A DNA stretch of 64,000 nt from Escherichia coli. Lineage in GTDB: Bacteria; Pseudomonadota; Gammaproteobacteria; Enterobacterales; Enterobacteriaceae. The notes under the pieces are model-generated. The model was not told where the DNA came from. It did no database searches and was given only the letters and a program-made list of their open reading frames with translations. Positions within the stretch are counted from its first letter, which is position 1; every line of letters begins with the position of its first letter. Position numbers and translations under genes: made by a program. The stretch lies in assembly GCF_041248615.1 (NCBI RefSeq), contig NZ_CP158426.1. One strand, written 5' to 3'. Shown here one piece after another: positions 1-64,000 of the stretch.

Positions 1-1006
1 CCAGCGGCATCGATTTTTTCATCTGACGAGCGACTTCAGCGGCGTCATCAATGATGATGCGGTAATGGCGGCGCGCGTTTTCACCCAACGTATGCACGAC
101 AAACTCGTCCAGTACGCGGAAGTAGTCGGCGCTCTCTTTCGGGCCGGTGAGGATCAATGGTAAAACCTGATCTTTGTTGGCCGGGTTCATTAAAATTCCC
201 AGCAAATACAGCAACTCTTCTGCCGTACCCACACCGCCAGGGAAGATAATGATACCGTGAGCGATACGGACAAACGCTTCCAGACGTTTTTCGATATCCG
301 GCATGATGATCAATTCGTTGACCAGCGGGTTAGGCGGTTCAGCGGCGATAATCGACGGCTCTGTCATACCAATAAAACGACTGTCTTTGTAACGCTGCTG
401 TGCGTGTCCGACCGCAGCGCCTTTCATCGGCGCTTCCATCGCTCCCGGACCACAGCCGGTGCAGATATTCAGCTCACGCAGGCCCAGCTGATTCCCGACG
501 CGACGGGCATACAAATACTCGTTTTCGTTAATTGAGTGCCCGCCCCAGCAGACCACCATATTTGGCGCTTCACCAACATGCAGCGCGCGAGCGTTACGCA
601 AGATGGAAAAGACCAGGTTAGTGATGTGGACGGAGTTGTCGAGATTCAGGTTGGGAAAACGAACAGTATTATGGATTTGCCCGTAAACGAAGAGAATGTC
701 GCGCAGAACCGCGAACAAGTTGGCCTGCAAAGCGCGAATAATTCGCCCATCGACAAAAGCCTCTTCCGGGGGATTAATCAGTTCCAGCTTTACGCCGCGT
801 TCACGGCGCAAGACGTTAATATCGAAATTTTCAAAACGAGACAGCAATTCTTTGCTGTTATCGGTCAAACTACCGGAGTTCAGTACGGCAAGTGAACAGT
901 TGCGAAACAGTTGATAGAGGTCGCTGCTGGCGGTGCGTTTAAGCATATCCACTTCCAGCTGCGACAACATATCCATGGAGCCAAGCGGGCTAATATGTGT
1001 AATCAA
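1..1006 (-). CDS. ppnN: Nucleotide 5'-monophosphate nucleosidase PpnN (LOG family), C-terminal part cut by window edge; probable TTG start at 1004-1006
   Basis: Minus-strand translation reads [19 protein letters not shown]...; frame open to window start; AGGAG 8 nt upstream of TTG; alternative ATG starts at 975 or 969. Confidence 0.8.
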
Positions 1007-1117
1007 GAAAAACTCCTTATGGGACGAATATCGTCATTCCCTTTGATTACAATAGCCCTGCCTGATGACCTTTCACAACCTTCTGCGTGAATCCAGCACG
1101 CAAAATTGAGAAAAAAT

Positions 1118-1966
1118 TTATTGCCGAACCAGTCTTGTGGTCGATGGGACAAAATCGCTATTACTGCGCCACGGGTTAATGTCCAGACCGCCACGACGGG
1201 TATAACGTGCGTAAACGCTCAATTTCTCTGGCTGGCAGAAGCGTAACAGGTCATTAAAGATGCGTTCCACGCACTGTTCGTGGAACTCGTTGTGATGACG
1301 GAAAGAAACCAGGTAACGCAGCAGTTTTTCTCTGTCAATTTGGCGTCCACGATACTGAATTTGGATCGATCCCCAATCTGGTTGATGGGTGATCAGGCAA
1401 TTTGATTTCAGCAGGTGGCTGACGAGCGTCTCTTCTACTACTTTTTCGCCACTGGTGGCATTCTCCAGATAGTCAGTAGTGAATTCATAGTTATCGATAG
1501 TGATATCCTGGTCATCAATGCAAGTGCCATTGAAATGACCTATCGGTTGGCCTTCCAGATCATCAAGACGATATAACGCCACGCTAACCTTACCCTGAGC
1601 GCAAGTGCTTAAGTCGCGCTCCAGCGTCTGGCGCACCTCATCCCAGTTATTAAAACGCGTCTGGTTAAAACTGTTGAGATAGAGCTTAAAACTCTTCGAC
1701 TCAATCAGATTTGCGCTGGTGTAATCAAGTGCAACATGACCGACGGCGACCTGCGGCAAACCTTTCGCATTCAGCCAGGAAAGTTCATACAGCGTCCAGA
1801 TATCCGTACCGTGAAAAGGCAGGTTATCCGCTTTCAGACCCAGCGGATCGCGATTCAGACTACGTGGAACGCCTTGCAGTAGGCTGGCGTCATAGGTATC
1901 CCGGTAATCGGTTGATTTTCCAAGAGTCAGGCCCGCAAGTGCCTGATGGTTTGCATAAGAAGACAT
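1118..1966 (-). CDS. queF: NADPH-dependent 7-cyano-7-deazaguanine (preQ0) reductase QueF
   Basis: 282-aa ORF, size and sequence consistent with E. coli QueF; synteny next to ppnN/syd. Confidence 0.9.
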
Positions 1967-2033
1967 GTTTCACCGTCATAAACCAGATAAACTAAACGAC
2001 AAGTGTATCTGGTTTAAGTGAAGAGAGAAATTA

Positions 2034-2579
2034 GTGGACGATTTGACCGCACAAGCCCTGAAAGATTTTACTGCACGCTACTGCGATGCGTGGAATGAAG
2101 AGCATAAAAGCTGGCCGTTGAGTGAGGAACTGTACGGCGTTCCTTCACCGTGCATTATTTCAACCACCGAAGACGCCGTATACTGGCAACCCCAGCCGTT
2201 TACCGGGGAACAAAATGTAAACGCGGTTGAACGCGCTTTTGATATTGTGATACAACCCACAATTCATACCTTTTATACGACTCAGTTTGCCGGGGATATG
2301 CACGCGCAGTTTGGCGATATTAAACTGACATTGCTGCAAACCTGGAGTGAAGACGACTTCCGTCGGGTGCAGGAAAATCTGATTGGTCATCTGGTGACTC
2401 AGAAAAGGCTAAAACTGCCGCCCACGCTATTTATCGCGACGCTGGAAGAAGAGTTAGAGGTGATCTCGGTGTGTAATCTCTCCGGTGAAGTGTGCAAAGA
2501 GACGCTGGGAACACGTAAACGGACGCATTTAGCCTCAAATCTTGCGGAATTCCTTAATCAACTTAAGCCTCTTCTGTAA
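2034..2579 (+). CDS. syd: SecY-interacting protein Syd (GTG start)
   Basis: 181-aa [23 protein letters not shown]...; divergent from queF. Confidence 0.85.
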
Positions 2580-2598
2580 TCCAAATACCCCATCTGGT

Positions 2599-2616
2599 TG
2601 TGAGAGATCTCTTACA
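2599..2616. promoter_or_regulatory. 18-bp palindrome TGTGAGAGATCTCTTACA, candidate UvrY (BarA/UvrY) binding site upstream of csrB
   Basis: Near-perfect inverted repeat about 180 bp upstream of csrB 5' end; matches the recalled UvrY box. Confidence 0.55.
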
Positions 2617-2789
2617 GACTCTGTAGGAGATCGCCAGGAAATAAGCGAATACTTAAAAAAATAAGAATCGTTATTTTCATTTAAAATCAATATATTGCTT
2701 GTCAATTCTTAACTTTCATATGAAATTTTCCTTAAGGCATTGTCTGTAAGCGCCTTGTAAGACTTCGCGAAAAAGACGATTCTATCTTC

Positions 2790-3155
2790 GTCGACAGGGA
2801 GTCAGACAACGAAGTGAACATCAGGATGATGACACTTCTGAAGGACACACCAGGATGGTGTTTCAGGGAAAGGCTTCTGGATGAAGCGAAGAGGATGACG
2901 CAGGACGCGTTAAAGGACACCTCCAGGATGGAGAATGAGAACCGGTCAGGATGATTCGGTGGGTCAGGAAGGCCAGGGACACTTCAGGATGAAGTATCAC
3001 ATCGGGGTGGTGTGAGCAGGAAGCAATAGTTCAGGATGAACGATTGGCCGCAAGGCCAGAGGAAAAGTTGTCAAGGATGAGCAGGGAGCAACAAAAGTAG
3101 CTGGAATGCTGCGAAACGAACCGGGAGCACTGTGAATACAGTGCTCCCTTTTTTT
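2790..3155 (+). ncRNA. csrB: CsrB small RNA (CsrA-sequestering), 5' end approximate
   Basis: About 365 nt with many repeated CAGGATG / AGGA(U)G GGA motifs; ends in hairpin 3123-3148 plus T7 run 3149-3155; located between syd and yqcC. Confidence 0.85.
3123..3155 (+). terminator. Intrinsic terminator of csrB
   Basis: 11-bp stem GGGAGCACTGT/ACAGTGCTCCC, loop GAAT, followed by TTTTTTT. Confidence 0.8.
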
Positions 3156-3200
3156 ATTCCTGCTATCCTTCGCGGCAGTTTTTCTTATTGAGGTTGCTTT

Positions 3201-3530
3201 ATGACCACTCATGACCGCGTTCGTCTCCAGCTGCAGGCGCTTGAAGCATTACTGCGTGAACATCAGCACTGGCAAAACGATGAACCCCAGCCGCATCAAT
3301 TTAACAGTACCCAACCGTTCTTTATGGACACCATGGAACCACTGGAGTGGTTGCAGTGGGTGCTGATCCCGCGAATGCACGATTTGTTAGATAACAACCA
3401 GCCGTTACCGGGCGCTTTTGCCGTCGCACCCTATTATGAAATGGCGCTGGCGACGGACCACCCGCAACGCGCGCTTATTCTGGCTGAGCTGGAAAAACTG
3501 GATGCTCTTTTTGCGGATGATGCGAGCTAA
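3201..3530 (+). CDS. yqcC: DUF446 family protein YqcC
   Basis: 109-aa ORF; synteny csrB-yqcC-truC. Confidence 0.75.
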   Translation: MTTHDRVRLQLQALEALLREHQHWQNDEPQPHQFNSTQPFFMDTMEPLEWLQWVLIPRMHDLLDNNQPLPGAFAVAPYYEMALATDHPQRALILAELEKLDALFADDAS

Positions 3531-4312
3531 TGCTGGAAATACTCTATCAGGATGAATGGCTGGTTGCGGTAAATAAACCCTCCGGCTGGCTGGTTCACCG
3601 CAGCTGGCTGGATCGCGACGAGAAAGTAGTGGTCATGCAAACCGTGCGTGACCAGATAGGCCAGCATGTGTTTACTGCTCATCGTCTGGACCGACCAACT
3701 TCTGGTGTGTTGTTGATGGGATTATCCAGCGAGGCCGGACGGCTGCTGGCACAACAGTTTGAACAGCACCAAATCCAGAAACGTTACCATGCGATTGTGC
3801 GCGGCTGGTTGATGGAAGAAGCAGTTCTGGATTATCCACTGGTGGAAGAACTGGACAAAATCGCTGATAAATTTGCCCGCGAAGATAAAGGCCCACAGCC
3901 AGCAGTGACGCATTATCGCGGTCTGGCGACCGTAGAAATGCCGGTAGCGACCGGACGTTACCCGACCACGCGCTACGGCCTGGTGGAACTGGAGCCGAAA
4001 ACCGGACGTAAGCACCAGCTCCGTCGCCATCTTGCCCATTTGCGCCACCCGATTATTGGCGACAGCAAACATGGTGATTTACGCCAGAATCGCAGCGGTG
4101 CTGAACATTTTGGCCTTCAGCGGTTAATGCTGCATGCCAGTCAGTTGTCATTGACGCATCCTTTTACTGGCGAGCCGCTGACTATTCACGCGGGCCTGGA
4201 CGACACCTGGATGCAGGCGTTATCACAATTTGGCTGGCGGGGTCTGCTTCCTGAAAATGAAAGGGTTGAGTTCAGTGCGCCATCGGGTCAGGATGGAGAG
4301 ATAAGTTCCTAA
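3530..4312 (+). CDS. truC: tRNA pseudouridine(65) synthase TruC
   Basis: 260-aa ORF with RluA-family motifs (HRLDRPTSG); start overlaps yqcC stop. Confidence 0.85.
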
Positions 4313-4329
4313 TCCAGGGAGAAAACGGT

Positions 4330-4779
4330 ATGGCGGAAATTGGTATTTTTGTCGGCACTATGTACGGAAATTCGCTGTTAGTGGCGGAAGAAGCGGAAGC
4401 AATTCTGACCGCGCAGGGCCACAAAGCAACGGTATTTGAAGATCCTGAATTAAGCGACTGGCTGCCCTATCAGGATAAGTATGTTCTGGTGGTTACGTCC
4501 ACGACCGGGCAGGGCGACCTTCCTGATAGCATTGTGCCGCTCTTTCAGGGAATCAAAGATACCCTGGGCTTCCAGCCGAATCTGCGTTATGGCGTGATTG
4601 CGCTCGGCGACAGTAGTTATGTGAATTTCTGCAATGGCGGCAAACAGTTCGATGCCTTGTTGCAGGAACAGAGCGCTCAGCGGGTTGGCGAAATGCTGTT
4701 GATTGACGCCAGTGAGAACCCGGAACCGGAAACGGAATCAAATCCGTGGGTCGAACATTGGGGCACGCTGTTGTCCTGA
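4330..4779 (+). CDS. yqcA: Flavodoxin-like protein YqcA
   Basis: 149-aa ORF with flavodoxin-like N-terminus ([12 protein letters not shown]). Confidence 0.8.
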
Positions 4780-4833
4780 TATGTTCAGCGAGCGGTAAAT
4801 GCCGTTTTAGCGGTGCTGAATCGAATCTTTTCA

Positions 4834-4886
4834 GGCAAATGCCAGTAAAAACTGCTTCATAGCGCGGATTTTTACTGGCGTTTGCC
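4834..4886 (+). other. Long imperfect hairpin (18-bp arms) downstream of yqcA; possible terminator or regulatory structure
   Basis: GGCAAATGCCAGTAAAAA ... TTTTTACTGGCGTTTGCC, one mismatch, 17-nt loop; no U-run follows. Confidence 0.4.
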
Positions 4887-5213
4887 TGGAGTCAAGCGAT
4901 CCATTTCATACTCTTCTTTATTTCTTCGTTTTAACCCTTCCTTTCTTGTTCTTGTTTTCATTTCCGTGAAGTGGATTCCACCGTCCAGGGCTAATGCCAA
5001 AATCGGGCCTCATTGAACGCATTAATGTTGTGTTGTTGCACGGTGAGCCGCTATGGCGCGCTTTTTATACTGCTATTGCCAGATATAAACACGCGCCGTA
5101 TTCGGCGAACGACCTATAAAAACGGCAAAAAACACCCTACGTCACCTCTGATTTCCTGGCGATGTCGCAGTCCAGAGTGAGCGTGGCTAACGCGAATTTT
5201 CAGGAGTGCAACA

Positions 5214-6566
5214 ATGAGTTCTTTAAGTCAGGCTGCGAGCAGTGTGGAAAAACGCACAAATGCTCGTTACTGGATAGTGGTGATGTTGTTTATCGTCACA
5301 TCCTTCAACTACGGCGACCGCGCTACGCTCTCTATCGCCGGTTCGGAAATGGCCAAAGATATCGGCCTTGATCCTGTGGGAATGGGCTATGTGTTCTCTG
5401 CCTTCTCATGGGCTTATGTTATCGGGCAGATCCCTGGTGGTTGGTTGCTGGATCGTTTTGGTTCAAAACGCGTCTACTTCTGGTCGATCTTTATCTGGTC
5501 GATGTTTACCTTGCTGCAAGGCTTCGTCGATATCTTTAGTGGATTCGGCATTATCGTTGCCCTGTTTACTCTGCGCTTCCTGGTCGGGCTTGCTGAAGCG
5601 CCATCTTTCCCCGGCAACAGTCGCATTGTTGCGGCCTGGTTTCCGGCGCAGGAAAGGGGAACGGCGGTGTCGATTTTTAACTCCGCTCAATACTTCGCAA
5701 CGGTGATCTTCGCGCCGATTATGGGCTGGCTGACGCATGAAGTGGGCTGGTCACACGTCTTCTTCTTTATGGGCGGTCTGGGGATTGTCATCAGCTTTAT
5801 CTGGTTGAAAGTCATCCACGAGCCAAATCAACATCCGGGGGTAAATCAGAAAGAGCTGGAGTACATCGCCGCGGGTGGCGCGCTGATCAATATGGATCAG
5901 CAAAACACCAAAGTTAAAGTGCCGTTCAGCGTGAAGTGGGGGCAGATCAAACAGTTGCTCGGGTCACGGATGATGATCGGCGTTTATATCGGTCAGTACT
6001 GTATCAACGCCCTGACTTACTTTTTCATTACCTGGTTTCCGGTTTATCTGGTGCAGGCGCGTGGGATGTCGATTCTGAAAGCGGGCTTTGTGGCTTCCGT
6101 TCCGGCGGTTTGCGGTTTTATCGGCGGTGTGCTGGGTGGGATTATTTCCGACTGGCTGATGCGCCGCACGGGATCGCTGAACATTGCGCGTAAAACACCG
6201 ATCGTAATGGGCATGTTGCTGTCGATGGTGATGGTGTTCTGCAACTACGTCAACGTTGAGTGGATGATCATCGGCTTTATGGCGCTGGCCTTCTTCGGTA
6301 AGGGCATCGGGGCGCTGGGTTGGGCAGTAATGGCAGATACCGCGCCAAAAGAGATCAGCGGTCTTTCCGGTGGCCTGTTCAACATGTTCGGTAACATTTC
6401 TGGCATCGTCACGCCAATCGCAATTGGTTATATCGTTGGCACGACTGGCTCCTTTAATGGGGCGCTGATTTATGTTGGTGTTCATGCCTTAATCGCGGTA
6501 CTGAGCTACCTGGTGCTGGTGGGCGATATCAAGCGTATCGAGCTGAAACCTGTCGCGGGGCAATAA
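5214..6566 (+). CDS. gudP: MFS transporter, glucarate/galactarate permease GudP
   Basis: 450-aa hydrophobic ORF; first gene of gudP-gudX-gudD arrangement. Confidence 0.85.
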
Positions 6567-6567
6567 G

Positions 6568-7908
6568 ATGACGACACAATCCAGTCCTGTTATTACTGAT
6601 ATGAAAGTCATTCCGGTCGCCGGGCACGATAGCATGTTGCTTAATATTGGTGGGGCGCATAACGCATATTTCACTCGCAATATTGTGGTACTCACCGATA
6701 ACGCCGGGCATACCGGCATTGGTGAAGCGCCAGGCGGAGAGGTGATTTATCAGACACTGGTCGATGCTATTCCGATGGTGTTGGGCCAGGAAGTTGCGCG
6801 CCTGAATAAAGTGGTTCAGCAGGTGCATAAAGGTAATCAGGCAGCCGATTTTGATACCTTCGGCAAAGGTGCCTGGACTTTTGAATTGCGCGTTAATGCC
6901 GTGGCGGCGCTGGAAGCCGCCTTGCTTGACCTGCTAGGTAAGGCGCTGAATGTTCCGGTCTGCGAACTGTTGGGGCCAGGCAAGCAACGCGAGGCTATTA
7001 CCGTCCTCGGTTATCTGTTTTATATCGGTGATCGGACCAAAACCGATCTTCCTTATCTGGAAAATACGCCGGGCAACCATGAGTGGTATCAATTGCGGCA
7101 TCAGAAAGCGATGAACAGCGACGCCGTTGTGCGTCTGGCGGAAGCCTCACAGGATCGCTATGGCTTTAAAGATTTCAAACTTAAGGGCGGCGTGTTACCT
7201 GGCGAGCAAGAAATCGACACTGTTCGTGCATTGAAGAAACGCTTCCCGGATGCGCGGATTACCGTTGATCCCAACGGTGCATGGCTGCTTGATGAAGCCA
7301 TTTCTCTGTGCAAAGGGCTGAATGATGTTCTTACCTATGCCGAAGATCCATGCGGAGCAGAACAGGGGTTCTCCGGACGTGAAGTGATGGCGGAGTTTCG
7401 GCGGGCGACCGGCTTGCCCGTCGCGACTAATATGATCGCCACCAACTGGCGCGAAATGGGCCATGCGGTGATGCTCAATGCGGTAGATATTCCACTTGCC
7501 GATCCGCACTTCTGGACGCTTTCCGGTGCAGTCCGCGTGGCGCAGCTTTGCGACGACTGGGGGCTGACCTGGGGCTGCCATTCCAACAACCATTTCGATA
7601 TCTCTCTGGCGATGTTTACCCATGTGGGCGCGGCGGCACCGGGTAATCCTACCGCTATCGATACCCACTGGATTTGGCAGGAGGGCGATTGTCGCCTGAC
7701 CCAAAATCCGCTGGAGATTAAAAACGGAAAAATTGCCGTTCCTGATGCGCCCGGTCTGGGCGTGGAACTGGACTGGGAACAGGTACAAAAGGCACATGAG
7801 GCCTATAAACGTCTGCCTGGCGGTGCGCGTAACGACGCGGGCCCGATGCAGTACCTGATCCCCGGCTGGACCTTTGACCGTAAACGTCCCGTTTTCGGCC
7901 GTCATTGA
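6568..7908 (+). CDS. gudX: Glucarate dehydratase-related protein GudX (enolase superfamily)
   Basis: 446-aa ORF, clear paralog of the next ORF (shared HDSML..GAH..FTRNIV..GHTG.GE motifs). Confidence 0.85.
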
Positions 7909-7928
7909 TTTTGAAAAAGGACATAAAT

Positions 7929-9269
7929 ATGAGTTCTCAATTTACGACGCCTGTTGTTACTGAAATGCAGGTCATCCCGGTGGCGGGCCATGACAGTATG
8001 CTGATGAATCTGAGTGGTGCACACGCACCGTTCTTCACGCGTAATATTGTGATTATCAAAGATAATTCTGGTCACACTGGCGTAGGGGAAATTCCCGGCG
8101 GCGAGAAAATCCGTAAAACGCTGGAAGATGCGATTCCGCTGGTGGTGGGTAAAACGCTGGGTGAATACAAAAACGTTCTGACGCTGGTGCGTAATACATT
8201 TGCCGATCGTGATGCCGGTGGGCGCGGTTTGCAGACATTTGATTTGCGTACCACTATTCATGTAGTTACCGGGATAGAAGCGGCAATGCTGGATCTGCTG
8301 GGGCAGCATCTGGGGGTTAACGTGGCATCGCTGCTGGGCGATGGTCAACAGCGTAGCGAAGTCGAAATGCTCGGTTATCTGTTCTTCGTCGGTAATCGCA
8401 AAGCCACACCGCTGCCGTATCAAAGCCAGCCGGATGATAAATGTGACTGGTATCGCCTGCGTCACGAAGAAGCGATGACGCCGGATGCGGTGGTGCGCCT
8501 GGCGGAAGCGGCATATGAAAAATATGGCTTCAACGATTTCAAACTGAAGGGCGGTGTACTGGCCGGGGAAGAAGAAGCCGAATCTATTGTGGCACTGGCG
8601 CAACGCTTCCCACAGGCGCGTATTACCCTCGATCCTAACGGTGCCTGGTCGCTGAACGAAGCGATTAAAATCGGTAAATACCTGAAAGGTTCGCTGGCTT
8701 ATGCAGAAGATCCGTGTGGTGCGGAGCAAGGTTTCTCCGGGCGTGAAGTGATGGCAGAGTTCCGTCGCGCGACTGGCCTGCCGACCGCAACCAATATGAT
8801 CGCCACCGACTGGCGGCAGATGGGCCATACGCTCTCGTTACAATCCGTTGATATCCCGCTGGCGGATCCGCATTTCTGGACGATGCAAGGTTCGGTACGT
8901 GTGGCGCAAATGTGCCATGAATTTGGCCTGACCTGGGGTTCACACTCTAACAACCACTTCGATATTTCCCTGGCGATGTTTACCCATGTAGCCGCTGCTG
9001 CACCGGGTAAAATTACTGCTATTGATACGCACTGGATCTGGCAGGAAGGCAATCAGCGTCTGACCAAAGAACCGTTTGAGATCAAAGGCGGGCTGGTACA
9101 GGTGCCGCAAAAACCAGGATTGGGCGTAGAAATCGATATGGATCAGGTGATGAAAGCCCACGAGCTGTATCAGAAACATGGGCTTGGTGCGCGTGACGAT
9201 GCGATGGGAATGCAGTACCTGATTCCTGGCTGGACGTTTGATAACAAGCGCCCGTGCATGGTGCGTTAA
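7929..9269 (+). CDS. gudD: Glucarate dehydratase GudD
   Basis: ORF 7905-9269; probable start at ATG 7929 ([10 protein letters not shown]...), 446 aa. Confidence 0.85.
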
Positions 9270-9342
9270 GACAGAAAACCAAAACCGGCTCTTTCAGGAG
9301 CCGGTTTGAGATTACTGACGAAGTGGCTTACGGGGACGGTTT

Positions 9343-9445
9343 TCCCCTCGCCCTTTCAAGGAGAGGACCGGGGTGAGGGTAATCATTCGCACTTGCGTTG
9401 GCCTGTTCCCCTCACCCTAACCCTCTCCCCGGAGGGGCGAGGGGA
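9343..9445. repeat. GC-rich composite inverted-repeat extragenic element between convergent gudD and barA
   Basis: Two 37-38 bp copies in inverted orientation (TCCCCTCGCCC..GGGGTGAGGG at 9343-9379; CCCCTCACCC..GGGGCGAGGGGA at 9408-9445), each internally palindromic. Confidence 0.5.
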
Positions 9446-9508
9446 CTGTCTGTGCTGCTCCCAGCATTGGCATTGGACGGAACCTATTTTGACTCGACAA
9501 AACGTCCA

Positions 9509-12265
9509 TTACCCGAGAATTTTGCTGGCTTCGCGCGCTACATTATCCATCTCGTCCAACAGTTCCAGCAGCTCCGGCTCCAAATCTTCTTCTTTAGTAC
9601 CGCTACGTAGCTGTTGTTCGATCAGTTGGCAGAGATTCTTCATACGCGGCACACCGCTATAGCCGCAACTGCCATGCAGTTTATGAATCAAATCAACCAG
9701 GCCTTCCGGGTTTTCTCCAACCAGCTGTTCCTCAACTTTGTTGCGAACTTCAGGCAGGAAATCGAGTAACATTTGCAGCATATCGCGCGCTAAATCGGTT
9801 TTTCCTGCTGCCTGGCGTAGTGCCAGTTGCCAGTCGAGGGTCGCATTCGGGTTCACCACAATTTCGTTGACTTCGGGCGTCACGACGCGAGAGGAAATAC
9901 CGCTGCCAGGCTTGTAGCGCAACAACAAATTATGCAATCGCTCTTCTTCAATCGGTTTCGCCAGATAATCGCTCATCCCTGCGCCAAGCAGCTTCTCTTT
10001 TTGCCCGGCCATTGCATGCGCCGTTACCGCGATAACTGGCGTTTGTTGCTGATGGGGGAGCTGGTGGATGAGTTCGCAGGCCCGAATGCCGTCCATGTCC
10101 GGCATTTGAATATCCATTAAGATCAAATCGAACGGCATCTGTTTCGCCCGTTCAACCGCCTGATGCCCGCTATCGCAAAGTTCCACATGTTGCACCATAT
10201 CTTCCAGCAATGCGCCGATAAGTTTCAGGTTAGCGGGGTTGTCATCAACCGCCATGACTGTCATTGCCAGCTTACTTTCATCGGTTACAGGCAAAAGCGT
10301 GTTTTGTTTGTGATGACAAAATTCCGTCAGGGCAGGTAACAGGCGCGTAGGTGTTAATGGTTTCAGCAGACACGCGCCGATACCATCTTGCTTAAGTTTT
10401 TCAGCATTGACTTGTGCATGGCAAGGAAGTGCCAGCATCAGAAAATCGGTCATCGATACCGCTTTCGCTAATCGCTCATGTTGCATTGTTAGCGGCTCGC
10501 GGAAGGTCACCGCAATGCCTAATAACATCATGTCGTAATGCGCGGGAGGCAGCGCGGAGAATGTTGGGCTATAAACCACTTCCAGCGGCGTTTCACTTAA
10601 AATATCCAGCGTGCATTGCGCTGCTGCGGAGTTTGGTTCGACATAGGCCAGGCGCTTGCCGGCGAGGCACTGGGTGGATGGCCCTTCGATAATAATGTTC
10701 GGATTCAGATCGAGATTAATGTGGAACCAGAAAGTTGAACCGCGATTCGGCTGGCTATGGAACGAAATATCGCCGCCCATTTCATTAACCAGTTTTTGTG
10801 TAATCACCAGCCCCAGCCCGGTGCCACCATGACGGCGGGAAATACTGGCATCAGCCTGTCGGAAGGCCTGGAATAAGCGCGATTGATCGCGTTCAGGAAT
10901 ACCAATGCCGGTATCCCGAATCTGCACTTCAATCTGCACTTTGGTATTACTCAGCGCACGTTTTTCTACCAGAATATCAATGTTGCCATTCTCGGTGAAT
11001 TTAATTGCATTCCCTACCAGGTTAGTGATGATTTGCTGTAATCGCAGTGGGTCGCCAATTACGTTATCGGGCACGTCGCTCTTAATATTGAGCGTCAGTT
11101 CCAGCCCTTTATCGTGAGAAGAATGTGCCAGCAGGGTAACGACTTCATCCAGCGTGCTGCGTAGTGGGAATGGAATACTTTCCAGAATCAGCTTACCCGC
11201 TTCCAGTTTCGAGAAGTCGAGAACATCATTAATAATTGCCAGCAAATTATTTGCCGAACGTTCAATCGTATTCAGGTGATCGCGCTGCGTTGGTGTTAAT
11301 TCTGTTTTCAGCGTCAGGCGAGTAAAGCCAATAACACCATTCAGTGGTGTACGCAGCTCGTGTGACATATTTGCCAGAAACTCGGATTTAATACGCGCCG
11401 CTTCCTGGGCGCGCTTTTTCGCCAGATCCAACTCAACGTTCTGAATTTCCATCTGCTCCAGCGTTTCACGCAGATCGGACGTCGCCTGGTCGATATTGTG
11501 CTGCATCTCTTCGTGATAAGCAGCCAGCGACATTGCCATCGAGTTGATACCGTTTTTCAGCATATCCAGCTCGCCGAGCATAAATCCTTCCACCCGGCTG
11601 TCGAGTTGCCCGCGACGGATGCGGTCGACGGTATTCACCATATTGCGAATCGGACCGGTTACATCGCGCATTAAGCGCCAGCCAAAAATAAGCGCAATAC
11701 CGATACAAAACAGCATCATCACGCTGGAAATAAAGATCTCTTTATATTGCTGCAAGCGAACCGATTTAAGATCCAGCTCAAGCGCAATATATCCCAACAT
11801 ATTTTGACTATTTTTGGCATCGCTACTGGGCGATTCGTCGGGGGAGTAACTCTCAGAAATAATCGGTGTGCGGAGGATCATAATATCGCCGTCACGAGTG
11901 ACAGTGAGCTGGCGAGGAAACGGCACGTTGCTGCCGAGCTGCATTGATGAGGGATCAAGATGAAAATTGGAGGTGACAAAGAGTCGGTTATTTTCATCAT
12001 AAACCGAAATCGCGCGAACAATATCGGAATGGCGACGATGCAGTACGCTTATTAACTGACCGATAGATTCGCGATTTTGCAGGCTCATGCCATATTCAGT
12101 AGAAACTGCAAGCGGCTCAATAATGCTGGCTCCGGCATCTTCCAGTTGACGCTGCAAATCGTTATAGCGATGCACAACGAAAAAGATACTCAGCAATAAA
12201 CCAATAAGGACGGTCGGTGCCAGGATCAGAATCATCATGCGTGCGCGCAGGCTGTAGTTGGTCAT
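9509..12265 (-). CDS. barA: Hybrid sensor histidine kinase BarA
   Basis: 918-aa ORF with HAMP, HisKA (SHELRTPLN), receiver and HPt regions. Confidence 0.9.
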
Positions 12266-12321
12266 GGAGTTCCGTTATGGGACAATTAAGGTCACACTGT
12301 TAAATTGAGAAAGTCTCGCCA

Positions 12322-13623
12322 ATGGCGCAATTCTACTCTGCAAAACGACGCACGACGACGCGTCAGATCATAACTGTTTCAGTCAACGACCTCGACTCTT
12401 TTGGTCAGGGCGTGGCACGACATAACGGCAAAGCGTTATTTATTCCTGGATTATTGCCACAGGAAAACGCGGAAGTTACTGTTACTGAAGATAAAAAACA
12501 ATACGCCCGCGCTAAAGTCGTGCGCCGGTTAAGCGATAGCCCGGAACGCGAAACGCCACGCTGCCCTCATTTTGGCGTATGCGGCGGCTGTCAGCAACAA
12601 CACGCCAGCGTGGATTTACAGCAGCGAAGCAAAAGTGCGGCACTCGCCCGATTAATGAAACACGAAGTCTCTGAAGTGATCGCCGATGTTCCCTGGGGCT
12701 ATCGCCGTCGCGCGCGTTTAAGTCTGAACTACTTACCGAAAACACAGCAACTTCAGATGGGGTTTCGCAAAGCGGGCTCCAGTGACATTGTCGACGTTAA
12801 ACAATGCCCCATTTTAGTGCCCCAACTTGAAGCATTGCTGCCCAAAGTCAGGGCATGCCTGGACAGCTTACAAGCTATGCGCCATCTTGGTCATGTTGAA
12901 CTGGTACAGGCAACCAGCGGCACGCTGATGATTTTGCGCCATACCGCACCGCTAAGTTCGGCTGATCGCGAAAAACTGGAACGCTTTTCGCATTCTGAAG
13001 GCCTGGATCTGTATCTCGCCCCCGATAGTGAGATACTCGAAACCGTCGCTGGTGAGATGCCCTGGTATGACTCAAACGGGTTGCGCTTAACTTTTAGCCC
13101 GCGCGATTTTATTCAGGTCAATGCGGGTGTGAACCAAAAAATGGTAGCGCGTGCGTTGGAATGGCTGGATGTGCAACCTGAAGATCGCGTACTGGATCTG
13201 TTCTGCGGTATGGGCAACTTTACACTGCCATTAGCGACACAAGCTGCCAGTGTGGTGGGTGTAGAAGGTGTTCCGGCGCTGGTGGAAAAAGGCCAGCAGA
13301 ATGCGCGTCTTAATGGCTTACACAATGTGACGTTTTATCACGAAAATCTTGAAGAAGATGTCACAAAGCAGCCGTGGGTGAAAAACGGCTTCGATAAAGT
13401 GTTGCTGGACCCGGCGCGAGCAGGTGCCGCAGGTGTTATGCAGCAAATTATAAAACTGGAACCTATTCGTATAGTTTATGTATCCTGTAACCCTGCAACG
13501 CTGGCTCGGGATAGCGAAGCGTTATTAAAAGCAGGATATACCATTGCGCGACTGGCGATGCTGGATATGTTCCCACACACGGGACATCTGGAATCGATGG
13601 TACTTTTCTCGCGCGTTAAATAG
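12322..13623 (+). CDS. rlmD: 23S rRNA (uracil1939-C5)-methyltransferase RlmD (RumA)
   Basis: 433-aa ORF with Fe-S cysteine cluster ([11 protein letters not shown]) and SAM-MTase motifs; divergent from barA. Confidence 0.85.
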
Positions 13624-13670
13624 TTACGATTTGCCGATTTCGGCAGGTCTGGTCCCTAAAGGAGAGGACG

Positions 13671-15905
13671 ATGGTTGCGGTAAGAAGTGCACATATCAAT
13701 AAGGCTGGTGAATTTGATCCGGAAAAATGGATCGCAAGTCTGGGTATTACCAGCCAGAAGTCGTGTGAGTGCTTAGCCGAAACCTGGGCGTATTGTCTGC
13801 AACAGACGCAGGGGCATCCGGATGCCAGTCTGTTATTGTGGCGTGGTGTTGAGATGGTGGAGATCCTCTCGACATTAAGTATGGACATTGACACGCTGCG
13901 GGCGGCGCTGCTGTTCCCTCTGGCGGATGCCAACGTAGTCAGCGAAGATGTGCTGCGTGAGAGCGTCGGTAAGTCGGTCGTTAACCTTATTCACGGCGTG
14001 CGTGATATGGCGGCGATCCGCCAGCTGAAAGCGACGCATACCGATTCTGTTTCCTCCGAACAGGTCGATAACGTTCGCCGGATGTTATTGGCGATGGTCG
14101 ATGATTTTCGCTGCGTGGTCATCAAACTGGCAGAGCGTATTGCTCATCTGCGCGAAGTAAAAGACGCGCCGGAAGATGAACGCGTACTGGCGGCAAAAGA
14201 GTGCACCAATATCTACGCGCCGTTGGCGAACCGTCTTGGGATTGGACAACTGAAATGGGAGCTGGAAGATTACTGCTTCCGTTATCTCCACCCGACCGAA
14301 TACAAACGCATCGCAAAACTGCTGCATGAACGCCGTCTCGACCGCGAACACTATATCGAAGAGTTTGTCGGCCATCTGCGCGCTGAGATGAAAGCTGAAG
14401 GCGTTAAAGCTGAAGTGTATGGTCGTCCGAAACACATCTACAGCATCTGGCGCAAAATGCAGAAAAAGAACCTCGCCTTCGATGAGCTGTTTGATGTGCG
14501 TGCGGTACGTATTGTCGCCGAGCGTTTACAGGATTGTTATGCCGCACTGGGGATAGTGCACACTCACTATCGCCACCTGCCGGATGAGTTTGACGATTAC
14601 GTCGCTAACCCGAAACCAAACGGTTATCAGTCTATTCATACCGTGGTTCTGGGACCAGGTGGCAAAACCGTTGAGATCCAAATCCGCACTAAACAGATGC
14701 ATGAAGATGCAGAGTTGGGTGTTGCTGCGCACTGGAAATATAAAGAGGGCGCGGCAGCTGGCGGCGCACGTTCGGGACATGAAGACCGGATTGCCTGGCT
14801 GCGTAAACTGATTGCGTGGCAGGAAGAGATGGCTGATTCCGGCGAAATGCTCGACGAAGTACGCAGCCAGGTATTTGACGACCGGGTGTATGTCTTTACG
14901 CCGAAAGGTGATGTCGTTGATTTGCCTGCGGGATCAACACCGCTGGACTTCGCTTACCACATCCACAGTGATGTCGGGCACCGCTGCATCGGGGCAAAAA
15001 TTGGCGGGCGCATTGTGCCGTTCACCTACCAGCTGCAGATGGGCGACCAGATTGAAATTATCACCCAGAAACAGCCGAACCCCAGCCGTGACTGGTTAAA
15101 CCCAAACCTCGGTTACGTCACAACCAGCCGTGGGCGTTCGAAAATTCACGCCTGGTTCCGTAAACAGGACCGTGACAAAAACATTCTGGCTGGGCGGCAA
15201 ATCCTTGACGACGAGCTGGAACATCTGGGGATCAGCCTGAAAGAAGCAGAAAAACATCTGCTGCCGCGTTACAACTTCAATGATGTCGACGAGTTGCTGG
15301 CGGCAATTGGTGGCGGGGATATCCGTCTCAATCAGATGGTGAACTTCCTGCAATCGCAATTTAATAAGCCGAGTGCCGAAGAGCAGGATGCCGCCGCGCT
15401 GAAGCAACTTCAGCAAAAAAGCTATACGCCGCAAAACCGCAGTAAAGATAACGGTCGTGTGGTGGTAGAAGGTGTCGGTAACCTGATGCACCACATCGCG
15501 CGCTGCTGCCAGCCGATTCCTGGAGATGAGATTGTCGGCTTCATTACCCAGGGGCGCGGTATTTCAGTGCATCGTGCAGACTGTGAGCAACTGGCGGAAC
15601 TGCGCTCCCATGCGCCAGAACGCATTGTTGACGCGGTATGGGGCGAGAGCTACTCCGCCGGATATTCGCTGGTGGTCCGGGTGATGGCCAATGATCGCAG
15701 TGGATTATTGCGTGATATCACGACCATTCTTGCCAACGAGAAGGTGAACGTGCTTGGCGTTGCCAGCCGTAGCGACACTAAACAGCAACTGGCGACTATC
15801 GACATGACCATTGAGATTTACAATCTGCAAGTGCTGGGCCGCGTGCTGGGTAAACTCAATCAGGTGCCGGATGTTATCGACGCGCGTCGGTTGCACGGGA
15901 GTTAG
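13671..15905 (+). CDS. relA: GTP pyrophosphokinase RelA ((p)ppGpp synthetase I)
   Basis: 744-aa ORF, RelA/SpoT family. Confidence 0.9.
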   Translation: MVAVRSAHINKAGEFDPEKWIASLGITSQKSCECLAETWAYCLQQTQGHPDASLLLWRGVEMVEILSTLSMDIDTLRAALLFPLADANVVSEDVLRESVGKSVVNLIHGVRDMAAIRQLKATHTDSVSSEQVDNVRRMLLAMVDDFRCVVIKLAERIAHLREVKDAPEDERVLAAKECTNIYAPLANRLGIGQLKWELEDYCFRYLHPTEYKRIAKLLHERRLDREHYIEEFVGHLRAEMKAEGVKAEVYGRPKHIYSIWRKMQKKNLAFDELFDVRAVRIVAERLQDCYAALGIVHTHYRHLPDEFDDYVANPKPNGYQSIHTVVLGPGGKTVEIQIRTKQMHEDAELGVAAHWKYKEGAAAGGARSGHEDRIAWLRKLIAWQEEMADSGEMLDEVRSQVFDDRVYVFTPKGDVVDLPAGSTPLDFAYHIHSDVGHRCIGAKIGGRIVPFTYQLQMGDQIEIITQKQPNPSRDWLNPNLGYVTTSRGRSKIHAWFRKQDRDKNILAGRQILDDELEHLGISLKEAEKHLLPRYNFNDVDELLAAIGGGDIRLNQMVNFLQSQFNKPSAEEQDAAALKQLQQKSYTPQNRSKDNGRVVVEGVGNLMHHIARCCQPIPGDEIVGFITQGRGISVHRADCEQLAELRSHAPERIVDAVWGESYSAGYSLVVRVMANDRSGLLRDITTILANEKVNVLGVASRSDTKQQLATIDMTIEIYNLQVLGRVLGKLNQVPDVIDARRLHGS

Positions 15906-16000
15906 TCTTACATAGCTGGATATGGCGTCAGCCGTATCCAGCGATATCTTTTACTCGAAGGTATTACACCTGACGGACCCGCAATTTTCAGGACATTCTA

Positions 16001-16792
16001 ATGAATCAAATCGACCGTTTGCTCACCATCATGCAGCGCCTGCGCGATCCGGAAAACGGCTGCCCGTGGGATAAAGAGCAGACATTTGCCACCATTGCAC
16101 CTTACACCCTTGAAGAAACCTACGAAGTGCTGGACGCCATTGCCCGTGAAGATTTTGACGATCTGCGCGGTGAACTCGGCGATCTACTGTTCCAGGTGGT
16201 TTTTTACGCACAAATGGCTCAGGAAGAAGGGCGCTTTGACTTTAATGATATATGCGCCGCGATCAGCGATAAATTAGAACGTCGCCATCCGCATGTTTTT
16301 GCTGACAGTTCTGCCGAAAACAGTAGTGAAGTGCTTGCCCGTTGGGAGCAAATCAAAACCGAAGAGCGCGCGCAGAAAGCGCAGCATTCGGCGCTGGACG
16401 ATATTCCTCGTAGTTTACCGGCTTTAATGCGTGCGCAAAAAATCCAGAAACGTTGCGCCAACGTTGGTTTTGACTGGACGACGCTTGGTCCGGTAGTCGA
16501 TAAAGTCTACGAAGAGATCGACGAGGTGATGTACGAGGCACGGCAGGCTGTTATCGACCAGGCTAAACTGGAGGAGGAAATGGGCGACCTGCTGTTTGCC
16601 ACGGTCAATCTGGCTCGTCATTTAGGGACAAAAGCGGAAATCGCATTGCAAAAAGCGAACGAAAAATTCGAGCGTCGTTTTCGCGAAGTGGAGCGTATTG
16701 TTGCCGCGCGTGGACTGGAAATGACAGGTGTTGACCTCGAAACAATGGAAGAAGTCTGGCAACAGGTAAAACGGCAGGAAATTGATCTCTAA
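16001..16792 (+). CDS. mazG: Nucleoside triphosphate pyrophosphohydrolase MazG
   Basis: 263-aa ORF with tandem MazG motifs; begins 95 bp after relA with no mazE/mazF in between. Confidence 0.85.
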   Translation: MNQIDRLLTIMQRLRDPENGCPWDKEQTFATIAPYTLEETYEVLDAIAREDFDDLRGELGDLLFQVVFYAQMAQEEGRFDFNDICAAISDKLERRHPHVFADSSAENSSEVLARWEQIKTEERAQKAQHSALDDIPRSLPALMRAQKIQKRCANVGFDWTTLGPVVDKVYEEIDEVMYEARQAVIDQAKLEEEMGDLLFATVNLARHLGTKAEIALQKANEKFERRFREVERIVAARGLEMTGVDLETMEEVWQQVKRQEIDL

Positions 16793-16805
16793 GGGAATTA
16801 CGTGG

Positions 16806-16847
16806 TCAAGCGCGATTTGTGTCATTTTTTAAATGACAAGCGCTTGA
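16806..16847 (+). terminator. Imperfect hairpin downstream of mazG, possible terminator
   Basis: TCAAGCGC..TGTCATTT / AAATGACA..GCGCTTGA inverted repeat; weak U tract. Confidence 0.35.
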
Positions 16848-17004
16848 TTTGCGTCAAAAACATTTACCCCAAAGGGGCTATTTTCTCACTCCTGATTTCA
16901 ATAGTGCGCTGGCGAAGAGGAGGGATAATGAAAGTTTGTGGCACAGGTCATGTTCGGGTATACTGCTTTCCCGTCCTGGTTATTCCATCGTCTTTTCAAC
17001 CTAA

Positions 17005-18657
<1,653 letters not shown>

Positions 18658-18728
18658 GAAAAAAGTTAGAACGGCAACGCGTACCCTGGGTACGCGTTGT
18701 TTGTCTGGAGTTTCAGTTTAACTAGTGA

Positions 18729-20042
<1,314 letters not shown>

Positions 20043-20061
20043 GTCTGACTTTATCTGATTT

Positions 20062-20093
20062 AAAAATGCCAGCCTTCGGGCTGGCATTTTTTA
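20062..20093. terminator. Bidirectional intrinsic terminator between convergent eno and ygcG
   Basis: Stem ATGCCAGCC/GGCTGGCAT, loop TTCG, flanked by A-run and T-run. Confidence 0.75.
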
Positions 20094-20101
20094 TGGTTGA
20101 G

Positions 20102-20974
20102 TTACCAGCGACCGGACGCGCCGCCACCGCCAGAAGAACCGCCCCCGCCGCTAAATCCGCCGCCACTTGAGCCGCCACCGGAACCGCTGTTGTCTGAATG
20201 ATAACTTCTACCAGATGCTTTTTTCTGAAGTACACATAAACAGGTAAAGACCATAATGGTGGTGAAAGTAAAAAAGAAGAAAAATACAGCAATGGAAAAA
20301 GTTTTATCGGAGAACAGGAATAAATCTAAAAGATAGATTGCTGAAATACAGACACTGCTTTTACATGCGCGACAAAAATTACTGCCTTGATGAAAAAACC
20401 AGAAAGGGAAGAACATCACTGCAAATACCCAAAAAATAGCAAAGTAATAATGATCACTGGAAGACGCTGATTCAATTTCTGAAGGATTAGCCGGATATTG
20501 GTGTTGTGAAGTGAGTTGGTTATTCAAAGCGTTTATAGCTAGCTCTAATCCCTGAGCTAATTTTTGTTGTTTAAATGCGGGTATCATGTTGCTACGGATG
20601 ATATCTCCAGCCAGAGCATCGGTTACCTTTTCTTCCAGCCCATAACCTACCTGGATGCGGACAGTACGATCCGACCAGGCAACAATGATCAGTATCCCAT
20701 CATTACGTTTGGCATCTCCTAAACGCCAATTGTCAAAAACCCGTGTAGCATATTTTTCAATTGTCTCGTCTTTGGTTGTGGGAACAATTAATACAGCAAT
20801 TTGCACTTGGGTATTATTGAAAATAGATTCTAACTTGTACGTCAGTTCTTTCTTTTCTTGTGAGTTTAAGCTACTCGTAAGATCCGTAACTTGTTGCTGT
20901 AATGATGGGACAATAGTTGGTTGGGCTGCAACAAAGGAACACACGAATGTGAATATTAGTATGAAATAGCGCAT
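20102..20974 (-). CDS. ygcG: TPM-domain membrane protein YgcG with Gly/Ser-rich C-terminal tail
   Basis: ORF 20102-21019; probable start at internal Met ([19 protein letters not shown], signal-peptide-like) giving about 290 aa; C-terminal [21 protein letters not shown]. Confidence 0.7.
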
Positions 20975-21267
20975 TATAAATGTCCCATTAAAGCTGGATA
21001 AATAAATTGACGGCGGCATCGGTAATTTGAGATTCGTTATAATTAAAAACGAACACAGAAAAAATAAGTATAATTTTGGTGAATGTTTTTGACATGATTA
21101 AATCCCTTTACTTTATTTATTTCTGACATAATACGTTACTCCCTTTTATTATTAACGATCTGTTTCTCATTTTTCTTTAAACCTGCCTGTAACAGAATGT
21201 TAATAAGACATGATTGTTGTGGCAGGATCTGCAATAATTAACAATTATCCACTTCACAGAGAATGCT

Positions 21268-21939
21268 ATGCAGTACCCGATTAACGAGATGTTCCAGACC
21301 CTGCAAGGTGAGGGTTACTTTACCGGCGTCCCCGCCATTTTTATTCGTTTACAGGGATGCCCGGTTGGCTGTGCCTGGTGCGACACCAAACACACCTGGG
21401 AAAAGCTTGAGGATCGGGAAGTCTCCCTTTTCAGCATTCTGGCGAAGACCAAAGAGAGTGATAAGTGGGGGGCGGCGAGCAGTGAAGACTTGCTGGCTGT
21501 CATTGGTCGCCAGGGATACACCGCGCGGCATGTGGTGATTACGGGTGGTGAGCCTTGCATTCATGATTTGCTGCCACTGACTGACCTGCTCGAAAAGAAC
21601 GGTTTTAGCTGCCAGATCGAAACCAGTGGTACTCATGAGGTACGCTGCACACCGAATACCTGGGTTACCGTATCGCCAAAGCTGAACATGCGCGGCGGCT
21701 ATGAAGTGTTGTCACAGGCACTGGAGCGAGCCAACGAAATCAAGCATCCAGTGGGACGCGTGCGTGATATTGAAGCACTGGATGAACTACTGGCAACACT
21801 GACCGATGATAAACCGCGAGTCATTGCGCTGCAGCCGATTAGCCAAAAGGAAGATGCTACTCGTTTATGTATCGATACGTGCATTGCGCGCAACTGGCGT
21901 TTGTCGATGCAAACACATAAATATTTAAATATTGCCTGA
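21268..21939 (+). CDS. queE: 7-carboxy-7-deazaguanine synthase QueE (radical SAM)
   Basis: 223-aa ORF with CxxxCxxC-type cysteine cluster (GCPVGCAWCDT). Confidence 0.85.
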   Translation: MQYPINEMFQTLQGEGYFTGVPAIFIRLQGCPVGCAWCDTKHTWEKLEDREVSLFSILAKTKESDKWGAASSEDLLAVIGRQGYTARHVVITGGEPCIHDLLPLTDLLEKNGFSCQIETSGTHEVRCTPNTWVTVSPKLNMRGGYEVLSQALERANEIKHPVGRVRDIEALDELLATLTDDKPRVIALQPISQKEDATRLCIDTCIARNWRLSMQTHKYLNIA

Positions 21940-22277
21940 TTAAACATTTATAAGCGTTATAAATGGGTGGAACCTGTAAAGACTTCTACTCATTTATATT
22001 CTTTGTCGCCTCTAAAAAACCTCCATTTTGCCCATCCTGGACTAATCATTATCATTTTCTACAAATTCTGTGGCGTTAATTTTTCGTTGGAGTGAAAATT
22101 ATTACGTCGGAGTTTGGTGGATTTTAGTCGGTATAGAATTACTTTAAATATTTGGCTTTTCAATCAATGAATTAAGTGCTCTTTAACATAATGGATGTGT
22201 TGTTTGTGTGTTTCTGTTAAGTTGGTAGATTGTGACTGACTTAAAAAATCAATAATTAATAATAGGTTATGTTTAGT

Positions 22278-22672
22278 GAGTTCCCCGCGCCAGCGGGGAT
22301 AAACCGGCTGATGCGGTTCTATCACCACCACAAATTATGAGTTCCCCGCGCCAGCGGGGATAAACCGCAAATACGCGCGAGTGGCTAACCTGGAATCATG
22401 AGTTCCCCGCGCCAGCGGGGATAAACCGGCGCGGACGATAATCAGGGGCAGGCAGGGCACGAGTTCCCCGCGCCAGCGGGGATAAACCGGAAATCCAATA
22501 TTAACGTGGTGTTTTCAAAACGAGTTCCCCGCGCCAGCGGGGATAAACCGCGTTTAGCTCCGCAATGCTGGATATCACTGATGAGTTCCCCGCGTCAGCG
22601 GGGATAAACCGTATGGGAAACAGTAGCAACGGGCACACTGGCGGAGTTCCCCGCGCCAGCGGGGATAAACCA
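22278..22672 (+). CRISPR. Orphan type I-E CRISPR array (CRISPR-II / 2.1): 7 repeats, 6 spacers of 32 bp, leader on the left
   Basis: 29-bp repeat GAGTTCCCCGCGCCAGCGGGGATAAACCG at 61-bp period; repeat 6 has the GCGTCAG variant; last repeat ends ..AAACCA; AT-rich leader with GTTGGTAGATTGT at 22221-22233. Confidence 0.95.
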
Positions 22673-23140
22673 CCATATAACCCGTAATCTCTTTCTAAAG
22701 TTTTTATATTAGCAGTACTCGTAATAAGCAACATATCCACGTAACACCTCATGTTCAAAATAGCTCTCCATATATGAGAAGTTCACAATTATCGATACAA
22801 AAAATCAAATTTAATTAAAGTGTTAGTTGTATAATACTTAAATCATTAAGAAATTATCATATATTATTTTTTTAATATTGAATTGATGTTTGTTAGTTTT
22901 TTCTTTAGGATAATAGATTGTTTTTTAAGCTTATTATTCATTGATTAAGTAATAAATCTGGAAATTTGTCTTTGTTTTGAGGCTAATGAGTGGTTTTACA
23001 TAACCGTCTCTATAGACTGTTGATGAATAGTTCTTATGAATAAAGATATCCAGTTCATACTTTAAATGAAAATTGATAAAGTACGGTTTGCGTTGTCTTT
23101 TATTCTAAGGACATCGAGTGTAGTTAATATTCCTTGTAAC

Positions 23141-23265
23141 AACAGGGATAAACCGAACTAGTTAAAGTTTTTATTATGTTCCCTGCATCAGCGGGGATAA
23201 ACCGGACTTGTTATCATTTTTTAAGTTGTCGAACTTATGTTCCCCACGTCAGCGGGGATAACCAT
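23141..23265 (+). CRISPR. Degenerate CRISPR remnant (CRISPR 2.2-2.3-like): partial repeat, two degenerate repeats, one 32-bp spacer
   Basis: ..AACAGGGATAAACCG (23141-23155); ATGTTCCCTGCATCAGCGGGGATAAACCG (23176-23204); 32-bp spacer; ATGTTCCCCACGTCAGCGGGGATAACCA (23237-23264). Confidence 0.6.
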
Positions 23266-23310
23266 TCAGGTATGTTCAGGCCGGGCAGTTTCCCGCCCGG
23301 CCTTCCTCAC

Positions 23311-24789
23311 TTACGCATTCGACCAGCTCTGGATCGAATCCGCATTCCCCAATTCACCATGCATCACTTCATACGATTTTTTCAGGATCACATCAGTGTG
23401 CTTGGTTAGGTCTTTGAAAATGCCTTTATTCATCGCGTCGTAGCGTTTGGCGTTGCTCTCAACAGGCATAAAGATATCTTTCACGCGAACCATTTTGTCG
23501 ACAGCCGTTGCGTAATCCGGGTATAGCCCCAGACCTACCGCCGTATTAATCGCTGCCCCCAGACTTGCACAACCATTAATGGCGTTACGGCGTGCCGGAA
23601 GGTTGAACACGTCGGCAAAAATCTGCATAAACAGATCGCTGTTCGAACCGCCGCCAGTAATGATCACATGCTTTGCAAAGTGATTCATTTCATTACACAT
23701 ATTGTCGTAATTGTTCTTCAGCGTCAGCGCCACGCTTTCCAGTATCGAACGATATATCCATGCGTAATCCATGCTGGAATCAAAGCCGATCATAATCCCG
23801 CGTTTGTACGGTTCCCACGGATTGGTCAGCCAGTCCAGCACCGTCATCAGACCATTACAGCCAGGCGGCACACAAGACGCTTTTTTGTTGAGTAAATCTT
23901 CCGGTGAAAGATCCTGTGCTTTGGCATCCTGAATTAACGACTCGCCTAACATGTCGCGCAGCCAGCTCACTGTCCACATGCCTTTGCGGATACCGTAACC
24001 TTCATACAGCAATGTTTGCGGAATAGAAGACATAATCGGCCAGTACGCTACCGGATCTTTCGGCAGTGCTTTGCCGTTCATCATCAACGCGATGTAAGTG
24101 CCAAGAGAAATTACCGCAGTTTCATCATCCAGTAACCCGGCTCCCAGTGCTTCTACCGGTTTATCACTGGTGGTACAAACAACCGGCAGCCCAGCCGGGA
24201 AATGTGTCGCCAGCGCGGCTTGACGAGTGATATGCCCAAGAACAGTGCCCGGCATTTGCACATCAAACAGCATATGACGGGGGATATTAAACTTCTCCAT
24301 GACTGCGGCATCTTCACTCCATGCCCAGGTCTTATAATCCACCGGCCACTGACCAAAATAGTTGGCGATATTGTCTTTAAACTCGCCGGTTAAGCGATGC
24401 GTCAGATAACCCGAAAAAGAGGTGACATATGCCACGTCAGGATTCGTATGTTCGTAAGGGCGTGTAACGCGTGCATCCTGCCAGCTAATCAACGGCGCAG
24501 CTGGCGTGCCATCGGCTTTCAATAACGCACGGCAGCAACGGATGGATCCCAGACCAATACCGACAATATCTTCTTTATTTCCGGCAAACTGACTCATCAA
24601 ATCGTGACCGGCAAAGCATAATGATGCCCATAAATCGTCGTCAGGATGTTCTGCGGTATCGGCATCTGGCGTGTGCATCGGCTGCAATAAGCCTTTGCCT
24701 TCGCAAACCACATTACCTTCCAGATCGTACATCACCACTTTTGTGCTCTGACTTCCACCATCAATCCCTATGATGTATTTTTTCGACAT
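23311..24789 (-). CDS. ygcE: FGGY-family carbohydrate kinase YgcE
   Basis: 492-aa ORF with N-terminal IGIDGGSQSTK kinase motif. Confidence 0.8.
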   Translation of the reverse strand: MSKKYIIGIDGGSQSTKVVMYDLEGNVVCEGKGLLQPMHTPDADTAEHPDDDLWASLCFAGHDLMSQFAGNKEDIVGIGLGSIRCCRALLKADGTPAAPLISWQDARVTRPYEHTNPDVAYVTSFSGYLTHRLTGEFKDNIANYFGQWPVDYKTWAWSEDAAVMEKFNIPRHMLFDVQMPGTVLGHITRQAALATHFPAGLPVVCTTSDKPVEALGAGLLDDETAVISLGTYIALMMNGKALPKDPVAYWPIMSSIPQTLLYEGYGIRKGMWTVSWLRDMLGESLIQDAKAQDLSPEDLLNKKASCVPPGCNGLMTVLDWLTNPWEPYKRGIMIGFDSSMDYAWIYRSILESVALTLKNNYDNMCNEMNHFAKHVIITGGGSNSDLFMQIFADVFNLPARRNAINGCASLGAAINTAVGLGLYPDYATAVDKMVRVKDIFMPVESNAKRYDAMNKGIFKDLTKHTDVILKKSYEVMHGELGNADSIQSWSNA

Positions 24790-24815
24790 GATTTTTCTCC
24801 TGTAATTTTCTGGAC

Positions 24816-26093
24816 TTACTTGCTGCTAGCCATAGCAGGGGCGCTATCAGCAGTACGAATTTTTTGGAACAGCAAAAAGGTAAAGACGATCACCATGGCA
24901 AGCGCCGCCATGCCCATCAGCCACATATTGCGGTAGGCTTCTGCAGCGGGCAGGGTGTCTTGCCAGTAGCCGATAATCGGGTAAACGAAGACATCCGGCA
25001 GGAATCCAATCACCGAACAAATACCTACCGTGGTGCCCATAATGTAAGACGGTGTTCTCGCTTCGCCAGGGCAGGCCCAGTACAGCCCGCGTGAGGCGTA
25101 ACAGGTGAATCCCAGCAGTAAAATCAGGCCAATCCCCATCGCGACCGATTGCGGGTTAGAGTTCGTGACGAGCAGGGCAGTTAACGCCAGCAAGCCGAGT
25201 ACGGAAAGGATTTGGATCACGCGGGTAGGGGATTTCACTTTGCTGTAGGTGGTGATAATGCCACCAAGTGGGCCGCACAGTGCGCGGAAGATTTTGTTGA
25301 TCACAATCCCCATGTAGCTCGCCGCCACCAGCGACATGCCGTACATTTCGGTCAGATAGTTGGTGGAGTAACTCAGAATGGCGTAGATGGTGAAGACACC
25401 AAAAATCACCATGCTGCAATACCAGGTGGTGCTGATGCGCAAAACAGCCAGGATGTCGCTAAGCTGGAATGACTGTTTTTCTTCGTTATTGGTATTGCGC
25501 AGGTTGTTGTTATCGCTAACAAAAAACCAACACAAAATGCCCAGCAGAATGTAAACCACACTATAGATAATAATGACCGTTTTCAGGCTGGCGCTGTCAT
25601 CCGGTGCAAAGCGAGAAAAGACCCACATGGTAAACACCGCCAGCGACATTACACCGACGCCGCGCAGCCCTTCCATCCAGCCCATAATTTTCCCTTGCTC
25701 GCTATGATCGCCCAGCAACGAGGCGGCTTTAATCGACACCGACCACAGCATTAAAATCGTCGTTATCGCAAAGGCGACCTGAATACAGAGCATTACCCAC
25801 AGCGGTGGATATGTTGCCATTAACAGACCCAGTAATCCGGTAATGATCATCGCGGAAGTAATCATTTTGCGGTGTGAAAATTTATCGGCAATAACGCCGC
25901 TGGGGGCATAAAGAATAATAGCCGCAATACCAAAGGTACTCATTATTAAACCTATCTCGGTATTGCTGAATCCCATAAATTTCGCCATGGGAATTTGATA
26001 AATATAACGTAAATAAGCCAGGTCGAAACTAACGCCGCCGCTAAAACTAATTATCGCGAGGGTTATCCAACGGCGATATGAGTTGTGTTGCAT
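24816..26093 (-). CDS. yqcE: MFS transporter YqcE
   Basis: 425-aa hydrophobic ORF directly upstream of ygcE on same strand. Confidence 0.8.
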   Translation of the reverse strand: MQHNSYRRWITLAIISFSGGVSFDLAYLRYIYQIPMAKFMGFSNTEIGLIMSTFGIAAIILYAPSGVIADKFSHRKMITSAMIITGLLGLLMATYPPLWVMLCIQVAFAITTILMLWSVSIKAASLLGDHSEQGKIMGWMEGLRGVGVMSLAVFTMWVFSRFAPDDSASLKTVIIIYSVVYILLGILCWFFVSDNNNLRNTNNEEKQSFQLSDILAVLRISTTWYCSMVIFGVFTIYAILSYSTNYLTEMYGMSLVAASYMGIVINKIFRALCGPLGGIITTYSKVKSPTRVIQILSVLGLLALTALLVTNSNPQSVAMGIGLILLLGFTCYASRGLYWACPGEARTPSYIMGTTVGICSVIGFLPDVFVYPIIGYWQDTLPAAEAYRNMWLMGMAALAMVIVFTFLLFQKIRTADSAPAMASSK

Positions 26094-26116
26094 ATCGTAT
26101 TCCCATTTGTAATAGA

Positions 26117-26180
26117 CAAAAAAAAGAGAAAAGTAAGCCGCCCTTTCAGGTGGATTACTTTTCTCAGGTCTCTAGTAATT
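26117..26180 (-). promoter_or_regulatory. yqcE leader: conserved 5' hairpin (antiterminator candidate) overlapping intrinsic terminator about 24 nt before the start codon
   Basis: Minus strand: hairpin AUUACU/AGUAAU (26153-26178) with loop AGAGACCUGAGAAA; terminator arms GAGAAAAGTAA/TTACTTTTCTC (26125-26164) plus U8 (A-run 26117-26124 on + strand). Confidence 0.6.
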
Positions 26181-26213
26181 GCAATAAGAAATAACATGGA
26201 AAGCAGTGGTGTT

Positions 26214-26229
26214 GTGTGAGAGTAATCAC
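26214..26229. promoter_or_regulatory. CRP-like site TGTGAGAGTAATCACG, positioned for the yqcE promoter
   Basis: TGTGA-N6-TCACG; centre about 41.5 bp from the start of the yqcE leader motif. Confidence 0.45.
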
Positions 26230-26271
26230 GCTTCTGCTTTTTAAAATTATTTGACAATTCGAATATCACAC

Positions 26272-26287
26272 TGTGATTACGATCACA
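26272..26287. promoter_or_regulatory. Consensus CRP site TGTGATTACGATCACA, positioned for the ygcW promoter
   Basis: Perfect TGTGA-N6-TCACA; centre about 42 bp from the start of the ygcW leader motif; TATGAT -10-like hexamer at 26304-26309. Confidence 0.5.
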
Positions 26288-26321
26288 TTAGCGATTATGC
26301 CCTTATGATAAAAATTATCTC

Positions 26322-26388
26322 CAGTTACCAGAGATAATGAGAAAGGTAACTTCCCTCTCGCGGGGGAAGTTACCTTTCTTTTTTTTTT
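26322..26388 (+). promoter_or_regulatory. ygcW leader: conserved 5' hairpin (antiterminator candidate) overlapping strong intrinsic terminator 25 nt before the start codon
   Basis: Hairpin AGUUACC/GGUAACU (26323-26351) with loop AGAGAUAAUGAGAAA; terminator 14-bp stem AAAGGTAACTTCCC/GGGAAGTTACCTTT (26342-26377) plus T10 (26379-26388). Confidence 0.65.
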
Positions 26389-26412
26389 GCCTTACGGAAA
26401 TTGGAGCTAACT

Positions 26413-27198
26413 ATGTCAATCGAATCTCTCAATGCGTTCTCAATGGATTTTTTCTCCCTGAAAGGTAAAACCGCAATTGTTACCGGCGGGAATAGCGGTT
26501 TAGGCCAGGCATTTGCCATGGCGCTGGCCAAAGCAGGCGCAAATATCTTTATTCCAAGCTTCGTTAAAGATAACGGCGAAACAAAGGAAATGATTGAAAA
26601 ACAGGGTGTTGAGGTGGACTTCATGCAGGTGGATATCACCGCAGAAGGCGCGCCGCAGAAGATAATCGTCGCCTGTTGCGAACGTTTCGGTACCGTCGAT
26701 ATTCTGATTAACAATGCCGGTATTTGTAAGCTGAATAAGGTGCTGGACTTCGGTCGTGCCGACTGGGACCCGATGATTGATGTGAACCTGACCGCCGCAT
26801 TCGAGTTAAGCTATGAAGCTGCAAAAATTATGATCCCGCAGAAAAGCGGTAAAATCATTAATATCTGTTCATTATTCTCTTACTTAGGTGGACAATGGTC
26901 ACCTGCATATTCTGCCACTAAACATGCTCTTGCCGGATTCACCAAAGCTTATTGTGATGAACTAGGTCAATATAATATTCAGGTAAATGGTATTGCCCCT
27001 GGCTATTATGCAACAGATATTACGCTGGCGACACGCAGTAATCCAGAAACTAATCAGCGCGTTCTTGATCATATTCCGGCAAACCGTTGGGGCGATACTC
27101 AGGATTTAATGGGCGCAGCCGTATTCCTCGCAAGTCCGGCTTCAAATTATGTTAACGGGCATTTATTAGTGGTCGATGGCGGTTATTTAGTGCGCTAA
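26413..27198 (+). CDS. ygcW: Short-chain dehydrogenase/reductase YgcW (KduD-like)
   Basis: ORF 26401-27198 (TTG); likely ATG start 26413 (MSIESLNAF...) with GGAG at 26403-26406; TGGNSGLG Rossmann motif. Confidence 0.8.
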   Translation: MSIESLNAFSMDFFSLKGKTAIVTGGNSGLGQAFAMALAKAGANIFIPSFVKDNGETKEMIEKQGVEVDFMQVDITAEGAPQKIIVACCERFGTVDILINNAGICKLNKVLDFGRADWDPMIDVNLTAAFELSYEAAKIMIPQKSGKIINICSLFSYLGGQWSPAYSATKHALAGFTKAYCDELGQYNIQVNGIAPGYYATDITLATRSNPETNQRVLDHIPANRWGDTQDLMGAAVFLASPASNYVNGHLLVVDGGYLVR

Positions 27199-27267
27199 TC
27201 CATAACGGTGGTTTCTGTTTTCTCTTATTAATGATTATTCCATTTTTATTATCAGGAAGGAATTACT

Positions 27268-28722
27268 ATGTCTTTATCTCGCGCAGCGATTGTCGACCAG
27301 CTAAAGAAAATTGTTGGTGCAGATCGCGTAATTACCGATGAAACAGTATTAAAGAAGAACAGTATTGACCGTTTTCGCAAATTTCCGGATATTCATGGCA
27401 TTTATACTTTGCCGATTCCGGCAGCGGTCGTAAAACTCGGTTCCACAGAACAAGTATCCCGTGTGCTGAATTTTATGAATGCGCACAAAATTAACGGTGT
27501 GCCGCGTACCGGTGCTTCCGCTACCGAAGGTGGGCTGGAAACCGTTGTGGAAAACTCGGTGGTGCTCGACGGCTCTGCCATGAATCAAATCATTAATATT
27601 GATATTGAGAATATGCAGGCCACGGCGCAATGCGGAGTTCCGCTGGAAGTGCTGGAAAACGCGTTGCGTGAAAAAGGTTACACCACGGGGCATTCTCCGC
27701 AGTCAAAGCCGCTGGCGCAGATGGGCGGCCTGGTAGCAACCCGCAGTATCGGGCAGTTCTCCACACTCTACGGCGCAATCGAAGATATGGTCGTTGGTCT
27801 GGAAGCAGTATTGGCTGATGGCACCGTAACACGCATTAAAAACGTACCACGCCGCGCGGCAGGCCCGGACATTCGTCACATCATCATCGGCAACGAAGGT
27901 GCATTGTGCTATATCACTGAAGTAACTGTGAAAATCTTTAAGTTCACCCCGGAAAACAACCTCTTCTACGGCTATATCCTGGAAGACATGAAAACCGGCT
28001 TCAACATCCTGCGTGAAATCATGGTGGAAGGGTATCGTCCGTCGATCGCTCGTTTGTATGACGCTGAAGATGGCACCCAACACTTCACCCATTTTGCTGA
28101 CGGAAAATGCGTGCTGATCTTTATGGCTGAAGGTAACCCTCGCATTGCGAAGGCGACGGGCGAAGGGATTGCTGAAATCGTGGCACGTTACCCGCAATGC
28201 CAGCGAGTGGACAGCAAGCTGATCGAAACCTGGTTTAACAACCTGAACTGGGGACCGGATAAAGTAGCTGCCGAACGTGTGCAGATCCTCAAAACCGGCA
28301 ACATGGGCTTTACCACCGAAGTGTCCGGCTGCTGGAGCTGCATTCACGAAATCTACGAAAGCGTTATTAACCGTATTCGTACCGAGTTCCCGCACGCCGA
28401 CGACATCACCATGCTGGGCGGTCACTCCTCTCACAGCTACCAGAACGGCACCAACATGTACTTCGTTTACGACTACAACGTTGTTGACTGTAAGCCGGAA
28501 GAGGAAATCGACAAGTACCACAATCCGCTCAACAAAATCATCTGCGAAGAAACCATTCGCCTCGGCGGTTCGATGGTGCACCACCACGGTATTGGTAAAC
28601 ATCGCGTTCACTGGAGCAAACTGGAACACGGCAGCGCGTGGACGTTGCTGGAAGGTCTGAAAAAACAGTTCGATCCTAACGGCATTATGAATACGGGTAC
28701 TATCTATCCGATTGAAAAATAA
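27268..28722 (+). CDS. ygcU: FAD-linked oxidoreductase YgcU (glycolate oxidase / alkyl-DHAP synthase-like)
   Basis: 484-aa ORF. Confidence 0.8.
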   Translation: MSLSRAAIVDQLKKIVGADRVITDETVLKKNSIDRFRKFPDIHGIYTLPIPAAVVKLGSTEQVSRVLNFMNAHKINGVPRTGASATEGGLETVVENSVVLDGSAMNQIINIDIENMQATAQCGVPLEVLENALREKGYTTGHSPQSKPLAQMGGLVATRSIGQFSTLYGAIEDMVVGLEAVLADGTVTRIKNVPRRAAGPDIRHIIIGNEGALCYITEVTVKIFKFTPENNLFYGYILEDMKTGFNILREIMVEGYRPSIARLYDAEDGTQHFTHFADGKCVLIFMAEGNPRIAKATGEGIAEIVARYPQCQRVDSKLIETWFNNLNWGPDKVAAERVQILKTGNMGFTTEVSGCWSCIHEIYESVINRIRTEFPHADDITMLGGHSSHSYQNGTNMYFVYDYNVVDCKPEEEIDKYHNPLNKIICEETIRLGGSMVHHHGIGKHRVHWSKLEHGSAWTLLEGLKKQFDPNGIMNTGTIYPIEK

Positions 28723-28814
28723 TATGTCAGGCAGCGTTCCGCTATGAGGGGCGTTGCCTTTTCGGCTTCTCAGGCGAGAAGCCGTTCTTATTACCGGACA
28801 ATGAAGGGGTAAAG

Positions 28815-30152
28815 ATGAACACTTCACCGGTGCGAATGGATGATTTACCGCTTAACCGTTTTCACTGTCGAATTGCTGCGCTCACTTTCGGGGCGCACCT
28901 GACCGACGGTTATGTTCTCGGCGTCATTGGTTACGCCATTATTCAGCTTACACCCGCCATGCAACTGACGCCGTTTATGGCGGGAATGATTGGCGGCTCG
29001 GCGCTACTTGGCCTGTTTATCGGTAGCCTGGTTTTGGGGTGGATCTCCGACCATATTGGTCGGCAAAAAATCTTCACCTTCAGCTTTTTGCTGATTACGC
29101 TCGCTTCGTTCTTACAATTTTTTGCCACCACGCCAGAGCATCTTATTGGACTGCGCATTTTGATCGGCATTGGTCTGGGAGGCGATTACTCAGTAGGCCA
29201 CACCTTGCTGGCTGAATTTTCTCCGCGCCGCCATCGCGGTATTTTGCTGGGCGCATTCAGCGTGGTGTGGACCGTAGGCTATGTGCTGGCAAGTATTGCC
29301 GGACATCACTTTATTAGCGAAAGCCCGGAGGCCTGGCGCTGGCTGCTGGCATCGGCAGCTCTGCCCGCATTGTTGATTACGTTATTACGCTGGGGAACGC
29401 CAGAATCGCCACGCTGGCTACTGCGCCAGGGGCGTTTTGCAGAAGCTCACGCTATCGTGCATCGCTATTTTGGTCCCCATGTTTTACTGGGCGATGAAGT
29501 GGCAACGGCGACCCATAAACACATCAAAACCTTGTTCTCTTCGCGCTACTGGCGGCGCACGGCGTTTAACAGCGTCTTCTTTGTCTGCCTCGTAATCCCA
29601 TGGTTTGTGATTTATACCTGGCTGCCAACTATCGCCCAGACTATTGGTCTGGAAGATGCGCTGACAGCTAGCCTGATGCTTAATGCGTTGTTAATTGTGG
29701 GTGCGCTGCTGGGATTAGTTCTGACGCACCTGCTGGCACATCGCAAATTTTTGCTGGGAAGTTTTTTGTTGCTGGCGGCAACGCTGGTCGTGATGGCCTG
29801 TTTGCCTTCCGGCAGTTCATTAACGCTGCTGCTTTTTGTTCTCTTCAGCACCACCATTTCGGCAGTCAGTAATCTGGTGGGCATTTTGCCTGCGGAAAGT
29901 TTTCCTACTGACATTCGCTCGCTGGGCGTCGGTTTTGCCACCGCCATGAGTCGACTTGGCGCGGCGGTAAGTACGGGCCTGCTGCCGTGGGTGCTGGCGC
30001 AGTGGGGAATGCAAGTCACCTTAATGCTCCTGGCGGCAGTGTTGTTGGTTGGTTTTGTTGTGACCTGGCTATGGGCACCAGAAACCAAAGCACTCCCGCT
30101 GGTGGCGGCGGGAAATGTAGGAGGTGCGAATGAACATTCTGTTAGCGTTTAA
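28815..30152 (+). CDS. ygcS: MFS transporter YgcS
   Basis: 445-aa hydrophobic ORF. Confidence 0.8.
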   Translation: MNTSPVRMDDLPLNRFHCRIAALTFGAHLTDGYVLGVIGYAIIQLTPAMQLTPFMAGMIGGSALLGLFIGSLVLGWISDHIGRQKIFTFSFLLITLASFLQFFATTPEHLIGLRILIGIGLGGDYSVGHTLLAEFSPRRHRGILLGAFSVVWTVGYVLASIAGHHFISESPEAWRWLLASAALPALLITLLRWGTPESPRWLLRQGRFAEAHAIVHRYFGPHVLLGDEVATATHKHIKTLFSSRYWRRTAFNSVFFVCLVIPWFVIYTWLPTIAQTIGLEDALTASLMLNALLIVGALLGLVLTHLLAHRKFLLGSFLLLAATLVVMACLPSGSSLTLLLFVLFSTTISAVSNLVGILPAESFPTDIRSLGVGFATAMSRLGAAVSTGLLPWVLAQWGMQVTLMLLAAVLLVGFVVTWLWAPETKALPLVAAGNVGGANEHSVSV

Positions 30153-30909
30153 AGCCGAACCGGATGCCGGAATGCTGGCGGAAAAAGAGTGGCAGGCGGC
30201 GGCTCAGGGTAATAGCGGACCGGATGTTTCGCTTCTGCGAAGTTTACTCGGTGCTGATGAACAGGCTGCCGCCGCGCTGCTGTTGGCGCAGAGAAAAAAC
30301 GGTACGTCGATGTCCTTAACCGCGTTGAGCATGGGGGATGAACGGGCGTTGCACTGGCTGCGCTATCTCATGGCGCTTGGGTTTGAGGAAGCTGTATTGC
30401 TGGAGACGGCGGCAGATCTGCGCTTTGCGCCGGAATTTGTCGCTCGCCATATTGCCGAATGGCAGCGTCAGAATCCGCTGGATCTGATAATTACCGGCTG
30501 CCAAAGCAGCGAAGGGCAGAATGGGCAAACGCCATTTTTGCTGGCGGAAATGCTGGGCTGGCCCTGCTTCACCCAGGTGGAGCGTTTTACTCTCGACGCG
30601 CCGTTTATCACCCTCGAACAGCGTACTGAAAACGGGCTGCGCTGTTGCCGGGTTCGCTTGCCTGCGGTGATTGCCGTGCGTCAGTGCGGTGAAGTGGCCT
30701 TGCCAGTACCGGGAATGCGCCAGCGTATGGCGGCGGGGAAAGCAGAAATTATCCGTAAAACTGTTGCTGCCGAATCGCCAGCGATGCAGTGTCTGCAACT
30801 GGCAAGAGCAGAGCAACAACGCGGAGCGACGCTGATTGATGGGCAAACGGTAGCAGAAAAAGCGCAAAAGCTATGGCAGGACTATTTACGCCAAAGGATG
30901 CAGCCATGA
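30130..30909 (+). CDS. ygcR: Electron transfer flavoprotein beta-subunit-like protein YgcR
   Basis: ORF 30124-30909; start probably MNILLAFK at 30130; overlaps ygcS stop. Confidence 0.7.
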   Translation: MNILLAFKAEPDAGMLAEKEWQAAAQGNSGPDVSLLRSLLGADEQAAAALLLAQRKNGTSMSLTALSMGDERALHWLRYLMALGFEEAVLLETAADLRFAPEFVARHIAEWQRQNPLDLIITGCQSSEGQNGQTPFLLAEMLGWPCFTQVERFTLDAPFITLEQRTENGLRCCRVRLPAVIAVRQCGEVALPVPGMRQRMAAGKAEIIRKTVAAESPAMQCLQLARAEQQRGATLIDGQTVAEKAQKLWQDYLRQRMQP

Positions 30910-31766
30910 ATATCGCAATTGTGACAATAAATCAGGAGAATGCCGCAATAGCGAGCTGGCTGGCAGAACAGGATTTCAGCGGTTGTACCCTGGCACACTG
31001 GCAGATTGAACCTCAGCCCGTAGTGGCGGAACAGGTGCTGGATGCGCTGGTGGAACAGTGGCAGCGAACGCCAGCGGACGTTGTTCTCTTTCCGCCGGGA
31101 ACGTTTGGCGATGAACTGTCGACCCGGCTGGCCTGGCGTTTACATGGTGCAAGCATCTGCCAGGTGACTTCGTTAGATATTCCAACTGTAAGCATGCGCA
31201 AATCCCACTGGGGAAATGCGCTAACGGCGACGCTGCAAACAGAAAAACGCCCGCTATGCCTTTCCCTTGCCCGCCAGGCGGGAGCACTGAAAAACGCCAC
31301 GTTGCCCTCTGGTATGCAGCAACTGAACATTGTCCCCGGCGCGCTTCCCGACTGGCTGGTTAGCACAGAGGATCTGAAAAATGTTACCCGTGACCCATTA
31401 GCTGAGGCCAGACGGGTGCTGGTGGTGGGGCAGGGCGGAGAGGCAGATAACCAGGAAATCGCTATGCTGGCAGAAAAGCTGGGAGCCGAAGTGGGCTACA
31501 GTCGGGCGCGAGTAATGAACGGTGGCGTTGATGCCGAAAAAGTGATTGGTATTTCCGGACATCTGCTGGCACCTGAGGTGTGTATTGTTGTTGGCGCTTC
31601 CGGCGCAGCAGCGTTAATGGCGGGCGTCCGCAATAGCAAGTTTGTGGTGGCGATTAATCATGACGCCAGCGCGGCGGTATTTTCACAGGCAGATGTTGGC
31701 GTGGTTGATGACTGGAAAGCGGTGCTGGAGGCACTGGTGACAAACATTCACGCAGATTGCCAATAA
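30906..31766 (+). CDS. ygcQ: Electron transfer flavoprotein alpha-subunit-like protein YgcQ
   Basis: ORF 30873-31766; start probably MNIAIVTINQ at 30906, overlapping ygcR stop. Confidence 0.7.
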   Translation: MNIAIVTINQENAAIASWLAEQDFSGCTLAHWQIEPQPVVAEQVLDALVEQWQRTPADVVLFPPGTFGDELSTRLAWRLHGASICQVTSLDIPTVSMRKSHWGNALTATLQTEKRPLCLSLARQAGALKNATLPSGMQQLNIVPGALPDWLVSTEDLKNVTRDPLAEARRVLVVGQGGEADNQEIAMLAEKLGAEVGYSRARVMNGGVDAEKVIGISGHLLAPEVCIVVGASGAAALMAGVRNSKFVVAINHDASAAVFSQADVGVVDDWKAVLEALVTNIHADCQ

Positions 31767-31794
31767 CGTGCAGCCGGATGATCCTGCCTACGGT

Positions 31795-31870
31795 TCTGGG
31801 CTGGGGACTTGTAGGCCTGATAAGACGCGTCAAGCGTCGCATCAGGCGCTGAATGTCGGATGTGGCGTGC
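31795..31870. repeat. REP (repetitive extragenic palindromic) element(s) between convergent ygcQ and ygcP
   Basis: GCCTGATAAGACGCGTCAAGCGTCGCATCAGGC-type palindromic unit. Confidence 0.65.
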
Positions 31871-31873
31871 AGC

Positions 31874-32488
31874 CTACAAATCACACAAATTCAATTCGTT
31901 ACGATTATCCCGACAAAGCAATTTTTTCGCTAGCGTCCAGACCCCGGTATTCGTGGTGGAAAGCGCCACGACACCTGCGTTAATCGCATTACGCGCATCT
32001 TCTTCATCGCACACCAGCCCGCCAGCAATCAGCGGTTGGCGGATTTTCTCCGTCACCCAGCCCAGCACTTTGGGCATACAGCCTGGCAGGATCTCAATAC
32101 AATCCGGATTCGATTGCGCAACTTGCTTATCAATGTTGTGAAACGAAATTGAATCAACAATAAACAGGCGATGAATACAGAAAAAACCTTCCGCTCTTGC
32201 TGCTTTCAGCATTGAGGCTTTGGTACTGATAATTCCGTCCGCCTCGGTCACCAGTTTCAAAAACTGAATCACCACTTCTTTATTTGACGCGCCTTCCAGC
32301 AAATCAACATGAATAAAAGCATATTTTCCGGCATTTTTAATCTTTTTAACGATTTGACTAATGGTGCAGATATTGCCGTACAACACGGAAATAAACTGGC
32401 ATTCAGAGTCGATTGCCAGTTGCAGGCTGGCATTATCTTTAACGGCAGCAATCACCGGATTCTGGCGGAGCAGGTGTAAGAGGGGCAT
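31874..32488 (-). CDS. ygcP: GlpP-family (glycerol-3-phosphate-responsive) transcription antiterminator homolog YgcP
   Basis: 204-aa ORF MPLLHLLRQNPVIAAVKDNASLQ...; C-terminal codons run into the REP element so the true stop may differ. Confidence 0.7.
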   Translation of the reverse strand: MPLLHLLRQNPVIAAVKDNASLQLAIDSECQFISVLYGNICTISQIVKKIKNAGKYAFIHVDLLEGASNKEVVIQFLKLVTEADGIISTKASMLKAARAEGFFCIHRLFIVDSISFHNIDKQVAQSNPDCIEILPGCMPKVLGWVTEKIRQPLIAGGLVCDEEDARNAINAGVVALSTTNTGVWTLAKKLLCRDNRNELNLCDL

Positions 32489-32504
32489 AAATTATCCTTA
32501 TTAT

Positions 32505-32765
32505 TTATCCAAAACGGTAGGTGATGCCGAATCCGGAAGGCGGATAGCGCCACTGTTGTAGTGTTGATTCGTCGCACAGCAAACGGCAGGTGCCACACTC
32601 CAGGCAGCCGCGATAATCAACGCGTAAGTCACCTTCCGGTGTGAGCAAAAAAAGACCAGCCGGACAAGCGTTAATCAACCGTTGTACCGTCTGGCGCTCA
32701 ACGGAGTCAGCCGGAACAATGTGCGGCGCATCGGCAACGCGCCAGAGATTACGGACTACAGACAT
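32505..32765 (-). CDS. ygcO: Ferredoxin-like protein YgcO (FixX-like)
   Basis: ORF 32505-32801; probable start MSVVRNL (86 aa); C-x2-C-x2-C-x3-C region CLECGTCRLLC. Confidence 0.7.
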   Translation of the reverse strand: MSVVRNLWRVADAPHIVPADSVERQTVQRLINACPAGLFLLTPEGDLRVDYRGCLECGTCRLLCDESTLQQWRYPPSGFGITYRFG

Positions 32766-34027
32766 CGCAGACTCCTGATAACATCGCCCGCCAGATGCCA
32801 CAGGCCGTGACGACGTAAATGACGCCAGAATAACTGGCGCAGCGGCGGAACAGGTTTATCACCCTGATCCCATAAATCACGGGAAATATCCTGCATTAAC
32901 GCAGGCCACGCCCGATACCAGCCAGGTCGTTGCAAAAGCGCCGGAACATGCTGATAACGTTGTAGAACATCCCATAGCAGGCTGCGCTCGACGTTGTGAT
33001 GATAAAGCGCAAACAGATTTTGCGGCTCGCGGTGCTGGCAGGCGCTTATCAGCGTTTGTGCCGCCGCCTGCGCGCCAGTTAGCGCCATATCCATGCCGCG
33101 TACGGAAATTCCGGTATTGACGCAACTGCGCAACGCATCGCCCAGCAGCAGCCAGCCGTTACCGGCGTATTGCACCGGCATACTGTGCAAGCCACCTTCT
33201 GGCACCAGATGCGCACCATACTCCAGTGATTCCGTGTTTTTGATAAGCGGGCGCACTGCCGGATGCGTTTTAAAGCGAGCCAGCAGCTCGCTTGCCGGAA
33301 CACGACTTTGCGTAAGGGAAGAGAGCGGGCAAACAATCCCTAACGAGAGCGTTTGTTGATTAGTATAAAGAAATGCGCCGCCGGGTAAGTCATCACAGAT
33401 CCCGCCGCTGAACAGCAACGCTGCGCCTTCGTTATTCTCCAGATGAAAACGTTCTTCAATAGCGGATGTTTCCAGCGACAGCACTTCTTTGATCCCCAAC
33501 GCCATCGCTTCGCCAGCAGGACGAGTCACTAACCCGTGACGCTCAGCCAGGACGCTGTTGGCACCTTCTGCCAGCACCACATAACGGGCGCGGAGAATAT
33601 CGTCACCACAAATGACACCACACACCCTGCCGTTTACTTCATACAGCGCATCCACCGTCGCACCAGGGATGCATTCGACACCTTCTTTTTCGGCTTCGGC
33701 AACCAGCCACGGATCGAACCGTGCACGTAATACGCTCCAGGATTCACCGCCGGGCTGTAAGCTGGAAAACGTCGTTGCGCCATCCGGCGTTAACAGGGAA
33801 AGGCTTTCGTGAGTGATGCGTCGTTCAAGAGGCGCGGTCAGATGAAATTGTGGGAGGAGTTCCGCGAGCGCATGGGTGTATAAACGCCCGCCGGAAAGGT
33901 TTTTACTGCCGGGAATTTCAGCTCGTTCCAGTAACAGAACGGACAAACCTGCCCGCGCGCAGCGTAAAGCACAAGCGGTGCCTGCTATACCCGCACCAAT
34001 AATAATAATGTCGCAGTCGTCTTCCAT
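32756..34027 (-). CDS. ygcN: FAD-dependent oxidoreductase YgcN (FixC / ETF-QO-like)
   Basis: ORF 32756-34057; probable start MEDDCDIIIIGAGIAG (FAD-binding GxGxxG), 423 aa. Confidence 0.75.
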   Translation of the reverse strand: MEDDCDIIIIGAGIAGTACALRCARAGLSVLLLERAEIPGSKNLSGGRLYTHALAELLPQFHLTAPLERRITHESLSLLTPDGATTFSSLQPGGESWSVLRARFDPWLVAEAEKEGVECIPGATVDALYEVNGRVCGVICGDDILRARYVVLAEGANSVLAERHGLVTRPAGEAMALGIKEVLSLETSAIEERFHLENNEGAALLFSGGICDDLPGGAFLYTNQQTLSLGIVCPLSSLTQSRVPASELLARFKTHPAVRPLIKNTESLEYGAHLVPEGGLHSMPVQYAGNGWLLLGDALRSCVNTGISVRGMDMALTGAQAAAQTLISACQHREPQNLFALYHHNVERSLLWDVLQRYQHVPALLQRPGWYRAWPALMQDISRDLWDQGDKPVPPLRQLFWRHLRRHGLWHLAGDVIRSLRCL

Positions 34028-34104
34028 GTCGTGCCCCATATATCCAGAGCGCAACACCCTAACATAGCGTTACTTAAGGGAAATTGACCGCCGACACACT
34101 CTTA

Positions 34105-34470
34105 TCATTCGCCGCGATAGATGCAACCTGCGGTGCAGGTTTCTTTCACCATAACCGCACTTAACAGCGGAACAACCGGTTTAACCTGATCCCAAATCCA
34201 TTTTGCTAAAACCTCGCTGGTCGGGTTTTCCAGGCCAGGAATATCATTGAGATAATAGTGATCGAGGCGATCATAGGTTGGTTTAAATGCCGCTTTCAGT
34301 TCAGCGAAATCGATAATCCAGCCCGTATGCGGATCGACTTCCCCGGTAATTTCCAGTCGCACCATAAAGGAATGCCCGTGCAGGCGACCACATTTATGCC
34401 CTTCCGGGACGTGTGGTAAGCGGTGAGCGGCTTCGAAGGTGAAATCTTTAAATAACGTGGTGGACATCAT
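34105..34470 (-). CDS. queD: 6-carboxy-5,6,7,8-tetrahydropterin synthase QueD
   Basis: ORF 34105-34554; start at [21 protein letters not shown] gives 121 aa. Confidence 0.85.
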
Positions 34471-34785
34471 AATTTCTCTACAGGACGATAAAACCGCCGT
34501 AGAGTACCGGAAAGGCTGTTTTTTCGCATTATCTAAAACGACTTTGTTGCGCAAAATCGCTGATTTATCTTATTGATGGGCAATATTCATTTGTTTTTCA
34601 TTGGGTTGGTTAATCTATTTTGTTGTTAAAGACTATTGCTAAAACAGGTTAGTCGATTTGGTTATTAGTTATCGCTATCCCGTCTTTAATCCACACCGTT
34701 CACCCCGTTAACCTTATCTTCTCTTCTGTTTTATGGGCGCTGACAGGGCGCAGAAACAGCTTTGCTTACTGGAACATAACGACGC

Positions 34786-36585
34786 ATGACGACACAGGTC
34801 CCACCTTCCGCGTTGCTTCCGTTGAACCCGGAGCAACTGGCACGCCTTCAGGCGGCCACGACCGATTTAACTCCCACCCAGCTTGCTTGGGTTTCTGGCT
34901 ATTTCTGGGGCGTGCTCAACCAGCAGCCTTCTGCGCTTGCAGCGACGCCAGCGCCCGCCGCAGAAATGCCGGGTATAACTATTATCTCCGCTTCGCAAAC
35001 CGGCAATGCGCGCCGGGTTGCTGAAGCATTACGCGATGATTTATTGGCGGCAAAACTGAACGTTAAGCTGGTGAACGCGGGCGACTATAAATTCAAACAA
35101 ATCGCCAGCGAAAAACTGCTTATCGTGGTGACGTCAACGCAAGGGGAAGGGGAACCGCCGGAAGAAGCCGTCGCGCTGCATAAGTTCCTGTTCTCCAAAA
35201 AAGCGCCGAAGCTGGAAAACACCGCGTTTGCCGTGTTTAGCCTCGGCGATAGTTCTTATGAATTTTTCTGCCAGTCCGGGAAAGATTTTGACAGTAAGCT
35301 GGCGGAACTGGGCGGTGAACGCCTGCTCGACCGTGTCGATGCCGACGTTGAATACCAGGCTGCTGCCATCGAGTGGCGCGCCCGCGTGGTTGATATTCTG
35401 AAGTCCCGTGCGCCTGTCGCGGCACCTTCGCAATCCGTCGCTACTGGCGCGGTAAATGAAATTCACACCAGCCCGTACAGCAAAGACGCGCCGCTGGTGG
35501 CGAGCCTCTCTGTTAACCAGAAAATTACCGGGCGTAACTCTGAAAAAGACGTTCGCCATATCGAAATTGACTTAGGTGACTCGGGCCTGCGTTACCAGCC
35601 GGGTGACGCGCTGGGCGTCTGGTATCAGAACGATCCGGCACTGGTGAAAGAACTTGTCGAACTGCTGTGGCTGAAAGGTGATGAACCTGTCACCGTCGAG
35701 GGCAAAACGTTGCCTCTGAACGAAGCGCTACAGTGGCACTTCGAACTGACCGTCAACACCGCCAACATTGTTGAGAACTATGCCACGCTTACCCGCAGCG
35801 AAACGCTGCTGCCGCTGGTGGGCGATAAAGCGAAGTTACAGCATTACGCCGCGACCACGCCGATTGTCGACATGGTGCGTTTCTCTCCGGCGCAACTGGA
35901 TGCCGAAGCGCTGATTAATCTGCTGCGCCCGCTGACCCCGCGCCTGTATTCCATCGCCTCCTCACAGGCGGAAGTCGAGAACGAAGTACACGTCACCGTT
36001 GGCGTGGTGCGTTACGACGTGGAAGGCCGCGCCCGTGCCGGTGGTGCCTCCAGCTTCCTCGCGGACCGCGTGGAAGAAGAGGGCGAAGTCCGCGTATTTA
36101 TCGAACATAACGACAACTTCCGCCTGCCAGCCAACCCAGAAACCCCGGTGATTATGATTGGCCCAGGCACCGGCATCGCGCCGTTCCGAGCCTTTATGCA
36201 GCAGCGCGCCGCTGACGAAGCGCCGGGTAAAAACTGGCTGTTCTTTGGCAATCCGCACTTTACGGAAGATTTCCTCTACCAGGTGGAATGGCAGCGCTAC
36301 GTCAAAGAGGGCGTGCTGACGCGTATCGATCTTGCCTGGTCGCGCGATCAAAAAGAAAAAATTTACGTACAAGACAAACTGCGCGAACAGGGCGCGGAGC
36401 TGTGGCGCTGGATCAATGACGGTGCCCACATTTATGTCTGCGGCGACGCTAATCGCATGGCGAAAGACGTTGAGCAGGCACTTCTGGAAGTGATTGCCGA
36501 ATTTGGTGGCATGGACACCGAAGCGGCGGATGAATTTTTAAGTGAGCTGCGCGTAGAGCGCCGTTATCAGCGAGATGTCTACTAA
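34786..36585 (+). CDS. cysJ: Sulfite reductase [NADPH] flavoprotein alpha-component CysJ
   Basis: 599-aa ORF; flavodoxin plus FAD/NADPH domains. Confidence 0.9.
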
Positions 36586-38297
36586 TGAGCGAAAAACATC
36601 CAGGGCCTTTAGTGGTCGAAGGAAAACTGACAGACGCCGAGCGCATGAAGCTTGAAAGCAACTACCTGCGCGGCACCATTGCGGAAGATTTAAACGACGG
36701 TCTGACCGGCGGCTTTAAGGGCGACAACTTCCTGCTGATCCGCTTCCACGGCATGTATCAGCAGGATGACCGCGACATCCGCGCCGAACGTGCTGAACAG
36801 AAGCTGGAGCCGCGCCACGCGATGCTGTTGCGCTGCCGTCTGCCGGGTGGCGTGATCACCACCAAACAGTGGCAGGCGATAGACAAATTTGCCGGTGAAA
36901 ACACCATCTATGGCAGCATTCGCCTGACCAACCGTCAGACGTTCCAGTTCCACGGTATTCTGAAAAAGAACGTCAAACCTGCGCACCAGATGCTGCACTC
37001 GGTCGGTCTTGATGCGCTGGCGACTGCTAACGACATGAACCGTAACGTACTCTGCACCTCGAACCCTTACGAGTCGCAGCTACACGCGGAAGCGTATGAA
37101 TGGGCGAAGAAAATCTCTGAACATCTGCTGCCGCGTACCCGCGCGTATGCGGAGATCTGGCTCGATCAGGAAAAAGTCGCCACCACCGATGAAGAACCGA
37201 TCCTCGGTCAGACTTATTTGCCGCGTAAATTCAAAACCACGGTAGTGATCCCGCCGCAGAACGATATCGATCTGCATGCCAACGACATGAACTTCGTGGC
37301 AATCGCCGAAAACGGCAAGCTGGTGGGCTTTAACCTGCTGGTGGGCGGTGGGCTTTCCATCGAGCACGGCAACAAGAAAACCTACGCCCGCACGGCGAGT
37401 GAGTTTGGTTATCTGCCGCTGGAGCATACGCTGGCGGTGGCGGAAGCCGTCGTGACAACTCAGCGTGACTGGGGTAACCGAACCGATCGTAAAAATGCCA
37501 AAACCAAATACACGCTGGAGCGCGTAGGGGTTGAGACGTTTAAAGCAGAAGTGGAACGTCGCGCGGGAATCAAATTCGAGCCGATCCGCCCGTATGAGTT
37601 CACCGGACGCGGCGATCGTATTGGCTGGGTTAAAGGCATTGATGATAACTGGCACCTGACGCTGTTTATCGAAAATGGTCGCATCCTTGATTATCCGGGG
37701 CGTCCGCTGAAAACTGGCCTGCTGGAGATCGCGAAGATCCACAAAGGTGATTTCCGCATTACGGCGAACCAGAATCTGATCATCGCCGGTGTGCCGGAAA
37801 GCGAGAAAGCGAAGATCGAGAAGATCGCCAAAGAGAGCGGGTTAATGAATGCCGTCACGCCGCAGCGTGAAAACTCAATGGCCTGCGTGTCATTCCCGAC
37901 TTGCCCGCTGGCGATGGCCGAAGCCGAGCGTTTCCTGCCGTCTTTTATCGACAACATCGATAATTTAATGGCGAAACATGGTGTCAGCGATGAGCATATC
38001 GTGATGCGTGTAACAGGCTGCCCGAACGGTTGTGGTCGCGCGATGCTGGCGGAAGTGGGCCTGGTGGGTAAAGCGCCGGGTCGCTACAACCTGCATCTTG
38101 GCGGCAACCGCATTGGGACACGTATCCCACGGATGTATAAAGAAAACATCACCGAGCCGGAAATCCTGGCGTCGCTTGATGAACTGATAGGGCGCTGGGC
38201 GAAAGAGCGCGAAGCGGGTGAAGGCTTCGGCGACTTTACGGTGCGTGCGGGCATCATTCGCCCGGTGCTCGATCCGGCGCGCGATTTGTGGGATTAA
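36585..38297 (+). CDS. cysI: Sulfite reductase [NADPH] hemoprotein beta-component CysI
   Basis: 570-aa ORF; start overlaps cysJ stop. Confidence 0.9.
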
Positions 38298-38299
38298 CC

Positions 38300-38350
38300 A
38301 TCAGCCCGGTCTTGTAGGCCCGATAAGACGCGTGAGCGTCGCATCAGGCA
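38300..38350. repeat. REP element between cysI and cysH
   Basis: GTAGGCCCGATAAGACGCGTGAGCGTCGCATCAGGC palindromic unit. Confidence 0.65.
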
Positions 38351-38370
38351 AGGCAAACAGTGAGGAATCT

Positions 38371-39105
38371 ATGTCCAAACTCGATCTAAACGCCCTGAAC
38401 GAACTGCCGAAGGTAGATCGCATTCTGGCGCTGGCAGAAACTAACGCCGAACTGGAAAAACTGGATGCTGAAGGCCGCGTTGCCTGGGCGCTGGATAATC
38501 TGCCCGGTGAATATGTACTTTCTTCCAGTTTCGGCATTCAGGCGGCGGTGAGCCTGCATCTGGTGAATCAGATTCACCCGGATATCCCGGTGATCCTCAC
38601 CGATACGGGTTATCTGTTCCCGGAAACCTACCGCTTTATTGACGAGTTAACGGACAAACTCAAGCTCAACCTGAAAGTGTACCGCGCTACCGAAAGCGCC
38701 GCCTGGCAGGAAGCGCGCTACGGCAAACTGTGGGAGCAGGGCGTTGAAGGCATTGAAAAGTACAATGACATCAACAAAGTCGAACCGATGAACCGGGCGC
38801 TGAAAGAACTGAATGCGCAAACCTGGTTTGCTGGCCTGCGCCGTGAACAATCCGGCAGCCGCGCCAATTTACCGGTGCTGGCAATTCAGCGTGGCGTATT
38901 TAAAGTGCTGCCGATTATCGACTGGGATAACCGAACTATTTATCAGTACCTGCAAAAACATGGCCTGAAATATCACCCATTATGGGATGAAGGATATTTA
39001 TCGGTCGGTGATACCCATACAACCCGTAAATGGGAACCCGGCATGGCGGAAGAAGAAACGCGTTTCTTTGGCTTAAAAAGAGAATGTGGGTTACACGAAG
39101 GGTAA
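38371..39105 (+). CDS. cysH: Phosphoadenosine phosphosulfate (PAPS) reductase CysH
   Basis: ORF 38218-39105; start at ATG 38371 ([15 protein letters not shown]...) gives 244 aa. Confidence 0.9.
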
Positions 39106-39123
39106 ATATTGCCGGATAAATTA

Positions 39124-39161
39124 AACGCCTCTGTCAGAAATGATGGGGGCGTTTTTATTTT
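39124..39161 (+). terminator. Intrinsic terminator after cysH
   Basis: Hairpin AAACGCC..GGGGGCGTTT followed by TTTTATTTT. Confidence 0.6.
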
Positions 39162-39369
39162 GCGAGCAGCATTCCTGATTTTAAACGTGAACGCCGCTGG
39201 AAGAATTATCAGGTATAGAATGGCGTTGGGTGCTTGAGGCTGTCTGGCGTTAAGCATTCGCGAGGTTCCAGATGGACAAAAGCCCCAGGCGATATTTCTA
39301 TCAACCTGAGGCCAGCGTTCGAACCTAAGCAATTCGAATGTTAGTCTCTTCTTTGCAGGGAGGCAAGAC

Positions 39370-39522
39370 ATGCTGACAAAATATGCCCTTGTGGCAATCA
39401 TCGTACTGTGTTGTACAGTACTGGGATTCACGCTGATGGTAGGCGACTCGTTGTGTGAGTTGAGTATCAGAGAACGTGGTATGGAGTTTAAGGCAGTTCT
39501 CGCTTACGAATCGAAGAAGTAG
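39370..39522 (+). CDS. Hok/Gef-family small membrane toxin (50 aa), HokE-like; not in ORF track because shorter than 60 aa
   Basis: [50 protein letters not shown]: hydrophobic N-terminal helix, conserved Cys, Hok signature ..LCE..R...E..A.LAYE; mRNA-like 5' GGGUGCUUGAGGC and 3' GCACCC plus T-run. Confidence 0.7.
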
Positions 39523-39716
39523 CCACCACGCGGGGGTAAAACCCCGCGTATTGAATTGTGATGGTTTGGTCTCCTGCACCCTTTTTTAATTTATATTGTT
39601 TATGTGAATATTATGCCTATGTTTATTATTTATATATATTACTGATGAAAATTATTTGATTATTCATAATGTAAATATTTTATTGAACGATATATATCAC
39701 AGATAATTTTTAATAT

Positions 39717-42416
39717 ATGCGTAAATATCCTTTAAGTTTACTGAAGGATAAAAATATTGTGACTTTTTTTGATTTCTGGGGAAAAACCCGACGCGGCGAG
39801 AAAGACGGGGGCGACGACTATCACCTTCTTTGCTGGCATTCGCTGGATGTAGCCGCGATGGGCTATTTAATGGTTAAAAGCAATTGCTTCGGACTGGCTG
39901 ACTATTTTCGTCAATTAGAGATTTCTGACAAGGAACAGGCGGCTCAATTTTTCGCCTGGTTGTTGTGCTGGCACGATACTGGTAAATTTGCCCGCTCATT
40001 TCAGCAACTTTACCTGCACCCGAAACTCAGGGTTCCGGAAGGTGCTAGAAAAAATTACGAAAAAATCTCTCATTCAACGCTGGGCTACTGGTTGTGGCAT
40101 CATTATTTAAGTGAATGTCAGGAGTTACTTCCTTCCTCTTCACTCTCTCCCCGCAAACTTACACGTGTAATAGCGATGTGGATGCCCATAACTACCGGGC
40201 ATCATGGTCGCCCGCCTGACCGTATTGATGAACTGGATAATTTTCTGCCTGAAGACAAAGCTGCCGCGCGAGATTTTCTTCTTGAAATCAAACCACTGTT
40301 TCCGCTCATAGAGATCCCCGCATTCTGGGATGATGATGAGGGCATTGAACTTATAAAACACCTTTCCTGGTATATCTCTGCAACCGTCGTGCTCGCAGAC
40401 TGGACGGGTTCGTCAACGCGATTTTTTCCACGCGTCGCACACCCAATGGATATTAAAGGTTACTGGCAGAAAACTTTAGTTCAGGCTCAAAACGCCTTAA
40501 CCGTCTTTCCTCTAAAAGCAAAAGTCGCGCCTTTCACCGGAATTAATACGCTGTTTCCTTTTATTGAGAATCCGACACCGTTACAGCAAAAGGTGCTGGA
40601 TCTGGATATCAGCCAGCCAGGGCCACAGTTATTTATTCTGGAAGATGTGACTGGCGCAGGTAAAACGGAAGCGGCGCTTATCCTGGCGCACAGGTTGATG
40701 GCTGCGGGTAAAGCGCAGAGTTTGTTTTTTGGCCTGCCAACAATGGCAACGGCCAATGCCATGTACGATCGACTGGTCAAAACCTGGCTTGCTTTCTATT
40801 CGCCAGAGTCCCGCCCCAGCCTGGTGCTGGCACACAGTGCCCGAACATTAATGGACCGCTTTAATGAATCACTCTGGTCCGGTGATTTAGTCGGGTCAGA
40901 AGAACCGGATGAACAAACGTTCAGTCAGGGATGTGCGGCCTGGTTTGCCGACAGTAACAAGAAGGCGCTACTGGCTGAAATTGGCGTCGGCACGCTGGAT
41001 CAGGCGATGATGGCGGTGATGCCGTTCAAACATAATAATGTGCGGCTTCTGGGACTGAGTAACAAAATCCTGCTGGCTGATGAGATCCATGCCTGTGACG
41101 CTTACATGTCATGCATTCTTGAAGGGCTGATCGAGCGGCAGGCGCGTGGCGGAAACAGCGTCATTTTGCTTTCTGCCACGTTATCTCAACAGCAGTGCGA
41201 CAAACTCGTTGCTGCCTTTGCGCGTGGTACAGAGGGCCAGCAAGAAGCTCCGTTCCTGGAAAAGGATGATTACCCCTGGCTGACGCACGTTACGAAATCC
41301 GATGTGCATTCACACCGGGTAGCGACGCGCAAAGACGTTGAGCGTAGCGTGAGCGTGGGTTGGCTTCATAGCGAACAAGAATGTATTGCGCGTATCGAAT
41401 CGGCAGTAAGTCAGGGGAAATGCATCGCCTGGATCCGGAATTCTGTCGATGACGCTATTAAGGTTTATCGTCAGTTGCTTGCCCGCGGCGTCATTCCTGC
41501 TTCCAGCCTTTCTCTTTTTCATAGCCGCTTTGCTTTTAGCGATCGCCAGCGAATTGAAACGGAAACGCTGGCACGCTTCGGTAAAAGTTGTAGTTTACAG
41601 AGATCATCACAAGTCATTGTTTGTACACAAGTAATTGAACAAAGTGTGGATATTGACCTGGACGAAATGATCTCCGACCTGGCCCCTGTTGATTTGCTGA
41701 TCCAGCGAGCGGGGCGATTACAGCGGCATATCCGCGATATTAATGGTCAGTTAAAGCGTGACGGAAAAGACGAGCGTTCTCCTCCTGAATTGCTGATTCT
41801 GGCCCCCGTCTGGGACGACTCTCCGGGTGATGAATGGTTTGGCAGAGCCATGCGTAACAGTGCATATGTCTACCCCGATCATGGGCGAATCTGGCTGACG
41901 CAGCGTGTGCTGCGTCAGCAAGGCGCTATTCAGATGCCACACTCAGCCCGGCTTCTGATTGAATCAGTCTACGGTGAGGACGTGGTAATGGCGGAAGGGT
42001 TTGCCCGCAGCGAGCAGGAGCAAGTGGGCAAATATTACTGCGATCGCGCAATGGCTAAAAAGTTTGTCCTGAACTTCAAGCCTGGCTATGCCGCCAATAT
42101 CAACGATTACCTTCCGGAAAAGCTGTCGACACGTCTGGCGGAGGAGTCTGTTTCCCTGTGGCTGGCTACCTGTATTGCCAGTGTGGTGAAGCCTTATGCC
42201 AACGGTGCTCACGCATGGGAAATGAGCGTTGTCAGAGTGCGTCGAAGCTGGTGGAAAAAACATCGGGATGAGTTTTCTTTACTGGAAGGGGAAGCGTTCA
42301 GGCAGTGGTGCATTGAACAGCGGAAAGATCCGGAGATGGCAAACGTGATTTTAGTTACCGATGACGAAAGTTGCGGGTATTCGGCTATGGAAGGATTGAC
42401 TGGCAAGGTTGGTTGA
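39717..42416 (+). CDS. cas3: Type I-E Cas3 helicase-nuclease (HD plus DEAD/DEAH helicase), variant not of K-12 type
   Basis: 899-aa ORF with Walker A LEDVTGAGKTEA and DEIH-like motif; alternative GTG start at 39759 with AAGGA 10 nt upstream. Confidence 0.85.
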   Translation: MRKYPLSLLKDKNIVTFFDFWGKTRRGEKDGGDDYHLLCWHSLDVAAMGYLMVKSNCFGLADYFRQLEISDKEQAAQFFAWLLCWHDTGKFARSFQQLYLHPKLRVPEGARKNYEKISHSTLGYWLWHHYLSECQELLPSSSLSPRKLTRVIAMWMPITTGHHGRPPDRIDELDNFLPEDKAAARDFLLEIKPLFPLIEIPAFWDDDEGIELIKHLSWYISATVVLADWTGSSTRFFPRVAHPMDIKGYWQKTLVQAQNALTVFPLKAKVAPFTGINTLFPFIENPTPLQQKVLDLDISQPGPQLFILEDVTGAGKTEAALILAHRLMAAGKAQSLFFGLPTMATANAMYDRLVKTWLAFYSPESRPSLVLAHSARTLMDRFNESLWSGDLVGSEEPDEQTFSQGCAAWFADSNKKALLAEIGVGTLDQAMMAVMPFKHNNVRLLGLSNKILLADEIHACDAYMSCILEGLIERQARGGNSVILLSATLSQQQCDKLVAAFARGTEGQQEAPFLEKDDYPWLTHVTKSDVHSHRVATRKDVERSVSVGWLHSEQECIARIESAVSQGKCIAWIRNSVDDAIKVYRQLLARGVIPASSLSLFHSRFAFSDRQRIETETLARFGKSCSLQRSSQVIVCTQVIEQSVDIDLDEMISDLAPVDLLIQRAGRLQRHIRDINGQLKRDGKDERSPPELLILAPVWDDSPGDEWFGRAMRNSAYVYPDHGRIWLTQRVLRQQGAIQMPHSARLLIESVYGEDVVMAEGFARSEQEQVGKYYCDRAMAKKFVLNFKPGYAANINDYLPEKLSTRLAEESVSLWLATCIASVVKPYANGAHAWEMSVVRVRRSWWKKHRDEFSLLEGEAFRQWCIEQRKDPEMANVILVTDDESCGYSAMEGLTGKVG

Positions 42417-42513
42417 GATGCCTGCGACAGGGCTCTCTGAATAGTTGATACACCGAAAAGGATGGAATGATGGACAACCGACCTAGGATGGTCTTTTTTA
42501 CGAGAGGATGCGT

Positions 42514-44076
42514 ATGAACTCGTTTTCACTTCTGACAACCCCGTGGTTGCCCGTTCGTTATAAAGACGGAACGACAGGCAAACTGGCGCCTGTCGATCTG
42601 GCGGATGAAAATGTTGTCGATATTGCTGCGCCACGGGCAGATCTCCAGGGAGCGGCATGGCAGTTTTTGCTGGGGCTACTACAAACCAGCTTTGCGCCAA
42701 AAGATCATCGTCGTTGGGATGATATCTGGGAAGACGGACTGGAATCTGAAAAGCTACGGGAAGCATTGCTGTCCTTAGAACACGCTTTCCAGTTTGGGCC
42801 AGATTCCCCTTCATTTATGCAGGATTTCGAGGCGCTCACAGGAGATAAAGTTCAGGTCGCTTCGCTACTGCCTGAGATTCCCGGCGCTCAAACAACGAAG
42901 TTTAATAAAGACCACTTTATCAAGCGTGGTGTAACGGAATACCTGTGCCCACATTGTTCTGCGTTAGCTCTGTTCTCCCTACAGTTAAATGCGCCGTCAG
43001 GTGGTAAAGGCTACCGCACCGGTTTACGCGGCGGTGGGCCGATGACCACTCTGATTGAATTACAGGAATATCAGGGCAATCAACAAACGCCCTTGTGGCG
43101 CAAACTGTGGCTCAATGTGATGCCGCAGGACGAAGCCGACTTACCGCTACCCAAAAAATTTGACGATCTGGTTTTCCCCTGGCTTGGCCCGACGCGTACC
43201 AGCGAACTGGCCGGTGCGGTGGTAACCGATGATCAGGTTAATAAACTCCAGGCGTACTGGGGAATGCCGCGGCGTATTCGTATTGATTTTAATACCACGA
43301 CAGTCGGCAACTGCGATATTTGCGGCGAGCAGAACGACGCGCTCCTGAGCCTGATGACGACCAAAAATTACGGCGCGAATTATGCCATGTGGCAGCATCC
43401 CTTAACGCCTTACCGTGTACCCCTTAAAGAGGGCGGCGAGTTTTACTCGGTCAAACCACAACCAGGCGGTTTAATCTGGCGCGACTGGTTAGGCCTTATC
43501 GAAACGGGTAAATCAGAAAACAATACGGAACTTCCCGCGCTGGTGGTGAAACTCTTTAATGCCAGCAGTCTCAAGCAGGCAAAAGTGGGCCTGTGGGGAT
43601 TTGGTTATGATTTTGACAACATGAAAGCGCGCTGTTGGTACGAACACCATTTTCCGCTGCTGCTCGATAAAAAAGAAGGCCAGATACCGAAGCTGCGGCT
43701 GGCTGCGCAAACGGCTTCACGGATTCTGAGTCTGTTACGGAGTGCATTGAAAGAAGCGTGGTTCTCCGATCCAAAAGGTGCACGGGGTGATTTCAGTTTT
43801 GTGGATATCGACTTCTGGAACAAAACTCAGCATCGCTTCCTGAGGTTAGTGCGCCACATTGAAGAAGGTCAGGATGCGGATGAATTACTCAGCAAATGGC
43901 AAAAGGAAATTTGGTTATTCGCGCGTCAGGATTTTGACGAGCGTGTCTTCACCAATCCATATGAGCCCGTTGATTTGAAACGCGTCATGACCGCGCGCAA
44001 GAAATATTTTACAACATCGGCGGAGAAGCAAAATGCTAAAGCCGCCAGGGAGAAAAAGCAGGAGGCTGCTGAATGA
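42514..44076 (+). CDS. casA: Cascade large subunit Cse1 (CasA)
   Basis: ORF 42508-44076; second ATG 42514 has better spacing from GAGAGG; about 520 aa; position after cas3. Confidence 0.8.
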   Translation: MNSFSLLTTPWLPVRYKDGTTGKLAPVDLADENVVDIAAPRADLQGAAWQFLLGLLQTSFAPKDHRRWDDIWEDGLESEKLREALLSLEHAFQFGPDSPSFMQDFEALTGDKVQVASLLPEIPGAQTTKFNKDHFIKRGVTEYLCPHCSALALFSLQLNAPSGGKGYRTGLRGGGPMTTLIELQEYQGNQQTPLWRKLWLNVMPQDEADLPLPKKFDDLVFPWLGPTRTSELAGAVVTDDQVNKLQAYWGMPRRIRIDFNTTTVGNCDICGEQNDALLSLMTTKNYGANYAMWQHPLTPYRVPLKEGGEFYSVKPQPGGLIWRDWLGLIETGKSENNTELPALVVKLFNASSLKQAKVGLWGFGYDFDNMKARCWYEHHFPLLLDKKEGQIPKLRLAAQTASRILSLLRSALKEAWFSDPKGARGDFSFVDIDFWNKTQHRFLRLVRHIEEGQDADELLSKWQKEIWLFARQDFDERVFTNPYEPVDLKRVMTARKKYFTTSAEKQNAKAAREKKQEAAE

Positions 44077-44609
44077 GTATTGTAAAAGAGGAGCACAAAG
44101 CCACGCTGCGTAAATGGCACGAAGAGTTGCAGGAAAAACGCGGCAATCGTGCCAGTCTGCGGCGTAGCACAACGGTTAATGATGTTTGTCTGTCAGAAGG
44201 GTTTCGTTCTCTGCTGATGCAGACCCACACTTTGTGGAAAATTGAAGCACAAGAGTGGCGTTTTACCGCACTGGCGCTGGTCGCCGCAGTTAGCGCCAAT
44301 GTTAAAGCTATTGATGAACGGCAGCCTTTTGCCGCGCAGCTGGCGGCGGTAATGTCGGAGGGGCGTTTTACTCGCCTGTCGGCAGTAAAAACGCCTGATG
44401 ATTTACTGCGTCAGTTACGTCGCGCGGTCAAATTATTAAATGGTTCCGTCAATCTTATCTCTTTGGCAGAAGATATTTTCCGCTGGTGCCAGGAGAGCGA
44501 CGACCTGCTCAATCATCACCGCCGCCAGCAGCGGCCAACAGAATTTATCCGTATCCGCTGGGCGCTGGAATATTACCAGGCTGGCGACGCCGATAACGAA
44601 CAAAATTAA
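44073..44609 (+). CDS. casB: Cascade small subunit Cse2 (CasB)
   Basis: 178-aa ORF overlapping casA stop by 4 bp. Confidence 0.8.
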   Translation: MSIVKEEHKATLRKWHEELQEKRGNRASLRRSTTVNDVCLSEGFRSLLMQTHTLWKIEAQEWRFTALALVAAVSANVKAIDERQPFAAQLAAVMSEGRFTRLSAVKTPDDLLRQLRRAVKLLNGSVNLISLAEDIFRWCQESDDLLNHHRRQQRPTEFIRIRWALEYYQAGDADNEQN

Positions 44610-44623
44610 TAAAGGACTATCTC

Positions 44624-45679
44624 ATGACGACATTTATTCAGCTTCATTTGTTAACCGCTTACCCTGCTGCCAACCTTAACCGTGATGACACCGGTGCGCC
44701 AAAAACTGTGGTACTGGGTGGAGCAACGCGTCTGCGCGTTTCCTCACAAAGTCTGAAACGTGCGTGGCGCACTTCTGCACTTTTTGAACAGGCACTGGCG
44801 GGCCATATTGGTATTCGCAGTGGGCGTATTGCGCGTGAGGCGGCAACTATCCTGATTGAGAAAGGCATCGAAGAGAAAAAAGCCATCGAATGGGCGGCAA
44901 AAATTGCGGATTATCTTGGGAAAGCTAAAAACGACAAAAAACCAAAAGATCCGCTCACTAACGCCGAAACTGAACAGCTAGTCCATATCAGCCCGGCAGA
45001 ATTTGACGCCGTAAAAGCGCTGGCCCATCAACTGGCCGAAGAAAAGCGCGCGCCAAAAGAGGAAGATCTCGCTTTGTTACGTAAAGATCGCATGGCGGTA
45101 GATATCGCTATGTTTGGTCGTATGCTGGCGAATAAACCCGAATTTAATGTTGAAGCCGCCTGCCAGGTCGCGCATGCATTTGGTGTCAGTGAAACGATTG
45201 TCGAAGATGATTTTTTCACCGCCGTTGATGATTTGCGCCAGGCTTCTGAAGATGCCGGTGCCGGGCATCTTGGTGAAACCGGATTCGGTTCTGCGCTGTT
45301 CTACACCTATATCTGCATCGATAAAGATCTGCTGGTCGAAAACCTCGGCGGTGACGAAGCGTTAGCTAATCAGACCTTGCGCGCCTTTACGGAAGCCGCA
45401 CTTAAAGTCTCCCCAACCGGCAAACAGAACAGCTTTGCCAGCCGTGCCTACGCCTCCTGGGCGCTGGCAGAAAAAGGCACTGAACAACCACGCTCTCTGG
45501 CGGCGGCTTTCTATGAACCCATTAATGGCACCCGGCAGTTAGATGTGGCGGTGCAGCGTATTACAACGCTTCGCGAAAATATGAATACGGTCTATGAACA
45601 GAAGACCGAATGCGCAAGCTTTGACGTGATGAACAAACAGGGAAGCATGAAGGACGTGCTGGACTTTATCTGCGCGTAA
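44624..45679 (+). CDS. casC: Cascade backbone subunit Cas7e (CasC)
   Basis: 351-aa ORF MTTFIQLHLLTAYPAANLNRDDTGAPK... Confidence 0.85.
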   Translation: MTTFIQLHLLTAYPAANLNRDDTGAPKTVVLGGATRLRVSSQSLKRAWRTSALFEQALAGHIGIRSGRIAREAATILIEKGIEEKKAIEWAAKIADYLGKAKNDKKPKDPLTNAETEQLVHISPAEFDAVKALAHQLAEEKRAPKEEDLALLRKDRMAVDIAMFGRMLANKPEFNVEAACQVAHAFGVSETIVEDDFFTAVDDLRQASEDAGAGHLGETGFGSALFYTYICIDKDLLVENLGGDEALANQTLRAFTEAALKVSPTGKQNSFASRAYASWALAEKGTEQPRSLAAAFYEPINGTRQLDVAVQRITTLRENMNTVYEQKTECASFDVMNKQGSMKDVLDFICA

Positions 45680-45689
45680 GGGGCGGCTA

Positions 45690-46436
45690 ATGAGCCAATA
45701 TTTGATTTTTCAGCTTCATGGGCCAATGGCATCCTGGGGCGTCGATGCCCCCGGCGAAGTGCGTCATACCCATGAACTGCCTTCGCGCTCAGCATTGCTG
45801 GGGCTGCTGGCTGCCGGGGTAGGGATTCGGCGTGATGATACCGAACGATTAAACGCGTTTAACCGCCACTATTCACTGGTGGTTTGCGCCAGCCGTAACC
45901 CGCGCTGGGCACGGGATTATCACACGGTCCAGATGCCAAAAGAGGTGCGTAAAGCGCGTTATTTCAGCCGTCGCGAAGAGTTGAGCGCCCCTGATCTTCT
46001 GAGCGCGATTATCTCCCGGCGCGACTACTACACCGATGCCTGGTGGATGGTGGCGGTGGCAACAACCCCCGATGCGCCTTACAGGCTTGAACAGTTGCAG
46101 GACGGTTTACGTCATCCGGTTTTTCCGCTTTATCTGGGGCGAAAAAGTCATCCGCTGGCGTTACCACTTGCGCCGTTACTGCTCGAAGGCAACGCGTCTG
46201 ATGTCTTACGTAACGCATACCAACAGTATCAGGATAGTTTCCGCGAACTGAAAGTCTCACTCCCGAAACTTCAGGATGAATGCTGGTGGGAAGGGGAACA
46301 CGACGGCCTGGTCGCGAGCAAAATATTACGTCGCCGGGATGTTCCTTTAAATCGTCAGCAGTGGCTGTTTGGGGAACGCACCATCAATCAGGGGCCGTGG
46401 CTCAGCAAGGAGGAACCATGTACCTCTCAAGAATAA
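45690..46436 (+). CDS. casD: Cascade subunit Cas5e (CasD)
   Basis: 248-aa ORF; operon position. Confidence 0.8.
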   Translation: MSQYLIFQLHGPMASWGVDAPGEVRHTHELPSRSALLGLLAAGVGIRRDDTERLNAFNRHYSLVVCASRNPRWARDYHTVQMPKEVRKARYFSRREELSAPDLLSAIISRRDYYTDAWWMVAVATTPDAPYRLEQLQDGLRHPVFPLYLGRKSHPLALPLAPLLLEGNASDVLRNAYQQYQDSFRELKVSLPKLQDECWWEGEHDGLVASKILRRRDVPLNRQQWLFGERTINQGPWLSKEEPCTSQE

Positions 46437-47064
46437 CCTTACATACCGGCCAGCTTTCGCCTGCGCAGTTGCTGCATCTGGTGGATCGCGGTGAATATGT
46501 AATGCATCAGTGGCTGTGGGATCTTTTTCCTGGCGGCAAAGAAAGGCAATTTCTTTATCGTCGGGAAGAACTCCAGGGGGCGTTTCGCTTTTTTGTCCTG
46601 TCGCAGGAACGCCCGGCGGAAAGTGATATTTTCACCATCGAATGCCGACCATTTGCGCCAGAGTTGCGTACCGGACAATCCCTTTGTTTCAACCTGCGGG
46701 CGAATCCAACAATTTGTAAAGCGGGCAAACGCCACGACTTGCTGATGGAGGCGAAACGGCAGGTGAGGGGGCAGGTGGAAGGAAGTGATGTCTGGTTGCA
46801 TCAACAACAGGCGGCGCTGGACTGGCTGGCAGCGCAGGGGGAAAGAAGCGGTTTTACACTACTGGATACCTCGGTCGATGCCTACCGACAACAGCAACTG
46901 CGGCGGGAAAACTCCCGGCAACTGATCCAGTTCAGTAGCGTGGATTATACGGGGATGCTTACGGTCACCGATCCTGGGTTATTTCTGCAACGTCTGAGCC
47001 AGGGGTATGGCAAAAGCCGCGCGTTCGGCTGTGGTCTGATGCTGATCAAACCCGGAGCAGAGGC

Positions 47065-47068
<4 letters not shown>
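46418..47068 (+). CDS. casE: CRISPR repeat endoribonuclease Cas6e (CasE)
   Basis: ORF 46280-47068; probable start MYLSRITLHTGQ at 46418 (216 aa), overlapping casD end; C-terminal G-rich loop GYGKSRAFGCG. Confidence 0.8.
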
Positions 47069-48278
<1,210 letters not shown>

Positions 48279-48374
48279 GTTATCTGTTCTTTAAAAATAA
48301 GGAAATGTTTTAATTTAGTTGGTAGATTGTTGATGCGGAATAAATTTTTTTAAAAACAGTTATGTATGCTTAGT

Positions 48375-49074
48375 GTGTTCCCCGCGTCAGCGGGGATAAA
48401 CCGGACTCAGTTTTTCCCTGCTGACCCTCCGAAGGGTGTTCCCCGCGTCAGCGGGGATAAACCGCCATGCCGCGCCAGCTCTGCGAAACAGCCCGCGTGT
48501 TCCCCGCGTCAGCGGGGATAAACCGATCCAAAGATAGTCGCCCCGATTGCCAAATTGGTGTTCCCCGCGTCAGCGGGGATAAACCGACGGTATTGTTCAG
48601 ATCCTGGCTTGCCAACAGGTGTTCCCCGCGTCAGCGGGGATAAACCGGCGGCACTAACGTGATAATCACGATCAATTATGTGTTCCCCGCGTCAGCGGGG
48701 ATAAACCGTGACGGTCCGAAAAAAGTTGGCTGAAGAAATTGTGTTCCCCGCGTCAGCGGGGATAAACCGGTTATTGCGTTTTCCTCACCTGCGGCGAGTC
48801 CGTGTTCCCCGCGTCAGCGGGGATAAACCGCATTCCGTGCAGCGGTCTGAATAATTGCCGCGGTGTTCCCCGCGTCAGCGGGGATAAATCGAGTAACGAC
48901 GAAAAAATACAGGCACGGGCCAGGTGTTCCCCGCGTCAGCGGGGATAAACCGATCCCCGCAGGTATCGCGCAGCTATCGATCGAGTGTTCCCCGCGTCAG
49001 CGGGGATAAACCGGACGCACTGGATGCGATGATGGACATCACTTGGAGTTCCCCGCCCCTGCGGTAGAACTCCC
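48375..49074 (+). CRISPR. Type I-E CRISPR array (CRISPR-I) adjacent to cas2: 12 repeats (last degenerate), 11 spacers of 32 bp
   Basis: 29-bp repeat GTGTTCCCCGCGTCAGCGGGGATAAACCG at 61-bp period; repeat 9 ends ..AAATCG; terminal repeat GAGTTCCCCGCCCCTGCGGTAGAACTCCC; leader 48279-48374 with GTTGGTAGATTGT at 48319-48331. Confidence 0.95.
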
Positions 49075-49094
49075 AGCTCTCATTTTCAAACCCA

Positions 49095-50132
49095 TCAAGA
49101 CGCCTTCGCCAGCTCCTTCACCAGCGGTAGCATTATCCGCATAACATCACGGCAGCGACGTTCTATTCTTCCAGGAAGTGCCTTATCAATATGTTGTTGA
49201 TTATCCAGTCTTACGTCATGCCAGCTATTTCCCGCAGGGAATGCAGCTGTTTTTGCGCGTTGCTGATAACCATCCTTATTCCCAAGATTCCAATTTGTTG
49301 CTTCTACCGAAAGTACGGCAATACCGGCTTTGTCGAAAACTTCGGCATCATTACAACAGCCAGTACCCTTCGGATAATTTTTATTCAAACCCGGATTGGT
49401 CGTTGCGGCAATTCCATGACTACGCGCAATTGCCAGCGCCCTGTCGCGCGTTAATTTCCTTACTGCTTCAGGGGTTTTTACACCGCTGTTGAAATACAAT
49501 TTATCGCCAACAATTAAGTTATCGAGATTAATCACCAGCAGCGTATTTTTCTTTTCGGTGTCACTCATCCGCTTGAGTAAATTCTCAGCGCCTAATTTCC
49601 CTTCCTCTTCGCCGCTGGTCGCCACAAATCGAATACCATACTCGGTAGGCGTATTTTTCAGGCGTTCTGCCAGTTCCAGCATGACACCTAAACCTGCAGC
49701 GTTATCATCCATTCCTTGTAACGTCAGTCCGCCGAGATTGGCATCGGCGTCAGCATCGCTCAGCGGGGCGTAAGTATCCAGATGCGCCATAATGATGATC
49801 TGCTGCGGCGCTTTGCCTTCATGAGCGGCAATCACCGTACTTCCCGTCACGTTATGCCAGCTCTTGCGATTATCGCGGGCGGTATAAATATACCGACTAT
49901 TAAATGTCCGAATATCACTGCGATAACCCATTTGCTGAAACTGTTGGCGAATATAATCGGCAGATAACATTTCTGCAGGAGTTCCGGTCATGCGTCCCGG
50001 AAAGAAAGTAGCAATATGTCGTGCCTGAGTATTAGCAAAATCGCCAGGTTTAGCTGACGAGGCGTGTACGGGGAGAATAAAGCATACGCCGAGCGCCAGG
50101 GCAGCGGTACGGTGGCGCAATGCGGAAAACAT
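49095..50132 (-). CDS. iap: Alkaline phosphatase isozyme conversion aminopeptidase Iap
   Basis: 345-aa ORF with signal peptide, M28-peptidase-like. Confidence 0.8.
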   Translation of the reverse strand: MFSALRHRTAALALGVCFILPVHASSAKPGDFANTQARHIATFFPGRMTGTPAEMLSADYIRQQFQQMGYRSDIRTFNSRYIYTARDNRKSWHNVTGSTVIAAHEGKAPQQIIIMAHLDTYAPLSDADADANLGGLTLQGMDDNAAGLGVMLELAERLKNTPTEYGIRFVATSGEEEGKLGAENLLKRMSDTEKKNTLLVINLDNLIVGDKLYFNSGVKTPEAVRKLTRDRALAIARSHGIAATTNPGLNKNYPKGTGCCNDAEVFDKAGIAVLSVEATNWNLGNKDGYQQRAKTAAFPAGNSWHDVRLDNQQHIDKALPGRIERRCRDVMRIMLPLVKELAKAS

Positions 50133-50383
50133 AGTGAGTCCTTAAATACCATGCAAATTTTTTTACCGCCATAGTATGAAACTGCCGATGCGCTAAAACA
50201 ATTTCAAATCTTCCTAAACGCCCGAAATCCGGTGCCTTAAGCACTTTTTGATATTAGCTTTGCCAAATCGTTATTCCGTTAAGGAACTACTCATTCTAAT
50301 TGGTAATTTCATTCGTTCTCTTACGCTCCCTATAGTCGAAACATCTGATGGCAAGAAAATAGCGGTATTGCAAAGGAACGGTT

Positions 50384-51292
50384 ATGGATCAAAAACGACT
50401 TACTCACCTGCGGCAACTGGAGGCGGAAAGCATCCACATTATTCGCGAGGTGGCGGCAGAATTCTCAAATCCGGTGATGCTCTACTCTATCGGTAAAGAT
50501 TCCAGCGTCATGCTGCATCTGGCGCGCAAGGCGTTTTATCCAGGTACGCTGCCTTTCCCGTTGCTGCATGTCGATACCGGCTGGAAATTCCGCGAGATGT
50601 ATGAGTTCCGCGATCGTACGGCTAAAGCCTACGGCTGCGAGCTGCTGGTGCATAAAAACCCGGAAGGCGTGGCGATGGGGATTAATCCATTCGTTCATGG
50701 CAGCGCGAAACATACCGATATTATGAAAACTGAAGGCCTGAAACAGGCGCTGAATAAATACGGTTTTGATGCCGCCTTCGGTGGTGCACGCCGCGACGAA
50801 GAGAAATCCCGTGCTAAAGAGCGAATCTACTCTTTCCGTGACCGCTTCCATCGCTGGGATCCGAAAAATCAGCGCCCGGAGCTGTGGCACAACTACAACG
50901 GGCAAATTAACAAAGGCGAAAGCATTCGCGTCTTCCCGCTCTCTAACTGGACCGAGCAGGATATCTGGCAATACATCTGGCTGGAAAATATCGACATTGT
51001 GCCGCTGTATCTCGCTGCGGAACGACCGGTTCTGGAACGCGACGGTATGTTGATGATGATTGATGACAACCGTATCGACCTGCAACCGGGAGAAGTGATT
51101 AAAAAACGGATGGTGCGTTTCCGTACGCTGGGCTGCTGGCCGCTGACCGGTGCGGTGGAGTCAAATGCACAAACACTGCCGGAAATCATCGAAGAGATGC
51201 TGGTTTCCACCACCAGTGAACGTCAGGGTCGCGTGATTGACCGCGACCAGGCGGGATCCATGGAGTTGAAAAAACGTCAGGGGTATTTTTAA
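50384..51292 (+). CDS. cysD: Sulfate adenylyltransferase subunit 2 CysD
   Basis: 302-aa ORF, PAPS-reductase-like fold motif (SIGKDS). Confidence 0.9.
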
Positions 51293-51293
51293 G

Positions 51294-52721
51294 ATGAACA
51301 CCGCACTTGCACAACAAATCGCCAATGAAGGCGGCGTCGAAGCCTGGATGATTGCGCAACAACATAAAAGCCTGCTGCGTTTTCTGACCTGTGGTAGCGT
51401 CGATGACGGCAAAAGTACCCTGATTGGTCGTCTGCTGCACGATACCCGCCAAATCTACGAAGATCAGCTCTCATCGCTGCATAACGACAGTAAGCGTCAC
51501 GGCACCCAGGGCGAAAAGCTGGATCTGGCTCTGCTGGTGGACGGCCTGCAAGCTGAGCGCGAACAGGGCATCACCATTGACGTGGCTTACCGTTATTTCT
51601 CTACCGAGAAGCGTAAATTTATTATCGCCGATACCCCAGGGCACGAGCAGTACACTCGCAATATGGCGACTGGCGCATCGACATGTGAACTGGCGATCTT
51701 ACTGATCGATGCCCGTAAAGGCGTGCTCGATCAAACCCGTCGTCACAGTTTTATCTCCACACTGTTGGGGATCAAACATCTGGTCGTGGCGATCAACAAA
51801 ATGGATCTGGTGGGTTACAGTGAAGAGACGTTCACCCGTATTCGCGAAGATTATCTGACGTTTGCCGGGCAGCTGCCGGGTAATCTGGATATCCGCTTTG
51901 TGCCGCTCTCTGCACTGGAAGGCGACAACGTGGCTTCGCAAAGTGAAAGTATGCCGTGGTACAGCGGTCCGACACTGCTCGAAGTGCTGGAAACCGTGGA
52001 GATCCAGCGAGTGGTGGATGCCCAGCCAATGCGCTTCCCGGTGCAGTACGTTAATCGCCCGAATCTCGATTTTCGTGGCTACGCCGGAACGCTGGCATCC
52101 GGTCGAGTGGAAGTCGGGCAACGTGTCAAAGTGCTGCCCTCTGGTGTGGAATCAAACGTCGCGCGGATCGTGACTTTTGATGGCGATCGCGAAGAAGCCT
52201 TTGCCGGAGAAGCGATCACCCTAGTGCTGACGGATGAGATCGACATCAGCCGTGGCGATCTGCTGCTGGCGGCAGACGAAGCGTTACCGGCTGTGCAGAG
52301 CGCGTCGGTGGATGTGGTATGGATGGCGGAACAGCCGCTTTCCCCAGGCCAGAGTTACGACATCAAAATTGCCGGTAAGAAGACACGTGCTCGTGTTGAT
52401 GGCATTCGTTATCAGGTTGATATTAATAACCTTACCCAACGCGAAGTTGAAAACCTGCCGCTGAACGGCATCGGGCTGGTGGATCTCACTTTTGACGAGC
52501 CACTGGTGTTAGATCGTTATCAGCAAAATCCGGTTACCGGTGGGCTGATTTTTATCGATCGCCTGAGCAATGTGACCGTGGGTGCCGGTATGGTGCACGA
52601 GCCAGTTAGCCTGGCAACTGCTGCGCCATCTGAATTCAGTGCATTCGAACTGGAATTGAATGCCCTGGTTCGTCGCCACTTTCCGCACTGGGGCGCGCGC
52701 GATTTGTTGGGGGATAAATAA
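51294..52721 (+). CDS. cysN: Sulfate adenylyltransferase subunit 1 CysN (GTPase)
   Basis: 475-aa ORF with G-domain motifs ([19 protein letters not shown]). Confidence 0.9.
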
Positions 52722-53326
52722 TGGCGCTGCATGACGAAAACGTCGTCTGGCATAGCCATCCGGTCACTGTGCAACAACGCGAGCTACACCACGGTCATCG
52801 TGGTGTAGTGCTGTGGTTTACCGGCCTCTCCGGGTCCGGTAAATCAACGGTCGCCGGGGCGCTGGAGGAGGCGTTACATAAACTCGGCGTCAGTACGTAT
52901 CTGCTGGATGGCGACAATGTTCGCCACGGATTATGCAGCGATCTCGGTTTTAGCGATGCCGATCGTAAAGAGAATATCCGTCGCGTCGGTGAAGTGGCGA
53001 ATTTGATGGTTGAAGCCGGACTGGTGGTGCTGACCGCATTCATCTCGCCACACCGCGCCGAACGCCAGATGGTTCGTGAACGCGTAGGAGAAGGGCGCTT
53101 TATCGAAGTGTTTGTCGATACGCCGCTGGCGATTTGCGAAGCCCGCGATCCAAAAGGCTTATATAAGAAAGCGCGTGCCGGTGAACTGCGCAACTTTACG
53201 GGAATAGATTCCGTTTACGAAGCGCCTGAATCGGCAGAAATTCATCTCAATGGTGAACAATTAGTAACAAATTTGGTACAGCAATTATTAGATCTGTTGA
53301 GACAGAACGATATTATCAGATCCTGA
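52721..53326 (+). CDS. cysC: Adenylylsulfate (APS) kinase CysC
   Basis: 201-aa ORF with P-loop GLSGSGKST; overlaps cysN stop. Confidence 0.9.
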
Positions 53327-53375
53327 GACACCACCGGGTTTCCATGCCCGGTTCGTCAAAGTAACAGGATCAAAT

Positions 53376-53699
53376 ATGCGTAATAGCCATAACATTACAC
53401 TAACAAATAACGACAGCCTTACTGAGGATGAAGAAACCACATGGTCACTGCCTGGTGCTGTGGTCGGTTTTATCTCCTGGTTATTTGCGCTGGCGATGCC
53501 GATGTTGATTTATGGCTCTAACACGCTGTTTTTCTTTATCTACACCTGGCCTTTCTTTCTGGCACTGATGCCTGTCGCGGTAGTGGTGGGGATTGCGCTG
53601 CATTCATTGATGGACGGAAAGCTACGCTACAGTATTGTTTTCACCCTGGTGACAGTAGGCATTATGTTTGGCGCACTGTTTATGTGGCTACTGGGCTAA
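53376..53699 (+). CDS. ygbE: Small inner-membrane protein YgbE (DUF3561)
   Basis: 107-aa ORF with predicted transmembrane segments. Confidence 0.7.
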   Translation: MRNSHNITLTNNDSLTEDEETTWSLPGAVVGFISWLFALAMPMLIYGSNTLFFFIYTWPFFLALMPVAVVVGIALHSLMDGKLRYSIVFTLVTVGIMFGALFMWLLG

Positions 53700-53892
53700 T
53701 TTGTACTTTCTTGTCTCCTCTGTTCATAATTCAAACCGTAACTAATAATGAGATTATGTTCTGCACGCCCTGGGTATACGTAACAATGGACAAATGTGGT
53801 ACATTTGCCCGCGTTGTCGCGGTATCCCCAACAGAGGATGTAGAGTCGTCTTCGGATGCATGGGATGATGATGCCGTTTTTCAGGGGGCAGG

Positions 53893-54204
53893 ATGGGTAA
53901 ACTAACGCTGCTGTTGCTGGCTATTCTGGTCTGGCTACAGTATTCGCTGTGGTTCGGTAAGAACGGTATACATGACTATACCCGCGTCAATGATGATGTG
54001 GCGGCACAGCAAGCTACAAACGCGAAACTTAAAGCGCGAAACGATCAACTTTTTGCCGAAATTGACGATCTCAATGGCGGCCAGGAGGCGCTCGAAGAGC
54101 GTGCGCGTAATGAACTCAGCATGACCAGGCCGGGCGAAACTTTTTATCGTCTGGTGCCTGACGCGTCGAAGCGCGCACAGTCTGCGGGGCAAAACAATCG
54201 ATAA
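53893..54204 (+). CDS. ftsB: Cell division protein FtsB
   Basis: 103-aa [28 protein letters not shown]... with coiled-coil region. Confidence 0.85.
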
Positions 54205-54222
54205 ATCAGCCCGGGAATTAAC

Positions 54223-54933
54223 ATGGCAACCACTCATTTGGATGTTTGCGCCGTGGTTCCGGCGGCCGGATTTGGCCGTCGAATGCAAACGGAATGTCCT
54301 AAGCAATATCTCTCAATCGGTAATCAAACCATTCTTGAACACTCGGTGCATGCGCTGCTGGCGCATCCCCGGGTGAAACGTGTCGTCATTGCCATAAGTC
54401 CTGGCGATAGCCGTTTTGCACAACTTCCTCTGGCGAATCATCCGCAAATCACCGTTGTAGATGGCGGTGATGAGCGTGCCGATTCGGTGCTGGCAGGTCT
54501 GAAAGCCGCTGGCGACGCGCAGTGGGTATTGGTGCATGACGCCGCTCGTCCTTGTCTGCATCAGGATGACCTCGCGCGATTGTTGGCGTTGAGCGAAACC
54601 AGCCGCACGGGGGGGATCCTCGCCGCACCAGTGCGCGATACGATGAAACGTGCCGAACCGGGCAAAAATGCCATTGCTCATACCGTTGATCGCAACGGCT
54701 TATGGCACGCGCTGACGCCGCAATTTTTCCCTCGCGAGCTGTTACATGACTGCCTGACGCGCGCTCTAAATGAAGGCGCTACCATTACCGACGAAGCCTC
54801 GGCGCTGGAATATTGCGGATTCCATCCGCAGTTGGTCGAAGGCCGCGCGGATAACATTAAAGTCACGCGACCGGAAGATTTGGCACTGGCCGAGTTTTAC
54901 CTCACCCGAACCATCCATCAGGAGAATACATAA
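54223..54933 (+). CDS. ispD: 2-C-methyl-D-erythritol 4-phosphate cytidylyltransferase IspD
   Basis: 236-aa ORF ([10 protein letters not shown] motif). Confidence 0.9.
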
Positions 54934-55412
54934 TGCGAATTGGACACGGTTTTGACGTACACGCCTTTGGCGGTGAAGGCCCAATTATCATTGGTGGCGT
55001 ACGCATTCCTTACGAAAAAGGATTGCTGGCGCATTCTGATGGCGACGTGGCGCTCCATGCGTTGACCGATGCATTGCTTGGCGCGGCGGCGCTGGGGGAT
55101 ATCGGCAAACTGTTCCCGGATACCGATCCGGCATTTAAAGGTGCCGATAGCCGCGAGCTGCTACGCGAAGCCTGGCGTCGTATTCAGGCGAAGGGTTATA
55201 CCCTTGGCAACGTCGATGTCACTATCATCGCTCAGGCACCGAAGATGTTGCCGCACATTCCACAAATGCGCGTGTTTATTGCCGAAGATCTCGGCTGCCA
55301 TATGGATGATGTTAACGTGAAAGCCACTACTACGGAAAAACTTGGATTTACCGGACGTGGGGAAGGGATTGCCTGTGAAGCGGTGGCGCTACTCATTAAG
55401 GCAACAAAATGA
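54933..55412 (+). CDS. ispF: 2-C-methyl-D-erythritol 2,4-cyclodiphosphate synthase IspF
   Basis: 159-aa [17 protein letters not shown]... Confidence 0.9.
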
Positions 55413-56438
55413 TTGAGTTTGATAATCTCACTTACCTCCACGGTAAACCGCAAGGCACCGGGCTGCTGAAAGCCAATCCGGAAGACTTTGTGGTGGTGGA
55501 AGATTTGGGCTTTGAGCCTGATGGTGAAGGTGAGCATATTCTGGTTAGAATCCTCAAAAACGGCTGCAATACCCGTTTTGTGGCGGATGCACTGGCGAAA
55601 TTCCTGAAAATTCATGCCCGTGAAGTCAGCTTCGCTGGGCAAAAAGACAAACATGCTGTTACGGAACAGTGGTTATGCGCTCGCGTGCCGGGCAAGGAAA
55701 TGCCCGATCTGAGCGCCTTTCAACTGGAAGGCTGCCAGGTGCTGGAGTATGCGCGGCACAAGCGCAAGCTGCGTTTAGGCGCGCTGAAAGGTAACGCCTT
55801 TACCTTGGTACTACGCGAAGTGAGCAATCGCGATGACGTTGAACAACGTCTGATCGATATTTGCGTAAAAGGTGTACCGAACTACTTCGGTGCCCAACGT
55901 TTTGGGATTGGCGGTAGCAACTTGCAGGGCGCGCTGCGCTGGGCGCAAACCAATACTCCGGTGCGCGATCGCAATAAACGGAGTTTTTGGTTGTCGGCAG
56001 CCCGCAGTGCGTTGTTTAATCAGATTGTTGCTGAGCGCCTCAAAAAAGCAGACGTTAATCAAGTTGTTGACGGCGATGCGCTACAATTAGCCGGACGTGG
56101 TAGCTGGTTTGTCGCAACCACCGAAGAACTGGCGGAATTACAGCGTCGCGTCAACGATAAAGAGCTAATGATAACCGCCGCATTGCCGGGCAGTGGCGAA
56201 TGGGGAACTCAGCGTGAAGCGTTGGCATTCGAACAAGCAGCTGTCGCCGCAGAAACTGAATTACAAGCCTTACTGGTGCGCGAAAAAGTTGAAGCCGCGC
56301 GTAGAGCGATGCTGCTGTATCCGCAACAATTAAGCTGGAACTGGTGGGATGACGTCACCGTAGAAATCCGTTTCTGGCTTCCGGCGGGAAGTTTTGCAAC
56401 CAGCGTTGTCAGGGAACTTATCAACACAACAGGTGATT

Positions 56439-56458
<20 letters not shown>
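55409..56458 (+). CDS. truD: tRNA pseudouridine(13) synthase TruD
   Basis: 349-aa ORF; start overlaps ispF stop. Confidence 0.85.
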
Positions 56459-57820
<1,362 letters not shown>

Positions 57821-57959
57821 AACGTGAGGAAATACCTGGATTTTTCCTGGTTATTTTGCCGCAGGTCAGCGTATCGTGAACATCTTTTCCAGTGTTCAGT
57901 ATGGTGCCTTGCACGGTAATTATGTCACTGGTTATTAACCAATTTTTCCTGGGGGATAA

Positions 57960-59099
57960 ATGAGCGCGGGAAGCCCAAAATTCACCGTTCGCCGCATTGC
58001 GGCTTTGTCACTGGTTTCGCTATGGCTGGCAGGCTGTTCTGACACTTCAAATCCACCGGCACCGGTCAGCTCCGTTAATGGCAATGCGCCTGCAAATACC
58101 AATTCTGGTATGTTGATTACGCCGCCGCCGAAAATGGGAACGACGTCTACAGCGCAGCAACCGCAAATTCAGCCGGTACAGCAGCCACAAATTCAGGCTA
58201 CTCAACAACCGCAAATCCAGCCAGTACAGCCAGTAGCTCAGCAGCCGGTACAGATGGAAAACGGACGCATCGTCTACAACCGTCAGTATGGGAACATTCC
58301 GAAAGGCAGTTATAGCGGCAGTACCTATACCGTGAAAAAAGGCGACACACTTTTCTATATCGCCTGGATTACTGGCAACGATTTCCGTGACCTTGCTCAG
58401 CGCAACAATATTCAGGCACCATACGCGCTGAACGTCGGTCAGACCTTACAGGTGGGTAATGCTTCCGGTACGCCAATCACTGGCGGAAATGCCATTACCC
58501 AGGCCGACGCAGCAGAGCAAGGAGTTGTGATCAAGCCTGCACAAAATTCCACCGTTGCTGTTGCGTCGCAACCGACAATTACGTATTCTGAGTCTTCGGG
58601 TGAACAGAGTGCTAACAAAATGTTGCCGAACAACAAGCCAACTGCGACCACGGTCACAGCGCCTGTAACGGTACCAACAGCAAGCACAACCGAGCCGACT
58701 GTCAGCAGTACATCAACCAGTACGCCTATCTCCACCTGGCGCTGGCCGACTGAGGGCAAAGTGATCGAAACCTTTGGCGCTTCTGAGGGGGGCAACAAGG
58801 GGATTGATATCGCAGGCAGCAAAGGACAGGCAATTATCGCGACCGCAGATGGCCGCGTTGTTTATGCCGGTAACGCGCTGCGCGGCTACGGTAATCTGAT
58901 TATCATCAAACATAATGATGATTACCTGAGTGCCTACGCCCATAACGACACAATGCTGGTCCGGGAACAACAAGAAGTGAAGGCGGGGCAAAAAATAGCA
59001 ACCATGGGTAGCACCGGAACCAGTTCAACACGCTTGCATTTTGAAATTCGTTACAAGGGGAAATCCGTAAACCCGCTGCGTTATTTGCCGCAGCGATAA
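57960..59099 (+). CDS. nlpD: Murein hydrolase activator lipoprotein NlpD (LysM plus M23-like)
   Basis: 379-aa ORF with lipobox LAGCS and Q/P-rich repeats. Confidence 0.85.
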
Positions 59100-59161
59100 A
59101 TCGGCGGAACCAGGCTTTTGCTTGAATGTTCCGTCAAGGGATCACGGGTAGGAGCCACCTT

Positions 59162-60154
59162 ATGAGTCAGAATACGCTGAAAGTTCATGATTTAAATGAA
59201 GATGCGGAATTTGATGAGAACGGAGTTGAGGTTTTTGACGAAAAGGCCTTAGTAGAAGAGGAACCCAGTGATAACGATTTGGCCGAAGAGGAACTGTTAT
59301 CGCAGGGAGCCACACAGCGTGTGTTGGACGCGACTCAGCTTTACCTTGGTGAGATTGGTTATTCACCACTGTTAACGGCCGAAGAAGAAGTTTATTTTGC
59401 GCGTCGCGCACTGCGTGGAGATGTTGCCTCCCGCCGCCGGATGATCGAGAGTAACTTGCGTCTGGTGGTAAAAATTGCCCGCCGTTATGGCAATCGTGGT
59501 CTGGCGTTGCTGGACCTGATCGAAGAGGGCAACCTGGGGCTGATCCGCGCGGTAGAGAAGTTTGACCCGGAACGTGGTTTCCGCTTCTCAACATACGCAA
59601 CCTGGTGGATTCGCCAGACGATCGAACGGGCGATTATGAACCAAACCCGTACTATTCGTTTGCCGATTCACATCGTAAAGGAGCTGAACGTTTACCTGCG
59701 AACCGCACGCGAGTTGTCCCATAAACTGGACCACGAACCAAGTGCGGAAGAGATCGCAGAGCAACTGGATAAGCCAGTTGATGACGTCAGCCGTATGCTT
59801 CGTCTTAACGAGCGCATTACCTCGGTAGACACCCCGCTGGGTGGTGATTCCGAAAAAGCGTTGCTGGACATCCTGGCCGATGAAAAAGAGAACGGTCCGG
59901 AAGATACCACGCAAGATGACGATATGAAGCAGAGCATCGTCAAATGGCTGTTCGAGCTGAACGCCAAACAGCGTGAAGTACTGGCACGTCGATTCGGTTT
60001 GCTGGGGTACGAAGCGGCAACACTGGAAGATGTAGGTCGTGAAATTGGCCTCACCCGTGAACGTGTTCGCCAGATTCAGGTTGAAGGCCTGCGCCGTTTG
60101 CGCGAAATCCTGCAAACGCAGGGGCTGAATATCGAAGCGCTGTTCCGCGAGTAA
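59162..60154 (+). CDS. rpoS: RNA polymerase sigma factor RpoS (sigma-38)
   Basis: ORF 59126-60154; start [30 protein letters not shown] at 59162 (330 aa). Confidence 0.95.
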
Positions 60155-60170
60155 GTAAGCATCTGTCAGA

Positions 60171-60206
60171 AAGGCCAGTCTCAAGCGAGGCTGGCCTTTT
60201 TCTTTT
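60171..60206. terminator. Intrinsic terminator after rpoS (also serves convergent MarR-like gene)
   Basis: AGGCCAGTCTC/GAGGCTGGCCT stem followed by TTTTTCTTTTG. Confidence 0.6.
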
Positions 60207-60274
60207 GTTTGGGAAGTCGGTGTGTTTTGTCGCCTGGATAAGACTCGTCAGCGTCCTACCCGGCAATCAGCATC

Positions 60275-60682
60275 CTATTTGCTCATCATCTTGCGCACCA
60301 ACTGCATAAACAGCTCCTTCTCTTCTGCACTCAAACGCCCCAAAAATTCCTCATCCACACTGTCACCAATGGGGATCGCCGCAGCAAGTACCTTTTCTCC
60401 TTCGGCAGTCAGCCAGACAAAGCGACGCCGCTTGTCAGCGGCGTCATGTTCACGTCTGACTAAGCCACGATTTTCCATTCTTGCCAACATTTCTGCCAGC
60501 GTTGCTTTGGTGCTGACTGCTGCTTCTATCAGTGCCACCTGTTCGATACCAGGCTTATCAGCAATGGCGCGCATCACCGCGTACTGTGGTTTGGTGAGGT
60601 TAGGTAACTCGTGCTGCCAGCGAGCCGTGTGCTGCTGAAAAAGCTGTCGTAACTGATGGAACGCTTTATTTCGTAACGCCAT
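60275..60682 (-). CDS. MarR/SlyA-family transcriptional regulator, divergent from the decarboxylase operon
   Basis: ORF 60275-60715; likely start MALRNKAFHQLRQLF; winged-helix MarR-like sequence. Confidence 0.7.
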   Translation of the reverse strand: MALRNKAFHQLRQLFQQHTARWQHELPNLTKPQYAVMRAIADKPGIEQVALIEAAVSTKATLAEMLARMENRGLVRREHDAADKRRRFVWLTAEGEKVLAAAIPIGDSVDEEFLGRLSAEEKELFMQLVRKMMSK

Positions 60683-60828
60683 GTAAACTCCGGGCAAACT
60701 ATCTGCCGCTATCATAGCGGTTTTTCAGTGACGAAGAAGATGTTGTTACTTTTCAGTGCTTGCCGCGATGAAAACAGAGGCGTATTTTAATAATAACGTT
60801 CGTATACGAATAATTAAGAGAATAAACA

Positions 60829-61422
60829 ATGAGACTGATCGTCGGGATGACAGGGGCTACCGGTGCGCCTCTTGGGGTGGCATTACTGCAAGCGCTGCGG
60901 GAGATGCCGAATGTCGAGACTCATCTGGTGATGTCGAAGTGGGCGAAAACCACCATTGAACTGGAAACGCCTTACAGCGCTCGCGATGTTGCTGCCCTCG
61001 CAGACTTCAGTCATAACCCGGCGGATCAGGCGGCGACCATCTCCTCAGGTTCCTTTCGTACCGACGGCATGATCGTTATTCCGTGCAGTATGAAAACGCT
61101 CGCCGGTATCCGTGTCGGTTACGCCGATGGCCTGGTAGGGCGCGCGGCGGACGTCGTGCTCAAAGAAGGCCGCAAACTAGTGCTGGTGCCGCGTGAAATG
61201 CCGCTTAGCACAATCCATCTCGAAAATATGCTCGCACTTTCGCGCATGGGCGTGGCGATGGTGCCGCCGATGCCTGCCTTTTATAACCATCCCGAAACGG
61301 TAGATGACATTGTCCACCACGTGGTAGCCCGCGTGCTGGATCAATTTGGCCTCGAACATCCTCACGCCAGGCGCTGGCAAGGATTGCCGCAGGCCCGGAA
61401 TTTTTCTCAGGAGAATGAATAA
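60829..61422 (+). CDS. ecdB: UbiX/Pad1-family flavin prenyltransferase (EcdB/KpdB-like)
   Basis: 197-aa ORF MRLIVGMTGATGAPLGVALLQAL... Confidence 0.8.
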   Translation: MRLIVGMTGATGAPLGVALLQALREMPNVETHLVMSKWAKTTIELETPYSARDVAALADFSHNPADQAATISSGSFRTDGMIVIPCSMKTLAGIRVGYADGLVGRAADVVLKEGRKLVLVPREMPLSTIHLENMLALSRMGVAMVPPMPAFYNHPETVDDIVHHVVARVLDQFGLEHPHARRWQGLPQARNFSQENE

Positions 61423-62849
61423 TGGCATTTGATGATTTACGCAGCTTTTTACAGGCGCTTGATGACCACGGCCAGTTACTGAAAATCAGCGAAGAGGTGA
61501 ACGCGGAACCGGATCTGGCAGCCGCAGCCAACGCCACCGGGCGTATCGGCGACGGCGCGCCCGCGCTTTGGTTTGATAATATTCGCGGCTTTATCGATGC
61601 CCGCGTGGCAATGAACACCATCGGTTCCTGGCAGAACCACGCGATTTCCCTCGGCCTGCCGCCAAACACCCCGGTTAAAAAACAGATTGATGAGTTTATC
61701 CGCCGCTGGGATAACTTCCCCATTACCCCGGAGCGCCGCGCCAATCCAGCCTGGGCGCAGAACACCGTCGATGGCGACGAGATCAACCTGTTCGATATTC
61801 TGCCGCTGTTTCGTTTAAACGACGGTGATGGCGGTTTCTATCTCGATAAAGCGTGCGTGGTTTCCCGCGATCCGCTCGACCCGGATAACTTCGGCAAGCA
61901 GAACGTCGGCATCTACCGCATGGAAGTGAAGGGCAAACGTAAGCTCGGCCTGCAACCGGTGCCGATGCACGATATCGCTCTGCATCTGCATAAAGCGGAA
62001 GAACGCGGTGAAGATCTGCCGATTGCCATCACCCTGGGTAACGATCCGATCATCACCCTGATGGGCGCCACGCCGCTGAAATACGATCAGTCTGAGTACG
62101 AAATGGCGGGCGCGCTGCGCGAAAGCCCGTACCCGATCGCCACCGCCCCGCTGACCGGTTTTGATGTGCCGTGGGGCTCGGAAGTGATCCTCGAAGGGGT
62201 TATCGAAAGTCGTAAACGTGAGATTGAAGGGCCGTTCGGTGAGTTTACCGGCCACTACTCCGGCGGGCGTAACATGACCGTGGTGCGTATCGATAAAGTC
62301 TCTTACCGTACCAAACCGATTTTCGAATCGCTCTATCTTGGTATGCCGTGGACCGAAATCGACTACCTGATGGGGCCTGCCACCTGCGTGCCGCTGTATC
62401 AGCAACTGAAAGCCGAGTTCCCGGAAGTGCAGGCGGTAAACGCCATGTACACCCACGGCCTGTTGGCGATTATCTCCACCAAAAAACGCTACGGCGGCTT
62501 TGCCCGCGCGGTGGGCCTGCGTGCAATGACCACGCCGCACGGTCTGGGCTACGTGAAGATGGTGATTATGGTCGATGAAGACGTTGATCCGTTCAACCTG
62601 CCGCAGGTGATGTGGGCGCTCTCCTCGAAAGTGAACCCGGCAGGCGACCTGGTGCAGTTGCCAAATATGTCCGTGCTGGAACTCGACCCTGGCTCAAGCC
62701 CGGCGGGGATCACCGACAAGCTGATTATCGACGCCACCACGCCTGTCGCCCCGGACAACCGTGGTCACTACAGCCAGCCGGTGGTGGATTTACCGGAAAC
62801 CAAAGCCTGGGCTGAAAAACTGACCGCTATGCTGGCCGCACGTAAATAA
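61422..62849 (+). CDS. ecdC: UbiD-family reversible hydroxyarylic acid decarboxylase (EcdC/KpdC-like)
   Basis: 475-aa ORF; start overlaps ecdB stop. Confidence 0.8.
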   Translation: MAFDDLRSFLQALDDHGQLLKISEEVNAEPDLAAAANATGRIGDGAPALWFDNIRGFIDARVAMNTIGSWQNHAISLGLPPNTPVKKQIDEFIRRWDNFPITPERRANPAWAQNTVDGDEINLFDILPLFRLNDGDGGFYLDKACVVSRDPLDPDNFGKQNVGIYRMEVKGKRKLGLQPVPMHDIALHLHKAEERGEDLPIAITLGNDPIITLMGATPLKYDQSEYEMAGALRESPYPIATAPLTGFDVPWGSEVILEGVIESRKREIEGPFGEFTGHYSGGRNMTVVRIDKVSYRTKPIFESLYLGMPWTEIDYLMGPATCVPLYQQLKAEFPEVQAVNAMYTHGLLAIISTKKRYGGFARAVGLRAMTTPHGLGYVKMVIMVDEDVDPFNLPQVMWALSSKVNPAGDLVQLPNMSVLELDPGSSPAGITDKLIIDATTPVAPDNRGHYSQPVVDLPETKAWAEKLTAMLAARK

Positions 62850-62859
62850 GGAGAACAAG

Positions 62860-63096
62860 ATGATTTGTCCACGTTGTGCTGATGAACAGATTGAAGTGAT
62901 GGCGAAATCGCCGGTAAAAGATGTCTGGACAGTCTATCAGTGCCAGCATTGCCTCTATACCTGGCGCGATACCGAACCGCTTCGCCGCACCAGCCGCGAA
63001 CATTACCCGGAAGCGTTTCGTATGACGCAGAAAGACATTGATGACGTGCCAATGGTGCCGAGCATTCCGCCGCTGCTGGCGGAAGGTAAGCGTTAA
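62860..63096 (+). CDS. ecdD: Small decarboxylase subunit (EcdD/KpdD-like), Cys-rich
   Basis: 78-aa ORF MICPRCADEQIEVMAKSP..YQCQHCLYTW with two CxxC pairs. Confidence 0.7.
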   Translation: MICPRCADEQIEVMAKSPVKDVWTVYQCQHCLYTWRDTEPLRRTSREHYPEAFRMTQKDIDDVPMVPSIPPLLAEGKR

Positions 63097-63136
63097 TAAA
63101 AAGTGCCGGGTAGTGGCTTTGCTTTACCCGGCCTCA

Positions 63137-63793
63137 TTACTTTATTTTATAAAATGACAGCCGCCCGCTTTTCGGCGATCCGGTATCAATATAAATCTGG
63201 TTTGCGAACGTCTGAATGTTATCAAACATCATATGTCCAAATATAAAATAATCAGCGCCGTTTATTTGTTGTAACTCGCCATTAAGCGATTTCTGCACAC
63301 GATCAACAGGCCAGAGTAATTCTCTCTCCGCTATTTCTTTGCCAAAGAGATATTCACTCCCCGGATAATCTGCATGTGCGATGACATATTTTATTATGTC
63401 GTTAGTGATTTCAATAATATGTGGAAGGTGATGAAATTTCAGCAACAGATCTATTGCTTCTTGTTGTTCCGTCTCATTTAATTCAAAGAACCAGTCGCCG
63501 CCGCTGGCAAGCCACATATTGCCATCGCCGGTCGCGAACGCATCCAACGCCATCGCTTCATGGTTGCCTTTAACCGATGTAAACCAGGGCTGGTTTAGCA
63601 GGTGCAGCACGTTAAGACTCTCCGGCCCACGATCAATATTATCGCCGACAGAAATAAGTAAGTCGGCTTCAGGGCAAAAAGAGAGTTGATGTAAGCGGGA
63701 TTGTAATAATTGATAGTCACCATGAATATCACCAACGGCCCATATATGGCGATAGTGATGGGCATTGATTTTTTGATAGCGTGTAGATGGCAT
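63137..63793 (-). CDS. pphB: Serine/threonine protein phosphatase 2 PphB (PrpB)
   Basis: 218-aa ORF with metallophosphoesterase motifs GDIHGD, GDNIDRG, GNHE. Confidence 0.8.
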   Translation of the reverse strand: MPSTRYQKINAHHYRHIWAVGDIHGDYQLLQSRLHQLSFCPEADLLISVGDNIDRGPESLNVLHLLNQPWFTSVKGNHEAMALDAFATGDGNMWLASGGDWFFELNETEQQEAIDLLLKFHHLPHIIEITNDIIKYVIAHADYPGSEYLFGKEIAERELLWPVDRVQKSLNGELQQINGADYFIFGHMMFDNIQTFANQIYIDTGSPKSGRLSFYKIK

Positions 63794-63898
63794 GGTTTTA
63801 CCCTGTAAAATAAGCTTTCCTATTATACAGGGTATTTTTATTTGATTCGTCAGTTGTCGTTAATATTCCCGATAGCAAAAGACTATCGGGAATTGTTA

Positions 63899-64000
63899 TT
63901 ACACCAGACTCTTCAAGCGATAAATCCATTCCAGCGCCTGACGCGGGGTGAGTGAATCCGGGTCCAGGTTTTCCAGTGCCTCGACCGCAGGCGACGTTTC
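63899..64000 (-). CDS. mutS: DNA mismatch repair protein MutS, C-terminal end only (5' part beyond window)
   Basis: Minus-strand frame ends ...[15 protein letters not shown]; stop at complement 63899-63901. Confidence 0.75.

Follow-up and report, generated by a model that had tools for sequence, protein, structure and literature searches.

The cas-adjacent CRISPR array of Escherichia coli NRZ14408, a probable CRISPR2.1 of the I-E1 variant: spacer record and repeat history

Introduction

The CRISPR array located between cas2e and iap in Escherichia coli NRZ14408 raises the question of which type I-E variant it represents, what its spacers record and how its intact repeats came to share a single hairpin loop. 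Arrays of type I-E are transcribed from the leader, and Cas6e cuts at the base of the repeat hairpin to give 61-nt crRNAs, in which a 32-nt spacer stands between a 5' handle (AUAAACCG) and a 3' handle that carries the hairpin. Cascade locates protospacers in DNA by their 5'-A(T/A)G flank, and these are then degraded by Cas3.

The array is, with a probability of roughly 0.85, the CRISPR2.1 (CRISPR-I) array of a type I-E system of the I-E1 / cas-EO / leader-A / CRISPR-A (GTG) variant, an estimate that extends to the function, spacer record and array history proposed below. As such it is an ordinary and already annotated array, and publications already cover its terminal unit, its repeat variants, its PAM and the kinds of element that it targets. 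It belongs to a carbapenemase-producing clinical strain, in which it holds a memory against P1-like phage-plasmids, elements that commonly carry resistance genes in E. coli, and none against the strain's own KPC-2 plasmids, p14408_1 and p14408_2. Its spacer order also provides a fine-scale lineage marker, with a sister genome (isolate 362) and four inferable deletions.

Locus and variant

The array lies in a 64,000-nucleotide stretch of DNA that was analysed as a whole (the window). The region is 100% identical to NZ_LT599825.1, the chromosome of E. coli NRZ14408, and the next best match among 5,426 complete genomes is 84% over the array. The locus comprises the following features:

39717..48278, + strand: type I-E cas operon, with cas3, casA/cse1, casB/cse2, cas7e, cas5e, cas6e, cas1e and cas2e (open reading frames and RefSeq)
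48279..48374, + strand: leader of CRISPR2.1 (leader-A / L1 type), 96 bp, 76% A+T
48375..49013, + strand: eleven intact repeats GTGTTCCCCGCGTCAGCGGGGATAAACCG with spacers 1-10 between them, 61-bp period (repeat finder, regex parse and direct reading agree)
48863-48891, + strand: ninth repeat, variant ATAAATCG (C27T), found elsewhere only in sister isolate 362
49095..50132, - strand: iap, the convergent flanking gene, which fixes the locus as CRISPR-I (RefSeq and open reading frames)

The leader is situated between cas2 and the first repeat and the array between cas2e and iap, which is the position of CRISPR2.1. A preliminary description of this DNA, made from the sequence alone, had recognised a cas-adjacent CRISPR-I array, and both the cas2e-leader-array-iap order and the RefSeq annotation bear this out; its leader-proximal-first ordering of the spacers was also right, because the AT-rich leader adjoins cas2. 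A second array in the window (22278-22672), the CRISPR-II of NRZ14408, has GAG repeats.

All eight cas genes are annotated in NZ_LT599825.1 without pseudogene flags (RefSeq), giving a complete and intact cas-E set. Cas2 shows 85% identity to K-12 Cas2, which is consistent with a non-K-12 (E1/EO) variant, and the protein accessions of Cas1e and Cas2e are common to NRZ14408, 042, THO-008 and others. The leader matches that of O157:H7 PV15-279 at 91 of 96 positions and that of K-12 at 75 positions over 102 aligned columns (~74%). The O157:H7-type leader, the divergence of Cas2 from K-12 and the GTG repeat described below together point to the published leader-A / CRISPR-A / cas-EO (I-E1) variant (PMC3737337, PMC3903273). 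A simple promoter scan of the leader found no strict sigma-70 consensus promoter, and an Rfam search and promoter and terminator scans of the locus returned no match.

Repeats

The 29-nt repeats are exact copies of GTGTTCCCCGCGTCAGCGGGGATAAACCG in ten of eleven cases and differ by a single change in the other, and all ten spacings are 61 bp. Ten exact copies of a 29-mer and an eleventh that is nearly so, evenly spaced in a feature that RefSeq annotates as CRISPR, cannot be put down to chance. Each of the 11 spacers is 32 nt long and differs from the others; the preliminary description had listed 11 spacers of exactly 32 bp, and its sequences proved correct letter for letter and its coordinates exact. 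The repeats, in 11 copies, fit the published Type-2 consensus GWGTTCCCCGCGTCAGCGGGGATAAACCG / GWGTTCCCCGCG(Y)CAGCGGGGATAAACCG (29 nt; 28-nt duplicon), the first of these forms being the repeat consensus given in PMC3737337. Position 2 of the repeat is T (GTG) in all 11 intact copies, as in CRISPR-A; Díez-Villaseñor et al. use the opposite strand, on which the T of repeat position 2 reads as A. Under the current convention the last G of the repeat is derived from the PAM, which gives a 28-nt duplicon and 33-nt spacers (PMC3737337), and a G precedes all four protospacers found in this study, as that convention expects.

The repeat is predicted to fold into a Cas6e-type stem-loop, with a 7-bp stem and a GUCA tetraloop (-15.2 kcal/mol, z -3.8). 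Hairpins with this loop (T-loop, GUCA) and with the alternative GCCA (C-loop) have equal predicted stability, and both variable positions lie outside the stem. From its sequence, the C27T change in the ninth repeat would give the crRNA of spacer 9 (sp9) the 5' handle AUAAAUCG.

Terminal anchor unit

The iap end of the array is formed by a spacer and a degenerate repeat:

49014..49045, + strand: spacer 11 (sp11), the species-wide 'anchor' spacer, with 0-3 differences in K-12, O157:H7, 042, FDAARGOS_1287 and others
49046..49074, + strand: degenerate terminal ('anchor') repeat GAGTTCCCCGCCCCTGCGGTAGAACTCCC, with 18/29 identity to the array repeat

The two correspond to the published anchor tandem, which is independent of the cas-E variant (Almendros et al. 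2014, PMC3903273). The tandem occurs in ~4,200 of the 5,426 complete genomes; the genome search gave ~4,270 chromosomal places, the majority of them sp11 and most at 90-95% identity. It adjoins iap in every array examined (K-12, O157:H7, 042, THO-008, FDAARGOS_1287, CT30 and the cas-less NCTC9100) and is found in strains of both cas-E variants, K-12 being E2. The view of the terminal repeat as an old relic, put forward in the preliminary description, is supported. The RefSeq CRISPR feature ends at 49013, leaving out sp11 and the last repeat.

The terminal repeat begins with GAG in NRZ14408, K-12 and 042 and with GAA in O157:H7 and FDAARGOS_1287, position 2 being A throughout; the resemblance of its GAG start to the second array had been noted from the sequence and holds. 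It is without the Cas6e-type 7-bp hairpin and is predicted to fold as a palindrome (GAGUUC..GAACUC, -12.6 kcal/mol). As the repeat downstream of sp11 is without this hairpin, the anchor tandem probably yields no mature crRNA, and sp11 had no phage or plasmid protospacer among 50,697 phage and 72,556 plasmid records. A role of the terminal repeat as the iap terminator was rejected, its hairpin being followed by no T-run on either strand.

Spacer targets

The spacers, in order from the leader, are as follows:

48404..48435, + strand: sp1 (newest), only in the arrays of NRZ14408 and isolate 362
48465..48496, + strand: sp2, only in the arrays of NRZ14408 and isolate 362
48526..48557, + strand: sp3, common to ~30 E. 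coli arrays
48587..48618, + strand: sp4, upfA of P1-like phage-plasmids, beside repA/oriR, 32/32
48648..48679, + strand: sp5, matches in arrays only
48709..48740, + strand: sp6, matches in arrays only
48770..48801, + strand: sp7, prophage gene beside the tail-tip J gene in strain JNE151685, 31/32, PAM ATG
48831..48862, + strand: sp8, matches in arrays only
48892..48923, + strand: sp9, prophage 'gateway protein' gene in the head/tail module of STEC384 and STEC379, 32/32, PAM ATG
48953..48984, + strand: sp10, prophage baseplate J/gp47 gene in seven genomes, 30/32, PAM ATG

All spacers, concatenated, were compared by BLAST with the 50,697 phage records and with the 72,556 plasmid records (the plasmids with and without sp4), and in two subsets with the 5,426 complete E. 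coli genomes. IMG/VR was scanned with mismatch-tolerant patterns that covered positions 1-26 of each spacer and left every sixth base as N.

The sp4 sequence matches upfA at 32/32 positions in 18 of the 19 matching phage records (P1, P7, RCS47, SJ46), and its target is present in ~600 plasmid records, at 601 plasmid places in complete E. coli genomes and in 76 IMG/VR contigs. The flank of this target is ATG in RCS47 and in 56 of the 76 IMG/VR contigs, and ACG in reference P1 and the other 20. Only sp4 has real phage or plasmid matches, the weak BLAST matches in Burkholderia, Skermanella and Levilactobacillus (E ~1-3) being rejected as chance. The sole mismatch of sp7 is at spacer position 24, which we take to be one of the every-sixth positions left unpaired by Cascade, and those of sp10 are at positions 15 and 32.

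The preliminary description had proposed inspecting protospacer flanks for AAG or ATG, and this check was productive, with a 5'-ATG PAM, within the 5'-AWG motif, at all four identified protospacers (sp4, sp7, sp9 and sp10). This agrees with the predominance of CAT (=ATG) in leader-A arrays, where it accounts for 34 of 55 cases (PMC3737337). Earlier encounters with P1-like phage-plasmids are recorded by sp4, and encounters with three kinds of prophage by sp7, sp9 and sp10.

For sp1, sp2, sp3, sp5, sp6 and sp8, nothing was found outside CRISPR arrays in the phage and plasmid records and the 5,426 E. coli genomes. The pattern scans of IMG/VR gave zero matches for these six and for sp9, counts that are meaningful for IMG/VR since sp4 served as a positive control with its 76 contigs, and sp1 and sp2 also had zero matches in metagenome and species-representative genome collections.

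Self-targeting and present function

Whether any spacer targets the strain itself, a point that the preliminary description could not settle, was answered by search. In the NRZ14408 chromosome the 11 spacers match no place except the array itself (genome search), and a scan allowing up to 8 mismatches found no match elsewhere in the window or over the full length of p14408_1, p14408_2 and p14408_3. The first of these plasmids (137 kb) is F-type with an IncN-type transfer region and carries KPC-2, the second (88 kb) is IncN and also carries KPC-2, and the third is 12 kb long. The length of p14408_M1 (238,073 bp, of which 1 kb was read) suggests that it is a cointegrate of the other three, which sum to 237,370 bp.

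From the behaviour of the type I-E family, we infer that the NRZ14408 array would be expressed, processed and used in interference. The type I-E system of K-12 is silenced by H-NS (PMC3737337), and given this silencing the array may be only a historical record. A stronger form of this explanation, in which the array is a silent genetic fossil without present defence and the strain's lack of P1-like elements and of matching prophages is coincidental, is a serious possibility, although we do not expect it to be correct. It agrees with the H-NS repression of E. coli I-E systems in the laboratory (PMC3737337, PMC10910852), with the age of spacers 3-10, which are common to ~40 genomes, with the outcome of the leader scan, which found no consensus promoter, and with the presence of large conjugative KPC-2 plasmids that no spacer targets. 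Against it stand the intactness of all eight cas genes and the lineage-specific sp1 and sp2, which show that spacers were gained after this line had separated from the other sampled arrays. Self-targets are also absent although ~600 E. coli plasmids carry the sp4 target, and Dion et al. 2024 argue that such arrays act against prophages (PMC10910852).

Origin of the T-loop array

The repeats of NRZ14408 carry the T-loop from the leader to the anchor, a state that is uncommon at the growth end of the array. A T-loop first repeat was found in 184 of the 5,426 genomes and the exact C-loop junction in 2,444. The T-loop is also an old state: a T-loop repeat is joined to the anchor in 1,482 genomes, and in the window both CRISPR-II and the CRISPR2.2 remnant have T-loop copies at their distal ends.

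The array shares ordered spacers with 10 related arrays, and spacers in these comparisons are numbered with the prefix s. The order in array A10 is s3 s4 s5 s22 s6 s23 s7 s8 s9 s10 s14 s15 C:s16 C:s17 T:s11, and sister arrays retain two C-loop units between the leader-side T-loop block and the anchor. Spacer s17 occurs in ~1,000 arrays, and in the two of these that were sampled (CT30 and NCTC9100) only the repeat preceding the anchor is not C-loop. The sister array is that of isolate 362 (NZ_OW967178.1, Madrid), which has s1 and s2, the C27T change in the repeat ahead of sp9 and the iap allele in common with NRZ14408. These sequences would place the loop states of the NRZ14408 clade in the order T (at the anchor), then C, then T again, and such an order would need either recurrent mutation at one site or recombination.

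The evolution of the array would have proceeded by insertion of each unit at the leader by Cas1-Cas2, with duplication of the leader-proximal repeat, in keeping with the published observation that new repeats are replicas of that repeat (PMC3737337). In a C-loop ancestor, a C-to-T change at loop position 13 of the leader-proximal repeat would then have passed to all later units. The subsequent transition to NRZ14408 would have involved the loss of units by repeat-repeat deletion, namely s22 and s23 (a loss common with isolate 362), s12-s13 and the block s14-s17. Deletion of this last block, of four units, would have removed both remaining C-loop repeats, so that NRZ14408 would be uniformly T-loop because of the units it lost. 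This scenario presupposes that acquisition takes place strictly at the leader end.

The spread of the T-loop variant through the array, as suggested in the preliminary description, is partly upheld. The leader-side T-loop block is secondary, as the C-loop units in sister arrays are older, but the variant would not have spread across existing repeats, and the GAG of the terminal repeat is no evidence for one, being a single base amid 11 mismatches. A primitive, always all-T-loop array in NRZ14408 was rejected, since its closest relative, isolate 362, keeps C:s16 and C:s17 where they are expected.

A different origin of the leader-side T-loop block, by recombination, would have it imported with a cas-leader-array module from a lineage still bearing the ancestral T-loop, by a crossover within the array, or produced by collapse of the array onto the T-loop anchor followed by regrowth and recombination. 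The oldest intact repeat has the T-loop, as do old units of CRISPR-II and of the CRISPR2.2 remnant, and E. coli arrays are documented to recombine and to exchange cas-leader-array modules (PMC3903273). The Res13 array is T-loop at its proximal end, and its distal end is linked by spacer s30 and the iap allele to FDAARGOS_1287, whose array is all C-loop. Despite these points we consider recombination unlikely, as one C-to-T transition in the leader-proximal repeat is the simpler course, spacer order agrees among the sampled T-loop arrays and has the C-loop units in the old position where they are expected, and no breakpoint has been demonstrated.

A more specific proposal appears improbable, in which the anchor unit seeds a reset of the array or donates sequence by gene conversion, with the array collapsing onto the anchor repeat and regrowing, so that the T-loop at the growth end is not a chance back-mutation; if true, the anchor would have a role in array turnover that can be demonstrated. 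A milder version would be that the T-loop lineage acquires spacers only beside ATG (4/4), as against the mixed AAG/ATG reported for cas-EO.

GTG and GAG repeats

The mutation and deletion history preferred here concerns the loop; the base at position 2 of the repeat is considered next. The repeat before the anchor spacer combines GTG with T at loop position 13 in NRZ14408, 042, FDAARGOS_1287, CT30, NCTC9100, O157:H7 and K-12. In K-12 this anchor-adjacent repeat reads GTGTTCCCCGCATCAGCGGGGATAAACCG, and all younger K-12 repeats are GAG/GCCA. As the anchor-adjacent repeat is GTG even in K-12, the polarity seen within CRISPR-I is GTG before GAG. The two forms are published module variants, CRISPR-A/leader-A/cas-E1 and CRISPR-T/leader-T/cas-E2 (PMC3737337, PMC3903273), of which E1 is held to be primary and the GAG/leader-T/cas-E2 module of K-12 to be a later insertion into a pre-existing array (PMC3903273). 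The suggestion made from the sequence alone, that GTG spread after the origin of the array, is contradicted by these observations, the oldest intact repeat being already GTG, in K-12 and O157:H7 included.

It is very improbable that the ancestral CRISPR-I repeat was instead GAG with a C-type loop, and that a GTG/T-loop form appeared afterwards and made the array uniform. Such an ancestor would fit the A found at position 2 of every terminal repeat examined, the GAG repeats of the NRZ14408 CRISPR-II array and the youth of the leader-side T-loop block relative to the two C-loop units of sister arrays. Against it, the anchor-adjacent repeat of every strain examined, K-12 among them, combines GTG with a T at position 13, and the T-loop repeat is joined to the anchor in 1,482 genomes but forms the growth end in only 184. 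The literature has GTG/leader-A/cas-E1 as primary, with the K-12 GAG module inserted later (PMC3903273). With mismatches at 11 of its 29 positions, the terminal repeat lends little weight to any one base, and a conversion mechanism is unneeded, since new repeats copy the first repeat (PMC3737337). With GTG as the older state of the intact repeats, the terminal repeat could, in its A at position 2, preserve a still older, pre-E1 state.

Comparison with known systems

The kinds of target found here have been described for the species. Dion et al. 2024 (PMC10910852) report E. coli spacers against P1 and prophages, with ~60% of spacers assigned by means of larger custom datasets. The NRZ14408 spacers are like those in their temperate-element targets and in the absence of self-targeting, and differ in the proportion assigned, which is 4 of 10 non-anchor spacers in NRZ14408 against the ~60% given there.

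The closest known system is the CRISPR2.1 of O157:H7 type (I-E1; Díez-Villaseñor et al. 2013, PMC3737337; Almendros et al. 2014, PMC3903273), which has the same cas2-leader-array-iap locus and GTG repeat. It also shares with NRZ14408 the leader (91/96), the eight cas-E genes, 32(33)-nt spacers, the ATG (CAT) PAM and the anchor at the iap end. The two differ at loop position 13 of the growth-end repeats, which is T (GUCA) in NRZ14408 and C (GCCA) in O157:H7 and most strains, and in their spacers, the set of NRZ14408 being strain-specific, with sp1 and sp2 present in just one other genome. The anchor tandem takes the form GAG...ACTCCC in NRZ14408 and GAA...ACACCC in O157:H7, and nothing else of substance separates them.

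The CRISPR-I of K-12 (I-E2 / cas-EK / leader-T / CRISPR-T) is like that of NRZ14408 in chromosomal site, anchor spacer, degenerate terminal repeat, repeat length and hairpin. It is unlike it in having GAG repeats, a leader ~74% identical and a Cas2 85% identical to those of NRZ14408, and AAG (CTT) only as its preferred acquisition motif, and the anchor is the sole spacer that the two arrays have in common.

Repeat variation in the arrays

The second array and the nearby remnant lie in the window as follows:

22278-22672, CRISPR-II (CRISPR2.3), seven repeats of the form GAG..GCCA with six spacers of 32 nt each
23127-23265, CRISPR2.2 remnant, approximately 450 bp downstream of the CRISPR-II array, with repeats of the form ATG..(A/G)TCA

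Within CRISPR-II, repeat 6 carries the T-loop (GTCA) and ACCA forms the end of the last repeat. In both arrays, therefore, the T-loop occurs at the old end: in repeat 6 of CRISPR-II and in the (A/G)TCA repeats of the CRISPR2.2 remnant.

In the main array, the degenerate terminal repeat (window 49046-49074) is a palindrome, with GAGUUC..GAACUC around CCGC/GCGG, and has a predicted folding energy of -12.6 kcal/mol (z of about -5). U26 is paired with the A at position 2 in the predicted fold. The terminal repeat reads GAA in O157:H7 and FDAARGOS_1287, which breaks a pair, and there is therefore no covariation. No T-run lies 3' of the palindrome, so that the terminal repeat is not an obvious terminator. 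Because the RefSeq CRISPR feature stops at window 49013, both this repeat and the species-wide anchor spacer sp11 (together window 49014-49074) are unannotated. The ninth repeat (window 48863-48891) carries C27T, a change found elsewhere only in the sister isolate 362 (NZ_OW967178.1); with it, the crRNA of the ninth spacer, sp9, would have the 5' handle AUAAAUCG.

Spacer targets and plasmids

The protospacer of sp4, the fourth spacer of the main array, lies in upfA and has an ATG flank in most P1-like elements; the flank is ACG in reference P1 (NC_005856.1, 1499-1533) and in 20 of the 76 IMG/VR contigs with an sp4 match. This difference could be a PAM-escape polymorphism. Spacer s17 (GGTAAAAACACGGTCTGAACCGACATTCATGT) is present in approximately 1,000 E. 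coli arrays, with no copy in NRZ14408, and matches plasmids at 88 places (including NZ_JBWIFL010000004.1 30565-30596), from which its target appears to be a common plasmid or phage-plasmid.

Among the NRZ14408 plasmid records, p14408_1 and p14408_2 are each annotated with blaKPC-2 in the same surrounding resistance region. At 238,073 bp, p14408_M1 is about as long as p14408_1, p14408_2 and p14408_3 combined, which points to a cointegrate of these three smaller plasmids or to another form of their assembly. The three smaller plasmids have no match to any CRISPR spacer.

Beside the cas operon, the annotation places a toxin gene of the Hok/Gef family at window 39370-39522, with cysH on one side and cas3 on the other; Almendros et al. 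2014 (PMC3903273) mention a hok/sok system for the cysH-cas3 intergenic region.

Follow-up and report, generated by a model that had tools for sequence, protein, structure and literature searches.

The closest described counterpart of the locus reported here is the HosA-HAD operon of Escherichia coli, in which hosA, the 'homologue of SlyA', accompanies ecdBCD; the same genes also appear as slyA/kpdR-pad1-yclC-yclD in alternative annotations. HAD stands for non-oxidative hydroxyarylic acid decarboxylase. This system is already published as regards its genes, regulation, inducer, structures and patchy distribution at the locus. According to Roy and Ranjan 2016, as relayed in a 2024 preprint (bioRxiv 10.1101/2024.04.24.590444) and cited in PMC6261655, HosA represses the HAD operon and its own gene, and 4-hydroxybenzoate (4-HBA) lifts its DNA binding and induces the operon. 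The relief of DNA binding by 4-HBA is published for HosA of UMN026 and EPEC. The Kd of HosA for 4-HBA is about 4.7 uM (PMC6261655), and in Enterobacteriaceae of the gut enzymes of the HAD class turn 4-hydroxybenzoate into phenol (PMC6424909). Crystal structures exist for HosA (8AGA), for subunit B (1SBZ) and for homologues of subunits C and D (7AE4). Finally, the polymorphism patterns of the mutS-rpoS region have been published (PMC4209514): pattern I, the O157:H7/EHEC-1 type, carries slyA/hosA and kpdBCD and lacks o454/ygbN (PMC4209514).

In this study, we analysed a window of 64,000 nucleotides of the E. coli contig NZ_CP158426.1 (assembly GCF_041248615.1), in which a four-gene cassette separates rpoS from pphB. 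We are highly confident that this region is a HosA-controlled HAD operon (EcdBCD, of the VdcBCD/KpdBCD type) in the O157:H7-type arrangement: subunits B, C and D score above curated cut-offs, Pfam domains agree with this, and near-identical solved structures together with the curated models settle identity. The features are as follows.

59162-60154, plus strand: rpoS, 330 amino acids, bordering the variable interval on its left (604 bits on the NCBIfam RpoS equivalog model, cut-off 394).
60168-60201, plus strand: rpoS intrinsic terminator hairpin, seen in the terminator scan as a 15-pair stem with a trailing T run and also found as an inverted repeat.
60275-60682, minus strand: hosA, MarR-family winged-helix repressor and, by homology, 4-hydroxybenzoate sensor (Pfam MarR, PF01047, 6.9e-12; PGAP CDS).
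60683-60828, unstranded: divergent hosA/B intergenic control region, 146 bp, 38% GC.
60798-60811, unstranded: predicted HosA operator GTTCGTATACGAAT, with a perfectly palindromic core TTCGTATACGAA at 60799-60810.
60829-61422, plus strand: subunit B (EcdB/Pad1/VdcB), UbiX-type flavin prenyltransferase making prFMN, assigned by family models.
61422-62849, plus strand: subunit C (EcdC/VdcC), prFMN-dependent UbiD-family decarboxylase, its start overlapping the B stop by 1 nt (TAATG).
62860-63096, plus strand: subunit D (EcdD/VdcD), zinc-ribbon protein activating C, with GGAG as its Shine-Dalgarno sequence and a 10-nt gap after C.
63097-63136, unstranded: junction of D with pphB that is particular to pattern I, the O157-type layout.
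63137-63793, minus strand: pphB, PrpB Ser/Thr phosphatase, right flank (NCBIfam PRK09968, 463 bits against 332; PGAP annotation).

Gene identities, family membership, the presence of motifs and operator, and distribution are direct observations. The four cassette ORFs are base-for-base those annotated by PGAP in NZ_OW967178.1, whose chromosome is 100% identical; the PGAP names of the cassette genes are already correct. In the annotation of this identical record, rpoS is the CDS WP_000081550.1 and mutS lies just outside the window, past pphB, whose GC content is 42.6%. The mechanical ORF list places the rpoS start 12 codons too early. Two long minus-strand ORFs within C (61205-61786 and 61815-62540) have no support from any family and face a strongly conserved gene on the other strand; we discarded them as artefacts of GC-rich antisense sequence. 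When 58900-64000 was scanned with Rfam, the sole match was to ctRNA_p42d on the rpoS terminator hairpin; it was sub-threshold (28.7 bits against 50) and was rejected as chance.

The edges of the variable segment are sharply defined. On the left, the sequence common to E. coli as a whole stops at about 60200-60207, just past the rpoS terminator, and in a search of complete E. coli genomes those without the cassette match only query bases 1-46/53. On the right, the junction contains a hairpin, GCCGGGTA...TACCCGGC, at 63105-63132, which probably acts as a terminator. The junction comparison showed that the sequence at 63104-63136 is shared with O157:H7, unlike the D-ygbN spacer and unlike the ygbI-pphB spacer of pattern IV and K-12.

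The earlier note on this DNA had described three co-oriented genes for UbiX-like, UbiD-like and small Cys-rich subunits of the EcdBCD/KpdBCD type. Its reading of these genes stands: the three plus-strand genes follow the order B-C-D, pass the VdcB, VdcC and VdcD models, and belong to the UbiX and UbiD families where that note had proposed them. B matches Pfam Flavoprotein (PF02441, 2e-44), NCBIfam VdcB (NF041206) with 312.5 bits for a cut-off of 290 and the UbiX subfamily with 257 against 188, and it is identical to Pad1 of E. coli O157:H7 (PDB 1SBZ) at 194 of 197 residues (98.5%). C carries the Pfam domains UbiD_N, UbiD and UbiD_C, reaches 788.9 bits on NCBIfam VdcC (NF041204; cut-off 650) and aligns with VdcC of S. 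hydroxybenzoicus (7AE4) over residues 3-471 with E = 3.5e-160. Its Glu-Arg-Glu motif is complete (R166, E269, E274), E274 being aligned to E278, the catalytic residue of ShVdcC (PMC8379154). D scores 120 bits on NCBIfam VdcD (NF041205; cut-off 30) and matches the ShdD/VdcD chain 7AE4_a; its four cysteines, at positions 3, 6, 28 and 31, form two CXXC knuckles at the positions of the ShVdcD Zn ligands. Moreover, C is under strong purifying selection, since its alleles in E. coli differ by 54-56 synonymous and only 0-3 non-synonymous codon changes.

As B and C share their two protein families with the ubiquinone enzymes, they could be read as a spare UbiX/UbiD pair acting on 3-polyprenyl-4-hydroxybenzoate and not on soluble phenolic acids. 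Older annotation uses names of this kind ('3-octaprenyl-4-hydroxybenzoate carboxy-lyase' in Pfam, 'probable aromatic acid decarboxylase' for 1SBZ), and B could in principle supply prFMN to UbiD. We nevertheless find this reading barely credible. Indeed, C fails the UbiD equivalog model NF008175 by a wide margin (173.5 bits, cut-off 788) and aligns with the E. coli UbiD structures at 1e-46 only; the same locus encodes a VdcD-type subunit and a 4-HBA-responsive repressor; and the 56% of E. coli genomes that are missing the operon make ubiquinone nonetheless.

The substrate of the HAD operon requires more caution. The preference for 4-hydroxybenzoate is extrapolated from what HosA binds and from homologues with an identity of about 60% (S. 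hydroxybenzoicus) or about 97% (Klebsiella/Enterobacter). Specificity within the UbiD family is narrow and difficult to predict from sequence (PMC8379154), and PMC5779730 reports that B and D of related Enterobacter/Klebsiella raised protocatechuate decarboxylase activity in engineered strains. The real substrate might then be a different phenolic acid (for example protocatechuate, gallate or a phenolic of dietary or host origin), by comparison with AroY/LpdC, and 4-hydroxybenzoate a side substrate. We judge this improbable: while C matches VdcC at 3.5e-160 and passes the VdcC model, it reaches only 1e-24 to 1e-27 with the structures of AroY/3,4-dihydroxybenzoate decarboxylase. In addition, D is of the VdcD type, without sequence similarity to LpdD (PMC8379154), and the cognate repressor has a micromolar affinity for 4-HBA (PMC6261655).

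The minus-strand gene, previously noted as a MarR/SlyA-like regulator, proved to be hosA itself. Its product is identical to the crystallised HosA (PDB 8AGA) at 132 of 135 residues (98%), with three substitutions, and Asp110, given as a ligand contact in bioRxiv 10.1101/2024.04.24.590444, is present. By analogy with the published HosA, binding of 4-hydroxybenzoate would also relieve DNA binding by the allele found here. A motility effect of HosA in EPEC is also reported in that preprint; therefore, by extension from EPEC, the HosA regulon may be wider than the HAD operon.

The divergent promoter region that had been proposed at 60683-60828 corresponds exactly to the intergenic spacer. hosA thus diverges from BCD with a predicted palindromic operator in between, the arrangement by which a HosA system would be recognised. 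The core TTCGTATACGAA is the same as the HosA site carried by the EMSA/BLI probes in PMC6261655, and the flanks of these probes match the window too; GTTCGTNNACGAAC recurs in the corresponding spacer from E. coli to Vibrio. The wider palindrome is matched at 13 of 14 positions: the window has GTTCGTATACGAAT, the common E. coli operator is GTTCGTATACGAAC, and the outermost base (60811) is T here and C in other E. coli. A second upstream HosA-like site was not found in the window at up to two mismatches; such a site is present in Enterobacter, Kluyvera and Leclercia. A consensus scan returned a single, weak sigma-70-like match on the plus strand (60787-60814), no more than the number expected from shuffles; if this is the promoter, the operator lies inside it and not downstream of the transcription start. 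Alternatively, TTGCCG (60760-60765) and TATTTT (60783-60788) would make a candidate promoter pair, which would put the operator shortly after the transcription start, in agreement with its published placement. The inducer and regulator-promoter experiments that had been suggested for this locus are largely published (Roy and Ranjan 2016, as relayed in bioRxiv 10.1101/2024.04.24.590444 and cited in PMC6261655).

Altogether, we can propose the following mechanism, in which repression, inducer and catalytic chemistry would be those published for near-identical or homologous proteins. Without inducer, a HosA dimer would sit on the palindromic operator just upstream of B and repress both BCD and hosA. 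4-hydroxybenzoate entering the cell would bind at the HosA dimer interface and release the repressor from DNA, and B, C and D would then be co-expressed. Their translation may be coupled, as suggested by the overlap of B and C (TAATG) and by the Shine-Dalgarno sequence before D. B would prenylate reduced FMN to prFMN, with which C, probably a hexamer, would remove CO2 reversibly by means of its Glu-Arg-Glu motif, turning 4-hydroxybenzoate into phenol and related acids into the corresponding products, for example vanillate into guaiacol. The four-Cys zinc ribbon of D would sit on C beside the active site and be required for full activity. Reversible, oxygen-sensitive decarboxylation of 4-hydroxybenzoate and vanillate was published for homologues (PMC6424909, PMC8379154) and is expected here by analogy.

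If so, the strain is predicted to turn 4-hydroxybenzoate originating from parabens, plant phenolics or tyrosine breakdown into phenol, which bears on the production of phenol and uraemic toxins in the gut and on phenolic-acid tolerance. Relief of phenolic-acid stress and gut phenol production may be the physiological roles in this strain, and the substrate range may follow that of the homologues.

Regarding distribution, the cassette occurs in 2379 of 5426 complete E. coli genomes (about 44%). The window follows pattern I, in which the cassette adjoins rpoS, ygbN-ygbI is absent and D directly abuts pphB; this layout, without ygbI-N, is found in 806 of the 5426. Both the cassette and ygbN-I are present in about 1570 complete genomes (the published pattern IV), and about 3050 have no cassette. 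The view that the strain is not K-12-like holds, as K-12-derived strains are without the cassette and have ygbN-ygbI between rpoS and pphB; the polymorphism of the mutS-rpoS interval, also part of the earlier note, is documented in PMC4209514. That note further had ygbI-ygbN replacing the cassette, which is correct for K-12 but not as a general rule, given the genomes that possess both. For typing purposes, the locus marks a strain that is neither K-12 nor B2 and has an O157-type rpoS-mutS layout.

The same note called the cassette a decarboxylase island. While it is indeed a real and strain-variable segment, the sense of acquisition is misleading, as the same site is occupied in more than ten other genera. 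A recent genomic island that reached pathogenic E. coli by horizontal import (with Shigella as one possible source, proposed in the HosA preprint) is, in our view, unlikely. Such an import would fit the presence of the cassette in just 44% of complete E. coli genomes, the base composition of B and C (57-58% GC, where the window has 51%), the location in a known recombination hot spot (PMC4209514), the mosaic C-D allele described below and the horizontal acquisition claimed in bioRxiv 10.1101/2024.04.24.590444. However, hosA-BCD is also found between rpoS and mutS in Citrobacter, Pseudocitrobacter, Kluyvera, Leclercia, Lelliottia, Enterobacter, Phytobacter, Cedecea, Pluralibacter, Pseudenterobacter and Salmonella enterica subsp. 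arizonae. For Citrobacter and Pseudocitrobacter, one collinear alignment extends from pcm across rpoS and into D, and the divergence of the cassette genes is within the range of the flanking core genes. The ORF list, the repeat scan and the junctions revealed no mobility genes, integrase or IS ORF, tRNA or flanking direct repeats at the cassette edges. An island would be expected to have such mobility or boundary features and not to occur at the syntenic position of related genera, and the cassette departs from this on both counts. In K-12, just 9 bp are left between the two terminators. Differential loss is a simpler account of this distribution than import. As the cluster is collinear with its flanks in the same interval in more than ten other Enterobacteriaceae genera, it appears to be a long-standing occupant of the rpoS-mutS interval that was lost in the K-12 and B2 lineages. 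The comparative data thus favour an ancestral segment, repeatedly lost, over a pathogen-specific acquired island, which corrects the description of hosA in some papers, including the preprint bioRxiv 10.1101/2024.04.24.590444.

Within this segment, the two halves of the operon differ in their alleles. The hosA-B part is a common E. coli allele and shares 99.3-99.8% identity with its counterpart in strain WP4-W18-ESBL-09. Beyond about 61.4-61.55 kb, the sequence is that of a rare C-D allele. It occurs in 29 of 5426 genomes and diverges in DNA by about 4-5% from (nearly) all other E. coli alleles; the differences are almost all synonymous, with three amino-acid changes in C and one in D. Escherichia and Pseudocitrobacter are 92-96% identical in C-D and just 80-81% in B. 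Because the similarity is unusually high in C-D and low in B, we tentatively consider, as the less probable case, that the operon is a recombination mosaic whose C-D part may have passed between genera without the regulator and the gene for cofactor synthesis. This rare mosaic C-D allele is the sole mildly new detail; the cassette itself is a real but ordinary variable segment of E. coli and carries little weight as a discovery.

Compared with known systems, the locus is closest to the HosA-HAD operons of E. coli O157:H7, EPEC E2348/69 and UPEC UMN026, with the same genes, order, orientation and chromosomal site. The O157:H7 cassette is 95.8% identical in DNA overall and has the same D-pphB junction, and the predicted operator differs from those of other E. 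coli in its outermost base, the core being identical. As regards the mutS-rpoS (o454-nlpD) patterns I-IV (PMC4209514 and earlier work cited there), no structural difference from pattern I was observed. The VdcBCD/ShdBCD/BsdBCD/KpdBCD systems (VdcCD structure 7AE4, PMC8379154) likewise have three subunits, B-C-D, and prFMN made by a UbiX-type enzyme; the catalytic Glu is aligned (E274 here, E278 in ShVdcC) and D is a Zn ribbon with Cys3/6/28/31. With Sedimentibacter VdcCD, C is roughly 60% identical, whereas D is far less similar (E = 2e-11, with a 6-residue insertion), and the divergent MarR repressor of the HosA type is a feature of the enterobacterial clusters that sets them apart from VdcBCD-type systems. 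Finally, UbiX/UbiD of ubiquinone biosynthesis and AroY share with B and C the two superfamilies and the prFMN chemistry, but these systems do not have a VdcD-type subunit encoded alongside in such an arrangement, and the protocatechuate decarboxylase AroY is only distantly similar to C (~1e-27).

Between rpoS and pphB, the window carries a cassette (60155-63136) composed of a MarR-family regulator gene, hosA, on the minus strand and three plus-strand genes encoding the B, C and D subunits of a non-oxidative hydroxyarylic acid decarboxylase (HAD). The ORF list and the PGAP annotation agree with the earlier note on this arrangement: the observation is confirmed, and its interpretation is supported with two refinements, as the cassette is neither an alternative to the ygb genes nor a recent island. 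Gene content, regulation, inducer, operator, structures and population distribution are already known, and automatic annotation already names the system correctly; the remaining novel possibility is that the C-D allele arose as a mosaic, perhaps across genera. The features are as follows.

58005 (annotated start; mechanical ORF 57960-59099): nlpD
59162-60154, plus strand: rpoS (annotated start), upstream of the cassette
60168-60201: rpoS terminator hairpin
60275-60682, minus strand: hosA, MarR-family regulator
60799-60810: HosA operator core TTCGTATACGAA, 19 bp ahead of the B start codon, identical to a published probe core (PMC6261655)
60829-61422, plus strand: subunit B, 197 aa
61422-62849, plus strand: subunit C, 475 aa
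62860-63096, plus strand: subunit D, 78 aa
63137-63793, minus strand: pphB, phosphatase gene (mutS is next, outside the window)

The coordinates of hosA, B, C and D rest on the ORF list and on PGAP annotation of NZ_OW967178.1, the chromosome of a human isolate from Madrid that is 100% identical across 60155-63136 (megablast, 5426 complete E. coli genomes) and in which B, C and D are named as subunits of “non-oxidative hydroxyarylic acid decarboxylases”. Since this record starts the regulator at the Met at 60682, as the earlier note had assumed, the 60715 start of the mechanical ORF lies too far upstream. The mechanical ORFs of rpoS (59126-60154) and nlpD likewise begin upstream of their annotated starts. 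RpoS is intact in the window (330 aa, WP_000081550.1); O157:H7 and ST131 have the same protein, and the accession differs in the K-12 derivative HST04.

Four layouts of the E. coli mutS-rpoS region, patterns I to IV, have been published, with slyA/kpdR and kpdBCD named in this interval and the 2.9-kb O157:H7 segment traced to work of 1999-2000 (PMC4209514), which bears out the strain-specific variation claimed for the region. The window has the layout of O157:H7 (pattern I). The order in HST04 is rpoS, ygbN-ygbM-ygbL-otnK-ltnD, ygbI, pphB, mutS (pattern II); in ST131, of phylogroup B2, two different genes precede the ygb genes (pattern III), and in WP4-W18-ESBL-09 ygbN-ygbI come after the cassette (pattern IV). 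In cassette-less genomes (K-12 derivatives, B strains, ST131), the match is confined to the first 46-53 bases past rpoS, a stretch that corresponds to the terminator hairpin. An Rfam match of this hairpin to ctRNA_p42d (60168-60208; 28.7 bits, below the gathering score of 50) was judged a chance match to a simple stem-loop.

The cassette is present in 2379 of the 5426 complete genomes and the direct D-pphB junction is spanned in 806, so that about 1570 genomes have both the cassette and the ygb genes. Thus, the two are independent presence/absence variants at adjacent sites. The statement that K-12 has ygbI-ygbN instead of the cassette therefore stands for the gene content of the K-12 derivative but not for the word “instead”. 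The rpoS and ygbN terminators of K-12 are separated by only 9 bp (CTGTGCACA), and it is at this point that the 2.9-kb cassette of pattern IV is located. The D-pphB spacer of the window and O157:H7 (33 bp, with its own hairpin at 63105-63132) resembles neither the D-ygbN nor the ygbI-pphB spacer, and the pphB stop codon is TAA in the window versus TAG in K-12 and pattern IV. pphB has 42.6% GC in the window and only 93-97% identity among E. coli strains.

Scanning 100,044 species genomes with a degenerate DNA version of the C motif GPFGEFTGHY gave at least 120 loci, and the neighbourhoods of those listed were analysed by tblastn with the window's proteins and by record titles. Among the matches listed, the rpoS-mutS interval is occupied by the cluster in Citrobacter werkmanii, C. 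youngae, C. gillenii and two more Citrobacter, Pseudocitrobacter faecalis, Kluyvera, Leclercia, Lelliottia, Enterobacter asburiae, E. quasihormaechei, Phytobacter, Cedecea, Pluralibacter, Pseudenterobacter, Mangrovibacter and Salmonella enterica subsp. arizonae. In the latter (L106) and in Phytobacter massiliensis (L053), the whole hosA-BCD is inverted relative to rpoS, D facing rpoS and hosA facing ygbI or mutS. In the genera other than Escherichia that were examined (Citrobacter, Pseudocitrobacter faecalis, Phytobacter, Cedecea and Pluralibacter; L007, L034, L062, L075, L053, L072, L099), the interval lacks pphB, and mutS lies immediately next to D (or hosA).

In C. werkmanii and P. faecalis, one collinear blastn alignment covers pcm, nlpD and rpoS and continues into D. 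DNA identities to C. werkmanii are in the same range for the cassette (hosA 75%, B 82%, C 87%, D 88%) and its flanks (pcm 84%, nlpD 83%, rpoS 91%), and the ORF list, repeat scan and junction sequences revealed no integrase, IS element, tRNA or flanking direct repeat at the cassette. The simplest reading of these sequence comparisons is therefore that the cassette has long resided in the rpoS-mutS interval and was lost by several lineages of E. coli, K-12 and B2 among them. The word “island”, taken as a recent acquisition, is misleading, and the same synteny, flank-like divergence and lack of mobility features go against the proposal that hosA was horizontally acquired from Shigella (bioRxiv 10.1101/2024.04.24.590444).

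Within the cassette, the C-D segment is a rare, mosaic allele. hosA-B of the window is 99.3-99.8% identical to a common E. coli allele, and the switch to divergent C-D (61400-63100) occurs at about 61,400-61,550. Compared with WP4-W18-ESBL-09, each 150 bp holds 0-2 differences between rpoS and the end of B, and 4-10 from about 61,550 to the D end. Only 29/5426 complete genomes carry a C-D segment at least 99% identical (swine O139:H1/ETEC isolates, MS 69-1 and a few human isolates); identity to nearly all other E. coli is about 94-96%. Because differences in C are almost all synonymous (54-56 synonymous versus 0-3 non-synonymous codon differences among alleles), they indicate that the alleles diverged deeply while purifying selection was strong; C proteins encoded by O157:H7 and WP4 are even identical despite 54 synonymous codon differences. 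In Pseudocitrobacter (L039, L034), DNA identity to E. coli is 92-96% for C-D but 80-81% for B and about 70% for hosA, which hints at an exchange of C-D between genera. L039, a MAG labelled “uncultured Pseudocitrobacter” (CAJYVI010000165.1), has an E. coli-like pphB beside D and a C protein 100% identical to the window's; it may stem from exchange between genera or be a chimeric metagenome assembly. Such a mosaic fits the known hyper-recombinant mutS-rpoS region and is not a new kind of observation.

According to the account of Roy and Ranjan 2016 in bioRxiv 10.1101/2024.04.24.590444 (also referenced in PMC6261655), HosA of UPEC UMN026 represses itself and the divergent HAD operon through a palindrome downstream of the transcription start, and 4-hydroxybenzoate binding (Kd about 4.7 uM; PMC6261655) releases HosA from DNA and induces the operon several-fold. 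The core and flanks of the binding-site probes printed in the supplementary table of PMC6261655 match 60776-60832. Between regulator and operon, the palindrome GTTCGTNNACGAAC is conserved from E. coli to Rahnella, Erwinia and Vibrio. The 14-bp operator of the window reads GTTCGTATACGAAT, with T at the outermost base, 60811, as its sole difference from other E. coli; a C at that position completes GTTCGTNNACGAAC in O157:H7, in a pattern-IV E. coli and in most other genera. The printed probe reads GTTTCGTATACGAAC, with one T extra. Enterobacter, Leclercia, Kluyvera, Lelliottia and Pseudenterobacter (L014, L020, L022, L065, L109) have another, weaker operator-like site, GATCGTRTRCGAAC, about 56 bp upstream of the principal one; a search of E. 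coli at up to 2 mismatches did not find it.

By analogy with near-identical published proteins, HosA would repress its own gene and BCD until 4-hydroxybenzoate lifts repression. The overlap of the B stop with the C start (TAATG) and the GGAG Shine-Dalgarno sequence preceding D are consistent with co-translation. UbiX makes prFMN, with which the hexameric UbiD-type C subunit performs reversible aromatic decarboxylation, and the zinc-ribbon D subunit is tightly bound beside the active site and activates C allosterically (PMC8379154); B would thus supply prFMN to C, and D would activate C. In gut Enterobacteriaceae, this enzyme class converts 4-hydroxybenzoate to phenol (PMC6424909); for this strain, both the substrate range and the physiological role are inferences. 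Clusters with hosA-C-D and no B gene between them occur in several Enterobacterales: Cedecea (L072), a Pluralibacter MAG (L099), Superficieibacter (L011), Erwinia (L031), Rouxiella (L074) and Chimaeribacter (L105). B is therefore dispensable in the operon, housekeeping UbiX presumably being the prFMN source there.

The UbiX-like, UbiD-like and small-subunit calls of the earlier note, and its MarR/SlyA-like regulator, were borne out by family models. Pfam assigns the regulator to MarR, B to Flavoprotein (UbiX fold) and C to UbiD_N, UbiD and UbiD_C, and the NCBIfam scores exceed the curated cut-offs for VdcB (312.5 versus 290), VdcC (788.9 versus 650) and VdcD (120 versus 30). C failed the equivalog model of the ubiquinone-pathway UbiD (173.5 versus 788; NCBIfam). 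The regulator is identical at 132/135 residues to HosA from enteropathogenic E. coli (PDB 8AGA and six other entries), and B at 194/197 to the Pad1/UbiX-like protein of O157:H7 (PDB 1SBZ). Among structures, C matches VdcC of Sedimentibacter hydroxybenzoicus (7AE4; 3.5e-160, residues 3-471) far better than E. coli UbiD (1e-46) or AroY and Fdc1 (about 1e-24 to 1e-27). It carries R166 and the motif E269-G-P-F-G-E274, whose E274 aligns with the catalytic glutamate E278 of ShVdcC (PMC8379154). Finally, D matches the VdcD/ShdD chain of 7AE4, and its cysteines at 3, 6, 28 and 31 occupy the positions of the four zinc ligands of ShVdcD.

Follow-up and report, generated by a model that had tools for sequence, protein, structure and literature searches.

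An inverted repeat spanning the promoter and leader of Escherichia coli pphB, with predicted effects on transcripts that cross the promoter from outside

Hairpins that sequester the Shine-Dalgarno (SD) sequence within a 5' UTR, as in the RNA thermometers of the ROSE, FourU and rpoH kinds, place the SD in their 3' arm just before the start codon, and a thermometer is expected to be of marginal stability and to melt at physiological temperatures. Another use of inverted repeats is reported from insertion sequences: IS10 and IS50 are said to be protected in this manner from outside transcription, in work ascribed to Davis, Simons and Kleckner (1985) and to Schulz and Reznikoff (1991). In IS200, the left end carries both a terminator and an SD-sequestering repeat (PMC4513863). 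An SD-covering hairpin controls translation only when the mRNA holds both of its arms, and it is on this point that we correct a plausible reading of the hairpin upstream of pphB, namely that it gates translation of the gene. The locus lies at the end of a 64,000-nt window of E. coli DNA, by which we mean the whole stretch that was analysed, and within 36 bp the -10 box, the transcription start and the SD of pphB overlap with a terminator-like hairpin of the opposite strand. The genes and elements around it are as follows.

63137-63793, minus strand: pphB coding sequence, a metallophosphatase of 218 aa
63104-63132, minus strand: hairpin between pphB and the last decarboxylase gene, terminator-like for pphB only
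63865-63893, minus strand: hairpin 1, the mutS terminator, directly 3' of the mutS stop codon and with a poor U-tract on the mutS strand
63799-63834 (core 63801-63832), no strand assigned: inverted repeat at the pphB start, centred on the pphB transcription start

Read along the minus strand, the mutS stop codon (63901-63899) is followed by hairpin 1 (63893-63865), a 32-nt A/T-rich spacer, the pphB hairpin and the pphB ATG. The sequence and coordinates that the initial annotation had given for the pphB hairpin were confirmed, and the ATG at 63793-63791 is the annotated start codon. On the minus strand 63832-63801 reads CCCUGUAUAAUAGGAAAGCUUAUUUUACAGGG, followed by UAAAACC and the ATG. The stem consists of seven outer pairs (CCCUGUA/UACAGGG), one U.U mismatch and six inner pairs (AAUAGG/CUUAUU), so that 13 of 14 positions are paired around an AAAG loop; in this strain two extra flanking pairs lengthen it to 63834-63799. 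Its folding energy was -18.3 kcal/mol against a mean of -7.4 for dinucleotide shuffles (z -4.17), with none of 200 shuffles matching it, and an identical fold was obtained in a 161-nt context. The AGGG at 63804-63801, in the 3' arm and 7 nt from the ATG, is indeed the only SD-like sequence near the start codon, being the sole G-rich run in the 40 nt 5' of it, and in the fold it is wholly paired with CCCU at 63832-63829.

By energy alone, the hairpin is ordinary for this genome. Loci of 40 nt folding at -16 kcal/mol or better numbered 124-139 in the window compared to about 83 in simulated sequence, and because GC-rich coding sequence yields many such folds, raw fold energy is uninformative on significance. 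Near-perfect inverted repeats, defined as at least 12 Watson-Crick pairs with at most one mismatch and a loop of 3-10 nt, were found six times in the 64-kb window, the pphB repeat included, versus 0-1 times in ten simulations (about 0.5 expected). A dispersed repeat of the REP, BIME or ERIC type was ruled out, since the median copy number in E. coli genomes is one. When 62800-64000 was scanned against Rfam with E-values of up to 10 allowed, the only hits were three chance ones far below gathering scores.

The scan for minus-strand folds also showed two runs of strong small hairpins about 60 nt apart (about 22285-22680 and about 48500-49085), for which CRISPR arrays are the probable identity; in the related genome CFSAN018748, type I-E cas genes are present and a CRISPR is annotated near the second of them. 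E. coli CFSAN018748 (NZ_CP028192.1) matches the last 300 nt of the window at 100% identity. The full 64 kb is not collinear with that record position by position, and there are indels or mosaic segments further upstream in the window. Only 29 of 5,404 genomes matched the window end at 99% identity or more.

The position of the pphB transcription start decides how the hairpin can act. Cappable-seq enriches primary 5' ends. The distance from the pphB start codon to the transcription start is given as 23 nt in K-12 (RegulonDB v10.5) and 22 nt in O157:H7 EDL933 (Cappable-seq), and no further pphB start is given (PMC10469882, Table S5); the K-12 value may be computed, leaving the EDL933 value as the one that is certainly experimental. 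The hairpin sequence of K-12 and of O157:H7 is identical to that of the window, in which the two distances fall at 63816 and 63815.

63815-63816, minus strand: pphB transcription start, at loop nucleotides A17 (63816; distance 23) and G18 (63815; distance 22)
63822-63827, minus strand: TATAAT, the pphB -10 hexamer, in the 5' arm, its last T 6-7 nt before the mapped start
63819-63832, minus strand: 5' arm, CCCUGUAUAAUAGG, promoter DNA upstream of the mapped start
63801-63814, minus strand: 3' arm, CUUAUUUUACAGGG, most of the 22-nt pphB leader, including the SD-like AGGG

A TATAAT-like hexamer ending 6-7 nt before the mapped start is what a sigma-70 promoter calls for, and a perfect TATAAT stands 28-33 nt before the ATG in eight pphB orthologue contexts whose surroundings cannot be aligned (E. 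coli including K-12, E. albertii, Superficieibacter, L022, Salmonella, L026, E. marmotae and Escherichia sp. E1V33). In Salmonella, pphB lies on the other side of mutS. The -35 region is a poor match and no full consensus promoter was found. Genomic SELEX has placed RNA polymerase holoenzyme and H-NS on the mutS-pphB spacer. The promoter predicted by Shimada, TTAACG-17-TAAAAA, would place the start about 10 nt above the mapped one, and the TATAAT supersedes it. At 63815, the start nucleotide of EDL933, G, T or A each occurred at appreciable frequency among 63 metagenome contigs and the fetched genomes, and the start nucleotide is therefore not fixed.

Because transcription starts in the hairpin loop, the native pphB mRNA lacks the 5' arm. 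It carries the 3' arm only, in a short unstructured leader of 22-23 nt, and when RNA was folded from the 63815 start the hairpin was absent. This disposes of the proposal that pphB translation is structurally gated, since a hairpin whose loop contains the start is unable to gate the normal pphB message. Nor did the suggested dependence on temperature hold when folding was carried out at different temperatures. RNA beginning at 63833, which forms no other stem, folded at -24.0 kcal/mol at 20 C and -14.1 kcal/mol at 45 C with the SD paired throughout; even with both arms present, as an upstream start would provide, the SD was paired with a probability above 0.998 at every tested temperature (unpaired probability below 0.002 at 20-45 C). 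There was thus no melting between 20 and 45 C, which rules out an RNA thermometer. The alternative suggestion, dependence on a factor, sits poorly with the finding that the loop is the most variable part of the intergenic region, which argues against a loop-recognising factor.

Among the features that mark a riboregulator, a base-paired SD is present in the fold. The gene's own mRNA holds one arm rather than both (start at 63816/63815, with TATAAT inside the 5' arm), the stem has neither the marginal stability nor the physiological melting of a thermometer, and it matches no curated RNA family. What speaks for gating of pphB by a hairpin in its 5' UTR, opened by temperature or a factor, is the full pairing of the SD when both arms are present and a high cost of opening the ribosome-binding site, about 15 kcal/mol if the whole hairpin is transcribed, which ranks third among 56 neighbouring genes (this background being computed on the sequence of the E. 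coli CFSAN018748 record). A minor upstream start is also conceivable, with TAAAAT/TCAAAT at 63845-63840 and the TTAACG-17-TAAAAA of the SELEX study as candidates; only the former would start above the whole hairpin, whereas the latter would start within the 5' arm and leave the SD unpaired. Set against this are the sole reported pphB start, which lies in the loop and is consistent with the conserved TATAAT, the lack of melting at 20-45 C, the lack of any Rfam thermometer or riboswitch match, and the unconserved loop, which makes a factor-binding loop unlikely. We consider gating of the gene's own message hardly credible.

An open reading frame of 43 aa (minus strand, 63929-63798) begins inside the end of mutS in another frame, spans both hairpins and has its stop 4 nt short of the pphB ATG. 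It was rejected as a leader peptide or a source of translational coupling, as a C-to-A change in K-12 creates an early stop codon; the frame is not conserved because this stop interrupts it, and it is probably spurious.

Since the native RNA starts in the loop, the complete hairpin occurs only in RNAs that cross the promoter from outside, and most likely it stops or silences them. Such RNAs may come from either side, and on the plus strand UUUUUAUUUGAUU comes next after the hairpin.

63835-63845, plus strand: U-tract, UUUUUAUUUGA, adjoining the hairpin; on the minus strand the same letters are the A-rich spacer of the pphB promoter

The T-rich run that had been pointed out after the hairpin on this strand is present: the tail UUUUUAUUUG has 8 U in 10 nt and a tail score of 5.4, and the hairpin-plus-tail discriminant, as implemented here, was +17.6 compared to -42 for the minus strand. 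The plus-strand fold reached -13.7 kcal/mol for the hairpin alone and -18.1 kcal/mol over 81 nt (63780-63860), with CCC/GGG closing the stem. A stable, G/C-based stem with a U-rich tract directly 3' of it is what defines an intrinsic terminator. Two of the other five long inverted repeats of the window score as plus-strand terminators, at 26340-26379 (+65) and after rpoS (+36), and the score of the pphB hairpin is comparable to that of the rpoS terminator. E. albertii retains the U-tract block in a spacer that has otherwise diverged; as a counterpoint, the A-rich tract could be kept as promoter spacer instead of as a U-tract.

The decarboxylase operon, on the plus strand, ends at 63096 and has no good plus-strand terminator of its own; the hairpin at 63104-63132 scored +1 to +23 on the minus strand and -9 to -19 on the plus strand. 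Read-through from the operon would run antisense through pphB and then meet the pphB hairpin and its U-tract, which would halt such transcripts before mutS; their source would be the decarboxylase operon here and ygbI in K-12. A Rho-termination region antisense to pphB is reported at K-12 2860217 (minus strand, score 5.9; PMC7815308), a position inside pphB that corresponds to about 63336 on the plus strand of the window. K-12 therefore does transcribe pphB in antisense, with Rho normally cutting these transcripts short, and because Rho already cuts inside pphB, little antisense RNA may reach the hairpin in K-12. The Term-seq tables searched for PMC7815308 list no RNA 3' end at the hairpin on either strand (K-12 28596xx-28597xx), expression there being low. 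The suggestion that the hairpin could terminate read-through from the decarboxylase operon holds at the level of sequence, where plus-strand termination is the best-supported role of the hairpin.

RNA may also arrive on the minus strand, from mutS. Hairpin 1 has its better U-tract on the plus strand, and because the one on the mutS strand is poor some mutS RNA may continue past hairpin 1; the pphB hairpin, having no U-tract on the minus strand, would not terminate it there. RNA passing the weak mutS terminator would instead refold the hairpin and lock the SD in a stem of -18 kcal/mol, and pphB on this RNA would go untranslated and be exposed to Rho. According to the folding model, the SD would be sequestered in any RNA entering from upstream, mutS read-through being one example, and a second role for the hairpin, the silencing of such mutS RNA, is plausible. 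PMC7815308 reports a Rho-termination region at K-12 2859755 (+) with a score of 4.5, a position that falls 3 nt past the pphB hairpin; the read counts over 800 nt on its upstream and downstream sides were 71/39 in untreated cells and 69/172 with bicyclomycin. This signal fits untranslated read-through RNA terminated by Rho, and equally it could come from bicyclomycin de-repressing an H-NS-bound pphB promoter. As both readings fit, the signal is indecisive. C exceeds G over the first 200 nt of pphB. In an RNA-seq compendium, mutS and pphB were scored as not co-transcribed, and read-through may for this reason be negligible.

Taken as a whole, we lean towards an account in which the hairpin leaves pphB's own mRNA unregulated, acts as a terminator on the plus strand and buries the SD in read-through RNA. 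A stronger proposal is that insulation from read-through is the selected function, such that only transcripts from pphB's own promoter are translatable, mutS RNA is locked and terminated by Rho, and the U-tract is incidental. This is the sole model that explains why the -10 box lies in the 5' arm, the start in the loop and the SD in the 3' arm, and it also draws on the Rho-termination region at the mutS-pphB junction and on the weakness of hairpin 1 as a terminator. In Superficieibacter (L021), where pphB directly follows mutS, an unrelated hairpin has the same layout: CUCACCU(N14)AGGUGAG (2960-3000) stands directly after TATAAT, and its 3' arm serves the pphB orthologue as SD. For E. coli, E. 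albertii and L021, the SD was predicted to be less accessible in read-through RNA than in RNA begun at the gene's own start; the five other contexts did not show this, and the effect in L021 was weak, a fraction of 0.06 of shuffled controls equalling it. An alternative cassette, in which a divergent gene of 177 aa lies upstream of pphB, has no such hairpin. The scoring of mutS and pphB as not co-transcribed tells against the proposal, as does the absence of covariation described below, and we think it less likely than not.

A further step, which we regard as somewhat less likely still, would be that chromosomal pphB uses the insertion-sequence trick in full: translation from its own promoter only, leaked mutS RNA locked and passed to Rho, and a hairpin that thereby defines and protects the 3' end of the mutS mRNA. 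If insulation is true, the mechanism known from insertion sequences extends to ordinary chromosomal genes and helps to explain where mutS transcripts end, and the hairpin of the same layout in Superficieibacter would represent a convergent design for genes downstream of a weakly terminated neighbour.

Of 5,426 complete E. coli genomes, 5,209 carry a single copy of the 96-nt region, at 0-3 differences. Across these 5,209 genomes, other Escherichia species and 63 metagenome contigs, the arms were nearly invariant and the loop highly variable; common polymorphisms numbered none in 28 arm positions versus four in 36 loop and spacer positions, the start nucleotide included. The covariation set comprised 12 distinct hairpin variants from E. 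coli and other Escherichia (five lineages), Pseudocitrobacter and the 63 metagenome contigs, and among these 12 there were no compensatory changes and no pair altered on both sides, with 9 of 15 pairs never varying. Four single-side changes fell in the core stem: C28U, seen twice, gives G.U in the sense RNA, and U24C and G30A leave G.U pairs in the antisense RNA alone. With two substitutions favouring each strand, the wobble test is silent on which strand folds. Conservation is likewise no proof of selected pairing, because each arm is constrained separately, one by the -10 box and the other as a leader with the SD.

In contrast, hairpin 1 of mutS shows stem changes with pairing retained across genera. 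Altered stems that still pair occur in E. albertii, through a paired 1-nt deletion (ATTCCC/GGGAAT to ATCCC/GGGAT), in E. marmotae, as CCCGACGGCA/TGCCGTCGGG, and, with yet other sequences, in Superficieibacter and L022. In E. coli PapRG-06-5 (L012) the hairpin 1 loop is approximately the reverse complement of the usual loop, with further changes, and the E. albertii loop resembles it. The flipped loops suggest a template-switch event.

These observations bear on the idea that the pphB hairpin has no function, having arisen as a by-product of template switching in an AT-rich spacer while its arms are held by separate constraints. The absence of compensatory changes would be expected under it, as would the variants that break the stem on both strands; the flipped loops of hairpin 1 in some strains mark template switching at the locus, and more distant pphB orthologues manage without the hairpin. 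However, 13 paired positions of 14 exceed what a 6-nt -10 box and a 4-nt SD would require, repeats of this kind are rare in the window (six against about 0.5), the arms are free of the common polymorphisms seen in loop and spacer (0 in 28 positions versus 4 in 36), and the adjacent U-tract would be an additional coincidence. We think this idea unlikely.

The same pattern of conserved arms around a variable centre resembles an operator, and the symmetry centre coincides with the transcription start. The palindrome might therefore act as DNA, either as an operator for a dimeric repressor or as a cruciform that confers sensitivity to supercoiling, and in genomic SELEX pphB is listed as a CRP target and H-NS is noted in the spacer. 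Judged by eye against consensus sequences, no known operator consensus fits, and the centres of the perfect outer half-sites lie about 25 bp from each other, a long distance for a simple dimer. On the same basis a LexA site was rejected (its box needs CTGT-N8-ACAG and the hairpin has N20), as were a CRP site (no TGTGA/TCACA half-sites) and a CsrA site (the GGA of the loop is not conserved). The locus has no linked candidate regulator, since the neighbouring one varies from strain to strain (ygbI or a MarR-family gene) while the hairpin is constant. A role at the level of DNA appears very unlikely to us.

The pphB signals sit at the edge of the recombination-prone mutS-rpoS region, and several rearrangements were seen at the junction. 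In E. coli KCTC 2571 (L015, about 1543) an IS1 lies inside the hairpin right after TATAA and most of pphB is gone, and in E. coli JCC-EE 7 (L094, about 1615) an IS1 lies 12 nt after the mutS stop codon and pphB through part of otnC is gone. The two insertions are independent, and it seems that IS1 targets the A/T-rich hairpin region and that deletions end there. In E. marmotae, Escherichia sp. E1V33 and some genomes labelled E. coli (R32_14_1F), an opposite-strand gene of 177 aa lies between mutS and pphB (L029/L030, 2375-2908; L095, 863-1396; L008); it has no Pfam hit and a signal-peptide-like N-terminus, and pphB in this arrangement has a different leader without the pphB hairpin. The pphB orthologue of Klebsiella spallanzanii is flanked on either side by toxin genes of the hok/gef family (L023, 2534-2686 and 3736-3888) and adjoins the same decarboxylase operon as in the window.

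Both proposed roles of the hairpin are of known kinds and would probably have little significance beyond the locus. Like RNA thermometers and other SD-sequestering 5' UTR hairpins, the pphB hairpin has the SD in its 3' arm before the start codon; unlike ROSE, FourU and rpoH, it has the transcription start inside its loop, a stem of -18 kcal/mol that stays closed up to 45 C, and no Rfam match. It resembles intrinsic terminators on the plus strand, in its stable stem, its G/C base pairs, the immediate U-rich tract (8 of 10) and a positive score. It differs from the usual ones in that it lies over a promoter and leader instead of at a gene end, the nearest plus-strand coding sequence ending about 700 nt upstream of it, and its score is terminator-like on one strand only. 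The insertion sequences come closest in layout. As in IS10 and IS50, the gene's own start lies inside the inverted repeat and the ribosome-binding site lies in the 3' arm, so that the native mRNA lacks the 5' arm and incoming RNA would hide the ribosome-binding site; as in IS200, a terminator and an SD-hiding repeat would together guard the 5' end. Unlike these elements, pphB is a chromosomal phosphatase gene and not a transposase gene, and its silencing is a prediction from sequence. The SD-sequestering repeat of IS200 lies inside the native 5' UTR, whereas that of pphB does not.
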